Assembly (NCBI GenBank): GCA_965213625.1
Contig: CBDBZU010000004.1
Span: 3,072,001-3,136,000 of the forward strand
Length of the DNA stretch: 64,000 nt
Source of the DNA: a bacterium
Lineage (GTDB): Bacteria > UBA8248
Reading direction: 5' to 3'
The notes under the pieces were generated by a model. It was given only the letters and a program-made list of their open reading frames with translations, was not told the DNA's origin and did no database searches. Both the position numbers and the translations under genes were made by a program. This document shows, one piece after another, positions 1 to 64,000 of this stretch (its first letter is position 1; each line of letters starts with the position of its first letter).

Positions 1-76
1 GTGTAATGGAATAACTGAACGAGGTCGCCAAAGCGAGAAACTCAGGACTCCCCCATGATGATATCCACTCGACCAT
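1..76 (-). CDS. N-terminal fragment of a probable membrane protein (possibly DMT/EamA), runs off the window
   Basis: Reverse strand from ATG at 76 reads MVEWISSWGSPEFLALATSFSYSIT, open to the edge; hydrophobic; divergent from the 203 gene. Confidence 0.3.
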   Translation of the reverse strand, partial: MVEWISSWGSPEFLALATSFSYSIT

Positions 77-202
77 GGGCGGACTATACACCCCAAGTTC
101 CCATGAGGCGAGGAGTAGGGAACCATCTGGTCACGGCCCGGTTCAACGGATAGAATACGCCCGATAAATCAAATTTTCATTCCATGAACCAGGAGGCGTA
201 AT

Positions 203-514
203 ATGGCGGATGAGAGAGTATTCCTGATCGCGTGGCTCAAACCAAAACCCGGAAAAGAAGACGAGATGGCGGAACTTTTAGGCGGCATGTGCGCACCCTC
301 GCGCAATGAGGGCGGCTGCATCTTCTATAACCTCTTCAGGTCGACGGACGAGGCGGGCGCGTTCCATTTCATCGAGTGCTGGAAATCGCAGGCCGATCTC
401 GACGCGCACCGGGAAGAGCCGCACTACAAGAATTTCAGGGAGAAACTGCCCGACCTGCTCGCAGAGCCCGTGGGCGTGAAATTCCTGGAAGCCGTCGATT
501 CGACGATGGGGTGA
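203..514 (+). CDS. Antibiotic biosynthesis monooxygenase / putative quinol monooxygenase (ABM, YgiN-like)
   Basis: SRNEGGCIFYNL...FIECWKSQADLDAHREEPHY pattern; AGGAGG RBS upstream. Confidence 0.85.
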   Translation: MADERVFLIAWLKPKPGKEDEMAELLGGMCAPSRNEGGCIFYNLFRSTDEAGAFHFIECWKSQADLDAHREEPHYKNFREKLPDLLAEPVGVKFLEAVDSTMG

Positions 515-536
515 TATTGGGTTGAAGGGTCGTAGC

Positions 537-783
537 GTAGGGACAGGTCGCGGGGGCCTGTCCGCTACAAATGAAATGACAATCAAGACGGCTTGCCATC
601 ATTCCGGCGTAAATTGAATGAAAACGAACTTCATGAACACTCCCCTTTGATCGGGTTGTCAATACATGTGTAGGGGTCGCATATTATGCGACCCGCATTG
701 TGAAAACGAAAAGGCAGGGCCTCATGTATGTCGGACATATATGTCCGATCTACAACAGAAGCAGCAATGACGCCGGAATGACG
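537..783. repeat. REP cluster: GTAG-type palindrome (537-568), REPIN-like doublet (670-753), CATTCCGGC/GCCGGAATGAC remnants
   Basis: gtagggacaggtcgcg...cctgtccgctac; gtaggggtcgcatattatgcgaccc...tcggacatatatgtccgatctac closely matches 48130-48212. Confidence 0.85.
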
Positions 784-822
784 ATCAAAGGCGTACGCAG
801 GCGAGCACAGGGAATCGCCCGC

Positions 823-1533
823 CTACCCCGGCACCTCCATGCGCCGGTAGGATTCGGCGCACTCGAGGCCGCCCTCTTCGCCCGAGCGTTTCGCCCAGTT
901 TCTGAGATGGGGAACCAGCTCTTCAAAATCCTTGACCTGGCTCTTGTGGCACTTGAGCGCCTTGATTTTGAGGTCGAACGTATCGGTGATGTCCACCCAG
1001 GTGTCGGCGCCGCGAATCGTCTTGAAATAGACTTCCCTGGGATTGTGCGGCTCCAGACCCTCGGCCAACAGTTCGGGAAAGAAATTCGCATTCCCCACGG
1101 CGGGATAGAGCGCGTCGAAAACCGCCTTGGCGACGGCGCGGTGATCGCGGTGGTAGCCGTAGAAGCTGTCGAAAGCGTCGTTCGCCGGATCGTCGGCGAT
1201 GACGAGGTCCGGCTTGCACTCCCTCATCACATGCACGAGGTCGCGCCTGAGTTCGGTGGTGTTGCGCACTTCCCCGTCCGTATGGCGCAGGAAATGAACA
1301 TGCTCCACGCCGACGACGGCCGCCGCCGCGCGCTGTTCGCTCTCGCGAATCGCTCGTTTCTCCTCGATGGTCATGCGGCGCGATTCGGGGCCGTTCACGC
1401 CCTTGTCCCCGCTCGTGGCGAGGCAATACTCCACGCGCCTGCCCTCGCGCACCCATTTGGCGGCCGAGCCCGCCGAGCGGAACTCGATGTCGTCGGGGTG
1501 CGCGCAGATGATGAGAATTTTCTGATGTTCCAT
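823..1533 (-). CDS. PIG-L family deacetylase (MshB/BshB/LmbE-like)
   Basis: AHPDD and HRDH metal motifs, TSGDKG, KIKALKCHKSQ; start at MEHQK after AAGGA. Confidence 0.9.
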   Translation of the reverse strand: MEHQKILIICAHPDDIEFRSAGSAAKWVREGRRVEYCLATSGDKGVNGPESRRMTIEEKRAIRESEQRAAAAVVGVEHVHFLRHTDGEVRNTTELRRDLVHVMRECKPDLVIADDPANDAFDSFYGYHRDHRAVAKAVFDALYPAVGNANFFPELLAEGLEPHNPREVYFKTIRGADTWVDITDTFDLKIKALKCHKSQVKDFEELVPHLRNWAKRSGEEGGLECAESYRRMEVPG

Positions 1534-1633
1534 CGGGGTTTCCTTATGTGGGCCAAGCGGCAAGGCGACTTATAGCAGGGGGCGATGCGCATCGCAAAGG
1601 GGAAGGGGCACCCCCCCCTACCCCCCTTGTGTC

Positions 1634-1869
1634 GGGGTTGTTGAAAAAGTCTTTGTGTGAGATTTTTCGTTTGTTGTAGCGGACAGGCCCCTGCGCCTGT
1701 CTGGGGCCTCCGTGCCTGTCCTGAATGTAACCATCCTGCAAAAGGACAACCACGGAGGGCCGGACGACTCCGATAAGGGTTGTCCGGCTACACCCCCTCG
1801 CGTCGAACCCTCTCTCCCCGGTCGGCTCCATACGCCGAATCTCGAATTTGAGGCATTTTCAACAGCCCC
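1634..1869. mobile_element. Non-autonomous MITE with IS1182-like ends, enclosing a GTAG REP doublet
   Basis: Ends GGGGTTGTTGAAAA (1634) and TTTTCAACAGCCCC (1856-1869), 13/14 inverted match, resembling the IS ends at 49748/51267; interrupts a CCCCCTTG..AAGGG palindrome. Confidence 0.65.
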
Positions 1870-1920
1870 CTTGTCAAAAGGGTAATAGCGATGTCCCCCG
1901 ACAAGAGAGTGGAAGAAAAG

Positions 1921-2232
1921 CCCCCCTTGACAAGGGGGAGTACGGGGTCAAACGCGAGCGAAGAGCGAGTGTTTGCAGCCTTTCCAGTCGAGAGGGGCGT
2001 CCTCTCTACTCTCTAAAAAGGGGACTTTTTCAACAACTCCCGTAAGGACAGGTCACGACCTGTCCCTACACCTTCTGAGATAATCATTCCTCCACGAATC
2101 GAATATCCGGTGTAGGTGACAGCTCCTCCTTGGGGCTGCTCCACGCATAAATGCGACCCTTGTTTTCTATCCAACGTAGCCTCGATAGATTATGATTTGA
2201 GTCCGAACGGGCCGCATGTATGCGGCCCCTAC
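1921..2232. repeat. REP cluster
   Basis: ccccccttgacaagggggag (1921), TTTTTCAACAACTCC end (~2027), gtaaggacaggtcacgacctgtccctac (2042-2069), gggccgcatgtatgcggcccctac (to 2232). Confidence 0.8.
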
Positions 2233-2413
2233 ATTAATTTTCGACAAACAACTCAGAAGACAGATAGCTACTGCCGCCCCCCACTCCTCGGTCGGCGAAT
2301 GCTCGTTCCTCACTCGCGTTCGACCCCATGGTCGCCACCCCGAAAATCTGCTAAAAATAATGAAAAACACCTGCGCGAGATTTATTGCGAACCTGAATGA
2401 GGAGGAGACCGAG

Positions 2414-3004
2414 ATGTCGAGAATCACGCCGATGCCAGATGACGCCAAAGGCGATCACGAACCGCTCTTCGAGCAATCGAGGGAAAGATGGGGCACTGTT
2501 CCCAGTTTCTACCGCGCCCTGGCGCATTCGCCCGAAGCGCTGCGCCACATCATGAACCTGACGGTGGCCCTGAGGAGCCAGTGGCGGGCCGAGCCTTCGA
2601 GAATGCGCCTGATGCAGTTGGCGATCCTGACGCCCTCGCTCATCAACGACTGCGAGATATGAACGAACCACAACATAAAGCTTGGTCAAGCTGCCGGTCT
2701 GAATGATGAACATGTATCTTTGATAGTCGATGGATGGGAGGACAGCGACCTGTTCGATGAGCGGGAAAAGGCGGTGATCCGCTGGGCGACGGCTCTCACG
2801 CGGAACACGGCCGCCGCAGACGACGCCTGTTTCGCGCCGCTCAGGGAGTTTTTCAGCGAGAAGGACATCGTGGAACTTACCTTGTTCACCTGCCTGTTCA
2901 ACGCCTGGAACCGCCTGCAGGACGGCCTCCACAACCCCGTTGAGCCGCCCGACGACATCATCGGCTGGAAGGAATGGGAGGAAGTGGCGCAGGTGTCGGA
3001 TTAG
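2414..3004 (+). CDS. AhpD/carboxymuconolactone-decarboxylase-family protein with in-frame TGA at the second Cys of CxxC (C80-E-I-U83-T-N-H86); candidate selenoprotein, 196 aa
   Basis: ORFs 2216-2662 and 2720-3004 share one frame, with only TGA 2660-2662 between them. GGAGGA RBS before ATG 2414. Readthrough gives an intact AhpD-like protein (ALAHSPEAL...INDCEIUTNH...FDEREKAVIRWA...IVELT...FNAWNRL). Confidence 0.8.
2679..2692 (+). promoter_or_regulatory. Putative bacterial SECIS apical hairpin
   Basis: AGCTT-GGTC-AAGCT stem-loop; the loop starts with G, 21 nt after the in-frame TGA. Confidence 0.5.
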
Positions 3005-3019
3005 GTGGGGGGTGAGGCC

Positions 3020-3266
3020 GTAGGGGCGACCTTGCGTGGTCGCCCTTTATCGGATAGGCACAGGGGCCTGTCCCTACGGGTCAACCCAACTAAAGAGGGA
3101 AGAGTTTCAATGGATTTGTAGGGGCCGCATATTTGCGGCCCGCGCTGACAAGAGAGATCTATACGAGCCGAAAATCGCCTAGTCTCCACGAATTTTTGCG
3201 AAAACGGCAAGAATCAACCCACGGGTCGCATATATGTAGCGCTCCCAAGGAGGGAGCGCTACCTAC
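3020..3266. repeat. REP cluster (two GTAG doublets)
   Basis: gtaggggcgacc...ggtcgccc / ggggcctgtccctac; gtaggggccgcatatttgcggccc...ctacctac. Confidence 0.8.
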
Positions 3267-3328
3267 AAAACAACCACGACTGATGAGAGAGGCAAACGCC
3301 CTCCTCCCTATTTCAACGAGAGATAAAC

Positions 3329-4123
3329 ATGGATTTAGGCATCAAGGGAAAATCGACACTAGTGACGGGCGGCAGCCGGGGCATCGGCCGCGAGACGGCG
3401 AGGCGCTTTCTCGAAGAGGGCGCCCGCGTGTTCACCTGCGCGAGAAACGAGGTGGCCCTTGCCGAGACCTGCGCCGGGCTCGCCGCAGAAACCGGAGGTG
3501 AAATCCACTACGCCGTGGCGGATACCTCGAACGAAGCCGAACTCGCGCCCCTGGTCGAGCGCGCGCAGGAAAAACTCGGTTCCATCGACATTCTGGTGAA
3601 CAACGCGGGAACCATGAGTTCTGGCAGGTTCGAGGCGCTCGATGACGCCGCTCTTCAGAATCAACTCGACACCAAGCTGTTCGGTTTCCTGAGGCTCATC
3701 CGACTGGTGGAGCCGGGGATGCGCGCGAAGGGGTGGGGCCGCATCGTGAACATGATCGGCGGCGCCGGGAAGGAACCCGACCCCTACATGTTCGGCAGCG
3801 GCATGACGAACAGCGCGCTCCTGAACATGACGAAATCGCTATCCACCGAATTCGGCGAGGCGGGCATTCACGTGAACGCGGTATGCCCCGGCTGGGTGGA
3901 TACCGCTCTCTGGAGAATGAACGCCCAGGGCCTTGCGGCGGAACTCGAAGCCGATTCCGAAGATGAGGCCCGCCGCCGCGCGGCGCGCAAGAACGCGCTG
4001 GGCCGGTTCGGCAAGCCCGAAGAATTGGCCGACGCCATCGTCTTTCTCTGCTCGGAACGTGCGAGCTACATTACCGGCATCTCTCTCAATCTCGACGGCG
4101 GCAGGCTGAAGGCGTTGTGGTAG
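3329..4123 (+). CDS. Short-chain dehydrogenase/reductase (SDR)
   Basis: TGGSRGIG, ILVNNAG, VNAVCPGWV, DGG; catalytic YxxxK replaced by SGMTN (atypical subgroup). Confidence 0.9.
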   Translation: MDLGIKGKSTLVTGGSRGIGRETARRFLEEGARVFTCARNEVALAETCAGLAAETGGEIHYAVADTSNEAELAPLVERAQEKLGSIDILVNNAGTMSSGRFEALDDAALQNQLDTKLFGFLRLIRLVEPGMRAKGWGRIVNMIGGAGKEPDPYMFGSGMTNSALLNMTKSLSTEFGEAGIHVNAVCPGWVDTALWRMNAQGLAAELEADSEDEARRRAARKNALGRFGKPEELADAIVFLCSERASYITGISLNLDGGRLKALW

Positions 4124-4169
4124 AGGATAACCTCGCCTGATTTCTGCTGCGAATGTTTTATGGTCTGTT

Positions 4170-4507
4170 GTAAGGACAGGTCGCGACCTGTGGGACAGCC
4201 CCGAGAGGGGCTATCACTACCGAAACCGCTCGGTTTCAATGCCGGGCTTTCCCCTCGGAATGCCCGACCTTCAAGGGGTTGTTGAAAAAGTCCTCTTCGG
4301 CCTGAATTGACCACAGCCGTCATTCCGGCGAAAGCCGGAATCCATTGTCGAGCAGAATGACACTACTCCGTCTTTCCATCTCCCCGTCATTGGCGGGAAC
4401 CAATCAAAAAATAATAAACAAAGGCAAAACAAATGGATTCCGGCTTTCGCCGGAATGACGAACAAAACCGTACCGCATCGTAAGGACAGGTCGCGACCTG
4501 TCCCTAC
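4170..4507. repeat. REP cluster incl. inverted pair GTCATTCCGGCGAAAGCCGGAATCCA (4319-4344 / 4434-4459) and an IS-end-like GGGGTTGTTGAAAAAG
   Basis: Perfect 26-bp inverted pair; gtaaggacaggtcgcgacctgt copies at 4170 and 4480. Confidence 0.85.
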
Positions 4508-4634
4508 CGAACGACACCCGCATTCCTGTCGACAAACTACAATCGCTCCTCGCTCGGTTTTGGTCTTGCACAAAATACCCAAATGATTACACTAGAGCTT
4601 CCAAAAAACTTCTTTCGTTCGCGTGGGGAAATCA

Positions 4635-6503
4635 ATGCTCGGATATCAAGGAAAAATACTTCACATCGACCTCAGCAACCGCACGTCCCGCACCGAGGAA
4701 TTCGGTGAAGAGATGGGCCGCAAATACCTGGGCGGAAACGGCTTCGGAGCCAAGATTCTCTGGGACCACCTGAAGCCCCGAACCGACGCGCTATCTCCTG
4801 AAAACATCATCGTCTTCGCCGTGGGGCCGTATACGGATTCCGCCGTGCCGAGCGCGAGCCGCGCGTGCGCCGCCTCCATCAGCCCGCTCACCGGGCTCTT
4901 CTTCGACTCCACCTTCGGCGGTGCGTGGCCCATCACCTTGAAGCGCACCGGGTGCGACGCTGTCGTCCTGCACGGAAAGGCCGATTCCCTGGTCTACCTC
5001 ATGCTCACGGAAGACGGCGTTGCGTTCAAAGACGCGAGCCACCTCAAGGGTAAATGGATTCGGGAGACGTGCGACACCATTACCGATACCGAGGGCGGCA
5101 CGGACGTATTGGCCATCGGCCCCGCCGGGGAGAACCAGGTGCGCTTCGCGGCCATGGCGCACACCTGGCGCAAGAGCCGAGACGGCATCAGCGGACGCGG
5201 GGGCATGGCGGCGGTTCTGGGAAGCAAGAACGTCAAGGCCATCGCCGTGCGCGGCAAGGCGAAAACCGCCTGGGCGGACGCCAAGGCGCTCAGGACCTAC
5301 GTGAACGAGACGGCGGAGGACGTGCGCACGGGCACGGCGGCGCTCCACAAATACGGAACGCCGATTCTCGTCAACATGATCAACAAGATGGGCGCGCTCG
5401 GCACGCGGAACCTCATGAGCGAAATCTTTGAGAACTGCGAACCCATCAGCGGCGAGTACATGCACGACAATTTCCTGGACAAGCACACCACCTGCCTCAA
5501 ATGCCCGGTGGCGTGCGGCAAGAATTTCAAGATGAAAGGCGGCGATTTCGACGGCCTGGTGTGGAAGCTCCCCGAGTACGAGACCATTTTCGCGCTGGGA
5601 ACCATGCTGGGCATCGGCGACCCGGGCGTCATGCTCCAGGCGAACATGCTCTGCGATGAACTGGGGCTCGACACGATATCCGCAGGCGTCACGCTCTCGC
5701 TGGCCTTCGAGAGCATGGAGAAAGGACTATTGAGCGAGGCGGAAGTCGGCGAGCCCCTCAACTGGGGCGATTCCGCCACCATGCTGAGGCTCCTGGAGGA
5801 CATGACCCACCGCAAGGGCTTCGGCGACAGGCTGGCCGAGGGCGGCAAGCGCCTGGCCGCGGATATCGGCGGCGACGCGCCCAATCTTCTGTATGCTTCG
5901 CGCGGACTTGAACTCCCGGCGCACAGCGCGCGCGCGCTCAAGGGCATGTCCATCGGCTACGCCACCGGCACGCGAGGCGGCAGCCACCACGACACCCGCC
6001 CCACCCTGCAGTACGCCTCTGACCACGACAATACCTCGACCGAGGGCAAGTCCGAGTTCGCCGTGCGCACGCAGAACTTCACGGCGCTTGGTGATTCCAT
6101 CACCCAGTGCCGCTTCACGGCGGAGCGCGGCTACGGGGCGATGATCAATGAAAAATATGCGGAAATGCTCAACCTGGTGACCGGCTGGGATACGACGGCG
6201 GATGAGCTGGAGGAAACCGGCGAGCGCATCTGCAACCTGGAGCGCGCCCTCCACGTGCGCGAAGGGGTGAGCCGCGCGGACGACATGCTGCCGTACAAGG
6301 TGATGCACGAGCCGATTCCCGACGGGCCGCACAAGGGGATGCACTGCCCGCCTGATGAGCTCGAAGGCATGAAAAACGAGTTTTATGGCATCCGCGGCTG
6401 GGATGAGAACGGGTTCCCCACGCAGGCGACGCTTCAAAGGCTCAAAATGGATGACGTGGCCGATGCGCTGGCAAACAACGGCGGGGGCAACGGCGCGGGT
6501 TGA
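4635..6503 (+). CDS. aor: Aldehyde:ferredoxin oxidoreductase family protein (W/Mo-pterin)
   Basis: YLGGNG, ISPLTG, IGPAGEN, GRGGMAAVLGSKNVKAI, CLKCPVAC, EYET, CDELGLDTIS. Confidence 0.92.
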   Translation: MLGYQGKILHIDLSNRTSRTEEFGEEMGRKYLGGNGFGAKILWDHLKPRTDALSPENIIVFAVGPYTDSAVPSASRACAASISPLTGLFFDSTFGGAWPITLKRTGCDAVVLHGKADSLVYLMLTEDGVAFKDASHLKGKWIRETCDTITDTEGGTDVLAIGPAGENQVRFAAMAHTWRKSRDGISGRGGMAAVLGSKNVKAIAVRGKAKTAWADAKALRTYVNETAEDVRTGTAALHKYGTPILVNMINKMGALGTRNLMSEIFENCEPISGEYMHDNFLDKHTTCLKCPVACGKNFKMKGGDFDGLVWKLPEYETIFALGTMLGIGDPGVMLQANMLCDELGLDTISAGVTLSLAFESMEKGLLSEAEVGEPLNWGDSATMLRLLEDMTHRKGFGDRLAEGGKRLAADIGGDAPNLLYASRGLELPAHSARALKGMSIGYATGTRGGSHHDTRPTLQYASDHDNTSTEGKSEFAVRTQNFTALGDSITQCRFTAERGYGAMINEKYAEMLNLVTGWDTTADELEETGERICNLERALHVREGVSRADDMLPYKVMHEPIPDGPHKGMHCPPDELEGMKNEFYGIRGWDENGFPTQATLQRLKMDDVADALANNGGGNGAG

Positions 6504-6726
6504 GATAGCACGCCGGCGAAATGATGTTCATGTGGGGACAGGCACAGGGGCCTATGGGATAGCCTTGAGGAGGGGCTGTTGCTAAGAAATAGCCCTCCTT
6601 CTCCACTCGGCATACAGCTATCGCTCCTTGCTCAGTCGCGAATGCCCTCCCGGTCAGGAAAACAACCATAGGTGCGAAATTCATCCAGCCTCCCTGGCTG
6701 CTGGAAACGCCGATCCAGGCGGTGGG

Positions 6727-7005
6727 TGAGGTCGCTCTCTCCCCGGTCGTGAGCGACCTCAGTCGTCCGCATTTCCCCGCAATTGCCGCCACAGCGTTTT
6801 TGGTGAAATGCGCGAGAATCCACGCGCTGACCGGTAGTCCGGAGGAGGTCGTCATGTCCATTTCAAGGAACCACGAGAACCCCGCCCGGACTGGCCGATC
6901 CGTCCCCGCCCGAGGGGATTCGAAGATAATGAACAATTCGATAAATATCGATAAATTCACGGGGTTATTCGATAAATTCCTGAAAATTAATTGAGGGTTA
7001 TTCGA
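6727..7005 (+). repeat. Uncharacterised dispersed element (left copy) with TCGATAAAT motifs
   Basis: Hairpin 6727-6761; 6767-6821 aligns ungapped (39/55) to the reverse complement of 41832-41886; 6939-6959 is identical to the reverse complement of 41452-41472. Confidence 0.6.
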
Positions 7006-7087
7006 AGCAATATCAACCGTATACGGATTTCACAGGTCGTTTTTCAGGATATTTCGGCGCGCAAAATATTCAAGGGTTATGTAAAAT

Positions 7088-8242
7088 TCAAGCCGGGTAT
7101 TTCTCCACAAGGCGCTTCGCAATGACGATACGCTGAATGTCGTTCGTGCCCTCCCCCACCTGCAGGAGAATGGAGTCGCGGTAATAGCGCTCGACCGGCA
7201 ACTCCTTGATGTAGCCGTAGCCCCCGTGAATGTGGATGGCGGCTTCGGAGGCCCGCTGGCAGGCGTCGGAGGCGAAGAGCTTCGCCATGCCGGCCTCTAG
7301 ATCGCACCGCTCCCCCTGGTCTTTCATGCGCGCCGCGCGGTAGGTGAGCTGCCGGGCGGCTTCGAGGGAGGTGGCCATGTCCGCGAGCTTGATCTGGATG
7401 GCCTGATACTCGGCGATGGGCTTGCCCATGCTCTTTCTCTGCTGGGCGTATTTGATGGAATCCTCAAAACAGGCGGCATGAAGCCCCACCGCCCGTGCGG
7501 CCACCTGTATACGGCCCAACTCCAAGGCCGCCATAAGCTGATGGAATCCCCTGTTCTCCTCACCAATCAGGTACGAAGCCGGGACCGGGCAGTCGTCAAA
7601 TACCAGCTCTCCCGTCCGAAGCCCCTTGTAGCCCATCTTGTCCAGATGGCGGCTGGCGCTGAAACCGGGCAGATTCCTGTCCATGAGGATGCAGCTAATC
7701 CCCCGGGTGGGTTTTTCCGCCTTGGGGTTCGTACGGGCCATGATTGCGAAATGCGTGGCGTTCTCGCTGTTGGTGATGAACATTTTAGAGCCGTTGACGA
7801 TGTAATCCTGCCCTTCGCGGCGGGCGGACGTTCTCAATGCCGCGACGTCGGAGCCGCCATCCGCCTCGGTGATGCCGATGCCGAAACGCATTTTGCCTTC
7901 AGCCACATTCGGAAGCCACTCCTGTCGCTGCTCGTCGTTGCCGAATTCGTTGATCATCCATCCCACCATCGAATGTCCACCGAGCACGCCGGTCAAACTC
8001 ATCCAGCCCCGCGCCAATTCTTCGGTCAGAACTGTAAAACTCATCGCATCCATCTCGCTGCCGCCGTAGCATTCCGGCACGAGAGCGCCGAAATACCCCA
8101 ATTCCTTCATCCGATTGACCAGTGGATGCGGGTATTCGTCTTTATGCTCATACTCGCTGGCGACGGGGATGACTTCCTGGTTCACGAATTGCCGCACACT
8201 GCTTTGCAGTGCAGTCTGAAACTCGCTCAACTGAACATCCAT
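7088..8242 (-). CDS. Acyl-CoA dehydrogenase
   Basis: ITEADGGSD, NGSKMFITN, KMG, GRIQVAA, AGMAKLFA, IHGGYGY, GEGTNDIQR. Confidence 0.95.
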   Translation of the reverse strand: MDVQLSEFQTALQSSVRQFVNQEVIPVASEYEHKDEYPHPLVNRMKELGYFGALVPECYGGSEMDAMSFTVLTEELARGWMSLTGVLGGHSMVGWMINEFGNDEQRQEWLPNVAEGKMRFGIGITEADGGSDVAALRTSARREGQDYIVNGSKMFITNSENATHFAIMARTNPKAEKPTRGISCILMDRNLPGFSASRHLDKMGYKGLRTGELVFDDCPVPASYLIGEENRGFHQLMAALELGRIQVAARAVGLHAACFEDSIKYAQQRKSMGKPIAEYQAIQIKLADMATSLEAARQLTYRAARMKDQGERCDLEAGMAKLFASDACQRASEAAIHIHGGYGYIKELPVERYYRDSILLQVGEGTNDIQRIVIAKRLVEKYPA

Positions 8243-8284
8243 TTCAGAGCTCCTGGAATTACATGCGATATTAGATTTTCGTTT

Positions 8285-8626
8285 TTAACCGAACAATGAA
8301 AGCCCGCTCATCTCTTCGGGTATCAAGAGCCGCTCCACGGGTTCGCCGTTTTCCAAATGTTTTTCCACGATTTCTTCGGCATCCTCCAGCCTGACACCGC
8401 CATACCAGACATTGTCGGGCATGACACAAATTACCGCTCCGTTCTCACAAACATCCATGCAACTCGTTGCGAGTATGCGCGCCCGGCCTTTGAGGTTTTT
8501 TTCTTCCAAAAGGGATTTCATCCGCTCTCTGATTTCTGCAGAGCCGCAGTTGGCGCAACTTCCTTTGGGATGGTCCGCCTCACGTTCGTTCGTGCATACC
8601 AGAACATAGCGCTTTTTTCTGAACAT
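8285..8626 (-). CDS. Thioredoxin-like [2Fe-2S] ferredoxin
   Basis: VCTNER...SC...TSCMDVCENG..V.PDNVWY...HLENGEPVERL. Confidence 0.9.
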   Translation of the reverse strand: MFRKKRYVLVCTNEREADHPKGSCANCGSAEIRERMKSLLEEKNLKGRARILATSCMDVCENGAVICVMPDNVWYGGVRLEDAEEIVEKHLENGEPVERLLIPEEMSGLSLFG

Positions 8627-8841
8627 CTTCTCTACCCCGGAGCTTGGCGATGAAATGGGTATCCATATTTCCCATGGAGGAGTAAAGTCGCACTTGACTT
8701 TCATCTGATACCGTATGGAAGCTAGCATTTATGCAGTGTCCATTCAACGGGAATCTCCTTTTTCTTTGTTTGAATTGAAGCTGTAAAACAGCATAATATG
8801 TTGTTGCTGGGCTATACGTTCTCTTTTGCGGGGAAGGACAC

Positions 8842-9612
8842 ATGTCTCTCGAATCAACCGAAAATCGACCCAAGCGCGTATTGTTTTTCGCCACATGCCT
8901 GGTGGATCAGTTTTTCCCCGAAGTCGGCGAGGCCACAGTTCATTTGCTTGAGAGCGCGGATATCGAAGTGATTTATCCGGAAGGACTCACCTGCTGTGGA
9001 CTTCCGCACTTCAACAATGGCTTCAGGGCGGAGGCTAGAAAAACTCTCGAAACCCAATTACATCTACTGGAGGGCGACATTCCGATTATCGCTCCCTCGG
9101 GTTCATGCGGCTGGATGCTCAAATGCGTTTTGCCCACCTTGTTTGCAGACGACCCTTGGGCACGCGAAAAAGCGGCGCAAATCGCCGGAAGGGTAATCGA
9201 GTTATCCCAATTCCTCTGCAAGATAAACATGATAGATTTCGGCACTATGCTTCCCGGGAAGACCGTGTATCACGATTCGTGCCACTTGCTCCGCGGCATG
9301 GGGGAAAACCAAACGCCCCGTCAGTGCCTCGACCACGTAGCGGAAAACCGCGAAGAGTTGCCCAATTCTGATCGCTGCTGTGGGTTCGGCGGCTCGTTTT
9401 GCGTCAAATTTCCAGAAGTATCGTGCGCAATGCTTGAAGATAAGATCAAATCCGCTGAGGAAGTGGACGCGAACTGGCTCGTAGCAGCAGACGCCGGCTG
9501 CATGTTGAATATCGCGGGTGGATTATCAAGGCGAAACTCGAAAATCAAACTCCTCCACATTGCACAAGCCCTGGCTGGACCACACAATCCTGGCTGGCCC
9601 GAGGGGTATTAA
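8842..9612 (+). CDS. lutA: Lactate utilization protein A (LutA/LldE, CCG-domain Fe-S protein)
   Basis: FATCLVD, TCCG, SGSC, YHDSCH, RCCGFGGSF, DAGCMLNI. Confidence 0.9.
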   Translation: MSLESTENRPKRVLFFATCLVDQFFPEVGEATVHLLESADIEVIYPEGLTCCGLPHFNNGFRAEARKTLETQLHLLEGDIPIIAPSGSCGWMLKCVLPTLFADDPWAREKAAQIAGRVIELSQFLCKINMIDFGTMLPGKTVYHDSCHLLRGMGENQTPRQCLDHVAENREELPNSDRCCGFGGSFCVKFPEVSCAMLEDKIKSAEEVDANWLVAADAGCMLNIAGGLSRRNSKIKLLHIAQALAGPHNPGWPEGY

Positions 9613-9614
9613 CT

Positions 9615-11726
9615 TTGAACTCATCTTTCAATCAGCGCGCAAATTCCGCTTTAGTCAATATCCCTTTGCAGGATGCTCTTCAAGCGGCTACAGGCAAATT
9701 CGCCAACCAGCGCGCACATGCCTTCGAGTCGACTGCGGCACCGCTCGCCTTAAGGGCGAAAGCAAGGGAAATCCGCAGGAAAACGTTCGATGAGATCGAC
9801 AAACATCTGGCAACTTTGTTCGAGAATCTCAAAAATCTCGGTGTACATATTCACACTGCACCCAATGCGGATTCCGCAAAGCGAATCGTCCTCGATATTG
9901 CCCGCAAACATGGGGTAAAGACGGTAGTCAAGAGTAAATCCATGGCTTCTGAGGAGATCCACCTGAATCAGGCGTTGGAGGCGGCTGGCATCACCCCGTA
10001 CGAAACCGACCTGGGCGAATGGATTCTTCAACTGGCCAACGAAACGCCTAGCCACCTGGTGGCGCCGGCCATCCATAAAACATTAAAGCAAGTACAAGAC
10101 CTTTTTCGCGAAAAGGTAGACCCGAATGCCGGTTCGGACCCTCAGGAGCTCACGGCTATCGCTCGTGAGAAACTCAGAACGGAATTTCTGCGGGCGGGCA
10201 TGGGAATCAGTGGCGTGAATTTCGCCGTAGCGGAAACCGGAACGCTATGTCTCGTCACAAACGAGGGGAACGGACGACTCGTCACCACTTTACCCAAAGT
10301 CCACGTGGCGATTATGGGGTTCGAAAAAGTAGTGCCCACGTTACGAGATACGCTTACACTCCTGTCAGTGCTCCCGCGCAGCGCAACAGGTCAAAAACTT
10401 ACCAGTTATTTCACCATGCTCACTGGACCAAGAAAAGAAATCGAAGCTGACGGCCCTGATGAAGTTCACCTCGTGCTCCTTGATGGAGGCCGCTCCAGGC
10501 ATCTCGGAACGCCGTTTCAGGAAGCATTTCATTGTATCCGGTGCGGGGCTTGTCAAAACGCCTGCCCTGTCTTCCAGACGGTAGGCGGTCATACATACGA
10601 CTCTGTATATGGTGGACCAATCGGTTCGATCTTGAGTCCAATGCTCCGCGGCCTCGAAGTTTCCGGTGAGCTTCCCGCGGCATCGAGTCTATGCGGCGCC
10701 TGCATGGACGCCTGTCCCGTATTTGTCGACATTCCTCGAATGCTACTGGAAATGAGAGAGGCGAGAACGGCCAAGAAAAATAACGCATTATTCGAGAGGT
10801 TTTCGTTCCGCTTGCTTGGGATGGCGATGCGCAAACCTTTTATTTGGGAGATGGGTTTCAAGACTGCCTCCATTTTTTCAAGATTTATGAATGCCAAAAC
10901 GGCCGCTTGGATGCCAGGACCTCTCGGCGCATGGGCGAAGGGGCGGGAACTTCCCAAAATTACGAAAAAGAGTTTTCGAGCGCGCTGGCGGGAGCAAAAA
11001 CGAGGGGTCAGCGAATCGTATTCAGCAATCCCTGACATTTCGCCAACGGACAGCCCGGAAGCGATTATCGAAAAAACCCACCATGCCCTGGACTTGGCCC
11101 ACGGATTATCACACGGCAACTTCGAAGCCACTGAGGGCCCATTACCGGAAATCACCGTCCCGGACAGCGCCGCTCGCTTTGCCATAGAGTTCGAAGCGGT
11201 GGCGAATCCCACTTATCGTCCGAAATCCGTAGATGACATCCGAGAATATATCGTTAATCTAGCGGGTAAATGGAAAGAATACCCCGTCGCCATCAGCGAA
11301 GGCCTGCCAATTGATGTCGTCAATTGGCTTGTAGAAGATGGCTATGATGTGATTTCTCCATCGAATGATGGAGATAACCGAGATGCAATCGCCCGTAGCG
11401 GTATCGGGATCACGGGCTGCGATTGGGCAATTGCGGAAACGGGCAGCATCGTCTTGCGAAGTGGACCAGGCCATCCGCGTCTGCATTCCCTACTCCCGGA
11501 AATTCACCTGGCCCTCATTCCCGAAAAGAACATTTTGCCGCATATTTCCTCGCTGGGCCCTGAACTCGAAAGGACCCTTAAACAAGAAGAAGGCGTCTCG
11601 CCCAGTTGCGTGAACATCATCACGGGGCCTAGCCGCTCGGCCGATATCGCACTGACACTCATCAAAGGTGTCCATGGCCCTCGCGATGTATTTGCAATTA
11701 TCATTCCTGACACGCTCATCACATGA
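9615..11726 (+). CDS. lutB: Fused lactate utilization proteins B and C (LutB/LldF + LutC/LldG)
   Basis: KSKSM, ETDLGE, NEGN, CIRCGACQNACP, SSLCGAC..CP; C-terminal AETGS...SLLPE...ITGPSRSADI...GVHGP of LutC. Confidence 0.88.
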   Translation: MNSSFNQRANSALVNIPLQDALQAATGKFANQRAHAFESTAAPLALRAKAREIRRKTFDEIDKHLATLFENLKNLGVHIHTAPNADSAKRIVLDIARKHGVKTVVKSKSMASEEIHLNQALEAAGITPYETDLGEWILQLANETPSHLVAPAIHKTLKQVQDLFREKVDPNAGSDPQELTAIAREKLRTEFLRAGMGISGVNFAVAETGTLCLVTNEGNGRLVTTLPKVHVAIMGFEKVVPTLRDTLTLLSVLPRSATGQKLTSYFTMLTGPRKEIEADGPDEVHLVLLDGGRSRHLGTPFQEAFHCIRCGACQNACPVFQTVGGHTYDSVYGGPIGSILSPMLRGLEVSGELPAASSLCGACMDACPVFVDIPRMLLEMREARTAKKNNALFERFSFRLLGMAMRKPFIWEMGFKTASIFSRFMNAKTAAWMPGPLGAWAKGRELPKITKKSFRARWREQKRGVSESYSAIPDISPTDSPEAIIEKTHHALDLAHGLSHGNFEATEGPLPEITVPDSAARFAIEFEAVANPTYRPKSVDDIREYIVNLAGKWKEYPVAISEGLPIDVVNWLVEDGYDVISPSNDGDNRDAIARSGIGITGCDWAIAETGSIVLRSGPGHPRLHSLLPEIHLALIPEKNILPHISSLGPELERTLKQEEGVSPSCVNIITGPSRSADIALTLIKGVHGPRDVFAIIIPDTLIT

Positions 11727-11805
11727 AGCTCGTAAATACAACTGCTTGCTGAGTAGGAAAGGTATCGTTACAAAGCTGAATTGAAACTTTCATTCCGATA
11801 CAAAA

Positions 11806-11846
11806 AATAAACCCCTCGAGAAAATAATCCACTCGAGGGGTTTATT
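11806..11846. terminator. Bidirectional intrinsic terminator between lutBC and glnA
   Basis: aataaacccctcgag-N11-ctcgaggggtttatt. Confidence 0.75.
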
Positions 11847-11880
11847 GTACTCTGTTTTTCAGAATCAGTGACGCCGAAAT

Positions 11881-13293
11881 CTAGATGTCATAGTAGAGAG
11901 TAAATTCGTGGGGATGCGGACGCAGGCGAACAGCATCCACTTCCTCTACTCGCTTATATTCGATCCAGTTGTCGATGACATCTTTCGTAAATACGTCGCC
12001 TTTCAACAAGAACTCATAGTCAGCCTCAAGCGCATCCAAAGCCTCGGGCAGGCTTCCAGGCGTCTGCTGCACATTACCTTTTTCCTCAGGTTCGAGATCG
12101 TAGAGATTCTTGTCAATGGGCTCCGGCGGCATTATTTTATTCTGAATGCCGTCCAGACCTGCCATCAACATCGCGGCAAAGGCCATATAGGGGTTGCAGG
12201 AGGGGTCAGGGCAGCGGAACTCCACCCTCTTGGCCTTCTCGCTTGAGGAATACATCGGAATACGCACACAGGCGCTTCTGTTGCGGCAGCTATATATCAA
12301 GTTGATTGGCGCTTCATAGCCTGGCACCAAGCGGCGGTAGCTGTTCGTCGTCGGGTTGGTGAAAGCCAACAATGCAGGCGCATGCTTCAGCAAGCCGCCG
12401 ATGTAGTAAAGCGCGTCCGGACTCAGGTCGCCATAAGTTCCCGCGCGATACATGATATTCGCACCATCTTTCCAGATGCTTTGGTGGCAGTGCATTCCGG
12501 TACCATTATCGAGGAACACGGGTTTCGGCATGAAGGTCGCCGTCTTGCCATGCTTTCTCGCAACATTCTTGACGATGTATTTGTACTTCATCAGCTTATC
12601 CGCTGTAGTCACCAAGGTATCGAATCGAATATCGATTTCACATTGCCCGGCGGAGGCTACTTCATGGTGGTGCACTTCACACTCGACGCCACATTCCAGC
12701 ATCGCCAGCATCATTTCCGAGCGAACGTCCTGGAGCGTGTCGTTGGGAGGCACGGGGAAATAACCTTCTTTGTAGCGGTTCTTATGGCCGAGGTTTGGAT
12801 CTTCATTGGCGCCCGTGTTCCAGGCAGCCTCAGACGAATCGACCTCGTAGAAAGCATGATTTTCCGACCCCGAATAGCGCACATCGTCGAACACAAAAAA
12901 CTCGGCTTCAGGGCCGAAGTAGGCAACATCTCCGACACCTGTAGACTTCATGTATTGCTCCGCCTTGATGGCAATATGTCGCGGATCGCGATCGTACAAC
13001 TCGAGCGTAACCGGATCCTTTATGTCGCAGATAAGGACCAGCGTCGGGATTTTCATAAATGGGTCGATGAAAGCGGTCGTCGGATCCGGAATGAGGAGCA
13101 TGTCACTTTGATCGATACTTTGAAATCCCCGAATGCTCGAGCCGTCGAAGCCAACACCCTCCTCGAAGGTATCTTCCTCAAGCGTGTCGATGTGTGCTGA
13201 GAAATGTTGCCACATACCAGGCATATCTATGAAACGATAGTCAACAATTTTAGCGCCACTTTCCTTAGCCAGCTTCAAGACATCTGCAACCAT
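11881..13293 (-). CDS. glnA: Glutamine synthetase type I
   Basis: [38 protein letters not shown], adenylylation site NLYDL; GGAGGA RBS favours start at 13293. Confidence 0.97.
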
Positions 13294-13375
13294 CTGGTAC
13301 TCCTCCATATGGAATTGTGGTTTTGCGAGAAATTATCGGCACAAAACCAGGATTTGTTCAGCCCTTAAGGCTTTG

Positions 13376-16117
13376 TCATGATACGAAAGCGCCAACCGGG
13401 CGCCCTTCCTCAAGAATTTCACTAAGATGTCCGCACAGCTCCTTCAGTTTTGTCGTATCTTCAATTTTTCGACCGTTGTCGTCTGTTATGTAAAAAGCAT
13501 CTACTACGCATTGACCTTCTGTGGTGATTTTGGCCCGAGAGATGGATATGCCTTCTTGCGCGAAGAATTGAGCAATTTGCGCCAAAAGGCCGTGTCTATC
13601 CGGCGACACGACTTCCAGAACTGTCGCGTCCTCACTCGCAGTCAGATCGTATTCGACCAGTATCGGTAACTCGAACAACGTTCGTTTTTTCAATCGCAAA
13701 TACTTTTTGCTCCGCCCCAGGAATTCCGACAAGCCCAATTCGCCCGATAGCAATTCACCCAGCGATTTGCGGAATTTTTTCCAAAGAGCTTCGTCGACAA
13801 CCGCTTTTCCCTCGGAATCCACTACCTCAAACGTATCTATCACCAAACCATCCTCGCGCGTATATACTTTCGCATCCAATATGTTGAGTTCGTACACTGC
13901 AAATGCGCCAGCGACCAGTGCAAACAAACCGAGTTGATCTTTGCACAACAGCGTCAAGAGCGTATGCCCTCGTCTTCTGCGATGCGTTATATCGATCTCG
14001 CAAATCGTTTCAGCCGAAATACGGGTCCCGAGTTCGATATGGCGCAAGATGTCTTGCGGTGGTGTACCAGTGCTGTATCTGTCCGGCATAGACCCCATAT
14101 GTCCGGAGATTTCCTCGCGGCCTATACGGCTTCCTCCCGCTCTAGCCTCCAAACTCACCTGCTCTACGATATCTCCCGTCCGCTTTCGCCTGTACAAATC
14201 TTCTCCCGTTTCCATCACCCTGAGCACCCGCTTGTACAGCTCGTAGATTAAAGCGCTTCTCCATTCATTCCATATGCCGGGAGCTACGGCGGAAATATCC
14301 GCATATGTCAAGAGATAAAGCATTTGGAGCCTTTCCACCGTCTCCATTTTATCGGCGAAATTACTAATCAGGACAGGATCGTCGATATCACGTCTTTCAG
14401 CTGTGATGCTCATTTCAATGTGGCAAGCCACCAAAAATTCGATGATGCTCCCCTGGTCCGCCGGTAGGCCCATGCGCATTATGATATCGGGAAGCGCGGA
14501 AGAACTCTTGTGGACATGCCTCGGCCCCCTAGCTTTTCCGATATCGTGAAACAAGAGCGCAAGCCTCAATATGTTGGTACGCTCCATCTCTCGATGAATA
14601 TGGGCCGCTTGTTGTAAGGAAACGTCTTTTGTATATGTGAGCTCATCCAATGCAGCCAACGTCAGCAAAGTATGTTCATCTGCCGTATATCGATGGTAGT
14701 GATCATACTGAACGAAACATGTCAAAGGTTCGAATTCGGGAATATATCGCCCTAACAACCCGAGACCGTGCATTTCGTGCATCGTAGTCGTCACACCAGC
14801 TTTGCCGCTTAATATACGCAAAAAGCTGTCCCTTACATCGGAGGAAGCACGAAAATTGTCATCAACCGTATCAAAGTGGGCTCGAACGAAATTTCTTACG
14901 TTTGGCGACAGGCGGCAACCAAATCGATATTGATTCTCGAATATCCTCATTAGGCCCGTAGGGTTTTCAAGTATTGCTTCAGGATTCGACTCTTCCAGAA
15001 CGAGCGTATGGTAGTCCTGCAAAGCCAATCCATCTCCCAGAGGTTGGAGCCTGGGTTTTCTGTTGACCCATCTTCTGCTCTTCAAATGGTCTTCGAGAGT
15101 TTCGAAAAAATCACGGCAAAAAATATGCAGGTCTCTGGCATGCAAGAAGTAATCGCGCATCAGACATTCACTGGCCAGCGCGCTCTCTTCATCTTCATAA
15201 CCTAACGCGGGAGCGATCTCGGATTGTGCTGAAAAGTTCAACATATCGTTTTTGGCTTTTGCACGTATATGAAGTTGAGCTCGTATGCGAAGAAGAAAAT
15301 CATAAGCTTTCAGCGCTTTTTCGAACTCCGCCTGCGGCACCCAACCCTTTCGCCAAATCTCATCCATTTCTTTGAGCCCGAAAGTCTTGGCCAACCAGCA
15401 AACGGCATGAAAATCACGCAAGCCTCCCGCACTTTCTTTCACATTCGGCTCAAGAACATAAACCGATGGATCCCAGGAGCGATACCGTCTCATGCGTTCT
15501 TCAAGGCGATTTCGGAGATGTGAGCTTTTCGCGACACGCTGCAGGTAACTATCGAATTTCTTGTTGAATTCCCGGAAAACTTCTTCGCTGCCCGCCAATA
15601 AGCGATTCTCCAACATGGCGGTTTCGCTTTGGTAATCTTCCTTGGCGATTTTCAGGCAATTTGAAATGGTTCTGGCGCTGTGGCCTATCGTAAGACCTGC
15701 ATCCCACATCAGATACAGGACAGAGCGAATTAATTCGCTGATTTGCCCTTCATGCCCCGAAAACAAGAACAACAGATCAATATCAGAACCGGGAGACAAT
15801 TCTCCCCGCCCATATCCGCCAATCGCTACCAAAGCGCATGGAAACGCCTGGTCGCCATTGGTGAATTTTTTCCTTTCTCCTTCCAAAGCGTAAGTATAGA
15901 CCTGAGCGATATACGCATCCATGAAATTTGCATGTGCTTCACACAACTCGTAACCGCCCGCGCCCTCATGCTGCGCATTGCAAATATGTTCACCCGCCTG
16001 CGCATACGCCTCCTTGATATAGCGGAGAAAAACGCTCCTATCCCAACCGCTCGCCGCCAGAGTCGTTTCCCGAACATCTTTTTGAAGTTGTAGTAAATGA
16101 TTGAGAGATGGCGTCAT
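13376..16117 (-). CDS. glnD: [Protein-PII] uridylyltransferase
   Basis: VAIGGYGRGELSPGSDIDLL, EPNVKES.GGLRD, YHRYTADEH, LFHDIGK, two ACT domains. Confidence 0.95.
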   Translation of the reverse strand: MTPSLNHLLQLQKDVRETTLAASGWDRSVFLRYIKEAYAQAGEHICNAQHEGAGGYELCEAHANFMDAYIAQVYTYALEGERKKFTNGDQAFPCALVAIGGYGRGELSPGSDIDLLFLFSGHEGQISELIRSVLYLMWDAGLTIGHSARTISNCLKIAKEDYQSETAMLENRLLAGSEEVFREFNKKFDSYLQRVAKSSHLRNRLEERMRRYRSWDPSVYVLEPNVKESAGGLRDFHAVCWLAKTFGLKEMDEIWRKGWVPQAEFEKALKAYDFLLRIRAQLHIRAKAKNDMLNFSAQSEIAPALGYEDEESALASECLMRDYFLHARDLHIFCRDFFETLEDHLKSRRWVNRKPRLQPLGDGLALQDYHTLVLEESNPEAILENPTGLMRIFENQYRFGCRLSPNVRNFVRAHFDTVDDNFRASSDVRDSFLRILSGKAGVTTTMHEMHGLGLLGRYIPEFEPLTCFVQYDHYHRYTADEHTLLTLAALDELTYTKDVSLQQAAHIHREMERTNILRLALLFHDIGKARGPRHVHKSSSALPDIIMRMGLPADQGSIIEFLVACHIEMSITAERRDIDDPVLISNFADKMETVERLQMLYLLTYADISAVAPGIWNEWRSALIYELYKRVLRVMETGEDLYRRKRTGDIVEQVSLEARAGGSRIGREEISGHMGSMPDRYSTGTPPQDILRHIELGTRISAETICEIDITHRRRRGHTLLTLLCKDQLGLFALVAGAFAVYELNILDAKVYTREDGLVIDTFEVVDSEGKAVVDEALWKKFRKSLGELLSGELGLSEFLGRSKKYLRLKKRTLFELPILVEYDLTASEDATVLEVVSPDRHGLLAQIAQFFAQEGISISRAKITTEGQCVVDAFYITDDNGRKIEDTTKLKELCGHLSEILEEGRPVGAFVS

Positions 16118-16129
16118 CGGAAGATATCG

Positions 16130-16486
<357 letters not shown>

Positions 16487-16794
16487 TCAAGTGAAAGTAC
16501 CAATGGGATGGTTTCTATCGACTATATCACGCAATGATTGGTCGTCAATCAATAAACCCAATGAATAACTGCTCTCTACCCTCTAAAACAGAGTATGTAC
16601 ACGAAATATGTTTCCATGGTGTTACAAGGGGCTGATGAACAATTTTAGATTTTGCGCCAAGTCTGCGTAATTTTTTACGAATCACATCGTCAGGTGGTTG
16701 CACGATGCAGTGCTTTTCCATAAACTTTTCTGAGTAATATCTCGTATTCCTGTTTATTTAATAGTGATTTATTTTTCGTAGGAGATATTCAGTA

Positions 16795-17115
16795 ATGGAA
16801 TGTACGCTTCTTGAAGCACCCGTAGAATGCCATTTCGCATCGAAAGGCTCCAATGGCCAAAATGCATGTTCATACAATGGAAGTTCTTGCTTACCTGTCG
16901 TAGAGGAATGCCTTTCGGGTGATGACGAGAAAGCATGCGAGCACATTCTGGAGCTTCCAAAAGGAAAATTCTGCGCTAAATTCCCCAATCCGGAAAATCG
17001 TTGGGAACGCGGCAGATGCCCTCTTGCAACACATATAAAATTGGACTTTGAAGCCCCCTTGGAGAAGAAACTAAATCCCCTAAAGGCCTCCAAGCGAGCC
17101 GCACGAGGAAACTAA
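16795..17115 (+). CDS. PxxKW-family cysteine-rich small protein
   Basis: Eight Cys, P-N-P-E-N-R-W...CPLATH and C-terminal KLNPLKASKR; AGGAG RBS. Confidence 0.75.
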   Translation: MECTLLEAPVECHFASKGSNGQNACSYNGSSCLPVVEECLSGDDEKACEHILELPKGKFCAKFPNPENRWERGRCPLATHIKLDFEAPLEKKLNPLKASKRAARGN

Positions 17116-17141
17116 ATACAAAAATCACTATCACATTCGCT

Positions 17142-17185
17142 CCCATAAAAAAGCCGCGCTTCATGAAGCGCGGCTTTTTTATGGG
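17142..17185. terminator. Bidirectional terminator (perfect 44-bp palindrome)
   Basis: cccataaaaaagccgcgcttca|tgaagcgcggcttttttatggg between convergent genes. Confidence 0.8.
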
Positions 17186-17194
17186 GTAAGAATG

Positions 17195-18913
17195 CTAAAA
17201 TACTATAAAGGCTAGAACACCAGCAATGATAAATATTTGATCGGTGGCCACTTCCATGAGTCCGCTATGCCCCAATATCTTCTGAGAGTACCAATATAGA
17301 CATGTTCCCGCATAAACCACAGGTATGAGCATGGCATAACCATACAATGGAACCACCCATTCATTGATGGAAGCACTAACAAGAACAACGGCCAATGCAG
17401 CGCAAATCACTCCTAACAGCGCTTCTGTCTGTTCCTTTCCTAACACAATCGGTAAGGTCCTTTTGCCCACGATTCGATCACCTTGAATATCTCTCAATTC
17501 CATCAAACCGGTCCGGAAAATGACCAAACCGAAGGCGACAAATATGGACACTACCCAACCGGTGGAAATCATCTGGGAATTCGCCAATGCCGGTAGAAAC
17601 GCCAAGCTAAAGGTCCAGCCCGCCGCAAGAACCAAGATTTTCAAGGCCGGGAAATTCATTACCCTTCCCACAAGAGCTCGAGGCTCAAGCTTAAGGCTAC
17701 AGAAAATGGCCCAAATTAATCCCACAACCATAATGCCCCCGGTCAAATAGGAGACCCCGATACCGAACAGGATAGATACAAAAGCAGCAACTCCACCCAA
17801 GGACAATAGTTTGGTTTTGTGTTTTTCATAAAACTGAGCTCGATTAGGTTCGTTGTACCTATCAGCCTCGTAGCTGACACAACGATTTATCGTATGAGCG
17901 GCGAAAAGATACAGAGCTGCCGTTGTCGCAAGTTGCATCGAGAGGGGAAAACCACCCAACATCGAGATGGCTATACTGCCCAATAACGCAGAGAAGAAAA
18001 GAAGAACATTTGCTCTCGACAGTATTTTAAGAACATCGGACAGCTTATCTACGAAATTCGGATCCGGATCCGGAATCGCCTCAATTCGATTCACGACACG
18101 TCGAATCATCCAATCGGGTGTAGAAGCGCCCGCCGTAACGGCTATGTTTTTGTATTTCTGCAATAATTTTTCATCAATCTCATCTTCAGTTTCAATGAGA
18201 ATGGAATCCGCGCCCCCTTCCTTCGCCACCTCCACCAAGCGGTTCGTATTGCCGCTATTACGCCCTCCAACGACAACCATTAAGTCGACATCAGGTGCTA
18301 ATTTCTTTACTTCTTCTTGGCGAACTTCCGTCGCATCACAAATTGTATTAAACATTTGGGCTTGGGGGTATTTACTTAATATCGCTTCTTCCACATCTTT
18401 CCACTCACGCATGTTGATAGTAGTTTGCGCAACCACTACGACAGCTCGATCACCGATGTCCGGGAGCCCGGACACATCGTCCATGCACGTTATCAGGTGG
18501 TTGCCAGCCTCCGCGTACCCTTTATGGCCATCCACCTCCGGGTGGCCTTCTTCTCCAATAATTACTGTGAATGCACCCATGCGAGAATGTTTTCTGATTA
18601 CTCCATGAACTTTGGCCACCAGGGGGCAAGTTGCATCTCTAAGACCAGCGCCAGAACTTCTTAACCGATCACGAACTTGAGGCGAGATGCCGTGCGCTCG
18701 AATAACGACCAAGCTCGTACTACTTGGCGTCTCTTGAGGGTCAGACACCAATACACTCTTTTCCTCCAATAATTCCACCGTCTGTGGATTGTGAATCAAT
18801 GGCCCGTGCGTGAGGACTTCGCTGGACGCATCATTGGCTGTGTCCAAGGCGATATCGAGTGCCCTTTCCACTCCCCAGCAGAAACCAGCCGTCTTAGCTA
18901 GCTTGACTCTCAA
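17195..18913 (-). CDS. ispH: HMBPP reductase IspH fused to a UbiA-like membrane prenyltransferase domain
   Basis: AGFCWGV, GPLIHNP, DATCP, GHPEV, AQTT, NTICDAT..RQ, SGNT, TAGASTP; hydrophobic C-half with DRYNEP and RDIQGDRIVG.RTLP; TTG start with AGGAGG. Confidence 0.92.
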   Translation of the reverse strand: MRVKLAKTAGFCWGVERALDIALDTANDASSEVLTHGPLIHNPQTVELLEEKSVLVSDPQETPSSTSLVVIRAHGISPQVRDRLRSSGAGLRDATCPLVAKVHGVIRKHSRMGAFTVIIGEEGHPEVDGHKGYAEAGNHLITCMDDVSGLPDIGDRAVVVVAQTTINMREWKDVEEAILSKYPQAQMFNTICDATEVRQEEVKKLAPDVDLMVVVGGRNSGNTNRLVEVAKEGGADSILIETEDEIDEKLLQKYKNIAVTAGASTPDWMIRRVVNRIEAIPDPDPNFVDKLSDVLKILSRANVLLFFSALLGSIAISMLGGFPLSMQLATTAALYLFAAHTINRCVSYEADRYNEPNRAQFYEKHKTKLLSLGGVAAFVSILFGIGVSYLTGGIMVVGLIWAIFCSLKLEPRALVGRVMNFPALKILVLAAGWTFSLAFLPALANSQMISTGWVVSIFVAFGLVIFRTGLMELRDIQGDRIVGKRTLPIVLGKEQTEALLGVICAALAVVLVSASINEWVVPLYGYAMLIPVVYAGTCLYWYSQKILGHSGLMEVATDQIFIIAGVLAFIVF

Positions 18914-19015
18914 CTACAATCCTCCTGAGTGACATGAATATGCCGTATGGTCCTTCCCGCTTCCACATTCACACACTATAGCCCTACTCTCGAATAATAT
19001 GCAATAAAATACAAA

Positions 19016-19561
19016 TCAACTATCATACGAAAAGCGAGGCCGCTCAAAGCGATATTCGATGATAGGCGGTGCATGTTCCAGGTGAGTGAGATCAGAGATT
19101 CGAAACCAACCACCGGAAGCATCCAAAATCACCTCGCCGATCGTGCTGGGTAGATCGAACCTCTTCGGGCCGCAACTCCCAGGATTGAAGAATACGGTCT
19201 TCCCTATCATTCGGCAAAGCGGCTGATGACTATGACCGAAAATCACCAGATCCATCGCTTCATGTTCAAGAAGCATATTTAATTCCCGGGATGGTCCACC
19301 CCGGTGCCAGACAATATGCTGAATCATGATGCGCCAGCCTGCAATAAGGGTTTTCTCCCGTACTGGTGCCAAATCGGAGGCATCCACGTTTCCCGAAACA
19401 CACACGACGGGGGCAATGCTCTCTAGCGCCGGCAAGATGATGTCAGAACCTACATCTCCGGCATGAAAGATATAGTCAGTATCCTGACAAAATTCGAGCA
19501 CGTCTTGCGTAAGTCGACCATGAGTATCCGACAAAACGCATATTCTAACGCTCGAAGTCAT
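19016..19561 (-). CDS. YfcE/MJ0936-family metallophosphoesterase
   Basis: SDTH, HAGD, GNVD, GHSH, NPGS. Confidence 0.9.
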   Translation of the reverse strand: MTSSVRICVLSDTHGRLTQDVLEFCQDTDYIFHAGDVGSDIILPALESIAPVVCVSGNVDASDLAPVREKTLIAGWRIMIQHIVWHRGGPSRELNMLLEHEAMDLVIFGHSHQPLCRMIGKTVFFNPGSCGPKRFDLPSTIGEVILDASGGWFRISDLTHLEHAPPIIEYRFERPRFSYDS

Positions 19562-19760
19562 TGTTGATGGTCCTATAAGTCTCATCCGCACAAGATGTCA
19601 GATAAAACCCTCGCTTCCATAAGAGGAAATAGAGGTGGATGTTTCTGAAGTAGGAAACTGTATTTTTCGTTCTTGCTCATTGCAAATAAATCACTCAATT
19701 CCCATACATCCTTTTCCGCATGAAAAAAGCAAGCATGGCATACCGAGACACAGGGGAATG

Positions 19761-20621
19761 CTAGTTTTTTAATCTTCCGCCCAATACGATACCGATCAAT
19801 ACAAGAGAGCATGCGAAGAGCCGACTTGGCGTAGGAACTTCCTGAAGCAGCCACCAAGCCAATCCCGTTGCCACTAATGGCTCTCCCACAACTGCAAGCG
19901 CCACTTTCCCGGGGTATAAATGACCCAACGCATAATTAACCGAAGTATGACCAATCAATGTCGGAACAAGTATCATGGCGAATAAGAGAAGCCAGGTATC
20001 ATTGGAATAATCGCTGAGAGGTTGTTCCAGAACGAAAGCCGCACCAATCAGCAAAATTCCGCTGAATCCATAACACCCCGTCACGTATGTCGCAACTGGA
20101 ATTTTCACTCTCAGCTTTCGGCCGCATAGCATATAAGCGGAGGCCATCACAGCCGCAGACAACGCGAGAGAATTTCCCCAGAAGCTCCCTGCCCAGCCCA
20201 TAAAGTCGGAAAACGCCAAAACTGCGCTACCGCCTATCGCCATCACCACACCGAGCCAAAAATTCCGCCCTTCCCTTTCTCCCAAAAGAACGATTGCGCC
20301 GATTCCTGCAAATATGGGATTGGTCGTCGCAAGCACGACGGAACTTGCTACCGACGTATGCGATAGCGATTCTATCCAAAACGCAAAATGAAAAGCCAAA
20401 AATGTACCCGAACCCACCCAGATTATCTTCTCTTGCATCGACAAGGCGCCCCATACGTTCAGGACGTTCCTCCATGTGAACGGCAGCAACAATAAAGCAC
20501 CGCCACCCATTCGGTATGCCGCAATAGCCAATGGTTCAGCATCCGCCAAACGTATGAGTATGGCGGAGCTGCCCAGGGCAATGACCCCTACGAACAAATA
20601 AAAATACACGGGAATTTTCAT
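19761..20621 (-). CDS. DMT/EamA family transporter
   Basis: About ten hydrophobic segments; AFHFAFW..SL.HTSVASS, PTLIGH, EP. Confidence 0.88.
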   Translation of the reverse strand: MKIPVYFYLFVGVIALGSSAILIRLADAEPLAIAAYRMGGGALLLLPFTWRNVLNVWGALSMQEKIIWVGSGTFLAFHFAFWIESLSHTSVASSVVLATTNPIFAGIGAIVLLGEREGRNFWLGVVMAIGGSAVLAFSDFMGWAGSFWGNSLALSAAVMASAYMLCGRKLRVKIPVATYVTGCYGFSGILLIGAAFVLEQPLSDYSNDTWLLLFAMILVPTLIGHTSVNYALGHLYPGKVALAVVGEPLVATGLAWWLLQEVPTPSRLFACSLVLIGIVLGGRLKN

Positions 20622-20670
20622 GATTAAGCTTCAGGGCCGGATTGAACAGGGCCGGTGCTTTGGAAGCCGT

Positions 20671-21453
20671 CTATAAATCATTGATGAATTGGGCGATGAA
20701 ATCTCCGACGATATCAGGTTGCTCCAGCATCACCATATGACCAGATTGTGGAACAACAAAATATTTGGCATTCGGCATCTTTTCGGACATAAATTGAGAA
20801 TATTTGGGAGGCGTTAAAAGATCATCTGCCCCACACACGATCAGAGCGGGAGTAGAGATTGATTCCAATTCGGGGATTACATCGAATTGATTGCACGCCA
20901 TGAAGTCATGATGCAGGGTATCTGCATCGCATCGCAACAAACTTCGGGTGCTTTCTCGGATAAGAGATGGTTCTGCTGTCGGGGAAAAAGAAAAATTTAT
21001 AATTTCATTCACAGTATTTACAAAATCGCTTTTCACACCCCCTAAAATGGAATCTTTCACTCTGAGTTTCGCGCCTGAGCCAATAAGAATGACACCTTGC
21101 AACAACTCAGAATGCGTCATAACACTTTCAAGAACTACAGCGCCCCCCATTGAATGGCCGCTGAGAAAAACAGATTTCAACTTTTTGGCTTTCAAGAATT
21201 CAAGAACGATGCGGCTGTATTCTTTGATATCCGAGATTTGTGCTGCATCAGATTCGCCGTGACCGGGCAACTCCAGAGCCAAGCTGCTGACATCCAGTTC
21301 CGCCAAATTCCGCATTAAAGGAATCCAGCTTTCCCTATACCCCCCTGCCCCATGAATACAGACGACAACGCTGCTTGAAACCGGGGGACCGGCCTCACAA
21401 TAGGCGATCCTGTAATCAGATAGACTTAGATCATCCTGACGCAACCAAGACAA
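20671..21453 (-). CDS. Alpha/beta hydrolase
   Basis: IHGAGG, LPGHG, GHSMGG, D..TP, GHMVMLE. Confidence 0.9.
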   Translation of the reverse strand: MSWLRQDDLSLSDYRIAYCEAGPPVSSSVVVCIHGAGGYRESWIPLMRNLAELDVSSLALELPGHGESDAAQISDIKEYSRIVLEFLKAKKLKSVFLSGHSMGGAVVLESVMTHSELLQGVILIGSGAKLRVKDSILGGVKSDFVNTVNEIINFSFSPTAEPSLIRESTRSLLRCDADTLHHDFMACNQFDVIPELESISTPALIVCGADDLLTPPKYSQFMSEKMPNAKYFVVPQSGHMVMLEQPDIVGDFIAQFINDL

Positions 21454-21496
21454 GTAAAGAGCATCCTAAACTATCAGAGAGTCATGAAATAGAGAA

Positions 21497-21823
21497 TTAA
21501 ATAGCGCGATCGATGGCAGCCTTCAAATCGGCTTTTGATTTAACTCCCACGACCTGTTCTACAACCTCACCTCCCTTGAATAACATCAATGTCGGGATAC
21601 CGCGTATTCCAAATTTCGTGGGAACCGATGGATTCTCATCTATATTCAACTTTCCGATGCGCACTTTTCCTTCGTATTCCTGAGCAAGAGCTTCAACAGT
21701 TGGCGCTATCATTTTACAAGGAGCACACCACTCCGCCCAAAAATCAACTAATGTAGGAGTATCTGAGCCGATCACATCCGTATCGAAATTTTGGTCCGTA
21801 AACTCGAAAACACCTTCCGCCAT
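21497..21823 (-). CDS. trxA: Thioredoxin
   Basis: VDFWAEWCAPCK, GIRGIPTL. Confidence 0.95.
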   Translation of the reverse strand: MAEGVFEFTDQNFDTDVIGSDTPTLVDFWAEWCAPCKMIAPTVEALAQEYEGKVRIGKLNIDENPSVPTKFGIRGIPTLMLFKGGEVVEQVVGVKSKADLKAAIDRAI

Positions 21824-22062
21824 CTCATATCCTCCGGGGCAAATTTCATCAGGCTGGATTAACCGACAAGCAACTAAAGCTATGCCAAAATTATTTTTCT
21901 CAGGCGAGCATGACTTTTCGATGAAAAACGTGGAATATCATTCCCTATTGGCGAATCGGCGTCAACACCACATTCCCTACAATCTATCGGGTTTTCTTGA
22001 ACTCGCGACTCCGGGTGGCCAGTTGGAAGCGACTATGGGCAATAAGAGGCGCAGGAGAAAAC

Positions 22063-25059
22063 TCAGGGCGTCTCAACTGGTTCTTCGCCTGGAATCTCAC
22101 TTACCAAGACCTGTCTTCGTTTTACTCCATCCGCCGGGCCGATGATTCCCTCTTGCTCCATACGTTCGATCATGCGCGCCGCCCTATTGTATCCAATCCT
22201 CAAATGTCTCTGGATCAGAGAAATAGATGCCTCCCGTGTCCTGGAGACAAGCGCAATCGCATCATCATACCGCTCATCATACTCTTCATCGTTATTTGGC
22301 TCATTCTGAGAGGCGTTTTCATCTTCTACAAACCAATCATCCCGGAAAAACGCTTCCCCTTGAGATTTCCAATGAGCAACGAGTTGAGAAATCTCATTAT
22401 CTGAAACATATGCTCCATGAATACGAACAGGAGTGCTAGACCCTGGCGGCACGAATAACATGTCCCCTTTACCTAGTAGGCGTTCTGCCCCATTTGAATC
22501 CAAGATTGTCCGAGAATCTGTTCGTGTAGCAACGCGGAGCGCCATTCTGGATGGGAAATTTGCTTTAATGAGACCAGTGAGAACATCCACAGAAGGACGT
22601 TGGGTGGCGACCAATAAATGGATACCAGATGCACGGGCCATCTGGGCCAGGCGCGTCATCGATTCTTCCACCTCACGTGGCGCAACCATCATCAGATCCG
22701 CTAATTCATCAATCACCACAACGATATAAGGAAGAAAATCAAGAGCAGACTCCTCTTTGGAGAGAGATTCTTTCCACCTTTCATTCGCCTTTTTCTCACC
22801 CAATTGCTGCGCCACGGATGCATTGTAGCCCTCGATGTTCCTTACTCCTGCCTTACTCATCATCTTGTATCGCCGTTCCATCTCCACCAAGACACCCCTT
22901 AGGCCTGCAGCTGCTTTCTTGGGATCAGTCACAACAGGAACGAGCTGATGAGGGATGCCTTCATAGATCGACAACTCCAGCATTTTAGGGTCAATCATCA
23001 GAAAACGAACCTCTCGAGGTGTGCACCTAGCCAAAAGGCTACAAATCATCATATTCAGGGCAACGCTTTTCCCTGCGCCGGTTGTTCCCGCAATCAAGAG
23101 ATGTGGAATTTTTGCCAAATCGGTAAACGCCGTTCTTCCAAGAATATCCTTTCCCAAGCCCATCGTAAGCTTATCTTCGGCCTGTATGAATTCCCTTGAA
23201 GAGAGCACTTCTTTAGCTAGAACGGCGTCACGTTTAATATTAGGTACCTCGATGCCTACAACCGATTTTCCGGGAATGGGGGCAACAATTCGGACACTTA
23301 GCGCGGATAAAGCTCGGGCAAGATCGTCTGCGAGGCCGGTAATCTTAGAAACCTTGATCCCCGGGGCAGGATCATACTCGAAACTTGTAATGACTGGACC
23401 TGTTTTTACTTCCCTTACAATTCCAACGACGCCAAATTCTTTTAAAGTTTGCTCAAGAAGTAAAGAATGTTCGCGTATGCCTGCTTCGTCCACTACCAAT
23501 CCGCCGGAGGGCGGATCCGCAAAAATATCCATCGAGGGAAGAACATAATTTTTCTTCGGTTCAGGGATTCGTTGATCCCGCTGAGTATCTTCCTCCGGTG
23601 TCTTGGAACGTACCAGGGCATGGTCTTGAATTTGGACGGCATCCGACTCGCCGACGGTTCCCGCGTGTCTCACTATAATTTCTGCATCCGTTTTTCGGCT
23701 CGTGGCCGACTCTTCAACTGGATTTTCATCATTCAACGAAGGTGAATCGGATAGCTCATCAAGTGTCTCTTCAGGGGCATGAGCCTCTTTCAGCGAAGTA
23801 GGCAATACAGCGCCATTGCCATCAAGATTTTTCTTCCGTTTAATCCGCAGACCGCCGGGCACAGATTTTCTCTCTGATTTCACCTGTTTTGCTTCATCTT
23901 CGCTTTTCTCAATTGCCTTTTGCGGAAGTTCGTTATCCACGTTCAGGGGCAAGTCGTTACGCGTTCCATAGTTGGCCAGGCGCAGATCGTCATCATCATT
24001 TCGGAGAAGCGTATCCAACGCCGTTCTTGGCATTGCTTCCTCGAAATGATTATACGGGTTTTCAGTGAGTTCAAATTCCTCCTCGCCGGCTGCCGGGCCT
24101 CGCAGCGCAGGCAACTCCGGCTCTGGAAATTTCTCTCCTCCAAACAGCGAGGGGCCATTTTGCGCCGATGGGCGTGAAACACGCCTTCCATGCTTTTGGT
24201 TTAAGGTGCATGAATTATTCGGCTCCAAAATCAACTTGCTGACATCTTTTTTCGAGTGGCTCTGCCGTGGTTTCTCGCTCTCTAAGCCGTTTTCCCCGAA
24301 AAATCCCGTCCCTGCATCTTCACCACCCGCTATCGCCTCTGCATATCCGGCATGCGGCTCCTTTTCACTTAGCGCTGCCGGAAAAGATAAGATCGCTGAA
24401 ATCAGTTTCCGGGTCGCAAATGCAACGCCCCTTGTTGACCCAAGCACCACTCTTTTGAAAACCGTAAAGATTCGCGAAAAAAACCACCAATGCGCAACCG
24501 CCAGCCCCGATATCATTTTTTTGAATGAAAAACCGGTAATGCCAACAAACGAAGCCAGTAACACGGAAGCAAGCAGGACCCAACTACCCGCACTACCCAG
24601 AGAAGTACTGAGCAACATAACGACACCATAACCGACAATTCCACCGGCCAGCGTCGTCGCACCAAAAAGAGGATCGGTTTCAAAAGACTTGAAAAATAAC
24701 CCAGAGGCACTCAAAAGGAAAAATAAACCAACCAGTTCGCGCCAACCCGGTCGCCATGAGCGCAAACCTGCGAAAGCGGTTACGCCCCATACAAGAAATC
24801 CGATGGGCATCAATACCGAGAATGCGCCCACCGCCTGAACCATGGCGCCGGCAGTATATGCACCTACAGCTCCACCATAGTTTCGGATTTGCCATTTTTG
24901 ATTGACGTATGCGCCCCAAGTCGGATCGCCGGAATTGAAAGTCCAAAGCGATAACGCAAGAAAAACCGCGAATCCAACTAAGGATACACCTACGATTTCA
25001 TTGGTTCTTTGAGAAACTGGAGATGGTCCAGCCTGGATACCCGAGCGACGAGTAGGCAT
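22063..25059 (-). CDS. ftsK: DNA translocase FtsK
   Basis: N-terminal TM domain, long linker, PHLLIAGTTGAGKS, IDPKMLE, DELADLMM, ATQRPSVD, gamma domain GYNRAAR. Start codon uncertain. Confidence 0.95.
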   Translation of the reverse strand: MPTRRSGIQAGPSPVSQRTNEIVGVSLVGFAVFLALSLWTFNSGDPTWGAYVNQKWQIRNYGGAVGAYTAGAMVQAVGAFSVLMPIGFLVWGVTAFAGLRSWRPGWRELVGLFFLLSASGLFFKSFETDPLFGATTLAGGIVGYGVVMLLSTSLGSAGSWVLLASVLLASFVGITGFSFKKMISGLAVAHWWFFSRIFTVFKRVVLGSTRGVAFATRKLISAILSFPAALSEKEPHAGYAEAIAGGEDAGTGFFGENGLESEKPRQSHSKKDVSKLILEPNNSCTLNQKHGRRVSRPSAQNGPSLFGGEKFPEPELPALRGPAAGEEEFELTENPYNHFEEAMPRTALDTLLRNDDDDLRLANYGTRNDLPLNVDNELPQKAIEKSEDEAKQVKSERKSVPGGLRIKRKKNLDGNGAVLPTSLKEAHAPEETLDELSDSPSLNDENPVEESATSRKTDAEIIVRHAGTVGESDAVQIQDHALVRSKTPEEDTQRDQRIPEPKKNYVLPSMDIFADPPSGGLVVDEAGIREHSLLLEQTLKEFGVVGIVREVKTGPVITSFEYDPAPGIKVSKITGLADDLARALSALSVRIVAPIPGKSVVGIEVPNIKRDAVLAKEVLSSREFIQAEDKLTMGLGKDILGRTAFTDLAKIPHLLIAGTTGAGKSVALNMMICSLLARCTPREVRFLMIDPKMLELSIYEGIPHQLVPVVTDPKKAAAGLRGVLVEMERRYKMMSKAGVRNIEGYNASVAQQLGEKKANERWKESLSKEESALDFLPYIVVVIDELADLMMVAPREVEESMTRLAQMARASGIHLLVATQRPSVDVLTGLIKANFPSRMALRVATRTDSRTILDSNGAERLLGKGDMLFVPPGSSTPVRIHGAYVSDNEISQLVAHWKSQGEAFFRDDWFVEDENASQNEPNNDEEYDERYDDAIALVSRTREASISLIQRHLRIGYNRAARMIERMEQEGIIGPADGVKRRQVLVSEIPGEEPVETP

Positions 25060-25435
25060 AAACTGAATCCTATGTTCCCACCCACAAGCAGAGTAGGATA
25101 TGTGTCCTCGGGCAGAGGAAAACCTAGAAACGCTATCAAATTTAAGTGGGAAATGCAAGAAAAGTTTGAGGTTAATGATTTCATATGTGGAAATCATCAA
25201 CCGAATCCATTATCTAAAACATCTACAAGTGGAAGTCTGTTCCTGCTATTTTCATCATTTTCGCCAAAATACGGCATGCCCTGGAAATATAGTTTCGAAT
25301 CAAGTTGCAATGTGGGGAGTGATATTTATATCGCTCACTCTTCTATATTAATACCTGGCATATATCGATTCAATTCTTATCATAGGGGCTTATTACAAAG
25401 ACTCCACATGCCAAAGGGAGGGGCTCATCGCCGGA

Positions 25436-28400
25436 TTACTTTACGCCAAACAAACCACGGAGTCCTTTTTGCAAGGTTTTCTCGAGATTTTTTCCAAATT
25501 GCTCAAGTTTATTTTTTTCAGCTTCTTTCCCGGAGTTTTTGTCTGGCGATGTTCTGCTGTCCTTCGGTATTGGCACTATTTTTTGCACCCCCTCTATGGC
25601 AGTGCCGAGAATTCCGGTTACGATATCCTTCACATTACCTCCCAGGTTCAGCGCCTTCTCGAACAGGTTCACAAACAAGGGCTCCACAATCGCGTCCAGA
25701 ACATGAAACTCGGGGTCATCCAAACGCCCGGTTACCTGAACATTCAATTCAATCGTATCGTCCGGCCTCTCGAAAAGACGGAATACCGTCTCGCGGAGTA
25801 ATTTCACCACGATATCGACCAAGGGAAACGTCTCGTCTGGTTTCATGCGCAATCCGATAAGCTTCGCCTTCCCGTCTAACTTCAATTGGCTCTTTCTCAA
25901 CGAATATGTGGACTTGAAATCCAGCGCGCCTCTCGTGATTTCGCTCCCTCTCATCAACAAGGCGCTTGCGCTCTCTCCCTTGCTGTCTCGGATATAAGGA
26001 GAAATTTTGCGCAGGTCGAAATGCGAAAGGTTGAAAATTCCATCCGCATCAGGGGGCGCAGAACCTGGGTTCAAGTTCGCCTTCGCCAGGATGGAGGGCG
26101 ATTGACCAAGCGTCTTGAACTCCAGACGCGTTTCCCGCAGGCTGGGAGCCATTAGCGTATCCAAATTTCTGACCGAAAGCTTGGCATCCGGAACCTTCAC
26201 AATAACCGGCGGTTTATCTGCGGCGATAAAATCTTGAAAATGAAACCCCATCCTGGCGACTTCGAATTTTTCTATTTTGACCACCGGGAAAAGAGGTGCA
26301 TTCCGCAGATTCTCGCCCTTTAGGCGCTTCCCCGATCCCACTTTCGCATCTGAAGATAAAGGAGGAACTGGGAGCTTCTTGCCCCGCGCCGTTGTTCCCT
26401 TTTCTCCATTCTTCATTCGCTGGGCTCGTTTCTCCCCTCTTTCCGCCACCTCCAATAATGAATCAAAATTGGTTGTTCCCTTCTCGTGGCGCACATAGCG
26501 AATGTTCAACTTGTTGATACGAACGCTCGGCGATCGTATCTCTCCCCGCGAAATCGACGAGCGATTCAGCGATGCACTTAAATCTCTGAGAATAACGTCG
26601 GGCTCTGAATTCGGTTTTTTGAAATTGATCGTCTTTAGCGTCGGAATTCGAATTTTAATTGCATCGTCATCCCCATGCCCCGAAAAACCACCCGCTACTT
26701 TCAAATTCGGATAAGTAACATGCGCGAGCGATGAGAAATTCGCCGCGAACGACCAATTGGTGGAAATCGATTGTGCGTTTTTACTGCTTCTCAAAAATTT
26801 CATTGAGCCATTGGCGACGCCGGCCAATGTAAATTCCGATATCGGCGCTCCCCAAATACTCCCTGCCAAACGAGCTGCACCCTCAAGACTCGATACCGCC
26901 CATTGGATTCGGCCAGATTCCACTCCGTGCATACTCCAGCTGACGGGCCTGGATGTCCTAATATACCCGAATGGCATGTTCAGATTCAGACTCTGTAACT
27001 TCCCGGATTGATTTTGGAAATCATATGCACCCACAGTTTTCACGCTGAATTTGCCCGTACGTACTTTCTTCCAATCGCGGCTCATCAGCGTCAGGAATTC
27101 TCCGCTCAAATTTTCACTGGTGAGGCCGATATTCCAGTTCACCCTTTTCCCGGGAGCGTATGAAAACTCTAATGCCCCGCCAATCTTTCCAACTGGCTCA
27201 CGAACTACTGGAGGAAGCCCCACGAATTTCACCCAATGGGATACACGGAGAGGATTGAACGACGCCGAACCCTTATAGGAAAAACCAGACCCATTTTTTC
27301 TGTCTCTCATCCCGGAGAGCGAAATTTTGAGTTTTTCATTCTTAGGTCCCGCTTTAATCGGATGCTCCAACAATTCGCCCAACCACACTTCAGCGGTGCT
27401 CAAATCCGTGACGTCGATTGTCAACGAAAATACATCCCTGCCCTCTTTATTCCACAATGCCTTGCGATTCAGATACATCCTCGCAAAGGGCAACCTCAAA
27501 CCCAACGTCTGAATTTCAGCGAATTCTTTCGAGGCGGAATAGATGCCACTCGATTGAATCCCCATAGATTCCAGGACGACTCGACGCGGCTTTTCCTCTG
27601 AAATGAGCCTGGCCCTCGCACCGAGATTCTTCCCGACGATATCCGCCTTCCACTGGAGGACGCCACCCGGAGCCGAGGACACCTGTAATTCACCGCTTAC
27701 TCGACCGGTGGCTTTTTGCACATATGCAGACAAGGGGGCCAAGTCCAATAGTGGCGCGACCTGCAAAGAGACGAAACGCGCATTCACATCTGCTTTGAAG
27801 GCCGAGAGAGTTTTCCGGTTTCGCGACACAGCGACGTCAAAATTGAGCTTCGCACCTCGTGGGACATCTCCAAGAGATACCAAGTCGAGCCTTTGCAAGA
27901 AATCATTCGCAGATGGAAAGTCACGAACCTCGATGGAAAACGCAGCTTCATCATTACTATTTACATTCCATTTCGCGGGCTTTTTGAGTTTCGCCATAGC
28001 GAACGGCAACTTGATTTCCAGGGTGTTGATACTCGCGGACACATTCTTCGTATCGATGTTTCCCCTTGAGTGAAGAACGGTTTTCCCTAAAGACAGGGCC
28101 TTCCATTGATTTCTCTTGTCCATCCTTACTTTCGCGCCGAAGTCCCGGATTTCCAGAGCCACATCCCATCCCACACGTTCGCCGGAAACTAAAACTATTC
28201 GCGCTCTTCCGCCCACCTTTCCCTTAATTTTCGAGACATGGTCAACAGGGGGAATCAATTTATCGAACCGATCCAGACCCACCGGATCGAAGCGGGACTC
28301 CACCTCTACCTGGACGAAGTCGTCCGTCTTCTTGCGAACCCGCTTCGCCGATATGATAACCCGGGCTGTCGCTCTTTCCTGGAACCCTCTTAGGTCAATG

Positions 28401-29614
28401 CCCACGACTCGTGAAAGCCAGTCGCCCGTCTCACGCATGTCACGGATGTTCGCTTCCAAATACACATCATCTTGAGCCGAGACGTTCCAGAACGAAGGCT
28501 TCGCAATTTTCGCATCCAGAAAAGGCGTTTCGACAAAGAAATTATCGATGCGAGCGGAACCATCGATCGGATTGAATCGGCCCTTAGTCTTCAACTTCAA
28601 CTTGGGCAACGCCAACTTTCGCCAATTTGATCGTTGATTTAATTTGAAATCCGCAAAAATGTTTTTACCGTTCAAATCGATTTCCCAGGCAACTGATTTT
28701 TCCGCGACATACTCGAACTTCAAGTTCCCAGAGAAAATTCCTTGCCTGAATCGATAACCAGGGATTGTCGGCGCCACCGCAGGCAGGACAGACAAATCGA
28801 GCAGGGGCATCTCGAGCGACGCCCGATAACTCGGACCTTTCAAGACAACGCGCGCATTACCTTTCAATTCGATGAGTTGTTGTCCATCCGGCCTCCGGCA
28901 TTTTCCGTCGAGAAAAACGTCCAGGGGCTTACCAGGCGTTATTTTGTCGATTTTAATATGAGCAATAGAACATGACCCATCAAAAGACGGCGCGGCGTCG
29001 CCGGCATCGAATTGCAATTCGACTTTTGTGTCATAAAGGTCGAGTTCGTGAATGTTAATTCTGAACCCTGATTCAGAATCTATCGGGGCACTTTCCGCCG
29101 CCTCGGCGGATTTGATGAATGAAAACGTGTTTTCCGCACTCGTCGAAATCGCTTTGCTTGTTCCCCTATTGAGGTTGTCGATGATGTCCTGGAAATTGAA
29201 TCTGCCGTACGTATCCCGGTGCACGCGGGCGGAGGCGCTATTGATTGTGAGTTGGAGAATGCTGATACGCTTGTAAATCAGGGTCGATGGATTCAGCAGT
29301 ATTTCAACATCGTCGAAACGAACGAAGGGTGTATTGCTCTGCGCCTCGACTTTTTCTGTTCGCCCGCCGATAACGATTCCACTCGCCTCGATCTTGAATA
29401 GTCCCAGTTCCAGCCGCTCGATGGAGACTCTTCGGCCCAGGATTTTTCGCCCTTCTCTCTCTGCGATTCTGATTATCTCGTCAGATGAAAGAAAAATTTG
29501 TGCGGCGACGATCGCAATGACGATAAAAACGAAACATATGCCGGCAACCCAAACCAACCATTTAAGGAATCGATACATAGAGGACTCATGTCGGAAATAC
29601 GGAAAGCGGCTCAT
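25436..29614 (-). CDS. Large AsmA-like / DUF748-type envelope protein with internal repeats
   Basis: N-terminal TM anchor, LGRRVSIERL, GRFNFQDI, TTNFDSLL, FDLRKISPY...ITRGAL, VTGRLDDPEF. Confidence 0.75.
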   Translation of the reverse strand: MSRFPYFRHESSMYRFLKWLVWVAGICFVFIVIAIVAAQIFLSSDEIIRIAEREGRKILGRRVSIERLELGLFKIEASGIVIGGRTEKVEAQSNTPFVRFDDVEILLNPSTLIYKRISILQLTINSASARVHRDTYGRFNFQDIIDNLNRGTSKAISTSAENTFSFIKSAEAAESAPIDSESGFRINIHELDLYDTKVELQFDAGDAAPSFDGSCSIAHIKIDKITPGKPLDVFLDGKCRRPDGQQLIELKGNARVVLKGPSYRASLEMPLLDLSVLPAVAPTIPGYRFRQGIFSGNLKFEYVAEKSVAWEIDLNGKNIFADFKLNQRSNWRKLALPKLKLKTKGRFNPIDGSARIDNFFVETPFLDAKIAKPSFWNVSAQDDVYLEANIRDMRETGDWLSRVVGIDLRGFQERATARVIISAKRVRKKTDDFVQVEVESRFDPVGLDRFDKLIPPVDHVSKIKGKVGGRARIVLVSGERVGWDVALEIRDFGAKVRMDKRNQWKALSLGKTVLHSRGNIDTKNVSASINTLEIKLPFAMAKLKKPAKWNVNSNDEAAFSIEVRDFPSANDFLQRLDLVSLGDVPRGAKLNFDVAVSRNRKTLSAFKADVNARFVSLQVAPLLDLAPLSAYVQKATGRVSGELQVSSAPGGVLQWKADIVGKNLGARARLISEEKPRRVVLESMGIQSSGIYSASKEFAEIQTLGLRLPFARMYLNRKALWNKEGRDVFSLTIDVTDLSTAEVWLGELLEHPIKAGPKNEKLKISLSGMRDRKNGSGFSYKGSASFNPLRVSHWVKFVGLPPVVREPVGKIGGALEFSYAPGKRVNWNIGLTSENLSGEFLTLMSRDWKKVRTGKFSVKTVGAYDFQNQSGKLQSLNLNMPFGYIRTSRPVSWSMHGVESGRIQWAVSSLEGAARLAGSIWGAPISEFTLAGVANGSMKFLRSSKNAQSISTNWSFAANFSSLAHVTYPNLKVAGGFSGHGDDDAIKIRIPTLKTINFKKPNSEPDVILRDLSASLNRSSISRGEIRSPSVRINKLNIRYVRHEKGTTNFDSLLEVAERGEKRAQRMKNGEKGTTARGKKLPVPPLSSDAKVGSGKRLKGENLRNAPLFPVVKIEKFEVARMGFHFQDFIAADKPPVIVKVPDAKLSVRNLDTLMAPSLRETRLEFKTLGQSPSILAKANLNPGSAPPDADGIFNLSHFDLRKISPYIRDSKGESASALLMRGSEITRGALDFKSTYSLRKSQLKLDGKAKLIGLRMKPDETFPLVDIVVKLLRETVFRLFERPDDTIELNVQVTGRLDDPEFHVLDAIVEPLFVNLFEKALNLGGNVKDIVTGILGTAIEGVQKIVPIPKDSRTSPDKNSGKEAEKNKLEQFGKNLEKTLQKGLRGLFGVK

Positions 29615-29650
29615 TGCTCATAAAAAATATTGCGGATTTCACACCACCTC

Positions 29651-29670
29651 CTGCTAATATATATTAGCAG
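29651..29670. promoter_or_regulatory. Perfect 20-bp palindrome in a divergent promoter region (possible operator)
   Basis: CTGCTAATATATATTAGCAG. Confidence 0.45.
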
Positions 29671-29739
29671 AACACAAAATAAATTGTTTCTCCTGTGATA
29701 TTGACAGCAGATACATTCTCCATTTGATAAAGCGCCTAT

Positions 29740-31035
29740 ATGAAGAAAAATCATGATAGCCCAATTGCAAATCATCCCATTTTGAAGCCGAAACAAGGGC
29801 GAGAAGTTTTTTCCTGGTGTATGTACGACTTTGCAAACTCAGCTTTTCCGACACTAATCATTACAGTTGCATATAGCGTCTATTTCAAGACAATCGTAGC
29901 CGGCGGAGGCGGGAAAGGAGACTTCCTATGGGGGGTAGCACTCTCGGTAGCCATGATTTTAAGCGTGACCATCACCCCGCCTTTGAGCGCGATCGCCGAC
30001 AGGCAAAGCGCTCGGAAACGCTTCTTACTCCTTTTCGCCTATATTTGCGTATTAGCCACCGCTCTACTGGCGAATGTAACCTCTGGGATGATCTTCGCCG
30101 GAATGGCAATTTTTATCATCGCCACCGCTGCATTCGAAAGTTCCCTCATCTTTTACAACTCTTTTTTACCCGATGTCTCCGTGCCGAAAACCATCGGCAA
30201 GATAAGTGGCTGGGGTTGGGGACTTGGTTATATGGGCGGATTACTCTGTCTTTTTCTGGTTAAACCATTTTTGGCCGGGGGGTTCTCGCCGGAAAACCTT
30301 CCTTTGTTCCGCATGAGCTTCGTTGCGGTCGCCGGGTTTTATGGTCTATTCACGATTCCGTTGATTTTTTGGCTTCGAGAAGCCCCGAAAAATAATACAA
30401 ACCCAAGCGAAAAAAGCGTTTTCGCTGAATTATGGAAAACACTACGGGACACGAGAAAGACTCCCGGCGCGCTCAGGTTCCTAATTGCCTTTTTTCTCTA
30501 TAACGATGGAATTGTCACCGTCATCTCTTTCAGTTCGATCTATGCGGTCTCTACGCTGAATTTCAGCATGGGCGAAGTATTGAGTCTCTTTATCATGGTT
30601 CAAGTCTCGGCAGGCGTCGGCGCGTTTGCGCTCGGATATCTGGTGGATGCCTGGGGACCGCGAAAAACGATTCTACTGACTCTGGTGAATTGGTGTGTCG
30701 TCGTCATCGTGGCCTATTTCACGGAAACGAAATATGTCTTCCTGGGCGTCTCGTTGCTGGCGGGGCTTTCCCTCGGTTCCAGCCAATCAGCAAGCCGCGC
30801 CCTGATGGCCAGCTACATTCCAGAGAAAAAAACCGCACAATCATTTTCGTTTTACGGGATTTGCGGCAAAATGAGTTCAGTTCTCGGTCCACTTGTTTTC
30901 GGCGGTGTTTCCGCGCTTACTGGAGAGCAAAGAACAGCAATATTATCCGTGCTCGTCTTTTTCCTTGTAGGCGGCGCCTTGCTATGGCTAACGCCTGAAA
31001 CCAGGAATTCGACTCTGCATAGCCGGAGGACATGA
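29740..31035 (+). CDS. MFS transporter (UMF1/Atg22-like)
   Basis: SWCMYDFANSAF, FYNSFLP, GWGLGYMGG, YNDGI, QSASRA. Confidence 0.88.
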   Translation: MKKNHDSPIANHPILKPKQGREVFSWCMYDFANSAFPTLIITVAYSVYFKTIVAGGGGKGDFLWGVALSVAMILSVTITPPLSAIADRQSARKRFLLLFAYICVLATALLANVTSGMIFAGMAIFIIATAAFESSLIFYNSFLPDVSVPKTIGKISGWGWGLGYMGGLLCLFLVKPFLAGGFSPENLPLFRMSFVAVAGFYGLFTIPLIFWLREAPKNNTNPSEKSVFAELWKTLRDTRKTPGALRFLIAFFLYNDGIVTVISFSSIYAVSTLNFSMGEVLSLFIMVQVSAGVGAFALGYLVDAWGPRKTILLTLVNWCVVVIVAYFTETKYVFLGVSLLAGLSLGSSQSASRALMASYIPEKKTAQSFSFYGICGKMSSVLGPLVFGGVSALTGEQRTAILSVLVFFLVGGALLWLTPETRNSTLHSRRT

Positions 31036-31109
31036 TATGCTCGCCCACTCCCGTAGAAAGCGCAACATTTTGATTGTTTCGTCCCCTTCGTCCATATCTC
31101 GGAGTAGAC

Positions 31110-31475
31110 TTGGATTTTCGTGAACAGATTTACCAAAGACTGATGTTTCATCTTGGGGAAGTCGATGTTTCGAGAGAAACCGTCGATGCCTTCACATCGG
31201 ACATCGTTCACATCCTTGACCGCATAACACAAAACAGAATTTACGGGGCCAGTTTACGGCAAATTCTACAGCGATACGCCGATGAATGGGCCGAGCAGTC
31301 TTCTCGCAGGATTTTAGATTCTCAAAATGACGAGGCTACGGAAATCGTTTACGAAATGATTGACAGACAAGCCAGAAACCGCGCTATCCGCGCACTCAGG
31401 AAAGCCTTGCTCGAAACGCTGCAAGGCCAGCAAAAACCTTTGGACGATCTCGATTTTTTTGACGAAACCGAATGA
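31110..31475 (+). CDS. Hypothetical helical protein
   Basis: Fills the intergenic gap; GGAG RBS before TTG 31110; no motif recognised. Confidence 0.55.
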   Translation: MDFREQIYQRLMFHLGEVDVSRETVDAFTSDIVHILDRITQNRIYGASLRQILQRYADEWAEQSSRRILDSQNDEATEIVYEMIDRQARNRAIRALRKALLETLQGQQKPLDDLDFFDETE

Positions 31476-31496
31476 TTCTCAAGATAGGGGTTCTCG

Positions 31497-31892
31497 ATGC
31501 CAGAAAATAATTTAGCAAAAGAAATCGCAGAACGCAGAGGGCACAGATACCCGGCCCATGAATTTATCGCCGAAAAATTTCCCGACTACATGGAAGCACT
31601 TTTACATCTCGATGAGATCATTCGTGCGAAAGAGAGAAGATTCGATGAAACAATGCATGAACTCTTTCATGTTTTAGCCCTCGCCGTTGAGGGTTCTAAC
31701 CCACATAACCAGCCTCACCTCAAACAACATCTGAAAAAAGGGCTCAAGCTAGGATTGCATCCAGAAGAAATAGCAGAAGCGCTCATGGTCTGTGTAAACC
31801 CTGCAGGCTCGAAGGTGCTCACCTATGGCGTCACTTGCATGCTCGAAGCAATGGATGAACTCAAGGAAGAGGGCTGGAAATACCCCGACTAA
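31497..31892 (+). CDS. Carboxymuconolactone decarboxylase (CMD)-like protein, no CxxC
   Basis: HELFHVLALA...HLKKGLKLG..PEEIAEAL....PAG. Confidence 0.7.
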   Translation: MPENNLAKEIAERRGHRYPAHEFIAEKFPDYMEALLHLDEIIRAKERRFDETMHELFHVLALAVEGSNPHNQPHLKQHLKKGLKLGLHPEEIAEALMVCVNPAGSKVLTYGVTCMLEAMDELKEEGWKYPD

Positions 31893-31913
31893 CAAGACTT
31901 TTATTGGCAATTC

Positions 31914-32243
31914 TCACGCATCTGCTCGAATCGCTTCCTCACGCAATGGAGAATATATACCGATATATGTAATGGGTGTCGGCGCATCCAACTGATGCGG
32001 CACCCCCTTAGGTATGTGAACCACCTGACCCGCTTTGACCTTGCGCGTTTCACCGGCGACTGTAAATGTAGCTTCGCCTTTCATGAGATATATAAGCTGC
32101 TCCACATCATGAGTATGGTTCTGCTCCGTTCCGCCTTCTCTTTCGATATACAACATCATGACCTGTTCACCGACGACTAGTCTACGCTCCCTGCCCGGCA
32201 TCTTTTGGGGTTCGATATCCGCCAGATCATAGAAATACTGCAT
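31914..32243 (-). CDS. Cupin domain protein
   Basis: HTHDVEQ..Y...G...IPKGVPH...SPLRE; GGAGGAG RBS. Confidence 0.85.
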   Translation of the reverse strand: MQYFYDLADIEPQKMPGRERRLVVGEQVMMLYIEREGGTEQNHTHDVEQLIYLMKGEATFTVAGETRKVKAGQVVHIPKGVPHQLDAPTPITYIGIYSPLREEAIRADA

Positions 32244-32414
32244 CCGCCCACTCCTCCTTGGTTTTCGTCTCGAATTGATTTTCCGATTGTTGACTTTTAG
32301 AGACCCGAACGCAAGGTCATCGCAAGACCCTCCTTGCAATCACCCACTCATCATCCCTAGAATCCACACCTGCTGTCTCGAAACCTCCGCAGCTTACTTG
32401 AGGATAATTAATTT

Positions 32415-33827
32415 ATGCATTCTGATATCCGAGTTCGATTTGCTCCATCCAACACGGGCCACCTCCATATCGGCGGCGCACGCACTGCATTGTTCAATTG
32501 GTTTTTTGCGAAACATCACGCAGGCGCAGCTATTTTGAGAATCGAAGATACAGACCGCCAACGCTCTACGGAAGAATACTACGACGCAATCCTGGAGGCG
32601 TTCGATTGGCTGGGTCTCGAGTGGGACGAAGGCCCATATCGTCAATCCCAGCGAATGGATTTATACCGAGAAACTGCGAAGAAACTCATTTCTTCCGGCG
32701 CCGCCTATCGATGCACATGCACGCCAGAGGAAGTGAATGCCATGCGTGAACGAGCTCGTGCGGAGGGAAAAACACCTAAATATGACGGCACCTGTCGGGA
32801 CCGCTATGACAAAGACCCGGATGTCCCGTTTTGTCTGCGTCTCCGAGTTCCTGATACGAAAGAGACGACCGTCAAAGACCTCCTCGCCGGAGATGTCGTA
32901 TTCGACAATTCTCAATTGGACGACATGGTCATTGTTCGCACTGACGGAACGCCCACATACAATTTTTGCGTGGCAATCGATGACATCGACATGAAGATTA
33001 GCCACGTGGTGCGCGGCAACGACCACTTATCCAATACCCCTAAACAAATTCTTGTCTATCAAGCATTGAATGAAACGACGCCAAAATTCGCACACATCTC
33101 CATGATATTGGGGCCAGACAAGAAAAGATTATCAAAACGCCATGGCGCAGATTCGGTACTGGAATATAAAGATCGGGGCTTCCTTCCTGAAGCTTTGATC
33201 AACTACCTCGTTCGTCTCGGATGGAGCCATGGCGATCAGGAGATTTTTTCCAAAGAAGAAATTATCGCAAATTTCTCTTTGGAAAATTTGAACAGATCCG
33301 CCGCGATCTTCAATCCGGAAAAACTATTGTGGCTGAATCAGGAATACATCAAATCGGCTGATTCTGAATTTCTCGTCGAATCGCTCGATTCCGGACTTAC
33401 AGAACGGGGCCTATCACCAGATCTGCTAACACACAGAACACGCATGGGCATTGTGGATGAACTCAGAACGCGCTCGAGAACATTAACGGAAATGATAGAC
33501 GGCGCTCGTTTTTTCTTTGAAAAAGAAGTCGAGTTGGATGAGAAGGCGGCTTCTAAGTTCTTAAATGAAGATAGTTCGGCTTTAATTCTGAAATTGCGAG
33601 ATGAACTAAACAATATCGATAAGTTTTCAACTGAAAACGTCAAATCGGCATTTCATCACGTTATGGAAGAAGAGACCGTAAAGCTCGGCAAACTGGCGCA
33701 ACCGGTGCGTGTAGCCATTACGGGCGGAACTGTCAGTCCTGGTATTTTTGAAACGCTGAGCCTTCTCGGGAAAGACAGAACTATCCTTCGACTCAACACT
33801 GCATTGGCCAAAATCAATGAAAAGTGA
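32415..33827 (+). CDS. gltX: Glutamate--tRNA ligase
   Basis: RVRFAPSNTGHLHIGG, LRIEDTD, PTYNF, RGNDHLSNT, RLSKRHG, QPVRVAITG. Confidence 0.95.
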   Translation: MHSDIRVRFAPSNTGHLHIGGARTALFNWFFAKHHAGAAILRIEDTDRQRSTEEYYDAILEAFDWLGLEWDEGPYRQSQRMDLYRETAKKLISSGAAYRCTCTPEEVNAMRERARAEGKTPKYDGTCRDRYDKDPDVPFCLRLRVPDTKETTVKDLLAGDVVFDNSQLDDMVIVRTDGTPTYNFCVAIDDIDMKISHVVRGNDHLSNTPKQILVYQALNETTPKFAHISMILGPDKKRLSKRHGADSVLEYKDRGFLPEALINYLVRLGWSHGDQEIFSKEEIIANFSLENLNRSAAIFNPEKLLWLNQEYIKSADSEFLVESLDSGLTERGLSPDLLTHRTRMGIVDELRTRSRTLTEMIDGARFFFEKEVELDEKAASKFLNEDSSALILKLRDELNNIDKFSTENVKSAFHHVMEEETVKLGKLAQPVRVAITGGTVSPGIFETLSLLGKDRTILRLNTALAKINEK

Positions 33828-33841
33828 TTCCGGTATCGTCC

Positions 33842-33870
33842 TTGACGAATAAAGAACTCATACATATAAA
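33842..33870 (+). promoter_or_regulatory. Sigma70-type promoter of tRNA-Gln
   Basis: TTGACG-N17-TATAAA. Confidence 0.65.
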
Positions 33871-33884
33871 CATCTAGGTCTTTT

Positions 33885-33958
33885 TGGGGGATCGTCTAGC
33901 GGCAGGACACCAGACTCTGGATCTGGGTACGGAGGTTCGAATCCTCCTCCCCCAGCCA
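33885..33958 (+). tRNA. tRNA-Gln(CTG)
   Basis: Acceptor TGGGGGA/TCCCCCA-G-CCA, anticodon stem CCAGA/TCTGG with CTG, T arm GGAGG-TTCGAAT-CCTCC. Confidence 0.97.
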
Positions 33959-34034
33959 TTTCAAACTTATGAGTTTCACATCCAGCACACGGGAATTCGT
34001 AGTTTTCTCTAATTCTTTATACAGGGAGAGGACA

Positions 34035-34691
34035 ATGGCTTTAAGAATCAATGATGAAGCTCCGGATTTTTCTGCAGACACAACCCAAGGCCCCATCAAT
34101 TTTCATGAATGGATTGGCGAGGGTTGGGCCATCATGTTTTCACATCCAAAGGACTTTACACCAGTCTGCACCACAGAGCTCGGGACCATGGCTGGACTTA
34201 AATCCGAATTCGAAAAAAGAAACTGCCAAGTGATCGGCATCAGCGTCGATGGGGTTTCAGATCATGAAAAATGGTCCAAAGACATTGAAAGTTCTCAGGG
34301 CCATGCCGTGAATTATCCCTTGATTGGCGACCCAGGACTTGAAATAGTCAAAGCCTATGACATGCTACCGGCTGATTCGGGCGACTCATCCGAAGGCCGG
34401 ACAGCCGCTGATAATGCGACAGCCCGATCAGTGTTCGTTGTCGGCCCGGACAAGAAAATCAAAGCAACTCTCACATACCCAATGAGCACCGGTCGGAATT
34501 TTAGCGAAATACTAAGACTTTTGGACTCCTGCCAGCTGACGGCCAGCGAGCAAGTGGCAACCCCGGCGAACTGGCAACAGGGCGAAGACGTCATCATTTT
34601 GCCCGCCGTTTCCGATGAGGATGCGAAGAAGAAATATCCGGAAGGTTGGGAGTCGCCCCTGCCTTATATTCGAGTCGTCAAGCAACCATAG
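34035..34691 (+). CDS. 1-Cys peroxiredoxin (Prx6)
   Basis: FSHPKDFTPVCTTE, YPMSTGRNF, ATPANW. Confidence 0.93.
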   Translation: MALRINDEAPDFSADTTQGPINFHEWIGEGWAIMFSHPKDFTPVCTTELGTMAGLKSEFEKRNCQVIGISVDGVSDHEKWSKDIESSQGHAVNYPLIGDPGLEIVKAYDMLPADSGDSSEGRTAADNATARSVFVVGPDKKIKATLTYPMSTGRNFSEILRLLDSCQLTASEQVATPANWQQGEDVIILPAVSDEDAKKKYPEGWESPLPYIRVVKQP

Positions 34692-34769
34692 CTGCTCTCG
34701 TGTCCACCGCAGCAAGTAAATGAACAAGTGAATCGAATTCGCTGATTTTTCATTTAGCAGGGCAAAATA

Positions 34770-34803
34770 AAAGAGCCGCGGCCGATTCTGGCCGCGGCTC
34801 TTT
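34770..34803. terminator. Bidirectional intrinsic terminator
   Basis: aaagagccgcggcc-gattct-ggccgcggctcttt. Confidence 0.8.
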
Positions 34804-34823
34804 ATACTTTCTAATGAAAAGGC

Positions 34824-35819
34824 TTAGTTTTTCCACCCTTCAGCTTTGATGGCCTCTTTCACCATGCTCAAGTCCATGCCTTCCTTGCGAAGATCCACTG
34901 TTCGTTTCGCTTTACGTTTTTTCAGAAGAACCTTGCCCATGTGATCAAACCATTTGTAATCCGCCTCTGATGGGAGAAGGCCAAAAGTCAGATCGTTCAC
35001 AGAGGCTTTCACTATCTTAAGCTTGATTTTTGAGCCTTTTGATTGCAAGTGGCTCAGGTACACGCGCGCAAATTTATCGCGATTATCTCTGTGCAATTTC
35101 ATGCCACGAATGAATCCTCTCAAAAACTTAGTATATACATCTCTGTCTTTTGTGAGAGTTTTTCCATTGGCCATGATTATCCACAGGTTGTTTGCATATT
35201 TGCAAAAAGTTTCCACCGTGCGGGCATATCCCCTGTCGATGGCTATGGCAGCTTGCGGGTTGTTCAAAGCTATCATATCCACCGTCCGGGATTTAAGTGC
35301 CGCCATGCGGGTATCATTGTTCATGTTCACGGTCGTGAAGTCTTTCACGCTTAAACCATATTCCGGCAGAATGAAGGTTGTCAGCGTGAAATATGTACCA
35401 GTAGCTTTTCCTACGCCAAGTCTTTTACCCTTCAAGTCATGCAAGGTTTTAATAGGTGATTTCGGAGATGTGAGAATCTTGTTTGCCTTGCACCAATAAT
35501 TTGCATTTCCGATTCCAGGTGCATTCGCTTTCTTTGATATAGCCGAATAAAAGGCACGATCAGCGGCGCCGCCGACATCCAGTGAATTCGACAAAATCGC
35601 CTGGCGCATCAACTTCCCCTGAGCGAATTGTTTAATGGTGTATTTTCCCTTGCCGATAGTCTGATTATAATAGCCCATCTTGTGAGCAACGATGGTGACT
35701 GCTCCCATAACAGAGCGATGGTGGCCGATGCGGAACGGCGCCGCACTAGCAGCAAATGCACTCAACAGAACTCCCGCCACGGCCATAGCGACGACAAGAA
35801 ACATGCCTCTGCGATTCAT
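34824..35819 (-). CDS. ABC transporter substrate-binding protein (SsuA/THI5-like)
   Basis: Signal peptide, SPIKTLHDLKGKRLGV..AT, ALKSRTVD...P; AGGAGG RBS. Confidence 0.8.
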   Translation of the reverse strand: MNRRGMFLVVAMAVAGVLLSAFAASAAPFRIGHHRSVMGAVTIVAHKMGYYNQTIGKGKYTIKQFAQGKLMRQAILSNSLDVGGAADRAFYSAISKKANAPGIGNANYWCKANKILTSPKSPIKTLHDLKGKRLGVGKATGTYFTLTTFILPEYGLSVKDFTTVNMNNDTRMAALKSRTVDMIALNNPQAAIAIDRGYARTVETFCKYANNLWIIMANGKTLTKDRDVYTKFLRGFIRGMKLHRDNRDKFARVYLSHLQSKGSKIKLKIVKASVNDLTFGLLPSEADYKWFDHMGKVLLKKRKAKRTVDLRKEGMDLSMVKEAIKAEGWKN

Positions 35820-36033
35820 TACATAATCCTCCTTGAGATTCATGAGCCCGAAGGCATTTTCAGATGATAAAGCTGCAAACCCGCTATATGGGAACAAATC
35901 CCAAAACCAAAAATCTATATACTTTCGCTATTATCTGAGAACATTATCACACATCGAAATGCCTTTGCATCCCACTCCATGTGTTTGAAATTCGTCGAAC
36001 AATATCGGGTTTAAAAATTCACCCATACTCCCT

Positions 36034-37251
36034 TCAATCTGAGCCAACGGGTTCAGGTTCAGGGTGTCGATTTTGTAAGAACACTGCCAGGAAAACGCCC
36101 ACAAGCAAAACGATGGGGAGTGTCCAAAAAGCATTCAGCATCCCGATTCTCTCCCCAAGCAAAGAAAGGGGAATCGCCGTTAATCCAGCCAATATCCAGC
36201 CACCGCCGAGCATCAATGAGCTAGCGAATCCCCTATGTTCGGGTAGATACTCCTGGGCCAAGGCGACGGATACCCCCATCGGCACGAAAACTCCTGCACC
36301 AATGATTGCGAGTGAGATATACGCCCATTCCAAGGAAGTTACCTGGAAAGCCAACATACCGGCCAAAGCACATCCGATGCCAATGCTAATCACTTTGGGC
36401 TTCCCATACCGGTCGCCCATAATACCTCCGAGCATTACTCCGACAGCTCCAGAAAAAAAAATGACTGTGTTGGCCATACCGCCGCGCCATAGCCCCAAAC
36501 CTTTCTCGACAAATATTGTGGGTAAAAAACCTCCCAAATTCGCTAAAGTCGTCCCCCGTACAATAGCGATACCAAACAGGAGGAGTATGGGTCCACGGAC
36601 ATGTTTTAGCGATGCCAGCAATCCATTACGCTCGCTCGCTTCTTCATCTTTTTTCTTTTTCTGTGGTGGGGCTGGCATACCCAGTTTCACTCCCGCCATG
36701 ACGAGCACCGCCACGAGAATGAATACCCACAAATGTTCCATCCCCATCGTTTCCGCTATGAAGATGGCGATCAACGGGCCAATTGCAAAACCCAGTCTTC
36801 CTGCTGTAACGAACAGGCTGACGATAAAACCGGCATGTTCGGAACTGAGTCTGCCTGCTCGCGCGGCCATGTCCGGGTGACATAACCCGAAAAGGATACC
36901 CCCGATGATTACAGCGGCTGCCAAACCATAGACGCTCGTCACCCATCCTATCGCGGTAAAAGCAACGGAGCTCCCGATTAGACCTACGGCAAGCCAGGGT
37001 AACCAGGGCCACTTGTCGATAACTACACCGGTAATAGGTTGAGTGATAGAGCCACTCACAGCCTGACATGAGATTAAAAATCCGATTGTAGTGAGACTAA
37101 GCCCCAATTTATCTTTCAATAAAGGAACAAGAGCTGCAAAGAAATTCGCTTGGCTGTCGACAACAAAATGCGCAAGGAAAATGAGGCCTGTTCCTGTCCA
37201 AGGCAAAGTACGAAAGGATGGCTTTTTCGTATTTTGGGAATTTTTTTTCAT
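36034..37251 (-). CDS. MFS transporter (Fsr-like)
   Basis: AHFVVD, QPITG, CHP, G.LGFAIGP, AQEYLP. Confidence 0.85.
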   Translation of the reverse strand: MKKNSQNTKKPSFRTLPWTGTGLIFLAHFVVDSQANFFAALVPLLKDKLGLSLTTIGFLISCQAVSGSITQPITGVVIDKWPWLPWLAVGLIGSSVAFTAIGWVTSVYGLAAAVIIGGILFGLCHPDMAARAGRLSSEHAGFIVSLFVTAGRLGFAIGPLIAIFIAETMGMEHLWVFILVAVLVMAGVKLGMPAPPQKKKKDEEASERNGLLASLKHVRGPILLLFGIAIVRGTTLANLGGFLPTIFVEKGLGLWRGGMANTVIFFSGAVGVMLGGIMGDRYGKPKVISIGIGCALAGMLAFQVTSLEWAYISLAIIGAGVFVPMGVSVALAQEYLPEHRGFASSLMLGGGWILAGLTAIPLSLLGERIGMLNAFWTLPIVLLVGVFLAVFLQNRHPEPEPVGSD

Positions 37252-37253
37252 AT

Positions 37254-38252
37254 CTACCTTGGGGCCAGAGCCTTCAGCGTGCGCTCGACCGCTTTTTGAT
37301 AACTCTCATCCGCAAGCACGGGATCTATCATCAAAGCGGGCATATCCACTCCGGCCTCAAGAAAAGCGGCCAACCGCTCCCGGCACCTCTCCGGCGGGCC
37401 GACAAGACAAAACTCATCGATGATGGCATCGGTGATACCGTCTCTCAATGCTTTCTGGTTGCCTTGCTCGAAAGCTATTCTTATATTATTCGCCTCTTGT
37501 TCATAACCACTTTCCCGAATTGAATTGTTGTATGCCGGCAGTCCCAGCCAATATGTCAATGTTTGGCGAGCAGCTTCTCTCGCAATGGTGAGGTCGTCAC
37601 ATAAAAAAGTATGTATCCCAAGATCAATCTCTACATCACTAGGATTTCTATCCGCTCGTTTCGCGCCCCTGTCTCTCGCTTCCAAATAGGCTCCCATTCT
37701 CGATAGCGGAACCATATAAGGCAACAATCCATCGGCAATTTCTCCGCCAAGCTCTGTCATCTTGGGCCCGACGGCAGCTATGTAAATTCGGACCGGATAG
37801 TTTGAGCGCCTGAATTTCAACTCCTCGCCCTGATAAGTCTGAACAGGCAGAGGATATACAGGCTCACCCTCCAATACACCCTTAACCTCACTCACATATT
37901 TGCGCATATCTTCTAAAGGATTTCCAGGTTCGATTCCCATCGCTCTTATACGGGGCGGGTGCCCAAGTCCGAGACCTAGGATATAGCGGCCGCCAGAAAT
38001 TTCGTTAATCGCCACCGCGCCTTGAGCCGCCATGGAGGCATGGCGCAGATAAATGATAGCTACCGAACTTCCAATCTCAATTTTGGATGTATATGTCGCC
38101 ATCAACTGGTTGATGGCCAAGGTATCCGTCAAAGATTCTGTCGTATAAACACGATCATACCCTAACTCCTCACCTAGTCTGGAAACCTCTCCCAATCCCT
38201 CGAAAGAAATGTCCGCAAACGTGAGAAGCCAAAAACCAAGGCGATGCGTCAT
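37254..38252 (-). CDS. LLM-class flavin/F420-dependent oxidoreductase
   Basis: ISGGRYILGLGLG, IYIAAVGPKM.ELGGEIADG, VGPPE.C. Confidence 0.88.
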   Translation of the reverse strand: MTHRLGFWLLTFADISFEGLGEVSRLGEELGYDRVYTTESLTDTLAINQLMATYTSKIEIGSSVAIIYLRHASMAAQGAVAINEISGGRYILGLGLGHPPRIRAMGIEPGNPLEDMRKYVSEVKGVLEGEPVYPLPVQTYQGEELKFRRSNYPVRIYIAAVGPKMTELGGEIADGLLPYMVPLSRMGAYLEARDRGAKRADRNPSDVEIDLGIHTFLCDDLTIAREAARQTLTYWLGLPAYNNSIRESGYEQEANNIRIAFEQGNQKALRDGITDAIIDEFCLVGPPERCRERLAAFLEAGVDMPALMIDPVLADESYQKAVERTLKALAPR

Positions 38253-38289
38253 ATCAAACCTTTCAATAAATCCATATCTTTGAACATAT

Positions 38290-39051
38290 TCATTGGCACA
38301 ATCGACCACCATCAATCAGTATGACTGTCCCATTCATATATGATGCTTCATCAGAAGCCATGAATACAGCGCAATCGGCGATTTCTTCCGGAGTTGCAAA
38401 TCGTCCCAACGGTACATTACTCATCAGTTTCTCTCGTCTGTCTGCTTGCGTTTCCACGCGATGCTTCGTCCCCTCACTCAAAGTCGTTCCCGGAGCAATG
38501 GCATTTACCCGAATCCCTTTGGGTCCGAGTTCGGCGGCATGCGCCTTCGTCATTAGGTGCATGGCCCCTTTCGTCGCGCAGTAGAGGGAATTATTGGGTA
38601 CTCCCGCCTCTCCGGATGTCGAGCCAATGTTGATAATCTGACCCTCTGTCCTGGGGATCATGTGTTTGGCCGCCAAACCACTCAGAATAAACGAGGCCAT
38701 CGCATTGACCTGAAAGAGTGCAACTACTTCTTCATGCGTGACTTCTTCCACGGGCTTGTTGCATCGGACCCCGGCGCAGTTAACCAAAATATCAATATGA
38801 CCCAGATGCTTCAGGGCGCGCGCCATCAGAGGAGCCGCGTTCGCCAAGTTCGATAAGTCAATCCCCTCCCCGGCCGCCAATATTCCTTGGGCCTTGCAAT
38901 ACGCGAGGGTCGATTCCAAAGCAGTTTGGTTTCTACCACCCGCCAAATATAGTGAACATCCCTCCTCGGCATATCGTCTTGCAATCGCAGAACCTATTCC
39001 CACCGAAGCTCCAGTGACAAATGCCGTCTTACCCTCTAGCCGCAATCGCAT
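38290..39051 (-). CDS. SDR oxidoreductase
   Basis: TGASVGIG, ILVNCAG, YCATK, VNAIAPG. Confidence 0.92.
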   Translation of the reverse strand: MRLRLEGKTAFVTGASVGIGSAIARRYAEEGCSLYLAGGRNQTALESTLAYCKAQGILAAGEGIDLSNLANAAPLMARALKHLGHIDILVNCAGVRCNKPVEEVTHEEVVALFQVNAMASFILSGLAAKHMIPRTEGQIINIGSTSGEAGVPNNSLYCATKGAMHLMTKAHAAELGPKGIRVNAIAPGTTLSEGTKHRVETQADRREKLMSNVPLGRFATPEEIADCAVFMASDEASYMNGTVILIDGGRLCQ

Positions 39052-39065
39052 ATCAAGTGACCCCT

Positions 39066-39614
39066 CTACTTGAGCGGAGGTTCTTCTCCTTCCGGAACCT
39101 GAAGGTCAAAAGCGTTGAGCGTCATCGAGACGGTCGTGTAATGTCCGATGAGACCGATTAAATCCACCAGCCCACGCTCTCCGAAATGCTCAAACGCATT
39201 CTGATAAACATCATCGCTCACGAAGTGATTTTCATGAAGTGCAATGCAAAAATCATAGATCGCTTCCTCATCTGCGGCCATATCCGCAGGTCGCCTGTTC
39301 TCCTGAACCGCCTTGATGATCGCGGGGGATAACCCTCCCTTTCTGGCCAAAGGCTCATGCGCGTACCATTCATATTGAGAGTTCCAGAAGCGGGCGGTTA
39401 TCAAGATCGCAAACTCACTCAGCCTGGGCTCAAAGAGGGTGTCATAACGCAGGTATCGCCCAGTTGCTTCCAGTTTCTCCAGATAAGCCGGGCTTTTTAG
39501 CCATGCCAGAAACGGGCCACGCACGCCTCCCCTCGGGCCGGAGGCGATTTTTTCATATAGCATTCTTTGCGGTTCCGTCATCTTTTCTTTCGGGATTTCG
39601 AGCAAACGAGTCAT
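39066..39614 (-). CDS. CMD/AhpD-like protein (GPRG..RGPF subtype)
   Basis: GPRGGVRGPF.AWL.SP, EFAILITAR.W...YEW.AH, G.Y..VSMTLN. Confidence 0.85.
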   Translation of the reverse strand: MTRLLEIPKEKMTEPQRMLYEKIASGPRGGVRGPFLAWLKSPAYLEKLEATGRYLRYDTLFEPRLSEFAILITARFWNSQYEWYAHEPLARKGGLSPAIIKAVQENRRPADMAADEEAIYDFCIALHENHFVSDDVYQNAFEHFGERGLVDLIGLIGHYTTVSMTLNAFDLQVPEGEEPPLK

Positions 39615-39830
39615 CGGTGTTAATCCTCCTATCGGTTTCAGGTGTACACGATCAGCGGAATACATCTGCTACATAAGAATTTGACAGGTTGCAAGGCGTT
39701 GCTTTGTTTGATAAGCAATTATTAAGGCTGCGGCCGGCGCGGCCAACTTGAATTTCTGGAAATGTACTTGGAGTGAGAGCCCCCACCTGTTTCATCTCTA
39801 CCCATTTCCAAACATGCAGGAGATCAGCAA

Positions 39831-40046
39831 GTGCCAGAAGGAACAGTGAAGTGGTTCAATGACGCGAAGGGCTATGGATTCATTTCGCAGACGGATGGTG
39901 ACGACGTTTTCGTTCACTTCTCCGCCATCCAGGGAGAGGGATTCAAAACCCTGGAGGAAGGACAAAACGTGAACTTCGAAATTGTCCAAGGCCCGAAAGG
40001 GCTTCAGGCGGCAAACGTCACAAAAGGGGGTGACTCCGAAGAATAA
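39831..40046 (+). CDS. cspA: Cold-shock protein
   Basis: [34 protein letters not shown]. Confidence 0.95.
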
Positions 40047-40066
40047 CCCTCATTCAGATAGAACCC

Positions 40067-40099
40067 AAAACGGCGGCTCTCACGGGCCGTCGTTTTTTT
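40067..40099 (+). terminator. Intrinsic terminator after csp
   Basis: aaaacggcggctc-tcac-gggccgtcgttttttt. Confidence 0.75.
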
Positions 40100-40203
40100 G
40101 TCTGCCGCTATACCCTTCTCCTGCTTGCGGGGAGGTTGAGCCTCCATGTTATAACCCGGGCGGTAGGACCATCCATTGAACAGATAGAGCAGAAAGGCAT
40201 CTC

Positions 40204-41307
40204 ATGCGCGACGTTATTATCATCGGTGGCGGCATCATGGGTCTCCTGACGGCGAGGGAACTCTACAAAGCGGGCAGGAGCGTCACCATCATCGAAAAAG
40301 GCCGGCCCGGAGCGGGCACTACCTGGGCTTCCGCAGGTATCATCTCCGCCCATGGGACGAGCGGTTCCGCCGATATCGCCGGTCTTCCGGGCCTCAGACT
40401 CCGGGCCGCCTCCGATGAGGATTGGGCCCATCTTGCGGAAGCCATCGCCGAGGAAAGCGGAACGGACATCGAATACCGCCTCAACGGCGTTTTGCTCATC
40501 GCCCTGGATGAGGAGGAGGCGGATTCCATCCAGGAAAAAGCCCGCGCGCGCGAGTGGGGCGACACGGAGTGGATGCCGCCCGATGTGCTGAGGCGCGAAG
40601 AGCCCTGCCTATCGGATGAGTTGTCGGGAGCGCTGCTCGTCACGGGCGGGAACCTCGAAGTCAGAAAGCTGGGGCCCGCGCTCGAGATCGCCTGCAGGCG
40701 GCTGGGTGTGGAAATCATCACCGGCTGCGCGGTGGAGGAAATCCTGAGCGATGACGAGAGAGTCACCGGGGTCCGTACCGACGCGGGAGTCCATGAGGCG
40801 CCCGCCGTCTTCATCTGCGCGGGCATCGGCAGCCGCAGCGTGCCCGGCGCCGTCCCGAGGCCGCCCATCACCCCCCAGCGCGGTCAGATGCTCGCCTTGG
40901 ACGCCCGCGCGCTGGGCTTGAAGCGCGTCGTGCTGACCGTGAACGACCCCTACCTCGTGCCCCGCGCAGATGGCCGCGTTATTCTGGGCGCGACGAGAGA
41001 GTTCGCCGGCGAGGACCCCAGGCTCACCGTGGGCGGCCTCACCTGGCTGCTGAGCGAGGGGACCCGCATCGCGCCCGGAATCGCCGCCTGCGCCATCGAG
41101 GAGACCTGGAGCGGCTTCCGGCCCACCTCGTCGGACTATCTCCCCCTCATCGGCCAGGGTGCGCTCGAGGGCCTCTACTTCTGCACCGGGCACGGGCCGT
41201 CCGGCATCGGGCCTGCACCCGCGAGCGTGAGGCTGGCGACGGCGCTCTATCTGGGCGACGCCCCCCCGCTCGACCCGGCGCCCTACGACCCGATGCGCTT
41301 CGCGTAG
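40204..41307 (+). CDS. FAD-dependent oxidoreductase, glycine oxidase ThiO/DAO family
   Basis: IIGGGIMG, WASAG, RGQ, YLVPR.DG, WSGFRP...D.LP.IG. Confidence 0.85.
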   Translation: MRDVIIIGGGIMGLLTARELYKAGRSVTIIEKGRPGAGTTWASAGIISAHGTSGSADIAGLPGLRLRAASDEDWAHLAEAIAEESGTDIEYRLNGVLLIALDEEEADSIQEKARAREWGDTEWMPPDVLRREEPCLSDELSGALLVTGGNLEVRKLGPALEIACRRLGVEIITGCAVEEILSDDERVTGVRTDAGVHEAPAVFICAGIGSRSVPGAVPRPPITPQRGQMLALDARALGLKRVVLTVNDPYLVPRADGRVILGATREFAGEDPRLTVGGLTWLLSEGTRIAPGIAACAIEETWSGFRPTSSDYLPLIGQGALEGLYFCTGHGPSGIGPAPASVRLATALYLGDAPPLDPAPYDPMRFA

Positions 41308-41309
41308 CA

Positions 41310-41888
41310 AATGCGGGGAAATGCGGGGTTCCGAAAAAGTTTTTAAATTCGATAAATTTCGATAATTATCTAATGTGATACTTTAATATATTCTGGCATT
41401 TCATTATATTTAATGAGTATTTATGGTTAGTTCGATCCATAAACATTTTCATGAATTTATCGATATTTATCGTATTCTTCAGTAAATCGAATATCAGGGA
41501 TATCGCCGAGATTGCGGCGTGTTTCACCACTCCGGTGTCTCCGGCCATATCAAACTCCATGAGCGTATCCATATATCCACTCCATATTTCTTGAAGCGCC
41601 CCTACGCGTTCATCCATCCGCTTCCATTCAACGAAACGGCAGCGAGATATGCAATCATTTTCCACGTTCACCCTCATGAAAACGGCTGCGAAAGACCTGA
41701 TTGTCTGCCGTCCCTGCCCGTATGAAACGGCTGCGAGAGACCTGATTGTCTGCCGACTCTGCCCTTATGAAACGGCTGCGAGAGAGTCGGCGCCTCCACC
41801 GGGTTCGCCCCTATGAAACCCTTCTCCTGGGGGATTCTGGCGCATACGGAAGATGACGCGATAACGGGAATTTCGGGGAAATGCGGGG
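41310..41888 (-). repeat. Uncharacterised dispersed element (right copy) with AT-rich core and internal 45-46 bp tandem repeats
   Basis: Bounded by direct GGGGAAATGCGGGG copies; shares the 21-bp and 55-bp blocks with 6767-6959; ATGAAA at 41676, 41722, 41767, 41813. Confidence 0.6.
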
Positions 41889-41905
41889 TCAAACGCCAGT
41901 GAGGA

Positions 41906-41974
41906 GGGGTTGTTGGGGGGCTCTGCAAGGGGAGAATGGTTTGGCGCGATCCGTAAGGGCTTTTTCAACAGCCC
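41906..41974. mobile_element. ~70-bp mini-MITE; inverted copy at 49530-49595
   Basis: ggggttgttg...ggggagaatggtttggcgcgatccgtaagggctttttcaacagccc. Confidence 0.7.
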
Positions 41975-42188
41975 TTATCAGGGTGTTTAGTGCCCCGACG
42001 AGTGGTTGCCCACCGCCGGAATGACAATGCCTCTGCTCGGTCGTTGAACAAGAATGTAGCGGGCAGGCCCCTGTGCCTGTCCGGGGCTGCGATCTGTCCT
42101 TACGGACCCACCTCCTCGGTTGGTTCCATTCGTCAAATCACGAAACCTGGACTATTTTGGGCATCCCCTCCTTGCCCGGAAATGACAC

Positions 42189-43355
42189 CTACCGCAATGG
42201 CTTTATCCGGTAAACCGCTCCCCGCTCTTCAGACAGAAACCAGAGCGTTCCGTCGGGCGCCTCGATAACGTCGCGCACGCGGCCCGTCTCGGGGAATGCG
42301 AGCCGTTCCACCTCCCGGAAACCGCCCGCCGGGTCCAGGCGCGAGATATGGTCGAATTTCAGGGAACTGACGAAGAAATGCCCGTGCCATGCCGGCCGGA
42401 GTTTTCCCGAATATATCTCCATACCGCAGGGCGCAATCGAGGGGTCCCAGTAGAAAGCAGGCTGCTCCATGCCCTCTTTCGCCACGCCCACGCCGATTTT
42501 CCCGCCCCAGTAGTGCCGTCCGTAGGAGATGACAGGCCACCCGTAGTTGGCACCCTTCCTCACCCGGTTTATCTCATCCCCGCCCCGCGCGCCGTGTTCG
42601 ACGGCCCAGAGCGCGCCGTTCGCGTCGAGCGCAGCGCCTTGGGGGTTCCTGTGGCCCAGGCTCCATATCTCGGGCCGCGCCCCCGCCCGTCCCACGAAGG
42701 GATTGTCCGGCGGTACGCTCCCGTCGCGCCGGATACGGATTATCTTGCCGTGGTGTAAGGAGAGGTCCTGCGACGTTTCGGGCTCTCCCCGCTCGCCCAG
42801 CGTGAGAAAGAGCGTGCCGTCCCCCGCCTCCACGACCCGCGAGCCGAAATGCCGGCCCCCTCGTGAGGGAGACGCCATCTCGAAAATGACGCGCACTTTC
42901 TCGAGCTTTCGGTTGTCAGATGAAAGGGCTGCGACGGCGAGCGCCGTACCTCCCCCGCCTCGAGCGTGACGTTTCGAATAGGTGAGAAAAATCTCGCGGG
43001 TTTCGGGGAAATCCCGCGCGGCGGCGACGTCCATCAGCCCGCCCTGCCCCCAGGCATAGACTCTCGGGACGCCCGAAACCTTCGTCCTCCGGCGTTTGGG
43101 GTCGAAGTGAAACAGCGCGCCTTCGCGCTCGGTGACGAGGAACGCCCCGCCCGGCAGGAACGCCAGCCCCCAGGGCGTATCGAGGTCCCCCACCACCTTC
43201 TCGACCGATACAGGGCCGCTCATTGTCTGACGCACCGCCGCCGACACCGGCGCGGCGCAGAGCGCGGTGAGCAGCAAAACGAGGAGCCACGGCAGAGCCG
43301 CCCGACGCCTCCTCGACCCGATGGCAAGCATTGCATCCATCCATAAAATTTTCAT
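42189..43355 (-). CDS. PQQ-dependent sugar dehydrogenase (YliI/GSDH family)
   Basis: PWGLAFLP, VTEREG, GQGGLMDV, HFGSR, GHRNPQG, EHG.RGGDE, NYGWP, PSIAP. Exact start uncertain. Confidence 0.92.
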   Translation of the reverse strand: MKILWMDAMLAIGSRRRRAALPWLLVLLLTALCAAPVSAAVRQTMSGPVSVEKVVGDLDTPWGLAFLPGGAFLVTEREGALFHFDPKRRRTKVSGVPRVYAWGQGGLMDVAAARDFPETREIFLTYSKRHARGGGGTALAVAALSSDNRKLEKVRVIFEMASPSRGGRHFGSRVVEAGDGTLFLTLGERGEPETSQDLSLHHGKIIRIRRDGSVPPDNPFVGRAGARPEIWSLGHRNPQGAALDANGALWAVEHGARGGDEINRVRKGANYGWPVISYGRHYWGGKIGVGVAKEGMEQPAFYWDPSIAPCGMEIYSGKLRPAWHGHFFVSSLKFDHISRLDPAGGFREVERLAFPETGRVRDVIEAPDGTLWFLSEERGAVYRIKPLR

Positions 43356-43525
43356 GTTCTCCCTCCCGGCGGCTTCGGGCTGATTCTAACGCGAGAGAAA
43401 GGCGTGGGCTAGTGATTAAGTCATAGGATGGAATGGTAGTTGAAAAACCCTGCCCTGGGAGCAGGCGCAATTGACGCTCCCTCATCGGTCGCATCAAACC
43501 CTCGTCTTGCATGCCGCCATATTGG

Positions 43526-43845
43526 CCTCACCCTGAGTAGCTGCCAAAGGCGGCGTATCGAAGGGCGCTCCCGATGCGCCCCTGCTCTCCCTCGATACGG
43601 AGCGTAAGCGCGCCTACTCGGGATGAGGGAAGGGTGTCGCCGCGGGTCAAACGTGAGTGAGAAGCGGGAATTGTCTATTGACTAAGGAGGAGGTGAGCTT
43701 CCGTAGGGACAGGTCGCGACCTGTCCGCCGCTTTTACTCGTCACTCCAGCATTCGCCGGAATGACGGCATTTTCGTGATTTTCGCCCGGTGAGGAGGGGT
43801 TTGTGGTTTTGTAGCCGGACAGGCGCAGGAGCCTATCCGGGGACC
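43526..43845. repeat. REP cluster (CTCACCCTGAGTAG..GTATCGAAGGG doublet, GTAG REP, GCCGGAATGAC REP)
   Basis: Same units recur at 51416-51535, 48063 and 4434. Confidence 0.8.
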
Positions 43846-43963
43846 TATGTGTCCGCCCGCTTTGCATTCTCCCCTATTCAAAACTTCCCACATCTCGCCA
43901 TTAAGCGAAACTTATGCGATAATGAACTGGCCCGCCCGTGTTACCCACGAGGATAGCAATAGA

Positions 43964-44938
43964 ATGAACGCACGAGGTCAAGACCCAACCGAAACGCCCC
44001 GCGACCCGAATAATCTCTCTTTCTCCCAAGCCAATGGGTACGAGGATATTCCTGGACCACTGAAGCTGGAAGAACTGCCCGAGGAGGCGAGAACACATAT
44101 ATGGAATGTTTTTTATAAAAGCCTTGACCAATCCGTTAATCGCGACATCATGGGGTATCCTTATCTTATTAATCCTTGGCGAGACATGATGAATGCGGTG
44201 TATGGTGACTACTTCGGTCTCCCATTACATGAATGGGGTGCACTCCTAGAAAAAGTTGCTTCTCGATTCAACAAGATACATTTCAACGAGAGGACAAGAG
44301 GTGGGGAAGGCCAGTATATAGGCGAAATTGCTTCTAAACTCATAGAACATATAAAAATGCAGCCTTTCAACCAGATATTTGATTTAGTTCATTTCGTAAT
44401 GCGCCAACCGGAATGCCCATCTGACTTCATTTCTAACATGAAACGAGCTTTCACCCAATCCAGATTGGCCTACACCATAAATATCGAACCCAAACCAACC
44501 ATCTTCCCAACTGCTACAAAGAATGAGGGGGAAGCCCTAATCGAATCGTTAGAAACACTTCGAAGGGCCGGTTTGAGTGGTGGCGAGGCGCATCTGCGAA
44601 AGGCTTCAGATTGCATCAACCAAGGAGACTGGGCGGAGAGTATCAAGGAGAGCATTCACGCCGTCGAATCTGTGGCGCGGATAATCGATCCGAACGCCTC
44701 CCAAACTCTTAGGCCGACACTATTGTCTATCGAGAAACATGGAGAGCTTCATCCCGCGCTCAAGGACGCCTTTATCAAACTTTATGGATACGCTTCTGAT
44801 GAGCAAGGGATTCGCCATGCGCTGCTCAACGGCGATGGGGCCAATGTGGGCATGGATGAGGCGCTCTTCATGCTCGGCGCGTGCGCATCCTTCGCCAGCT
44901 ACCTTTGGCGCAAACATCAGACGAATTCGGGCGCCTAA
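43964..44938 (+). CDS. AbiJ-NTD4-like protein with putative C-terminal HEPN domain
   Basis: N-terminal SFSQ.NGY...R..IWN; C-terminal SIKESIHAVES...LYGYASDEQGIRHA; lower GC than neighbours. Confidence 0.65.
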   Translation: MNARGQDPTETPRDPNNLSFSQANGYEDIPGPLKLEELPEEARTHIWNVFYKSLDQSVNRDIMGYPYLINPWRDMMNAVYGDYFGLPLHEWGALLEKVASRFNKIHFNERTRGGEGQYIGEIASKLIEHIKMQPFNQIFDLVHFVMRQPECPSDFISNMKRAFTQSRLAYTINIEPKPTIFPTATKNEGEALIESLETLRRAGLSGGEAHLRKASDCINQGDWAESIKESIHAVESVARIIDPNASQTLRPTLLSIEKHGELHPALKDAFIKLYGYASDEQGIRHALLNGDGANVGMDEALFMLGACASFASYLWRKHQTNSGA

Positions 44939-45051
44939 GGGAGTGGGCTGTTCTAAGGAAGGAACGGAATGACGACAATCTTCGAAATAGATCTATGGGA
45001 ATCCTGCTTAATTCAATCACTTGCACTATCGGTACGTTGTCTTCGTGACAT

Positions 45052-46062
45052 TCATTTTTTCGACTTCACTCGACTTGATTTACGATAGTTCTTGTAGTCA
45101 CGAAGTGCTTCCTCAAGTTGATTTGCGGTTAGGCGTTTTATAAATACCACCATGTCATTTGAATAGCGTGTCAATACTCCTTCCGAAGCTTGCCAACAAA
45201 ATTGCGATTGTTTTTTGATATCATACTTCCAGATGATGGCTTGGAAGACATGGCTGGTAAATTGATCACCATGAAGTGTGGGTATTTTTTGAAGAATTTC
45301 AGTTTGCCTTAAAGGATGCGATTTATTGGGATCTTGTTTACGTTCAATTGCAAGTTGCTCTTCTGATTCTGTGCCTTTTTCGACTCCTACAACAACATCT
45401 GCTTCACCAATTTTCTTTACTGATTCGAGTTTAACTTTAAAAATAGTCAATAGGCGACCCGTATCTTCATCAGCACCTTTTAGTTCTTCCGTCGTTCTAG
45501 CTAATTCAGATAAAAACTGACGAACAGGAGTCGTCATTTTTACGTTAGATTTACCAGATAGATAGGAAACAGGATCAATAGGTGGACTGATTCCGATAGG
45601 CAAGACTTCCCAATTTATATCGTCTTCCAACCTAACCCCAAAGGAAGCCTGCAGAAAATCCCGGAAGTTCTTAATTGATGTTTGTGCCAGTGCATACAAA
45701 ACAACACCGAAATTCTTGTCATTGTAAAAATGAATCACGTTGTTTCGATAGTTTCCAAGTGCTTCAAGATTACGTTGAACAGGCAACCGGGCAATTGAAG
45801 TGGGGAATAGAGATTCAGCCTTTGGCAACGCATCTCGCCAGGATAGGGTCTGATACGGCTTATACCTTTCTTTTGGATAGTAAATAGATTTTTTATTCTT
45901 CGAAAGTAAGGCTTTCAAAGCAAGTTCCCAAGCGTTTAACAACAGAATGACCGCACATTCGTCTCGATATTCAAATGTCGGTTTGTTGTAGATTTCGATT
46001 GCCGCTATCATCGCAGACTTGGCGTTTCCTAACAGTTTTGTGTATGAGCCTTGATAATTCAT
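45052..46062 (-). CDS. DUF3644-like HEPN domain protein
   Basis: AMIAAIEIYNKP...R.E...LL.NAWEL.LKA and RNNVIH (Rx4H); AT-rich gene. Confidence 0.75.
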   Translation of the reverse strand: MNYQGSYTKLLGNAKSAMIAAIEIYNKPTFEYRDECAVILLLNAWELALKALLSKNKKSIYYPKERYKPYQTLSWRDALPKAESLFPTSIARLPVQRNLEALGNYRNNVIHFYNDKNFGVVLYALAQTSIKNFRDFLQASFGVRLEDDINWEVLPIGISPPIDPVSYLSGKSNVKMTTPVRQFLSELARTTEELKGADEDTGRLLTIFKVKLESVKKIGEADVVVGVEKGTESEEQLAIERKQDPNKSHPLRQTEILQKIPTLHGDQFTSHVFQAIIWKYDIKKQSQFCWQASEGVLTRYSNDMVVFIKRLTANQLEEALRDYKNYRKSSRVKSKK

Positions 46063-46186
46063 CGAACTAATACGCCTCCCAACAAACAGGGCGGACACGA
46101 AGGTCCGCCCCTACTTCACCAAATTCAAACTTATCAAAACGGCTACACGAATCTCGTTACCTTACCTTCCCCGCCCCTATTAATAC

Positions 46187-46498
46187 CTACGCAGTAGCCT
46201 CTTCCCTCAGCGGCTTCGTATACGCAATCGCCGCCACATCGAAGTATTCCAGGCTCGCGTTGTTCGCTCGGCGGAAGCTGCGCTGTTTCTCGGAGTTGAA
46301 CCAGGCGTCGGCGGTGGCCTTGTCCTCGAAGTGGTAGACCGACGCCATGCGCCCCGTCTCCTCGTTCATGCCCCAGGTCTTGTCGATGAGGCCGGGCACC
46401 TCGTTCTCGAAAAAAGCGGCGGCCTGTTCCTTGTCCGCACGGACCTCGGCGAGCGTGGGCGCGACGGCGGGATAGTGTAGAATGACCATCATCATCAT
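46187..46498 (-). CDS. YdhR-like dimeric alpha/beta-barrel (putative monooxygenase) protein
   Basis: VPGLIDKTW..NEE....SVYHFED...ADAW. Confidence 0.7.
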   Translation of the reverse strand: MMMMVILHYPAVAPTLAEVRADKEQAAAFFENEVPGLIDKTWGMNEETGRMASVYHFEDKATADAWFNSEKQRSFRRANNASLEYFDVAAIAYTKPLREEATA

Positions 46499-46674
46499 TA
46501 AGTCCTCCTGGCTGTCTGGATTGGCTGATGCGTTTATCGTGCTTCACATGATTTGCCGGAAATGATAGCCCAGGGCGGCGAATCCGCCAAACGCCCAGGT
46601 GCGGCCGACAGGCGCGGGAGCACCAGTAATTTCAGCGAGTGATAAAATTTTATCCGAAAAAGGAGTGTGACCAG

Positions 46675-47622
46675 ATGACCGAGGCGGCGTTTCAGGAGAT
46701 TTACGAACGGGCGCAGGTAAACGTGGAAAAAATGGGAGCTGGCAATCCATACGACATCCTGGGGCCCGACCTGCCCGGAACCGAGACGGCGCTCATGGGT
46801 TACGAGCGCTTCGGCCTTAAAATGCGCCTCATGCTCACCGATTCCGCAAACACCGAATTCGACTTTCTCGGCAAGAAGCTGAAAACCCCCATCATGACAG
46901 GCTCGATGAGCGCGAACACGCTCGCGGCCCACTGGGGGGATGGTTTTTTACAAGTCGCTGAGGGCGCTGCGCGTTTCGGCACGCAGTACTGGATAGGCGA
47001 CTGCACGGACGACACCTGGCGCGAGGCGGCCGCCGCCTACCCCTCCTCCATCCGGGTCGTAAAGCCTTGGCGGGACAGGCAGCGTACGCTTACGTCCTTG
47101 AAAGTGGCGGAAGACACCGGCGCTTTCGCCGTCGGCATGGATTTCGAGTCCGGCTTTTATAACCCCGAATGCGAACCCCAGAGAGCGGACGCGCTCGAGG
47201 GCTACGTGAAAGCCACCGGGCTTCCCTTCGTGTTTAAGGCGGTGGGCTCTGCCGATACCGCGCGCATCGCGCGAGACGCGGGCGCCGCGGCCATCATCGT
47301 CACCACGCACGGGGGCGCGCACGGACCTTCCTGGGGCCATCCCATGGAAATCCTGCCCGAGATCGTGGACGCGGTGGGGGACGACGTTCTCGTGCTGGCC
47401 GAAAGCGGCGTCAGGCGCGGAGACGACGTGCTGAAATTACTCGCCCAGGGGGCCAAGGGCGTCACCTCGGGCCGCGCGCTCGTGCTCGGCCTTTTCGCGG
47501 GCGGCCCCGCCGGCGTGGTAGAAATGCTCGAACTCCTGCAGGCGGAGCTCGAGAAATCCATGGTCCTCGCGGGCTGCAAGGATTTGGCCTCGATTTCGGG
47601 TGATATTTTGATTGAGAGGTAG
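46675..47622 (+). CDS. FMN-dependent alpha-hydroxy-acid oxidase family protein (divergent)
   Basis: FLG....PIM, LPFVFK, HGG, SGVRRG.DVLK.LA.GA, EL..SM.LAG. Confidence 0.8.
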   Translation: MTEAAFQEIYERAQVNVEKMGAGNPYDILGPDLPGTETALMGYERFGLKMRLMLTDSANTEFDFLGKKLKTPIMTGSMSANTLAAHWGDGFLQVAEGAARFGTQYWIGDCTDDTWREAAAAYPSSIRVVKPWRDRQRTLTSLKVAEDTGAFAVGMDFESGFYNPECEPQRADALEGYVKATGLPFVFKAVGSADTARIARDAGAAAIIVTTHGGAHGPSWGHPMEILPEIVDAVGDDVLVLAESGVRRGDDVLKLLAQGAKGVTSGRALVLGLFAGGPAGVVEMLELLQAELEKSMVLAGCKDLASISGDILIER

Positions 47623-47641
47623 AGGAAAAAGTCATGGAACC

Positions 47642-48213
47642 GTAGGGACAGGCCTCCGTGCCTGTCCTCGCGCGTCGGTCAACGAAGCCCCCACGAGTAC
47701 CTTTGCCAATCGACACGAATGTAGATTCACTCCCCCCTTGAGGGGGAGTCGACGAGATAAGGGCGAAGCCCGCAAGCGAGTCGGTGGGGGGAGCTTTAAT
47801 TTTAGAATCGTCCCCCCACCGATTCAGCCTTCGCATAAATCGCTCGGCTTCTTCGACTCCCCCTCAAGGGGGGAGTGGTTTTCTTCTCTCGTCTGCTCTG
47901 GATTCCGGCATTCGCCGGAATGACGGGCACCTGGCATTCGGAACCCGTAGAGACAGGCCCCTGTGCCTGTCCAGATCGTGGCCGCCCTGAAAAAGGACAA
48001 CCACGAGGGGCAGGACAACCCCGAGGAGGGGTTGCCCCTATCACCTCACAGATTCCGATCCCGTAGGGACAGGTCGCGACCTGTCCCTACTCAGAAAACC
48101 AAACATCTCTTCACCGGGTTGAATCGATTGTAGGGGTCGCATATATGCGACCCGTCGTCGGTAGGCGAAAAGGCAGGGTCGCGTATACGTCGGACATATA
48201 TGTCCGACCTACA
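47642..48213. repeat. Large REP cluster between convergent genes
   Basis: ACTCCCCCCTTGAGGGGGAGT doublet 47729-47876, TGGATTCCGGCATTCGCCGGAATGAC 47900, perfect 28-bp palindrome 48063-48090, doublet 48130-48212. Confidence 0.9.
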
Positions 48214-48231
48214 CACGGGAACGACACCCCC

Positions 48232-49323
48232 TCACACCGCATCCGGCAACAACGGCAGCAGGTACTTCCCGAAATTACGCGCCTCATCATCATGCGGCCA
48301 GCCGGAGAGGATGAACGTGGTGGCTCCTAAGTCGATGTATTCGCGCATGGCTTCCGCCACCACCTCGGGGCTGCCCACGAGCATGGTGCCCGCCCCCTGG
48401 CGTACGAGGTTGATGCCCGAGAACAGCGCAGGGCCATGCCAGAGCTTGCCCTCCGCCGTCATGGCATTCATGCGCTGCTGGGAAACGGATTCCACTTGGC
48501 CCCCCACCTCGCCTGTGACCGATGAACTCTCTCCGTAGGACGCCGTGCCCGCGATGATGGACTCGGCCTCTTCCTTGGCCTGCGCGTCGTCCTCGCGCAC
48601 GAGGATGTGGAAGCGCACGCCTAATCTTAAATCCCGGCCGTGCTCCTCGCGCGCCATTTTTTTGACTTCCTCGTATTCCTCGGCGATCTGCCAGGGAGGT
48701 TCCCCCCATTTCAGGAAAACGTCGGCGTGCTTAGCGATGACCTTTTTCGCCGCGGGCGAGCTTCCCCCGAAATAAAGGGGCGGCCCTCCCGGTCGCGCGG
48801 GGCCGGGGAAGACGAAGCCGTCCTCCACCTGATAGTGCACGCCCTTGTAGTTGACCCTGGCGTCCTCATCCGCCCAGAACGCGCGCACGATGTCCAGAAA
48901 CTCATCGGCCCGCTCGTAGCGTCCGTCGTGACCCGCCCAGTCCCCGTAGCGCCTTGCGTCCACGGATGATCCGCCGGGAACCACGTTCACCGTCAGCCTC
49001 CCGCCCGAGATGAAGTCGAGCGTATTAGCCTGCTGCACGGCGAAAGTCGGCGTGGTGAGGCCGGGCCGGATGGCGACACAGAATTTGATGCTGCTGGTTT
49101 CACGGGCGATCGCGGAGGCCAGGAGCCAGCCGTCCGAGCACGAGGTGTTGCACGGGATGAGCATGTTCGTGAGACCGCTCTCCTCCGCCGTCTTCGCGAC
49201 GTGAACGAGATAGTCGATCTCGGGCGGTATCTCCACCTCCCCCGTGCCGAGACGGGTGGCGTCCCCCCGTTTGTTCGAGGGCAGATACCAGGCGTATTCG
49301 ATGGGTTTCTTGCCGTTTTCCAT
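48232..49323 (-). CDS. LLM-class flavin monooxygenase (SsuD/MsuD-like)
   Basis: WYLP, VAIRPG, SGGRLTVNVV.G, RYERADEF, LYFGGSS, WGEP, LVGSPE, FILSGWPH. Confidence 0.88.
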   Translation of the reverse strand: MENGKKPIEYAWYLPSNKRGDATRLGTGEVEIPPEIDYLVHVAKTAEESGLTNMLIPCNTSCSDGWLLASAIARETSSIKFCVAIRPGLTTPTFAVQQANTLDFISGGRLTVNVVPGGSSVDARRYGDWAGHDGRYERADEFLDIVRAFWADEDARVNYKGVHYQVEDGFVFPGPARPGGPPLYFGGSSPAAKKVIAKHADVFLKWGEPPWQIAEEYEEVKKMAREEHGRDLRLGVRFHILVREDDAQAKEEAESIIAGTASYGESSSVTGEVGGQVESVSQQRMNAMTAEGKLWHGPALFSGINLVRQGAGTMLVGSPEVVAEAMREYIDLGATTFILSGWPHDDEARNFGKYLLPLLPDAV

Positions 49324-49746
49324 TTCGTATGCGTCCCTTTATTACGTGTTTCATTTTCTCAAAACTGAACTTTTCCTGTCGCGGCCAAGTGTGCGAAAAA
49401 AAACGCCCCGCCCGCAAGGGGGTTATTGAAAAAATCCTGATAAATGAAGGTACGGTGTAACCAACGAGAGGGAAAACCATTCCCCCGTGAGGGTCGGGCT
49501 TCCCGATGAGAAGATGCCCGACCCTCACGGGGCTGTTGAAATAGCCCTTACGGATCGCGCCAAACCATTCTCCCCTTGTAGAACCCCCAACAACCACTCC
49601 CCCCTTGAGGGGGAGTCGAAGAGCTGAGGGCGTAAGCCCGAAAGCGATTCGGTGGGGGGTATAACTCGGAGTGGCGATAAAACGCGATTCACCCCCCACC
49701 GAATCGGCCTTCGCATAAACCGCTCGGCCTCTTTGACTCCCCCTCA

Positions 49747-51268
49747 TGGGTCTGTTGAAAAAGCCCCGGCATTGTGATTGGGTGTAAGGACACTATCTCG
49801 CCCGAGATGGGAGTTCCCTCGATGATAGGCAGCAAGGGGCGCGAGCAGATGGATTTGTTCGTGGCCGGTTCGCTGGAACGGTTGATCCCCGAGGATCACG
49901 TCCTGATGCGCGTGGACCGCGTACTGGATTTGAGTTGGCTTCGCGCGGAGGTGGCGGATTGCTATTGCGCGGATAACGGTCGACCGGGGATCGACCCGGA
50001 GGTGGCGTTGCGCCTGATGCTGGCGGGTATGTTGCTGGGCTACGTACACGACCGTCGCCTGCTTCGCGAGGCGCGTGCGCACCTGGCGATCCGGTGGTTC
50101 ATCGGGTACGGGCTGCACGAGGAGTTGCCGCATCATTCGAGCCTGACGCGGATACGTCAGCGCTGGGGGGAGGCACGGTTCAAGGAGATATTCCGTCGCA
50201 CGGTGCAGGCTTGCCTGGAGGCGAATGTGGCGAAGGGGGAAGTGGTGCACGTGGACGCCTCGTTGATACGCGCGGACGTGAGCTGGGAGAGCCTGGCGGC
50301 GCACCACGCGGAGAAGGTGATTCAGGAGAATCCCGTCGATGATGAGGTCGGGAAGAAGGGAGGAGGCCGCGGTGGCGGGGGTCCGGTGAGCCGGACGGAC
50401 CCGGACGCGCGGCTTGCGCGCAAGAGCGCGCGGGCGGGGTTCGAGCCGAGCTACAAGCAGCACGCGGCGGTGGACGATGAGCGGGGTGTTGTTCTCGACG
50501 TGTCGGTGACGGAGGGGACGCGGAACGAGCGTGAGATGATGGCGTCCCATATAGAGGCGGTAAGCGAGTTGTCGGGCCGCACGCCGGAGATGGTGACGGC
50601 GGATTCGGGGTACGCGTACTCGAAGGTTTACGGCGAATTGGAGCGGCGGGGCGTGGAAGCGCTGATACCAGCGAAGAAGGAACCCAGCCAGAGCCGTGTT
50701 CCGCTGCAGTTGTTCCACTACGACGCGCGCAACGAGGTGGTGAAGTGTCCGGGAGGCAAGACGCTGCGCCCCCGGCAGGCGACGGAGCGGGGGCGCTCCT
50801 ATGTATCGAAGACGCGGGATTGCGCGGGCTGCGCGCTCAGGCCCGATTGTCTGTCGAAGTCGCGCACGAGCAGGACGGTGTTGATTCCCAACGCGTATCC
50901 GGCGCTGTTGCGCGCGCGTCGGCGGCATGCGCGCTGGGGGGAGGAGGAGAAGCGTCTCTATGGCCGCCACCGTTGGCGCTCGGAGGGCTACCACGGCGAA
51001 GCGAAGAGTTGGCACGGACTGGGGCGGGCGGTGCGCCGGGGCCTTGCGAACATGAGGATCCAGTCCTACCTGACGGCGATAGCGGTGAACCTCAAGCGGC
51101 TGGCCGCCGCTTTTGCGGCGCGTTTATTCGCCCTCTGGAGGGTCTGTGCCGCCTGGAGACGCCGTCTGCGCACACATGGCGCCCTCACGCGCCGATTGGG
51201 CTGCCTCTCCGCCGCCGCGTGAGCCGCCAAAACGCCCGCTTCCAACACCGGGTTTTTCAACAGACCCC
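49747..51268 (+). mobile_element. IS1182-family insertion sequence
   Basis: Perfect 15-bp TIR GGGTCTGTTGAAAAA (49748) / TTTTTCAACAGACCC (51253-51267); (C)TCA target duplication. Confidence 0.9.
49822..51222 (+). CDS. IS1182-family DDE transposase
   Basis: IPEDH.L, NGRPGIDP, PHHSSLTR.R.R, VDASLI, SRTDPDA, ADSGY, CAGCALR..C, R...SEG..GEAK. Confidence 0.92.
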   Translation: MIGSKGREQMDLFVAGSLERLIPEDHVLMRVDRVLDLSWLRAEVADCYCADNGRPGIDPEVALRLMLAGMLLGYVHDRRLLREARAHLAIRWFIGYGLHEELPHHSSLTRIRQRWGEARFKEIFRRTVQACLEANVAKGEVVHVDASLIRADVSWESLAAHHAEKVIQENPVDDEVGKKGGGRGGGGPVSRTDPDARLARKSARAGFEPSYKQHAAVDDERGVVLDVSVTEGTRNEREMMASHIEAVSELSGRTPEMVTADSGYAYSKVYGELERRGVEALIPAKKEPSQSRVPLQLFHYDARNEVVKCPGGKTLRPRQATERGRSYVSKTRDCAGCALRPDCLSKSRTSRTVLIPNAYPALLRARRRHARWGEEEKRLYGRHRWRSEGYHGEAKSWHGLGRAVRRGLANMRIQSYLTAIAVNLKRLAAAFAARLFALWRVCAAWRRRLRTHGALTRRLGCLSAAA

Positions 51269-51326
51269 TCAAGGGGGGAGTGAAATTCACCGCGCTCCTT
51301 TTGTGAGGTTTTTCAACAGCCCTGGC

Positions 51327-51867
51327 AAGGGGGGGGTCGAAGCAGGTGCTCCTCCCTCTTCGGTCGGGGCTGACTCCTCGGGAGCGCCACACACATATGC
51401 GACCCGCTCAAGATGGCCCTTCGATACGCCGCCTACGGCGGCTACTCAGGGTGAGGGTGAAATGGCGGCTATTCAGGGTGAGGAAAACAAAAAACACCCT
51501 CATCCCGAGTAGGCCCGCAAGGGCCGTATCGAGGGACGCCCCGCCCGCAAGGGGGCGAAGCATTTATTATGGGCGCGTTCAGTTGGGTAAGGAGTAAAGT
51601 TTCCTCCCTCCTCGGTCGGAATTGACCCTTGATAAGGGGGGGTCGAAGGAGGCGCTCCTCCCTCTTCGGTCGGGGCTGACTCCTCGGGAGCGCCACACAC
51701 ATATGCGACCCGCTCAAGATGGCCCTTCGATATGCCGCCTACGGCGGCTACTCAGGGTGAGGAAAACAAAAAACACCCTCATCCCGAGTAGGCCCACAAG
51801 GGCCGTATCGAGGGACGCCCCGCCCGCAAGGGGGCGAAGCATTTATTATGGGCGCGTTCAATTGGGT
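51327..51867 (+). repeat. Two near-identical direct copies (51327-51588, 51634-51867) of a ~240-bp composite REP unit
   Basis: Direct comparison; copy 1 has an extra internal GGCGGCTATTCAGGGTGAGG duplication. Confidence 0.9.
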
Positions 51868-51887
51868 GTTGCATAAAGCAGCGAGGT

Positions 51888-53813
51888 TCAGCCGATAACC
51901 CCGCCGTCGTCGCGGGTAATGGCGACCACCGCCGAGCGCGGCGTAGTGTCGCCGCCGTCCGGGAAGTGGCTGTCGCCGCCCTTCTCGCCGGGGTGCTGGA
52001 CCCCCACGAACATGGTACGCCCGTCCGCGCTCCACTCGATGCCCGTGACCTCGCACTGCCTGGGTCCCACCATGAAGCGGCGTATTTCGCCCATCACCGG
52101 ATCGCCCACCAGCATCTGGTTGTTGCCCTGGCCCGCGAAGCCCTTGGTGTTCGTGTACTTGCCGTCGGTCTGGATCCACAGCATGCCGTTCCTGTCGAAG
52201 GCGAGGCCGTCGGGGGAGTTGAACATGTTGTCCGGCGTCACGTTCTTTGAGCCCGCGTTGGCGCCCTTGTGGACGGCGGGGTTGCCCGCGACCACGTAGA
52301 GGTCCCACGTGAATGCGTTCGAGAGGTGATCGCCCCCGTCCGGCGCCCAGCGGACAATCTGCCCGTAGCTGTTCTTCGCGCGGGGGTTCGGCCCGCCGAC
52401 GGGGGTGGGGTCGCCGCCCTTGTTGGGCTTGACGCCCCGGTTCTTGTTGTTGGTGAGACAGCAGTAGACCTCCGCCTTCCTGGGGTTCGCCGCCACCCAC
52501 TCGGCGCGGTCCATCGTCGTCGCCTTGACGGCGGAAGCCGCGACCCGCGTGTGGACGCAAATCTCAGCCATCGAGGCCATCCCGGTGGTTTTGGGATTCA
52601 GCTCGGCCCACTCGCCCCGGCCATCCTCCGCGAACCTCGCCGCGTAGAGCTTGCCCGTTTCCAGAAGATTCGAGTTGTCGCCTCCCTCGGCGTAGCGGCC
52701 CTCGCTCACGAACCTGTAGATGAACTCGCCGCGCTCGTCGTCACCCATGTAGACGACCACCTGACCATTCGCGGCGAGGACGACCTCGGCATTCTCGTGC
52801 TTGAAGCGCCCGAGCGCGGTTCGTTTCTTGGGTGTGGATTCAGGATCGAGCGGGTCGATCTCGACGATGTAGCCCGCGCGGTTCGGCTCATTGGGATGTT
52901 TGGCGATATCGAAGCGCTCATCCGTCATCTCCCAGCGGTATCCCCGGCCCTTGCCGCCCACGCCGTAGCGCCTGAACTCGGGCGAAACCTTCACACTGGG
53001 GTCGCTCGAAGAGAAATAAACGTGAAAATTCTCCTCGCACGTGAGATACGTGCCCCACGGCGTCGCGCCGTTTCCGCAGTTGTTCCAGGTGCCGAGACTT
53101 TGCTCACCCTTGGGGTCCGCGGCCGTCTTCATGAGCGCGTGGCCCCGCGCGGGGCCGGTGATCTCCATCGGCGTGTCGGGCGTTATCTTGCGGTTGTAGG
53201 TCGAGTCCTTGACGATGGACCATTTGCCGCCCTTTTGCGCTATCTCCATCACGGACACCCCGTGCGCCGCCTTGCTCTTGCGCACGTCGTCGGCCGTCGC
53301 TGGCTTTCCGCCGCCCTTGCCTCCATGGATGATGTCGATGTTCACGTACTCGTTGTTGACGGCCAGGACGTTCCTGCCGCCCGCCTGAAAGAGCGACATG
53401 CCGTCGTTGTTGTCCCCGAAGGCGAGCTCCTGGCTCGCACCCGTGCCGCGCGTGGCGTGGTCGAACGCAGGCCCCTTCGTCCATATGGGGTCGCCCCACC
53501 TTGCGACGACGTGCCAGCTGTAGCCCTTGGGCACGGTGATCGTATCAAGAGTGTTGGCGGGCACGGCCTCGAAGCCGAAGCGGTTCGCGTTCGCGAAGGC
53601 GGAAAGAGGATCGATTCCCCCGGCGCTCATCACGAACGCCGTCGCGGCGAAGGCGGCCCCCTTGCCCAGGAAGCCGCGCCGGGAGATCATCTTCTCCGCC
53701 AGTTTTTCGAAATCCGTCGCTTGCGGCCGCGGATAATGGATATCGTCGAACTCATCCGGCGAGTACTCCTCGTGCGCGGCGAGCTGCGCGTCGCGCGTTC
53801 GGTCATCAAACAT
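51888..53813 (-). CDS. phoX: PhoX-family alkaline phosphatase, Tat-exported
   Basis: SRRGFL, FGDNNDG, NNEY, GTWNNC, TPWGTYLTCEEN, GRFKHE, MDRAEW, SPDG, VQHPGE. Confidence 0.93.
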   Translation of the reverse strand: MFDDRTRDAQLAAHEEYSPDEFDDIHYPRPQATDFEKLAEKMISRRGFLGKGAAFAATAFVMSAGGIDPLSAFANANRFGFEAVPANTLDTITVPKGYSWHVVARWGDPIWTKGPAFDHATRGTGASQELAFGDNNDGMSLFQAGGRNVLAVNNEYVNIDIIHGGKGGGKPATADDVRKSKAAHGVSVMEIAQKGGKWSIVKDSTYNRKITPDTPMEITGPARGHALMKTAADPKGEQSLGTWNNCGNGATPWGTYLTCEENFHVYFSSSDPSVKVSPEFRRYGVGGKGRGYRWEMTDERFDIAKHPNEPNRAGYIVEIDPLDPESTPKKRTALGRFKHENAEVVLAANGQVVVYMGDDERGEFIYRFVSEGRYAEGGDNSNLLETGKLYAARFAEDGRGEWAELNPKTTGMASMAEICVHTRVAASAVKATTMDRAEWVAANPRKAEVYCCLTNNKNRGVKPNKGGDPTPVGGPNPRAKNSYGQIVRWAPDGGDHLSNAFTWDLYVVAGNPAVHKGANAGSKNVTPDNMFNSPDGLAFDRNGMLWIQTDGKYTNTKGFAGQGNNQMLVGDPVMGEIRRFMVGPRQCEVTGIEWSADGRTMFVGVQHPGEKGGDSHFPDGGDTTPRSAVVAITRDDGGVIG

Positions 53814-53901
53814 CTCTCATCCCCCACTTTGTGAAATTCGTGTTTAACGGTAGGCGCGCGAAAACACGCCTTTGTCGAAGCAATCCTCTTGTTCGGGAGG
53901 G

Positions 53902-53957
53902 ATTATAGCGGCCCCTCATGGCGCGCGCGTTACAAAATTATGGAAAGTTCATGAAAA
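53902..53957 (-). promoter_or_regulatory. Pho box (four 11-bp-phased repeats) and -10 of phoX
   Basis: Minus strand TTTTCAT-N4-TTTCCAT-N4-TTGTAAC-N4-GCGCCAT-N10-TATAAT. Confidence 0.7.
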
Positions 53958-54268
53958 ACGGAAGACGAAGAGTGGGAGCAAATCCGCGCGAGGAGGGGTT
54001 GTTGGATAACCCCGAGAAAGGAGCGAACGCAGTTTCCCGACCGATGAGGGAGAGGCTGTGCATCTTCGATAAGGGGAAGATCGTGCCGAACGGGCGGGAG
54101 AGGTGCCAAGTATAAGACATGTTATTCCGCCTGCCTGTGATTGCCCCACCCTGCCCGGGCAAATCTCTTGCTGGCGATGAACGGGTCGCAATCAAACCTT
54201 GCTGGCTGACCGCCCCCTCGAGGCGCTAAAGCTGGAAGCGAGGCTGTTCGATTGGCGAATTGATAATG

Positions 54269-55312
54269 CTACAAGTATCCCATTTCCGCACAGTAAGCCA
54301 CGAATACGGAGCCCGCGTAGCCGGCATAAGTATCCTGGTCGAACAACATGTGTTGAAAGTTCCTGTCGTTGATTAGATTCATCATCCAGTTGCAGTAAGT
54401 ATGATCGTAAAACTTGAATCCGGTCTCGCACATGAACAGATGACCAGAATTGTTGTCCACCAAAACGTCGTGCGCGTAGAATCCCGGGCCCAGGGCGCAT
54501 CCGATGCGTTTCCCCAGCGCGTGAAGTTCTTCCAGACGCGGCGCAACCAGTTTTCCATACAGATGCTCCAGAAGTTCGGGATTTTTCGGAGTATCCCTGC
54601 TGTGCACCGACGGGTTGTTCTCATCGACGTTTCGGGCGCGAATATATATCTGCAACGTGCGTGTGCCGATACAAACCAGCCTGACGCACGTAAAATAGTC
54701 GCCGTTTTCAAACGGTATCCTGGTGTCGATAAACTCCGCATTGTAGCGGTTGTCATCTATTTCCTCTGCATTTTCGAGGACAAAGACATCCTCTCCGGAA
54801 CCGACTCTTGCGTTGCTGAATATCTTCTTCCCCTCATCTATGTCCAGGCTCGGCATCCTTATCCCTTGCCGGGACAATGTTTCGTTCGCCTTTTGCTTGT
54901 CTTTAATAATATTGGCGGTACGATGAGAATTGAAAATCGCGTTTGCTTTCTTCGATAAATCTTCTGGAATATCGAATTTATCGAGATCGTCATAAATTTC
55001 ATTCACGAGATGAATCAGGACAACCGGTACGCCTTCGGAATTATCGAGTTCTCTCTTCAAACCCTTGCAGTCGGTTACGCACGACGTCGCAATGCCGCAT
55101 TGTCCCAATATTCGGCAAAACGGCGGAAAAAAAAGATTTGCCTGCACCTTTCCGCGGGTATTCAACCCATCAGCGCCCAAAGCGCAAAAAATTACTTTTC
55201 CTCTGGCTTTCGATGGTTGAAACCGTCGAATCGGCAAATTTCTCTCCCAATGCCTGTTTCTGTATTTTTGGGGGAAAGCGCGAAAAAAGGTGCGCTCTAA
55301 TCTCATCATCAT
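54269..55312 (-). CDS. Hypothetical protein, possibly ATP-grasp-like
   Basis: IKDKQKAN..L...GI.MP, EFID, R..CIG, FYAHDV, CETG spacing; start uncertain. Confidence 0.5.
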   Translation of the reverse strand: MMMRLERTFFRAFPQKYRNRHWERNLPIRRFQPSKARGKVIFCALGADGLNTRGKVQANLFFPPFCRILGQCGIATSCVTDCKGLKRELDNSEGVPVVLIHLVNEIYDDLDKFDIPEDLSKKANAIFNSHRTANIIKDKQKANETLSRQGIRMPSLDIDEGKKIFSNARVGSGEDVFVLENAEEIDDNRYNAEFIDTRIPFENGDYFTCVRLVCIGTRTLQIYIRARNVDENNPSVHSRDTPKNPELLEHLYGKLVAPRLEELHALGKRIGCALGPGFYAHDVLVDNNSGHLFMCETGFKFYDHTYCNWMMNLINDRNFQHMLFDQDTYAGYAGSVFVAYCAEMGYL

Positions 55313-55402
55313 GGGTTTGATGACCTCTGGCGAATACGGCGGGCAGAGATGAGGAGAGAAGCCAATGCAGGATAACGAATTTGACAGCCCCGCCGCAAAG
55401 AC

Positions 55403-56440
55403 TCAAGACGATTCGATCGCAGACTCGACTTTTTTCGCAACATCGGCCGGCACCCACTTCTTCCAGACCTTATTGGTCTTCAGGAAGTGGATTGCGGTGA
55501 CCTTCGCGTCGCCGCCGGCATCTTTCTCGAGATAGGAGAGCACCTCCGAGACGACTTTGGAGGGAAGCGAGTATTTCTCGAGGAAAGCGACGATCTCCGG
55601 ATGCTTGGCCGCGAACTTCGTGGTGACCGTTTTGGGTAGCTCCATCGTCCGGTAGGCGACGGCCTTCCTGGGGTTCCCCATGGCCTCCTCCCCGCCCTTC
55701 TTGAGCGCGCTCACGTGCTTCATCATCGCGTCCCAGTCGGCCTCGTTCCATGCAGGTTCTTCGAGCTGGACGAGGTCGAGCTGCCCCAGGAGCGGCGTCG
55801 GCGCCCAGTAATAGGCCACGACCGGCTTTTTCTTGAGATAGGCCCCCTTGATGGCCGCCGCGAGCGCGCCGCCCGAACCGGGCCGGAAGTTGGTGAAATG
55901 TTTCTCCAGCCCGTAGGCGCGCAGCTTCACCGTGTTGATGACCTCACACGCCCAGCCGGGGATGCAGTTCACGAACCGGCCTTTGGAGGGTTCTTCGGGG
56001 TCCTTGAAGAGATGCTTGTACTTCGCGAGGTCGTAGACCGTCTTGAGGCCCGGGTTCGCCGTCTGGACGAAGCGCGGGATGAACCAGCCCTGTATGCTGT
56101 CGGGCGTGTTCACGCTCAGCTTCTTGACCTTGCCCTTCTTCTCCGCGAGGTCGTACTGATCCTTCGTGCTGTCGTACCAAAGCTCCATGATCAGGTCGTT
56201 TTTCCCCTCGTAGTGGGCCGCCATGGTCGGCAGCGTGCCGCCGTAGATGAGCCGCACCCGGCAGCCGTAGCCGTGCTCGAGGATGAAGGCGGCCACCTGG
56301 CCGTGAAAATTGGCGCTGTCCCAGTTCAGGTCGCCGATCCGGACCCTGCAGGTGGCTTCCGCCCTTCCGGGCAGGGAGACGAGGGCGCTCAGGCCGAGGA
56401 AGAGTGCAAGAACGACGATAATCAATGTCTTGGGCTTCAT
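55403..56440 (-). CDS. Glycine betaine/proline ABC substrate-binding protein (ProX/OpuAC)
   Basis: Signal peptide, LNWDSA, MELW, GWFIP, CIPGWAC, PGSG, YYWAPT. Confidence 0.88.
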   Translation of the reverse strand: MKPKTLIIVVLALFLGLSALVSLPGRAEATCRVRIGDLNWDSANFHGQVAAFILEHGYGCRVRLIYGGTLPTMAAHYEGKNDLIMELWYDSTKDQYDLAEKKGKVKKLSVNTPDSIQGWFIPRFVQTANPGLKTVYDLAKYKHLFKDPEEPSKGRFVNCIPGWACEVINTVKLRAYGLEKHFTNFRPGSGGALAAAIKGAYLKKKPVVAYYWAPTPLLGQLDLVQLEEPAWNEADWDAMMKHVSALKKGGEEAMGNPRKAVAYRTMELPKTVTTKFAAKHPEIVAFLEKYSLPSKVVSEVLSYLEKDAGGDAKVTAIHFLKTNKVWKKWVPADVAKKVESAIESS

Positions 56441-56682
56441 GGATGATCTCCGATGTGAAGGCATTCCGGACGGGACGACTTCCGCGCGCGAGTGTTATCG
56501 AGGATGAAATTCTAGCAAGCGCAATACGCGGCATCAAATCCACGGTATGACGGGCAAACGCCACACTCACCCGCAGTCAATCACACCTACCCCTTCCCAA
56601 GCGGGAGCCCAACCTGTAGATTGAAGCTCGCCGTATTTACGACGCGCAATATCCCGAGAACGCCTTAAACCCCGAGAACCGG

Positions 56683-57567
56683 ATGAACCCCCAGCTCATC
56701 GCCGCCTCCTACGCCATGTCCACCGCCGTGGTCTTCGCCACCTTCAGCGTGTGCATCAGGAAGGGCGGTGAGCATGCAAACGCGCTCACGGGCGTCTTCA
56801 TCGGCCTGTTCACATCGCTCCCCGTGATGCTCGCCGTCACCTGGTATTACTGGGAACCCGAGTGGTGGAACCTCCATGCGTTTTTCTACTTCTCGCTGGC
56901 GGGACTCACCGGGCCGGCCATGTCGCGCGTGTTCCTGTATCTCAGCATCTCCTACCTGGGCGTCGCGCGCGCGATGCCGTTCGTCTCGCTGACGCCATTG
57001 TTCTCCACCTCGCTCGCCATCGCCTTCCTGGGCGAGCGGCCGGGCGCGCTCATCCTGGCGGGCACGCTATCCATCGTCCTGGGCAGTGTTGCGCTCAGTT
57101 ATAAAAAATCCGATGACACCTCATGGCAGAGAAAACACCTCATCCTCGCGTTCTTCAGCGCCGTCACCGCTGCGTTCTCGTTTCTTTTCCGAAAACTCGC
57201 CTTCGCCCATGTCGAGGCCCCCGTCATGGGCGCCACCCTCACGACGCTGGCGGGGTTCCTCTTCCTGCTCACCTTCATCCCGCTTTTCCCGAAAGATCAA
57301 AAACCCGACCAGTTCGACCGCCCCAAGGCCTGGTACATCTTCGGGCTGTGCGGATTGCTGAACGCGCTCGGGTTTTTCCTGCACTTCACAGCCATCAGCA
57401 TCGGCGACCTCTCGATAGTGGCTCCCCTCACTTCCACGGCCCCCATCTTCAGTCTCGCCATGAGCTTTTTCCTTCTCAGGCGCGTGGAGCGGATTACGCC
57501 CGCCATTCTCGTCGGCACAGCGTGCATGGTGATAGGTGCTGCCCTCATCGGCTGGCGCATCCGCTAG
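56683..57567 (+). CDS. DMT/EamA family transporter
   Basis: Two EamA-like repeats (LGVARA.P, FLGE; SIVAPL, VERIT). Confidence 0.85.
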   Translation: MNPQLIAASYAMSTAVVFATFSVCIRKGGEHANALTGVFIGLFTSLPVMLAVTWYYWEPEWWNLHAFFYFSLAGLTGPAMSRVFLYLSISYLGVARAMPFVSLTPLFSTSLAIAFLGERPGALILAGTLSIVLGSVALSYKKSDDTSWQRKHLILAFFSAVTAAFSFLFRKLAFAHVEAPVMGATLTTLAGFLFLLTFIPLFPKDQKPDQFDRPKAWYIFGLCGLLNALGFFLHFTAISIGDLSIVAPLTSTAPIFSLAMSFFLLRRVERITPAILVGTACMVIGAALIGWRIR

Positions 57568-57727
57568 AAAGACGGGGCGCGGGCGGTGCCGCTTTCCAAG
57601 ACGGACGATCCGGGTCTGTATTCGATATCTACCCCAGGCGTGCTACATTGCGCGCATTGTGCATGCGCCGCCGAGACAGTTCGACCGCCGCGCCTCGACC
57701 ATTGCTTGAGATGGAGACCGAATCCCC

Positions 57728-58960
57728 ATGAGCCGCGTTGTCTCCACCGATATCCATCCCGGCCGTAGCGCCGTGCTCGCGGTGGTCGTGGCCGGTTGTC
57801 TGATCTCGCTCATCGGATTCGGGATCCGGGGGAGCTTCGGGCTTTATCTCGAACCGATGACGGTTTCGAACGGGTGGTCGCGCCAGACCTTCGCATTCGC
57901 GATGGCGGTCCAGAATCTATTGTGGGGAATCGGCGTCCCGGTCGCCGGGGCCATCGCGGACCGGTACGGAGCCGCGCTGGTGATCGCCTTTGGCGCAGTC
58001 GTCTTCGCCATTGGCGTTGCAGCCATGGCGGTGGCGGACAGCGGAATCGCACTCCTGTTGAGCGGCGGCCTCCTCGTCGGCCTCGGGGTCGCGTTCACCT
58101 CGTTCTCGCTCGTGCTCGCCGCCATCGCGCGGGTCGTGGGGCCGGAACGCCGCTCGCTTGCACTCGGATTCGGTACCGCGGCCGGCTCGCTCGGCCAGGT
58201 GATCTTCTCACCTCTCAGCCAGGCCCTGATATCGAGCTACGGCTGGTACGACTCGCTCTTGCTGATCGCTCTCATCACGCTGGTCATGATTCCGCTCGCG
58301 TTCACCCTGCGGGGGGCGGGCAAGGCGGTCGGCGAGCCGGAGTCGGGCCAGACACTACGGGAAGCTCTCGGCGAGGCGTTGAGCCATCGCGGCTACGTGC
58401 TCCTCACCACCGGGTTCTTCGTGTGTGGGTTTCACGTCGCTTTCATCGTCGTGCACTTCCCCGCCTACGTCACCGATCTCGGCCTCTCGCCGCATGTAGG
58501 CGCCTATGCGATCTCGATCGTCGGGCTGCTCAACATCTTCGGCGCGTTCATGTCGGGCGCCATCGGCCAACGGTTCAGCAAGAAGATGAGTCTTTCCGTC
58601 ATCTACCTGGGCCGGGGGCTGGTCATCGTCGCGCTCCTGATGGCCCCGGCGAGTGACCTGACGATCTACCTGTTCGCCGCATCGATGGGGGTGCTGTGGC
58701 TTTCGACGGTCCCGCTGACCACCGGCATCGTCGCGCAGCTCTTCGGGTTGAAATACATGGCGACCCTCTCCGGCATCGTGTTGCTGGGCCATCAGATCGG
58801 AAGCTTCGTCGGCGTATGGATGGGTGGGGTGATCTACGATCGCACCGGCTCGTACGACCTGATGTGGTGGGCCGCCGTGTTCTTGGCGTTGTTCGCGGCC
58901 ATCCTCCATCTGGCCATTGACGAGAAGCCGGTCCCCCGTCTCGCGCTGGATGAGGGCTGA
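57728..58960 (+). CDS. MFS transporter
   Basis: FGIRGSFG, QNLLWG, GFFVCGFH, LWLSTVP.T, HQIGSF. Confidence 0.9.
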   Translation: MSRVVSTDIHPGRSAVLAVVVAGCLISLIGFGIRGSFGLYLEPMTVSNGWSRQTFAFAMAVQNLLWGIGVPVAGAIADRYGAALVIAFGAVVFAIGVAAMAVADSGIALLLSGGLLVGLGVAFTSFSLVLAAIARVVGPERRSLALGFGTAAGSLGQVIFSPLSQALISSYGWYDSLLLIALITLVMIPLAFTLRGAGKAVGEPESGQTLREALGEALSHRGYVLLTTGFFVCGFHVAFIVVHFPAYVTDLGLSPHVGAYAISIVGLLNIFGAFMSGAIGQRFSKKMSLSVIYLGRGLVIVALLMAPASDLTIYLFAASMGVLWLSTVPLTTGIVAQLFGLKYMATLSGIVLLGHQIGSFVGVWMGGVIYDRTGSYDLMWWAAVFLALFAAILHLAIDEKPVPRLALDEG

Positions 58961-59070
58961 ATCAGGCGGAACGCAATCAGCCGGAAACCGCTCGGTCGCC
59001 GCCGGGGACGGACCCCCGTGCCCGCCCAATATTCGTTTTTGGTCACGGCAATCTGCGGTATCGGGCTCCT

Positions 59071-59155
59071 AAGGACAGGCACGGGGGCCTACCCGGCTAC
59101 GCAAATCCCATGTATCGAAACGAACCTGCAGGGGCAGGTCGCGACCTGTCCCTAC
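59071..59155. repeat. GTAG-family REP copies
   Basis: ggacaggcacgggggcct..; gcaggggcaggtcgcgacctgtccctac. Confidence 0.7.
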
Positions 59156-59370
59156 GGAAAGCGGATGGGTTTGCAGGGAAGAACCCGTGTATCGGCCTTT
59201 ATTTCTCCCTGCGCAGCCGCGAAAAACATCCCGCAAACCATGAAATTTACGCTAAAATGGTTCATGCGCGCCGTGGGGGAGAAGATGCGCGCGTGCGCGG
59301 GCCGCCTCTTTATCCACCCCCTTGCGAGATTGGGGCGCGGAGCAGAAGTTTAGGAGAGGAGGGTCGGCCG

Positions 59371-60603
59371 ATGATGATGTTTCGATTCTCGCTATACGGC
59401 TTCCTCAAGAACCAGACCTATTTCGAGCCCTTCCTCATCCTCGCCTTTTTGGAAAAAGACCTCTCCTTCTTCCAGATCGGGGTCCTCATCGGCTTCCGCG
59501 AGGTGTGCATCAACATCTTTGAAATCCCGAGCGGCGCCGTGGCCGACCTCTACGGCAGAAGGCGCTCGATGATTTTCTCCTTCCTCGCCTATATCGCCTC
59601 GTTCCTGGTCTTCGGCTATTCGGCCTCTTTCGCAGCGCTCTTCCTCGCCATGTTCGCCTTCGCTCTCGGTGATTCGTTCCGCACCGGCACGCACAAGGCG
59701 ATGATATTCGAATGGCTCCGCATTCAGGGCCGCGAGAAAGAGCGCACCCGCGTATACGGCTTCACGCGCTCGTGGTCGAAGATAGGCTCGGCCGTCTCGG
59801 TCGTGGTCGCGAGCGCGTTCATATTCACCGGCGCGCGCTACAGCGATATCTTCCTGCTCGCCGTCATCCCCTACGCGCTGAACATCGTGAACTTCATGGG
59901 TTATCCCAAAGAGCTCGAAGGCGCGCGCGCGGCGGATGCGAAAATACCCGGCGTATGGGGCCATTTAAAAGACTCCATGCGCATGGCGTTCACCGACAGG
60001 CCGCTGCGCGGCATCCTGGTGGAATCCATGAGCTACGAGGGCACCTACAAGGTCGCGAAAGACTACATTCAGCCCGTCATCAAGCAAGCCGCCTTAGGGC
60101 TCGCCCTGCTCGCCACCTGGCAGCAGCAGCAGCGCGTGGCCATCCTGGTCGGGGCGGTCTATTTCGTCTTGCACCTGCTCTCGAGCTTCGCCTCGCGCGG
60201 GGGACACCGCCTCGTCGCATCTACGGGTTCGGAGGAAGCGGCCGCGAAATCGCTCTGGGGCGCCACCGCCCTCATCTACGCGGCCCTCGCCTGGGGGCTA
60301 TGGACGGGCTGGGAGTCGGTGGTCATCGCGGGCTTCGTCGCCCTGGCCGTGCTGCAGAACTTCTGGCGTCCCGTGCTCATCAGCCGCATCGACGCCCACA
60401 GCACGCCCGAGGCGGGCGCGACAATTCTATCCGTCGAAGCACAGAGCAAATCTGTCCTCGCCATGGTGCTCGCTCCCCTCATCGGCCTTTGCGTGGACGT
60501 TTTCGGCCTGGTCGGAATGGGCGTCGTCGCCATGCTGCTCACGCTGCCCTTCGCCCTCACGAGCCTGGGCGGCACGCGGGAGCGAGCGGTTCACCAACCC
60601 TAG
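59371..60603 (+). CDS. MFS transporter
   Basis: FSLYGFLKN, FEIPSG.VAD.YGRR, FRTGTHKA; GGAGAGGAGG upstream. Confidence 0.88.
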   Translation: MMMFRFSLYGFLKNQTYFEPFLILAFLEKDLSFFQIGVLIGFREVCINIFEIPSGAVADLYGRRRSMIFSFLAYIASFLVFGYSASFAALFLAMFAFALGDSFRTGTHKAMIFEWLRIQGREKERTRVYGFTRSWSKIGSAVSVVVASAFIFTGARYSDIFLLAVIPYALNIVNFMGYPKELEGARAADAKIPGVWGHLKDSMRMAFTDRPLRGILVESMSYEGTYKVAKDYIQPVIKQAALGLALLATWQQQQRVAILVGAVYFVLHLLSSFASRGGHRLVASTGSEEAAAKSLWGATALIYAALAWGLWTGWESVVIAGFVALAVLQNFWRPVLISRIDAHSTPEAGATILSVEAQSKSVLAMVLAPLIGLCVDVFGLVGMGVVAMLLTLPFALTSLGGTRERAVHQP

Positions 60604-60758
60604 ATAGACGACATATCTACTTAAATACTTGGATTCACCCGTAATGAAATGTTAGAGTCGACGCACCTGATTTAGAGGGGGTTCGACGCACAGCCACTCT
60701 TTGCGAACGTGAAGCGTACGAAGAGGGTGCGGCCTCCGCCGTCCACAGGGAGCGCGAC

Positions 60759-61916
60759 TTGAGCAACGCCGAGAATCGAGAAAACCTGGAGATAACCATC
60801 GGGGTGGAGGAGGAGTTCTTTCTCGTCGACCCCGATTCGCGCGATCTCATCGCCGACCCCGACCCGGCGATCTTCGAAGCCAGCGAGGCCGGGGCCGGGC
60901 CACACAAGGTCACACGCGAGGTGATTCGCTCCCAGGTCGAGACCAACACACGGGTGTGCGCTACGGTGGCCGAGGCGAGAGAGGCGCTGCGCGAGACCCG
61001 GCGGGTCGTCATCGAGGCGGCCGAAGCCCACGGCGCGGCGGTGCTGGGCTCCTCCACCCATCCCTTCGCACAGTGGCGGGAGCTCAAGGTCACGGCCAAG
61101 GAGCGCTACGCGCGCTTTCTGATGACGTTCCAGGAAACCATTCGCCGCATGGTCATCGGCGGAATGCACATCCACGCGGGTTTCGGCGACCCCGAATCCC
61201 GCATCCGGGTCATGACTGCCATCCGCCGCTACCTGCCCGCCATCCACGCGCTCTCCACCTCTTCGCCCTTCATCGGAGGCAGCGACACGGGCTACAAGTC
61301 CTACCGTCTGAACCTCTTCGGCAACCTGCCGCGCACCAACCTGCCCCCTCCCCTGCGCACCCGGGCGGAGTTCGAAAAAATCATCTCCGAATACCAGCGA
61401 ATGAAGTTCATCGAAACCGGCAGCGAAATCTGGTGGGACGTCCGCCCCGCCCACGCCTTCCCGACGCTTGAGCTTCGTATTTGCGACATCTGCCCCAGAA
61501 TGGAGGACGCCGTCGCCATCGCGGCGCTCTACGTCTGTCTGCTCAGGTGGCTCATGCGTCAGGACGAGGCGGGCGAGCTGCCGCCAGAGCCGCTCACCGA
61601 AATCATCGCGGAGAACCGCTGGGTGGCCCATCGTTACGGCACGCTTTCCTTCTTCGGCGACACGACCAACGAGAGCGCAAGGGTGGACATCGACGACTTC
61701 GTGGGCGAACTCGTCGAGAAACTCACGCCCGACGCCCGCGCGCTGGGGTGCGAGGCGGAACTTCGCCACACCCTCACCATCATCCGCGAGGGCAGCGGTG
61801 CGGACCGCCAGGCCGACCTCTACCGCCTCCGCCGCCTGGAGGGCGACACGGAAGAAGAAGCCCTGCGCCGGGTGGTGGATCTGGTGCTCGCCGAAACGCG
61901 GGAGGGGGTTTTCTAA
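60759..61916 (+). CDS. Carboxylate-amine ligase (YbdK/GCS2 family)
   Basis: TIGVEEEF, SQVE, THPF, GMHIH, LSTSSPF, WWDVRP, TLELRICD, ENRW. Confidence 0.92.
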   Translation: MSNAENRENLEITIGVEEEFFLVDPDSRDLIADPDPAIFEASEAGAGPHKVTREVIRSQVETNTRVCATVAEAREALRETRRVVIEAAEAHGAAVLGSSTHPFAQWRELKVTAKERYARFLMTFQETIRRMVIGGMHIHAGFGDPESRIRVMTAIRRYLPAIHALSTSSPFIGGSDTGYKSYRLNLFGNLPRTNLPPPLRTRAEFEKIISEYQRMKFIETGSEIWWDVRPAHAFPTLELRICDICPRMEDAVAIAALYVCLLRWLMRQDEAGELPPEPLTEIIAENRWVAHRYGTLSFFGDTTNESARVDIDDFVGELVEKLTPDARALGCEAELRHTLTIIREGSGADRQADLYRLRRLEGDTEEEALRRVVDLVLAETREGVF

Positions 61917-62079
61917 GCACCTACCACGAGGAATACGGTGTATTTTCGGCTCAATCCCTCCCCCATCCCGCAACCCCCGATCGCATTGACCATCCGCGCC
62001 AAAACAAACTAGACTGCCTCCATCCACCAGATATGGCGGGCCTGTGGCCCGGTTCCCCGCGCAAGATGGGAAGCGAAAC

Positions 62080-62574
62080 GTGCGAAACATCGAACGAAAT
62101 CTCTCCTGGATTCTCCTGCTCTCGCTCACCCTCATGCTCACCGCCCAGGTAATCGCGCGCTACATCTTCTTCACCTCGATCAGCTGGATCGAGGAGTTCT
62201 CTCGCATCGTCTTCATCTGGTTCATCTACCTGACGATCAGCTGGATCATCCTCCAGGGCCGCCACATCCGCGTGAACGCCATCGCGATGATTACACCCGA
62301 ATCCTGGGCGCGTCCGATAGTCTTTCTCTCCGACTGCCTGTGGATGCTCTTCAACGTCCTGATGACGTATTACGGCTACCTTTTCGTGAAAAGCGAAATC
62401 GATGTCTGGTCGGAGACCGACATTCTCCAGATACCAGAAGCCGCCGTGCACGCGATCATCCCCATCGGTTTCGGGCTGATGACCATACGCCTCGCTCAAT
62501 ATATGTACCGCGTCTACGTCCAGGGCGGTCCCGAGGTGGTCTACGAGGTCGAAAAACAGGAGGAAGAGCGATGA
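62080..62574 (+). CDS. dctQ: TRAP transporter small permease (DctQ)
   Basis: QVIARY...SWIEE.SR..FIW, HIRV, IP.GF.LM..R; TTGACC-N18-TAGACT upstream (61986). Confidence 0.88.
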   Translation: MRNIERNLSWILLLSLTLMLTAQVIARYIFFTSISWIEEFSRIVFIWFIYLTISWIILQGRHIRVNAIAMITPESWARPIVFLSDCLWMLFNVLMTYYGYLFVKSEIDVWSETDILQIPEAAVHAIIPIGFGLMTIRLAQYMYRVYVQGGPEVVYEVEKQEEER

Positions 62575-63857
62575 ACATGCCCCTCCTGCTACTCGGCTCC
62601 CTGGCTGTTTTCCTCTTCATACGCGTGCCTGTGGGCGTCTCACTGGGTCTGGCCTCCATCCTCGTCTACTACGCCACCGGCGAACACTTCGAGAGCCTTG
62701 CGCTCTCCTACTACGACGGGCTGGACAAGTTCCCTTTCATCGCCGTGCCCATGTTCCTGCTCGCGGGCGCGCTCATGGAAAAAGGCGGCATCAGCAGACG
62801 CCTCATCTCGGTGGCGGATTGCTTCGTGGGCAACGTGCAGGGCGGCCTCGCCCACGTCACCATACTCGCGTGCATGCTTTTCTCGGCGATTTCAGGCTCA
62901 GGTCCCGCCACGACGGCCGCCGTCGGCGGACTCATGATCCCCACCATGCTCAGGCGCCAGTACGACAGGAACTACTCGGGCGCGGTCTCCGCCTGCGGTG
63001 GGACGCTCGGCATCCTCATCCCGCCGAGCATTACCCTCATCGTCTACGGTGTCAGCGCCGATCAGTCCGTCACGCGGCTGTTCATCGCGGGCTTTCTGCC
63101 CGGCATCCTGCTCGGCTGCATGCTGATGTGCTGCGCCACGATAATGGCGCGCTTCATGACGGTGGAATCGGATGCGGAACCCTTTTCCGTCGCGCGCACG
63201 CTGCAAACCATCTGGGACTCGCGCTGGGCGCTCCTGGCTCCCGGCGTCATCATCGGCGGTATCTACGGCGGTTTCGTCACGCCGACGGAGAGCGCCGTTA
63301 TCGCCGTGCTCTACGGCTGGGCAATCGGCATGTTCGTCTATCGTGAGCTTAACTGGGCCAGGACGCGCGAGTGCCTGGAAATTGCGGCCCTCGTCACCGG
63401 AACCATCGCCATCATATGGGGGGCGTCGCTCGCGTTCGGCGAACTCATCACCATCCACCAGATCCCTCAGTTGGTAACCGCCTTCATCCAGCGCGTGACG
63501 ACTTCGCCGTTCATGATCCTCATGCTCATCAGCCTGTTCCTCACCTTCGTGGGAATGTGGCTGAACACCATGGCGCAGGTCATCATTCTCACGCCGATGT
63601 TCCTGCCCGTCATCCTGGCGGCGGGGATCGACCCCATCCACTTCGGCATCGTTTTCGTGGTGAACTGCGAAATCGGCTACCTCACGCCGCCGCTGGGCAC
63701 GAGCCTGTTCGTGGCGATGGGCATCGCGGATACGACGCTGGGCGCCATTGCCAAGGCGGTCCTGCCATTCATCGCGACGATGTTCCTGTGCATCATCATT
63801 CTCTCGTATTTCCCCATCATCTCCCTCATCCTCCCGAATCTCATGCTCGGCAGATGA
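62571..63857 (+). CDS. dctM: TRAP transporter large permease (DctM)
   Basis: AVPMF.LAG.LM..GG, AISGS..AT, LIPPSI, TPTE, GIDPIHFG, TPP.G. Confidence 0.93.
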   Translation: MNMPLLLLGSLAVFLFIRVPVGVSLGLASILVYYATGEHFESLALSYYDGLDKFPFIAVPMFLLAGALMEKGGISRRLISVADCFVGNVQGGLAHVTILACMLFSAISGSGPATTAAVGGLMIPTMLRRQYDRNYSGAVSACGGTLGILIPPSITLIVYGVSADQSVTRLFIAGFLPGILLGCMLMCCATIMARFMTVESDAEPFSVARTLQTIWDSRWALLAPGVIIGGIYGGFVTPTESAVIAVLYGWAIGMFVYRELNWARTRECLEIAALVTGTIAIIWGASLAFGELITIHQIPQLVTAFIQRVTTSPFMILMLISLFLTFVGMWLNTMAQVIILTPMFLPVILAAGIDPIHFGIVFVVNCEIGYLTPPLGTSLFVAMGIADTTLGAIAKAVLPFIATMFLCIIILSYFPIISLILPNLMLGR

Positions 63858-63882
63858 GGAGCTAACCCAAAGGAGGCAAGAC

Positions 63883-64000
63883 ATGCGACATCTGAAAAAA
63901 GGTTTCACGGTGATGGTGGGCGTCATCCTCATCGCGGGACTCGTCGGCTTCGCCGCCCCCCGGGCCGAGGCCGCCAAGTACGTGATGAAGTTCGCCCACA
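63883..64000 (+). CDS. dctP: TRAP substrate-binding protein (DctP), N-terminus only
   Basis: AGGAGG RBS; signal peptide MRHLKKGFTVMVGVILIAGLVGFAAPRAEAAKYVMKFAH. Confidence 0.75.
   Translation, partial: MRHLKKGFTVMVGVILIAGLVGFAAPRAEAAKYVMKFAH

Follow-up and report, generated by a model that had tools for sequence, protein, structure and literature searches.

A probable AhpD-like selenoprotein gene with a conserved in-frame UGA and a compact, covarying SECIS hairpin

AhpD-like selenoproteins carrying a CxxU motif were described in 2005 as members of COG2128, on the basis of 27 Sargasso Sea sequences (PMC1088965). In the GOS data, the 'AhpD-like 1' group was listed with 299 Sec and 902 Cys sequences and counted among the most abundant selenoprotein families (PMC2398784). 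Such proteins are also reported from cultured genomes (PMC1794560), and a table in a 2026 review lists TIGR01926 with CxxU as Sec-containing (PMC13188914). The bacterial SECIS element that accompanies Sec codons is described as minimally a 5/6-bp hairpin (PMC4607533), with a conserved G in its apical loop (PMC1088965) and with that loop located 16-37 nt from the UGA (PMC10778597). An earlier, sequence-only reading of the locus presented here had called CxxU proteins of the AhpD type little characterised. This description holds for their biochemistry but not for their existence, which has been catalogued repeatedly (PMC1088965, PMC2398784, PMC13188914).

The gene considered here lies in a 64-kb stretch of bacterial DNA, which we analysed as a whole and refer to as the window. 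The sequence-only reading had described one frame from an ATG at 2414 to a TAG at 3004, broken by a single TGA and preceded by a strong ribosome binding site, and direct inspection agreed with it on both points. The only interruption of the frame is the TGA at 2660-2662, within TGC-GAG-ATA-TGA-ACG-AAC-CAC, and the read-through product would have 196 residues with the motif C80-E-I-U83-T-N-H86. The features of the gene are as follows.

2400-2407, plus strand: Shine-Dalgarno-like AGGAGGAG, with a 6-nt spacer to the ATG at 2414-2416 (sequence read directly)
2414-3004, plus strand: putative selenoprotein coding sequence, 196 aa, AhpD-like/peroxidase-related, with stop codon TAG at 3002-3004
2651-2653, plus strand: Cys80 codon TGC, first residue of CxxU (Cys in 28/28 orthologues and in 67/76 Cys-type homologues)
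2660-2662, plus strand: UGA, assigned as Sec83 from TGA conservation and the aligned Cys in homologues
2669-2671, plus strand: His86 codon, a conserved His 3' of the redox motif (His in 28/28 orthologues and in 56/76 homologues)
2679-2692, plus strand: minimal SECIS hairpin from the comparative alignment, with stem 2679-2683/2688-2692 and apical loop GGUC at 2684-2687
3024-3045, plus strand: G+C-rich 8-bp hairpin followed by TTTA, a possible terminator 20 nt past the stop (read directly)

The last of these was not called by the terminator scan, its T-run being too short. On the other side of the gene, approximately 90 nt 5' of the ATG at 2414 are conserved across the orthologous loci. As the sequence-only reading had noted, TGA serves as a normal stop elsewhere in the window: among 53 greedily chosen, non-overlapping ORFs of 90 aa or more, TGA was the stop in 25, TAG in 17 and TAA in 11, numbers that are approximate because a few antisense shadows are included. 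Since TGA ends 25 of these 53 long ORFs, a general reassignment of TGA is excluded and the code is standard. We consider it highly probable that 2414-3004 is one intact 196-residue AhpD-like selenoprotein gene in which the UGA at 2660-2662 is decoded as Sec by means of the hairpin. From the comparisons described below, it is almost certain that this TGA stands for selenocysteine in a small redox enzyme.

Homologous loci were collected by a pattern scan that covered one genome per species and used patterns taken from the C-terminal half of the protein, which made it blind to the TGA. Eighty loci were fetched. Twenty-seven of them (L001-L027) are orthologues with 59-96% amino acid identity, from MAGs that are labelled Nitrospinota/Nitrospinaceae or are unclassified. 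Orthologues of 94-95% identity come from the chromosome-level relatives OY843592.1, OZ253442.1 and OZ244713.1. The other 53 loci are 31-42% identical and include a second paralogue of the same genomes as well as loci from Tectomicrobia, Chloroflexi, Burkholderiales and other lineages. Codon 83 is TGA in all 27 orthologues and in 51 of the remaining 53 loci (78/80 in total); the two other loci, L042 and L055, carry TGC. Every orthologous ORF starts with ATG, keeps the frame and contains exactly one internal stop. Among 76 full-length homologues, 69 have Cys in the column aligned to U83, which corresponds to the second Cys of CxxC. The in-frame UGA is thus found at the catalytic Cys of homologues, where the sequence-only reading had placed it. 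That reading had also predicted that homologues would have either Cys or a conserved TGA where U83 aligns, had named the codon of close homologues as a point to be checked, and had expected purifying selection on both halves of the gene. All of this was borne out. Among the orthologues, codons 2-82 gave a median pairwise dN/dS of 0.113 (275 pairs) and codons 84-190 one of 0.087 (243 pairs), the mean dS of orthologue pairs being ∼0.9; of 378 possible pairs, those with a dS that was undefined or outside 0.05-2 were dropped. The UGA is therefore kept in orthologues under purifying selection on both sides.

These data bear directly on the possibility that a Cys codon (TGC or TGT) has been mutated or misread to TGA, so that the locus would be a pseudogene or the product of a sequencing or assembly error. 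A single-base change suffices for this, the distant homologues L042 and L055 do carry TGC at codon 83, and public gene calls take the TGA as a stop. However, the same TGA is present in 27/27 orthologues that were assembled independently and whose synonymous divergence is near saturation, dN/dS downstream of it is 0.087, and it is followed by a conserved, covarying hairpin. By sequence comparison, error or pseudogene is effectively refuted, and we assign it a probability close to nil. Some of the other homologues vary within the motif itself: Ser replaces the first Cys in L046 and L051 (S-D-Y-U) and in L042 (S-I-N-C), and the Burkholderiales-type loci L065, L072 and L074 have tandem copies, some with CTG (Leu) at the Sec/Cys position.

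The sequence-only reading had anticipated that gene callers would split or truncate the gene, and public data matched this expectation. In a library of 1.84 billion proteins, the best matches were an 82-aa protein corresponding to residues 1-82 and a separate 100-aa C-terminal fragment. Fifteen sequences from NCBI, JGI, ENA and Logan make up the cluster of the 82-aa form; the gene is thus routinely truncated at 82 aa in public calls. Such calls could also be taken at face value, with an 82-aa peptide ending at the UGA and a C-terminal half produced from an internal start. Pipelines indeed call the 82-aa protein along with C-terminal fragments of ∼100-109 aa (P0002, P0009), and a TTG at 2720 opens a 94-aa ORF in the window. 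Yet the sequences downstream of the TGA have no start codon in common: P0002 begins at codon 88, which reads ATA here and GTC, GTA or AAG in most of the others, and codon 103 is TTG in only 9 of 28 sequences. Moreover, in the structural model (pLDDT 94) both halves belong to a single compact AhpD fold whose active-site helix runs across the junction, and the Cys homologues are single chains. We therefore regard two separate products as highly improbable; TGA conservation, dN/dS and the lack of a conserved downstream start exclude this two-gene model together with sequencing error and pseudogene.

Single-sequence folding of the 61 nt and of the 121 nt 3' of the UGA was uninformative, as it did not recover the hairpin and gave insignificant z-scores of 0.99 and 0.30, respectively. 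It was after this, and by comparison alone, that the SECIS element emerged, and the covarying hairpin is an addition to the sequence-only reading, which had none. The GGUC loop occupies +25 to +28 counted from the U of the UGA, i.e. 21 nt after the UGA. In the orthologue alignment, 5/5 stem pairs are formed in 28/28 sequences and the GGUC is invariant. Two of the stem pairs covary among these 28 sequences, from A-U to G-C in six and from U-A to C-G in four, a pattern that reflects few independent events inside a coding sequence, with a synonymous Leu change paired with a Gln to Arg change. The codon of Gly91 in the loop is GGT in 28/28, and Gly95 is encoded by all four Gly codons. The gene thus has a covarying stem-loop with a G-containing apical loop that lies within the published range of 16-37 nt from the UGA (PMC10778597). 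No conserved lower stem was found in the orthologue alignment.

The same element can be followed beyond the orthologues. A GGUC loop is present in 75 of the 78 TGA-bearing loci, at +25 in 61 and at +21 in 14 of them; the variants are GGUU in two loci and CGUU in one. Distant TGA-bearing homologues share the hairpin architecture with different stem sequences. In a family-wide alignment of 79 sequences (45 distinct), which was anchored on the GGTC loop and hence leans towards structure, 88.3% of cells pair, versus at most 48.9% with slid partners. The covariation score was 0.551 against a shuffle mean of 0.250, none of 500 shuffles reached 0.551, and compensatory changes were found in 5 of 7 pairs. 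Since the sequences are related, these pairing and covariation values are to be read as supportive counts and not as probabilities. At the equivalent place of the Cys-codon homologues L042 and L055 there is no pairing. The window hairpin itself is among the weakest of the family, with 5 bp and -3.8 kcal/mol, where the family medians are 6 bp and -8.6 kcal/mol. With the minimal SECIS of the E. coli fdhF type it shares a short 5/6-bp hairpin soon after the UGA and a G in the apical loop (PMC4607533, PMC1088965). It differs from that type in being very small and A-U-rich, at -3.8 kcal/mol and with no conserved lower stem detected. The fdhF SECIS loop also reads GGUC.

From this conserved anatomy we infer the following insertion mechanism, together with actual selenium incorporation and the presence of selABCD in this genome. 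The mRNA hairpin within the coding sequence would recruit SelB.GTP.Sec-tRNA(Sec) as the ribosome reaches UGA83, and Sec would enter the chain where translation would otherwise terminate. In the product, C80-x-x-U83 would form a redox centre where a helix begins, with His86 following it. This centre would most likely cycle between selenol/thiol and selenenylsulfide states, thereby reducing a peroxide or a disulfide/sulfenic substrate, a chemistry that is suggested by analogy with the family.

The evidence presented above demonstrates recoding and not the identity of the inserted residue, which leaves room for a site-specific recoding of the UGA to something other than Sec. The residue could be Cys, inserted via a tRNA-Sec-like tRNA and SelB, or Trp or Cys from near-cognate decoding, and the hairpin would then be a recoding signal without selenium. 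Cys-charged tRNA-Sec-like tRNAs exist as an idea. SECIS-dependent systems are furthermore described as naturally variable in what they decode (PMC10778597). On the other hand, the hairpin has the hallmarks of a SECIS in its distance from the UGA, its small stem and its loop G (PMC1088965, PMC10778597, PMC4607533), a published table gives the family as Sec-containing (PMC13188914), and BSepDB lists 54 selenoprotein genes for FO_M_Nitrospinota_01, the related genome from which orthologue L018 derives, which puts it among the ten bacteria richest in such genes (PMC13326102). We consider insertion of a residue other than Sec to be very unlikely. Concerning the machinery for Sec insertion, no selA, selB, selD or tRNA-Sec was found within the 64-kb window, which is one stretch of the genome only, so that their absence from it does not count against the machinery. 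ARAGORN detected no tRNA-Sec in the flanks of 51 of the 80 loci, nor in the window, and an Rfam scan of the window at gathering thresholds returned one tRNA and a cspA-type match and no SECIS or tRNA-Sec family. Indirect support for such machinery comes from the second paralogue of the same genomes, which likewise has a TGA and a SECIS, and from the 54 selenoprotein genes listed for the genome of L018. In sponge-symbiont bins of various phyla, moreover, the SelA and SelB COGs are reported to co-occur in most bins (PMC5649159).

The second AhpD-like selenoprotein paralogue in the same Nitrospinota genomes is ∼38% identical to the gene described here and has the motif C-N-N-U. It was found at loci L028-L041, L043-L045, L047, L049, L050, L052, L054, L056, L057, L064 and L077, with its match near 10001-10550 in most of them. 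Its SECIS is stronger, with a GAGCUC-type stem of 6-8 bp and a GGUC loop, and a tRNA-Ala(CGC) is often located ∼2 kb downstream. A hairpin scan of the 64-kb window gave no second copy of this paralogue.

For family assignment, the searches were run with the protein in which C was substituted for U. The best NCBIfam match was TIGR01926 ('peroxidase-related enzyme') at 71.2 bits (E = 8.7e-20, profile positions 8-176 of 178). The curated cut-off of this model is 81.8 bits, and as the score is below it, we place the gene beside this subfamily, as a close relative or a sister clade, without counting it as a certified member. With Pfam PF02627 (CMD) the score was 16.7 bits versus a gathering threshold of 23, so that the AhpD/CMD assignment rests on the NCBIfam, PDB and fold matches. 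Two AhpD-superfamily (seleno)protein models gave detectable matches, NF053654 (YciW-related (seleno)protein) with 51.7 bits versus a cut-off of 310 and NF041238 (AhpD_rel_CFYUT) with 21.2 bits versus 175, and the gene falls outside both equivalogs. By phmmer, 11 PDB sequences of solved AhpD/CMD-fold proteins were matched, including Atu0492, PA0269, D. radiodurans AhpD, 'peroxidase-related' proteins and the debrominase Bmp8.

An AlphaFold2 model built from a 77-sequence alignment was all-helical, with a pLDDT of 94 and a pTM of 0.89, and its predicted helix of residues 81-93 begins right after C80. The model thus shows the all-helical AhpD fold, in which the redox motif sits at the N-terminal end of a helix, and C80-E-I-U83-T-N-H86 provides a CxxC(U) followed by the conserved His. 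In a Foldseek search against the PDB, 30 matches had E <= 0.001, and among the matches listed all were AhpD/CMD-type chains. According to this confident model, the read-through protein is of the AhpD/CMD fold. The residue preceding the Sec is distinctive: 70 of the 76 Cys homologues have Tyr at position 82, where the clade of the gene has Ile, with Val in 1 of 28 orthologues.

Compared with the AhpD-like selenoproteins of COG2128/TIGR01926, the gene has in common the fold family, a Sec at the second Cys position of CxxU, a SECIS with a loop G just 3' of the UGA, and widespread Cys homologues. It differs from them in its TIGR01926 score below the cut-off, in the Ile (not Tyr) before the Sec, and in a clade that, among the loci fetched, is limited to Nitrospinota-labelled MAGs. 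By these sequence comparisons it is a well-supported member of the AhpD-like selenoprotein family or a sister clade of it, the latter option being kept because of the sub-threshold TIGR01926 score and the Ile before the Sec. The Cys-type structures used for comparison were 6k40 (D. radiodurans AhpD), 2gmy (Atu0492), 2o4d/2ijc (PA0269) and 7xw1 (P. aeruginosa AhpD). The model shares the fold of these proteins, with a TM-score of 0.77 to 6k40 and of 0.84-0.86 (target-normalised) to 2gmy. The latter also matched in sequence (E = 5.5e-18), its CxxC being aligned to C80/U83. In contrast to the predicted protein, the Cys-type structures have Cys at both motif positions. The debrominase Bmp8 (6ohi/6ohj), a Cys-dependent enzyme of the CMD superfamily, shares the fold as well (TM 0.75) and matched at E = 1.9e-6, a comparison that draws on PDB titles for the nature of Bmp8. 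Identity to Bmp8 is only 17-19%, however, and bmp-type neighbours are absent here.

Mycobacterial AhpD is an AhpC reductase. The ahpC linkage of that type was not found at this locus, where the gene lies between those for a PIG-L deacetylase and an SDR. Because no ahpC-type gene adjoins and the nearest peroxiredoxin is ∼31 kb off, a role as AhpC reductase is not indicated. The neighbours and the other annotated features of the window are listed here.

823-1563, minus strand: PIG-L/LmbE-family deacetylase, divergent (PF02585, 2.8e-27; BshB1 model 96.8 bits versus a cut-off of 182.5)
3329-4123, plus strand: SDR-family oxidoreductase, downstream of the selenoprotein gene after a 325-nt gap
21497-21823, minus strand: thioredoxin, encoded in the window
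33969-34691, plus strand: 1-Cys-type peroxiredoxin, the sole peroxiredoxin of the window, ∼31 kb from the selenoprotein gene
39742-40098, plus strand: Rfam match to the cspA thermoregulator (83.4 bits versus a gathering threshold of 78)
49774-51222, plus strand: IS1182-family transposase (364 bits, above cut-off)

The PIG-L gene is the most conserved neighbour, being identically placed and oriented in 21 of the 27 orthologous loci; 2 of the 6 loci without it have too little flank to tell. The SDR gene is adjacent downstream in 17/27, with gaps of 56-936 nt. The peroxiredoxin and the thioredoxin are possible redox partners of the selenoprotein, and neither adjoins its gene. A 291-aa ORF at 700-1575 (plus strand), considered as a conserved neighbour of unknown function, was rejected as an antisense shadow of the PIG-L gene. 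In the window, the order at 203-6503 is ABM monooxygenase, PIG-L, selenoprotein, SDR and aldehyde:ferredoxin oxidoreductase (AOR), and it is the same in L026. In most other orthologous loci (L001, L005 and others), the ABM and AOR genes have changed sides relative to the PIG-L/selenoprotein/SDR block. To judge from gene order, the swapped sides suggest an inversion of this ∼3-kb block.

The intergenic region upstream of the gene (1564-2413) is unusually long, at 850 nt versus 111-477 nt in the orthologous loci. It holds short dispersed repeats that are shared with 47956-48090, 4479-4507, 43703-43726 and 542-570 and that also occur at intergenic sites in relatives. In addition, palindromes of the form GGCCGCAT..ATGCGGCC flank the gene at 2210-2227 and 3123-3140, with another at 48135-48152 (3 matches versus 0.47 expected). 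The repeats and palindromes look like REP/MITE-type elements. The cspA match in the list above probably corresponds to a gene for a small cold-shock protein together with its leader, the gene being below the 90-aa ORF cut-off.

The other TGA codons of the window were scanned for a hairpin with a GGU loop. Two further hits were rejected, the one at 48234 as the ordinary stop of an alkanesulfonate monooxygenase and the one at 3698 as lying in an antisense frame, and a survey of in-frame continuations past TGA stops in the window gave nothing convincing. A gene for a glycine-betaine-type substrate-binding protein (55403-56464, minus strand) ends in TGA and is followed by 31 stop-free codons in frame and then by a 347-aa ORF of no known family (54269-55312, minus strand). 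The hairpin scan found no SECIS-like element here, and the continuation is probably a coincidence.

AhpD-like CxxU selenoproteins are already known, and the gene is an ordinary family member that leaves our knowledge of Sec decoding unchanged. What it adds to the AhpD-like family is a compact and clearly covarying SECIS, in a phylum-level lineage reported as unusually selenoprotein-rich. Since the gene is systematically mis-called, the proteomes of these bacteria would lack a real redox enzyme. What AhpD-like selenoproteins reduce has been a question since 2005, and the conserved neighbour, the PIG-L deacetylase, offers a modest new lead to it. One idea along this line, which we put forward as a doubtful one, is that the C-E-I-U clade is not a peroxidase but a selenium-dependent partner in a pathway of low-molecular-weight thiols or other small molecules, or else a Bmp8-like reductive dehalogenase that uses Sec. 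Judged by gene neighbourhood, the partner pathway may be set by the divergent PIG-L/LmbE (BshB/MshB-like) gene, often along with the SDR. If true, this would give AhpD-like selenoproteins a concrete, non-peroxidase substrate.
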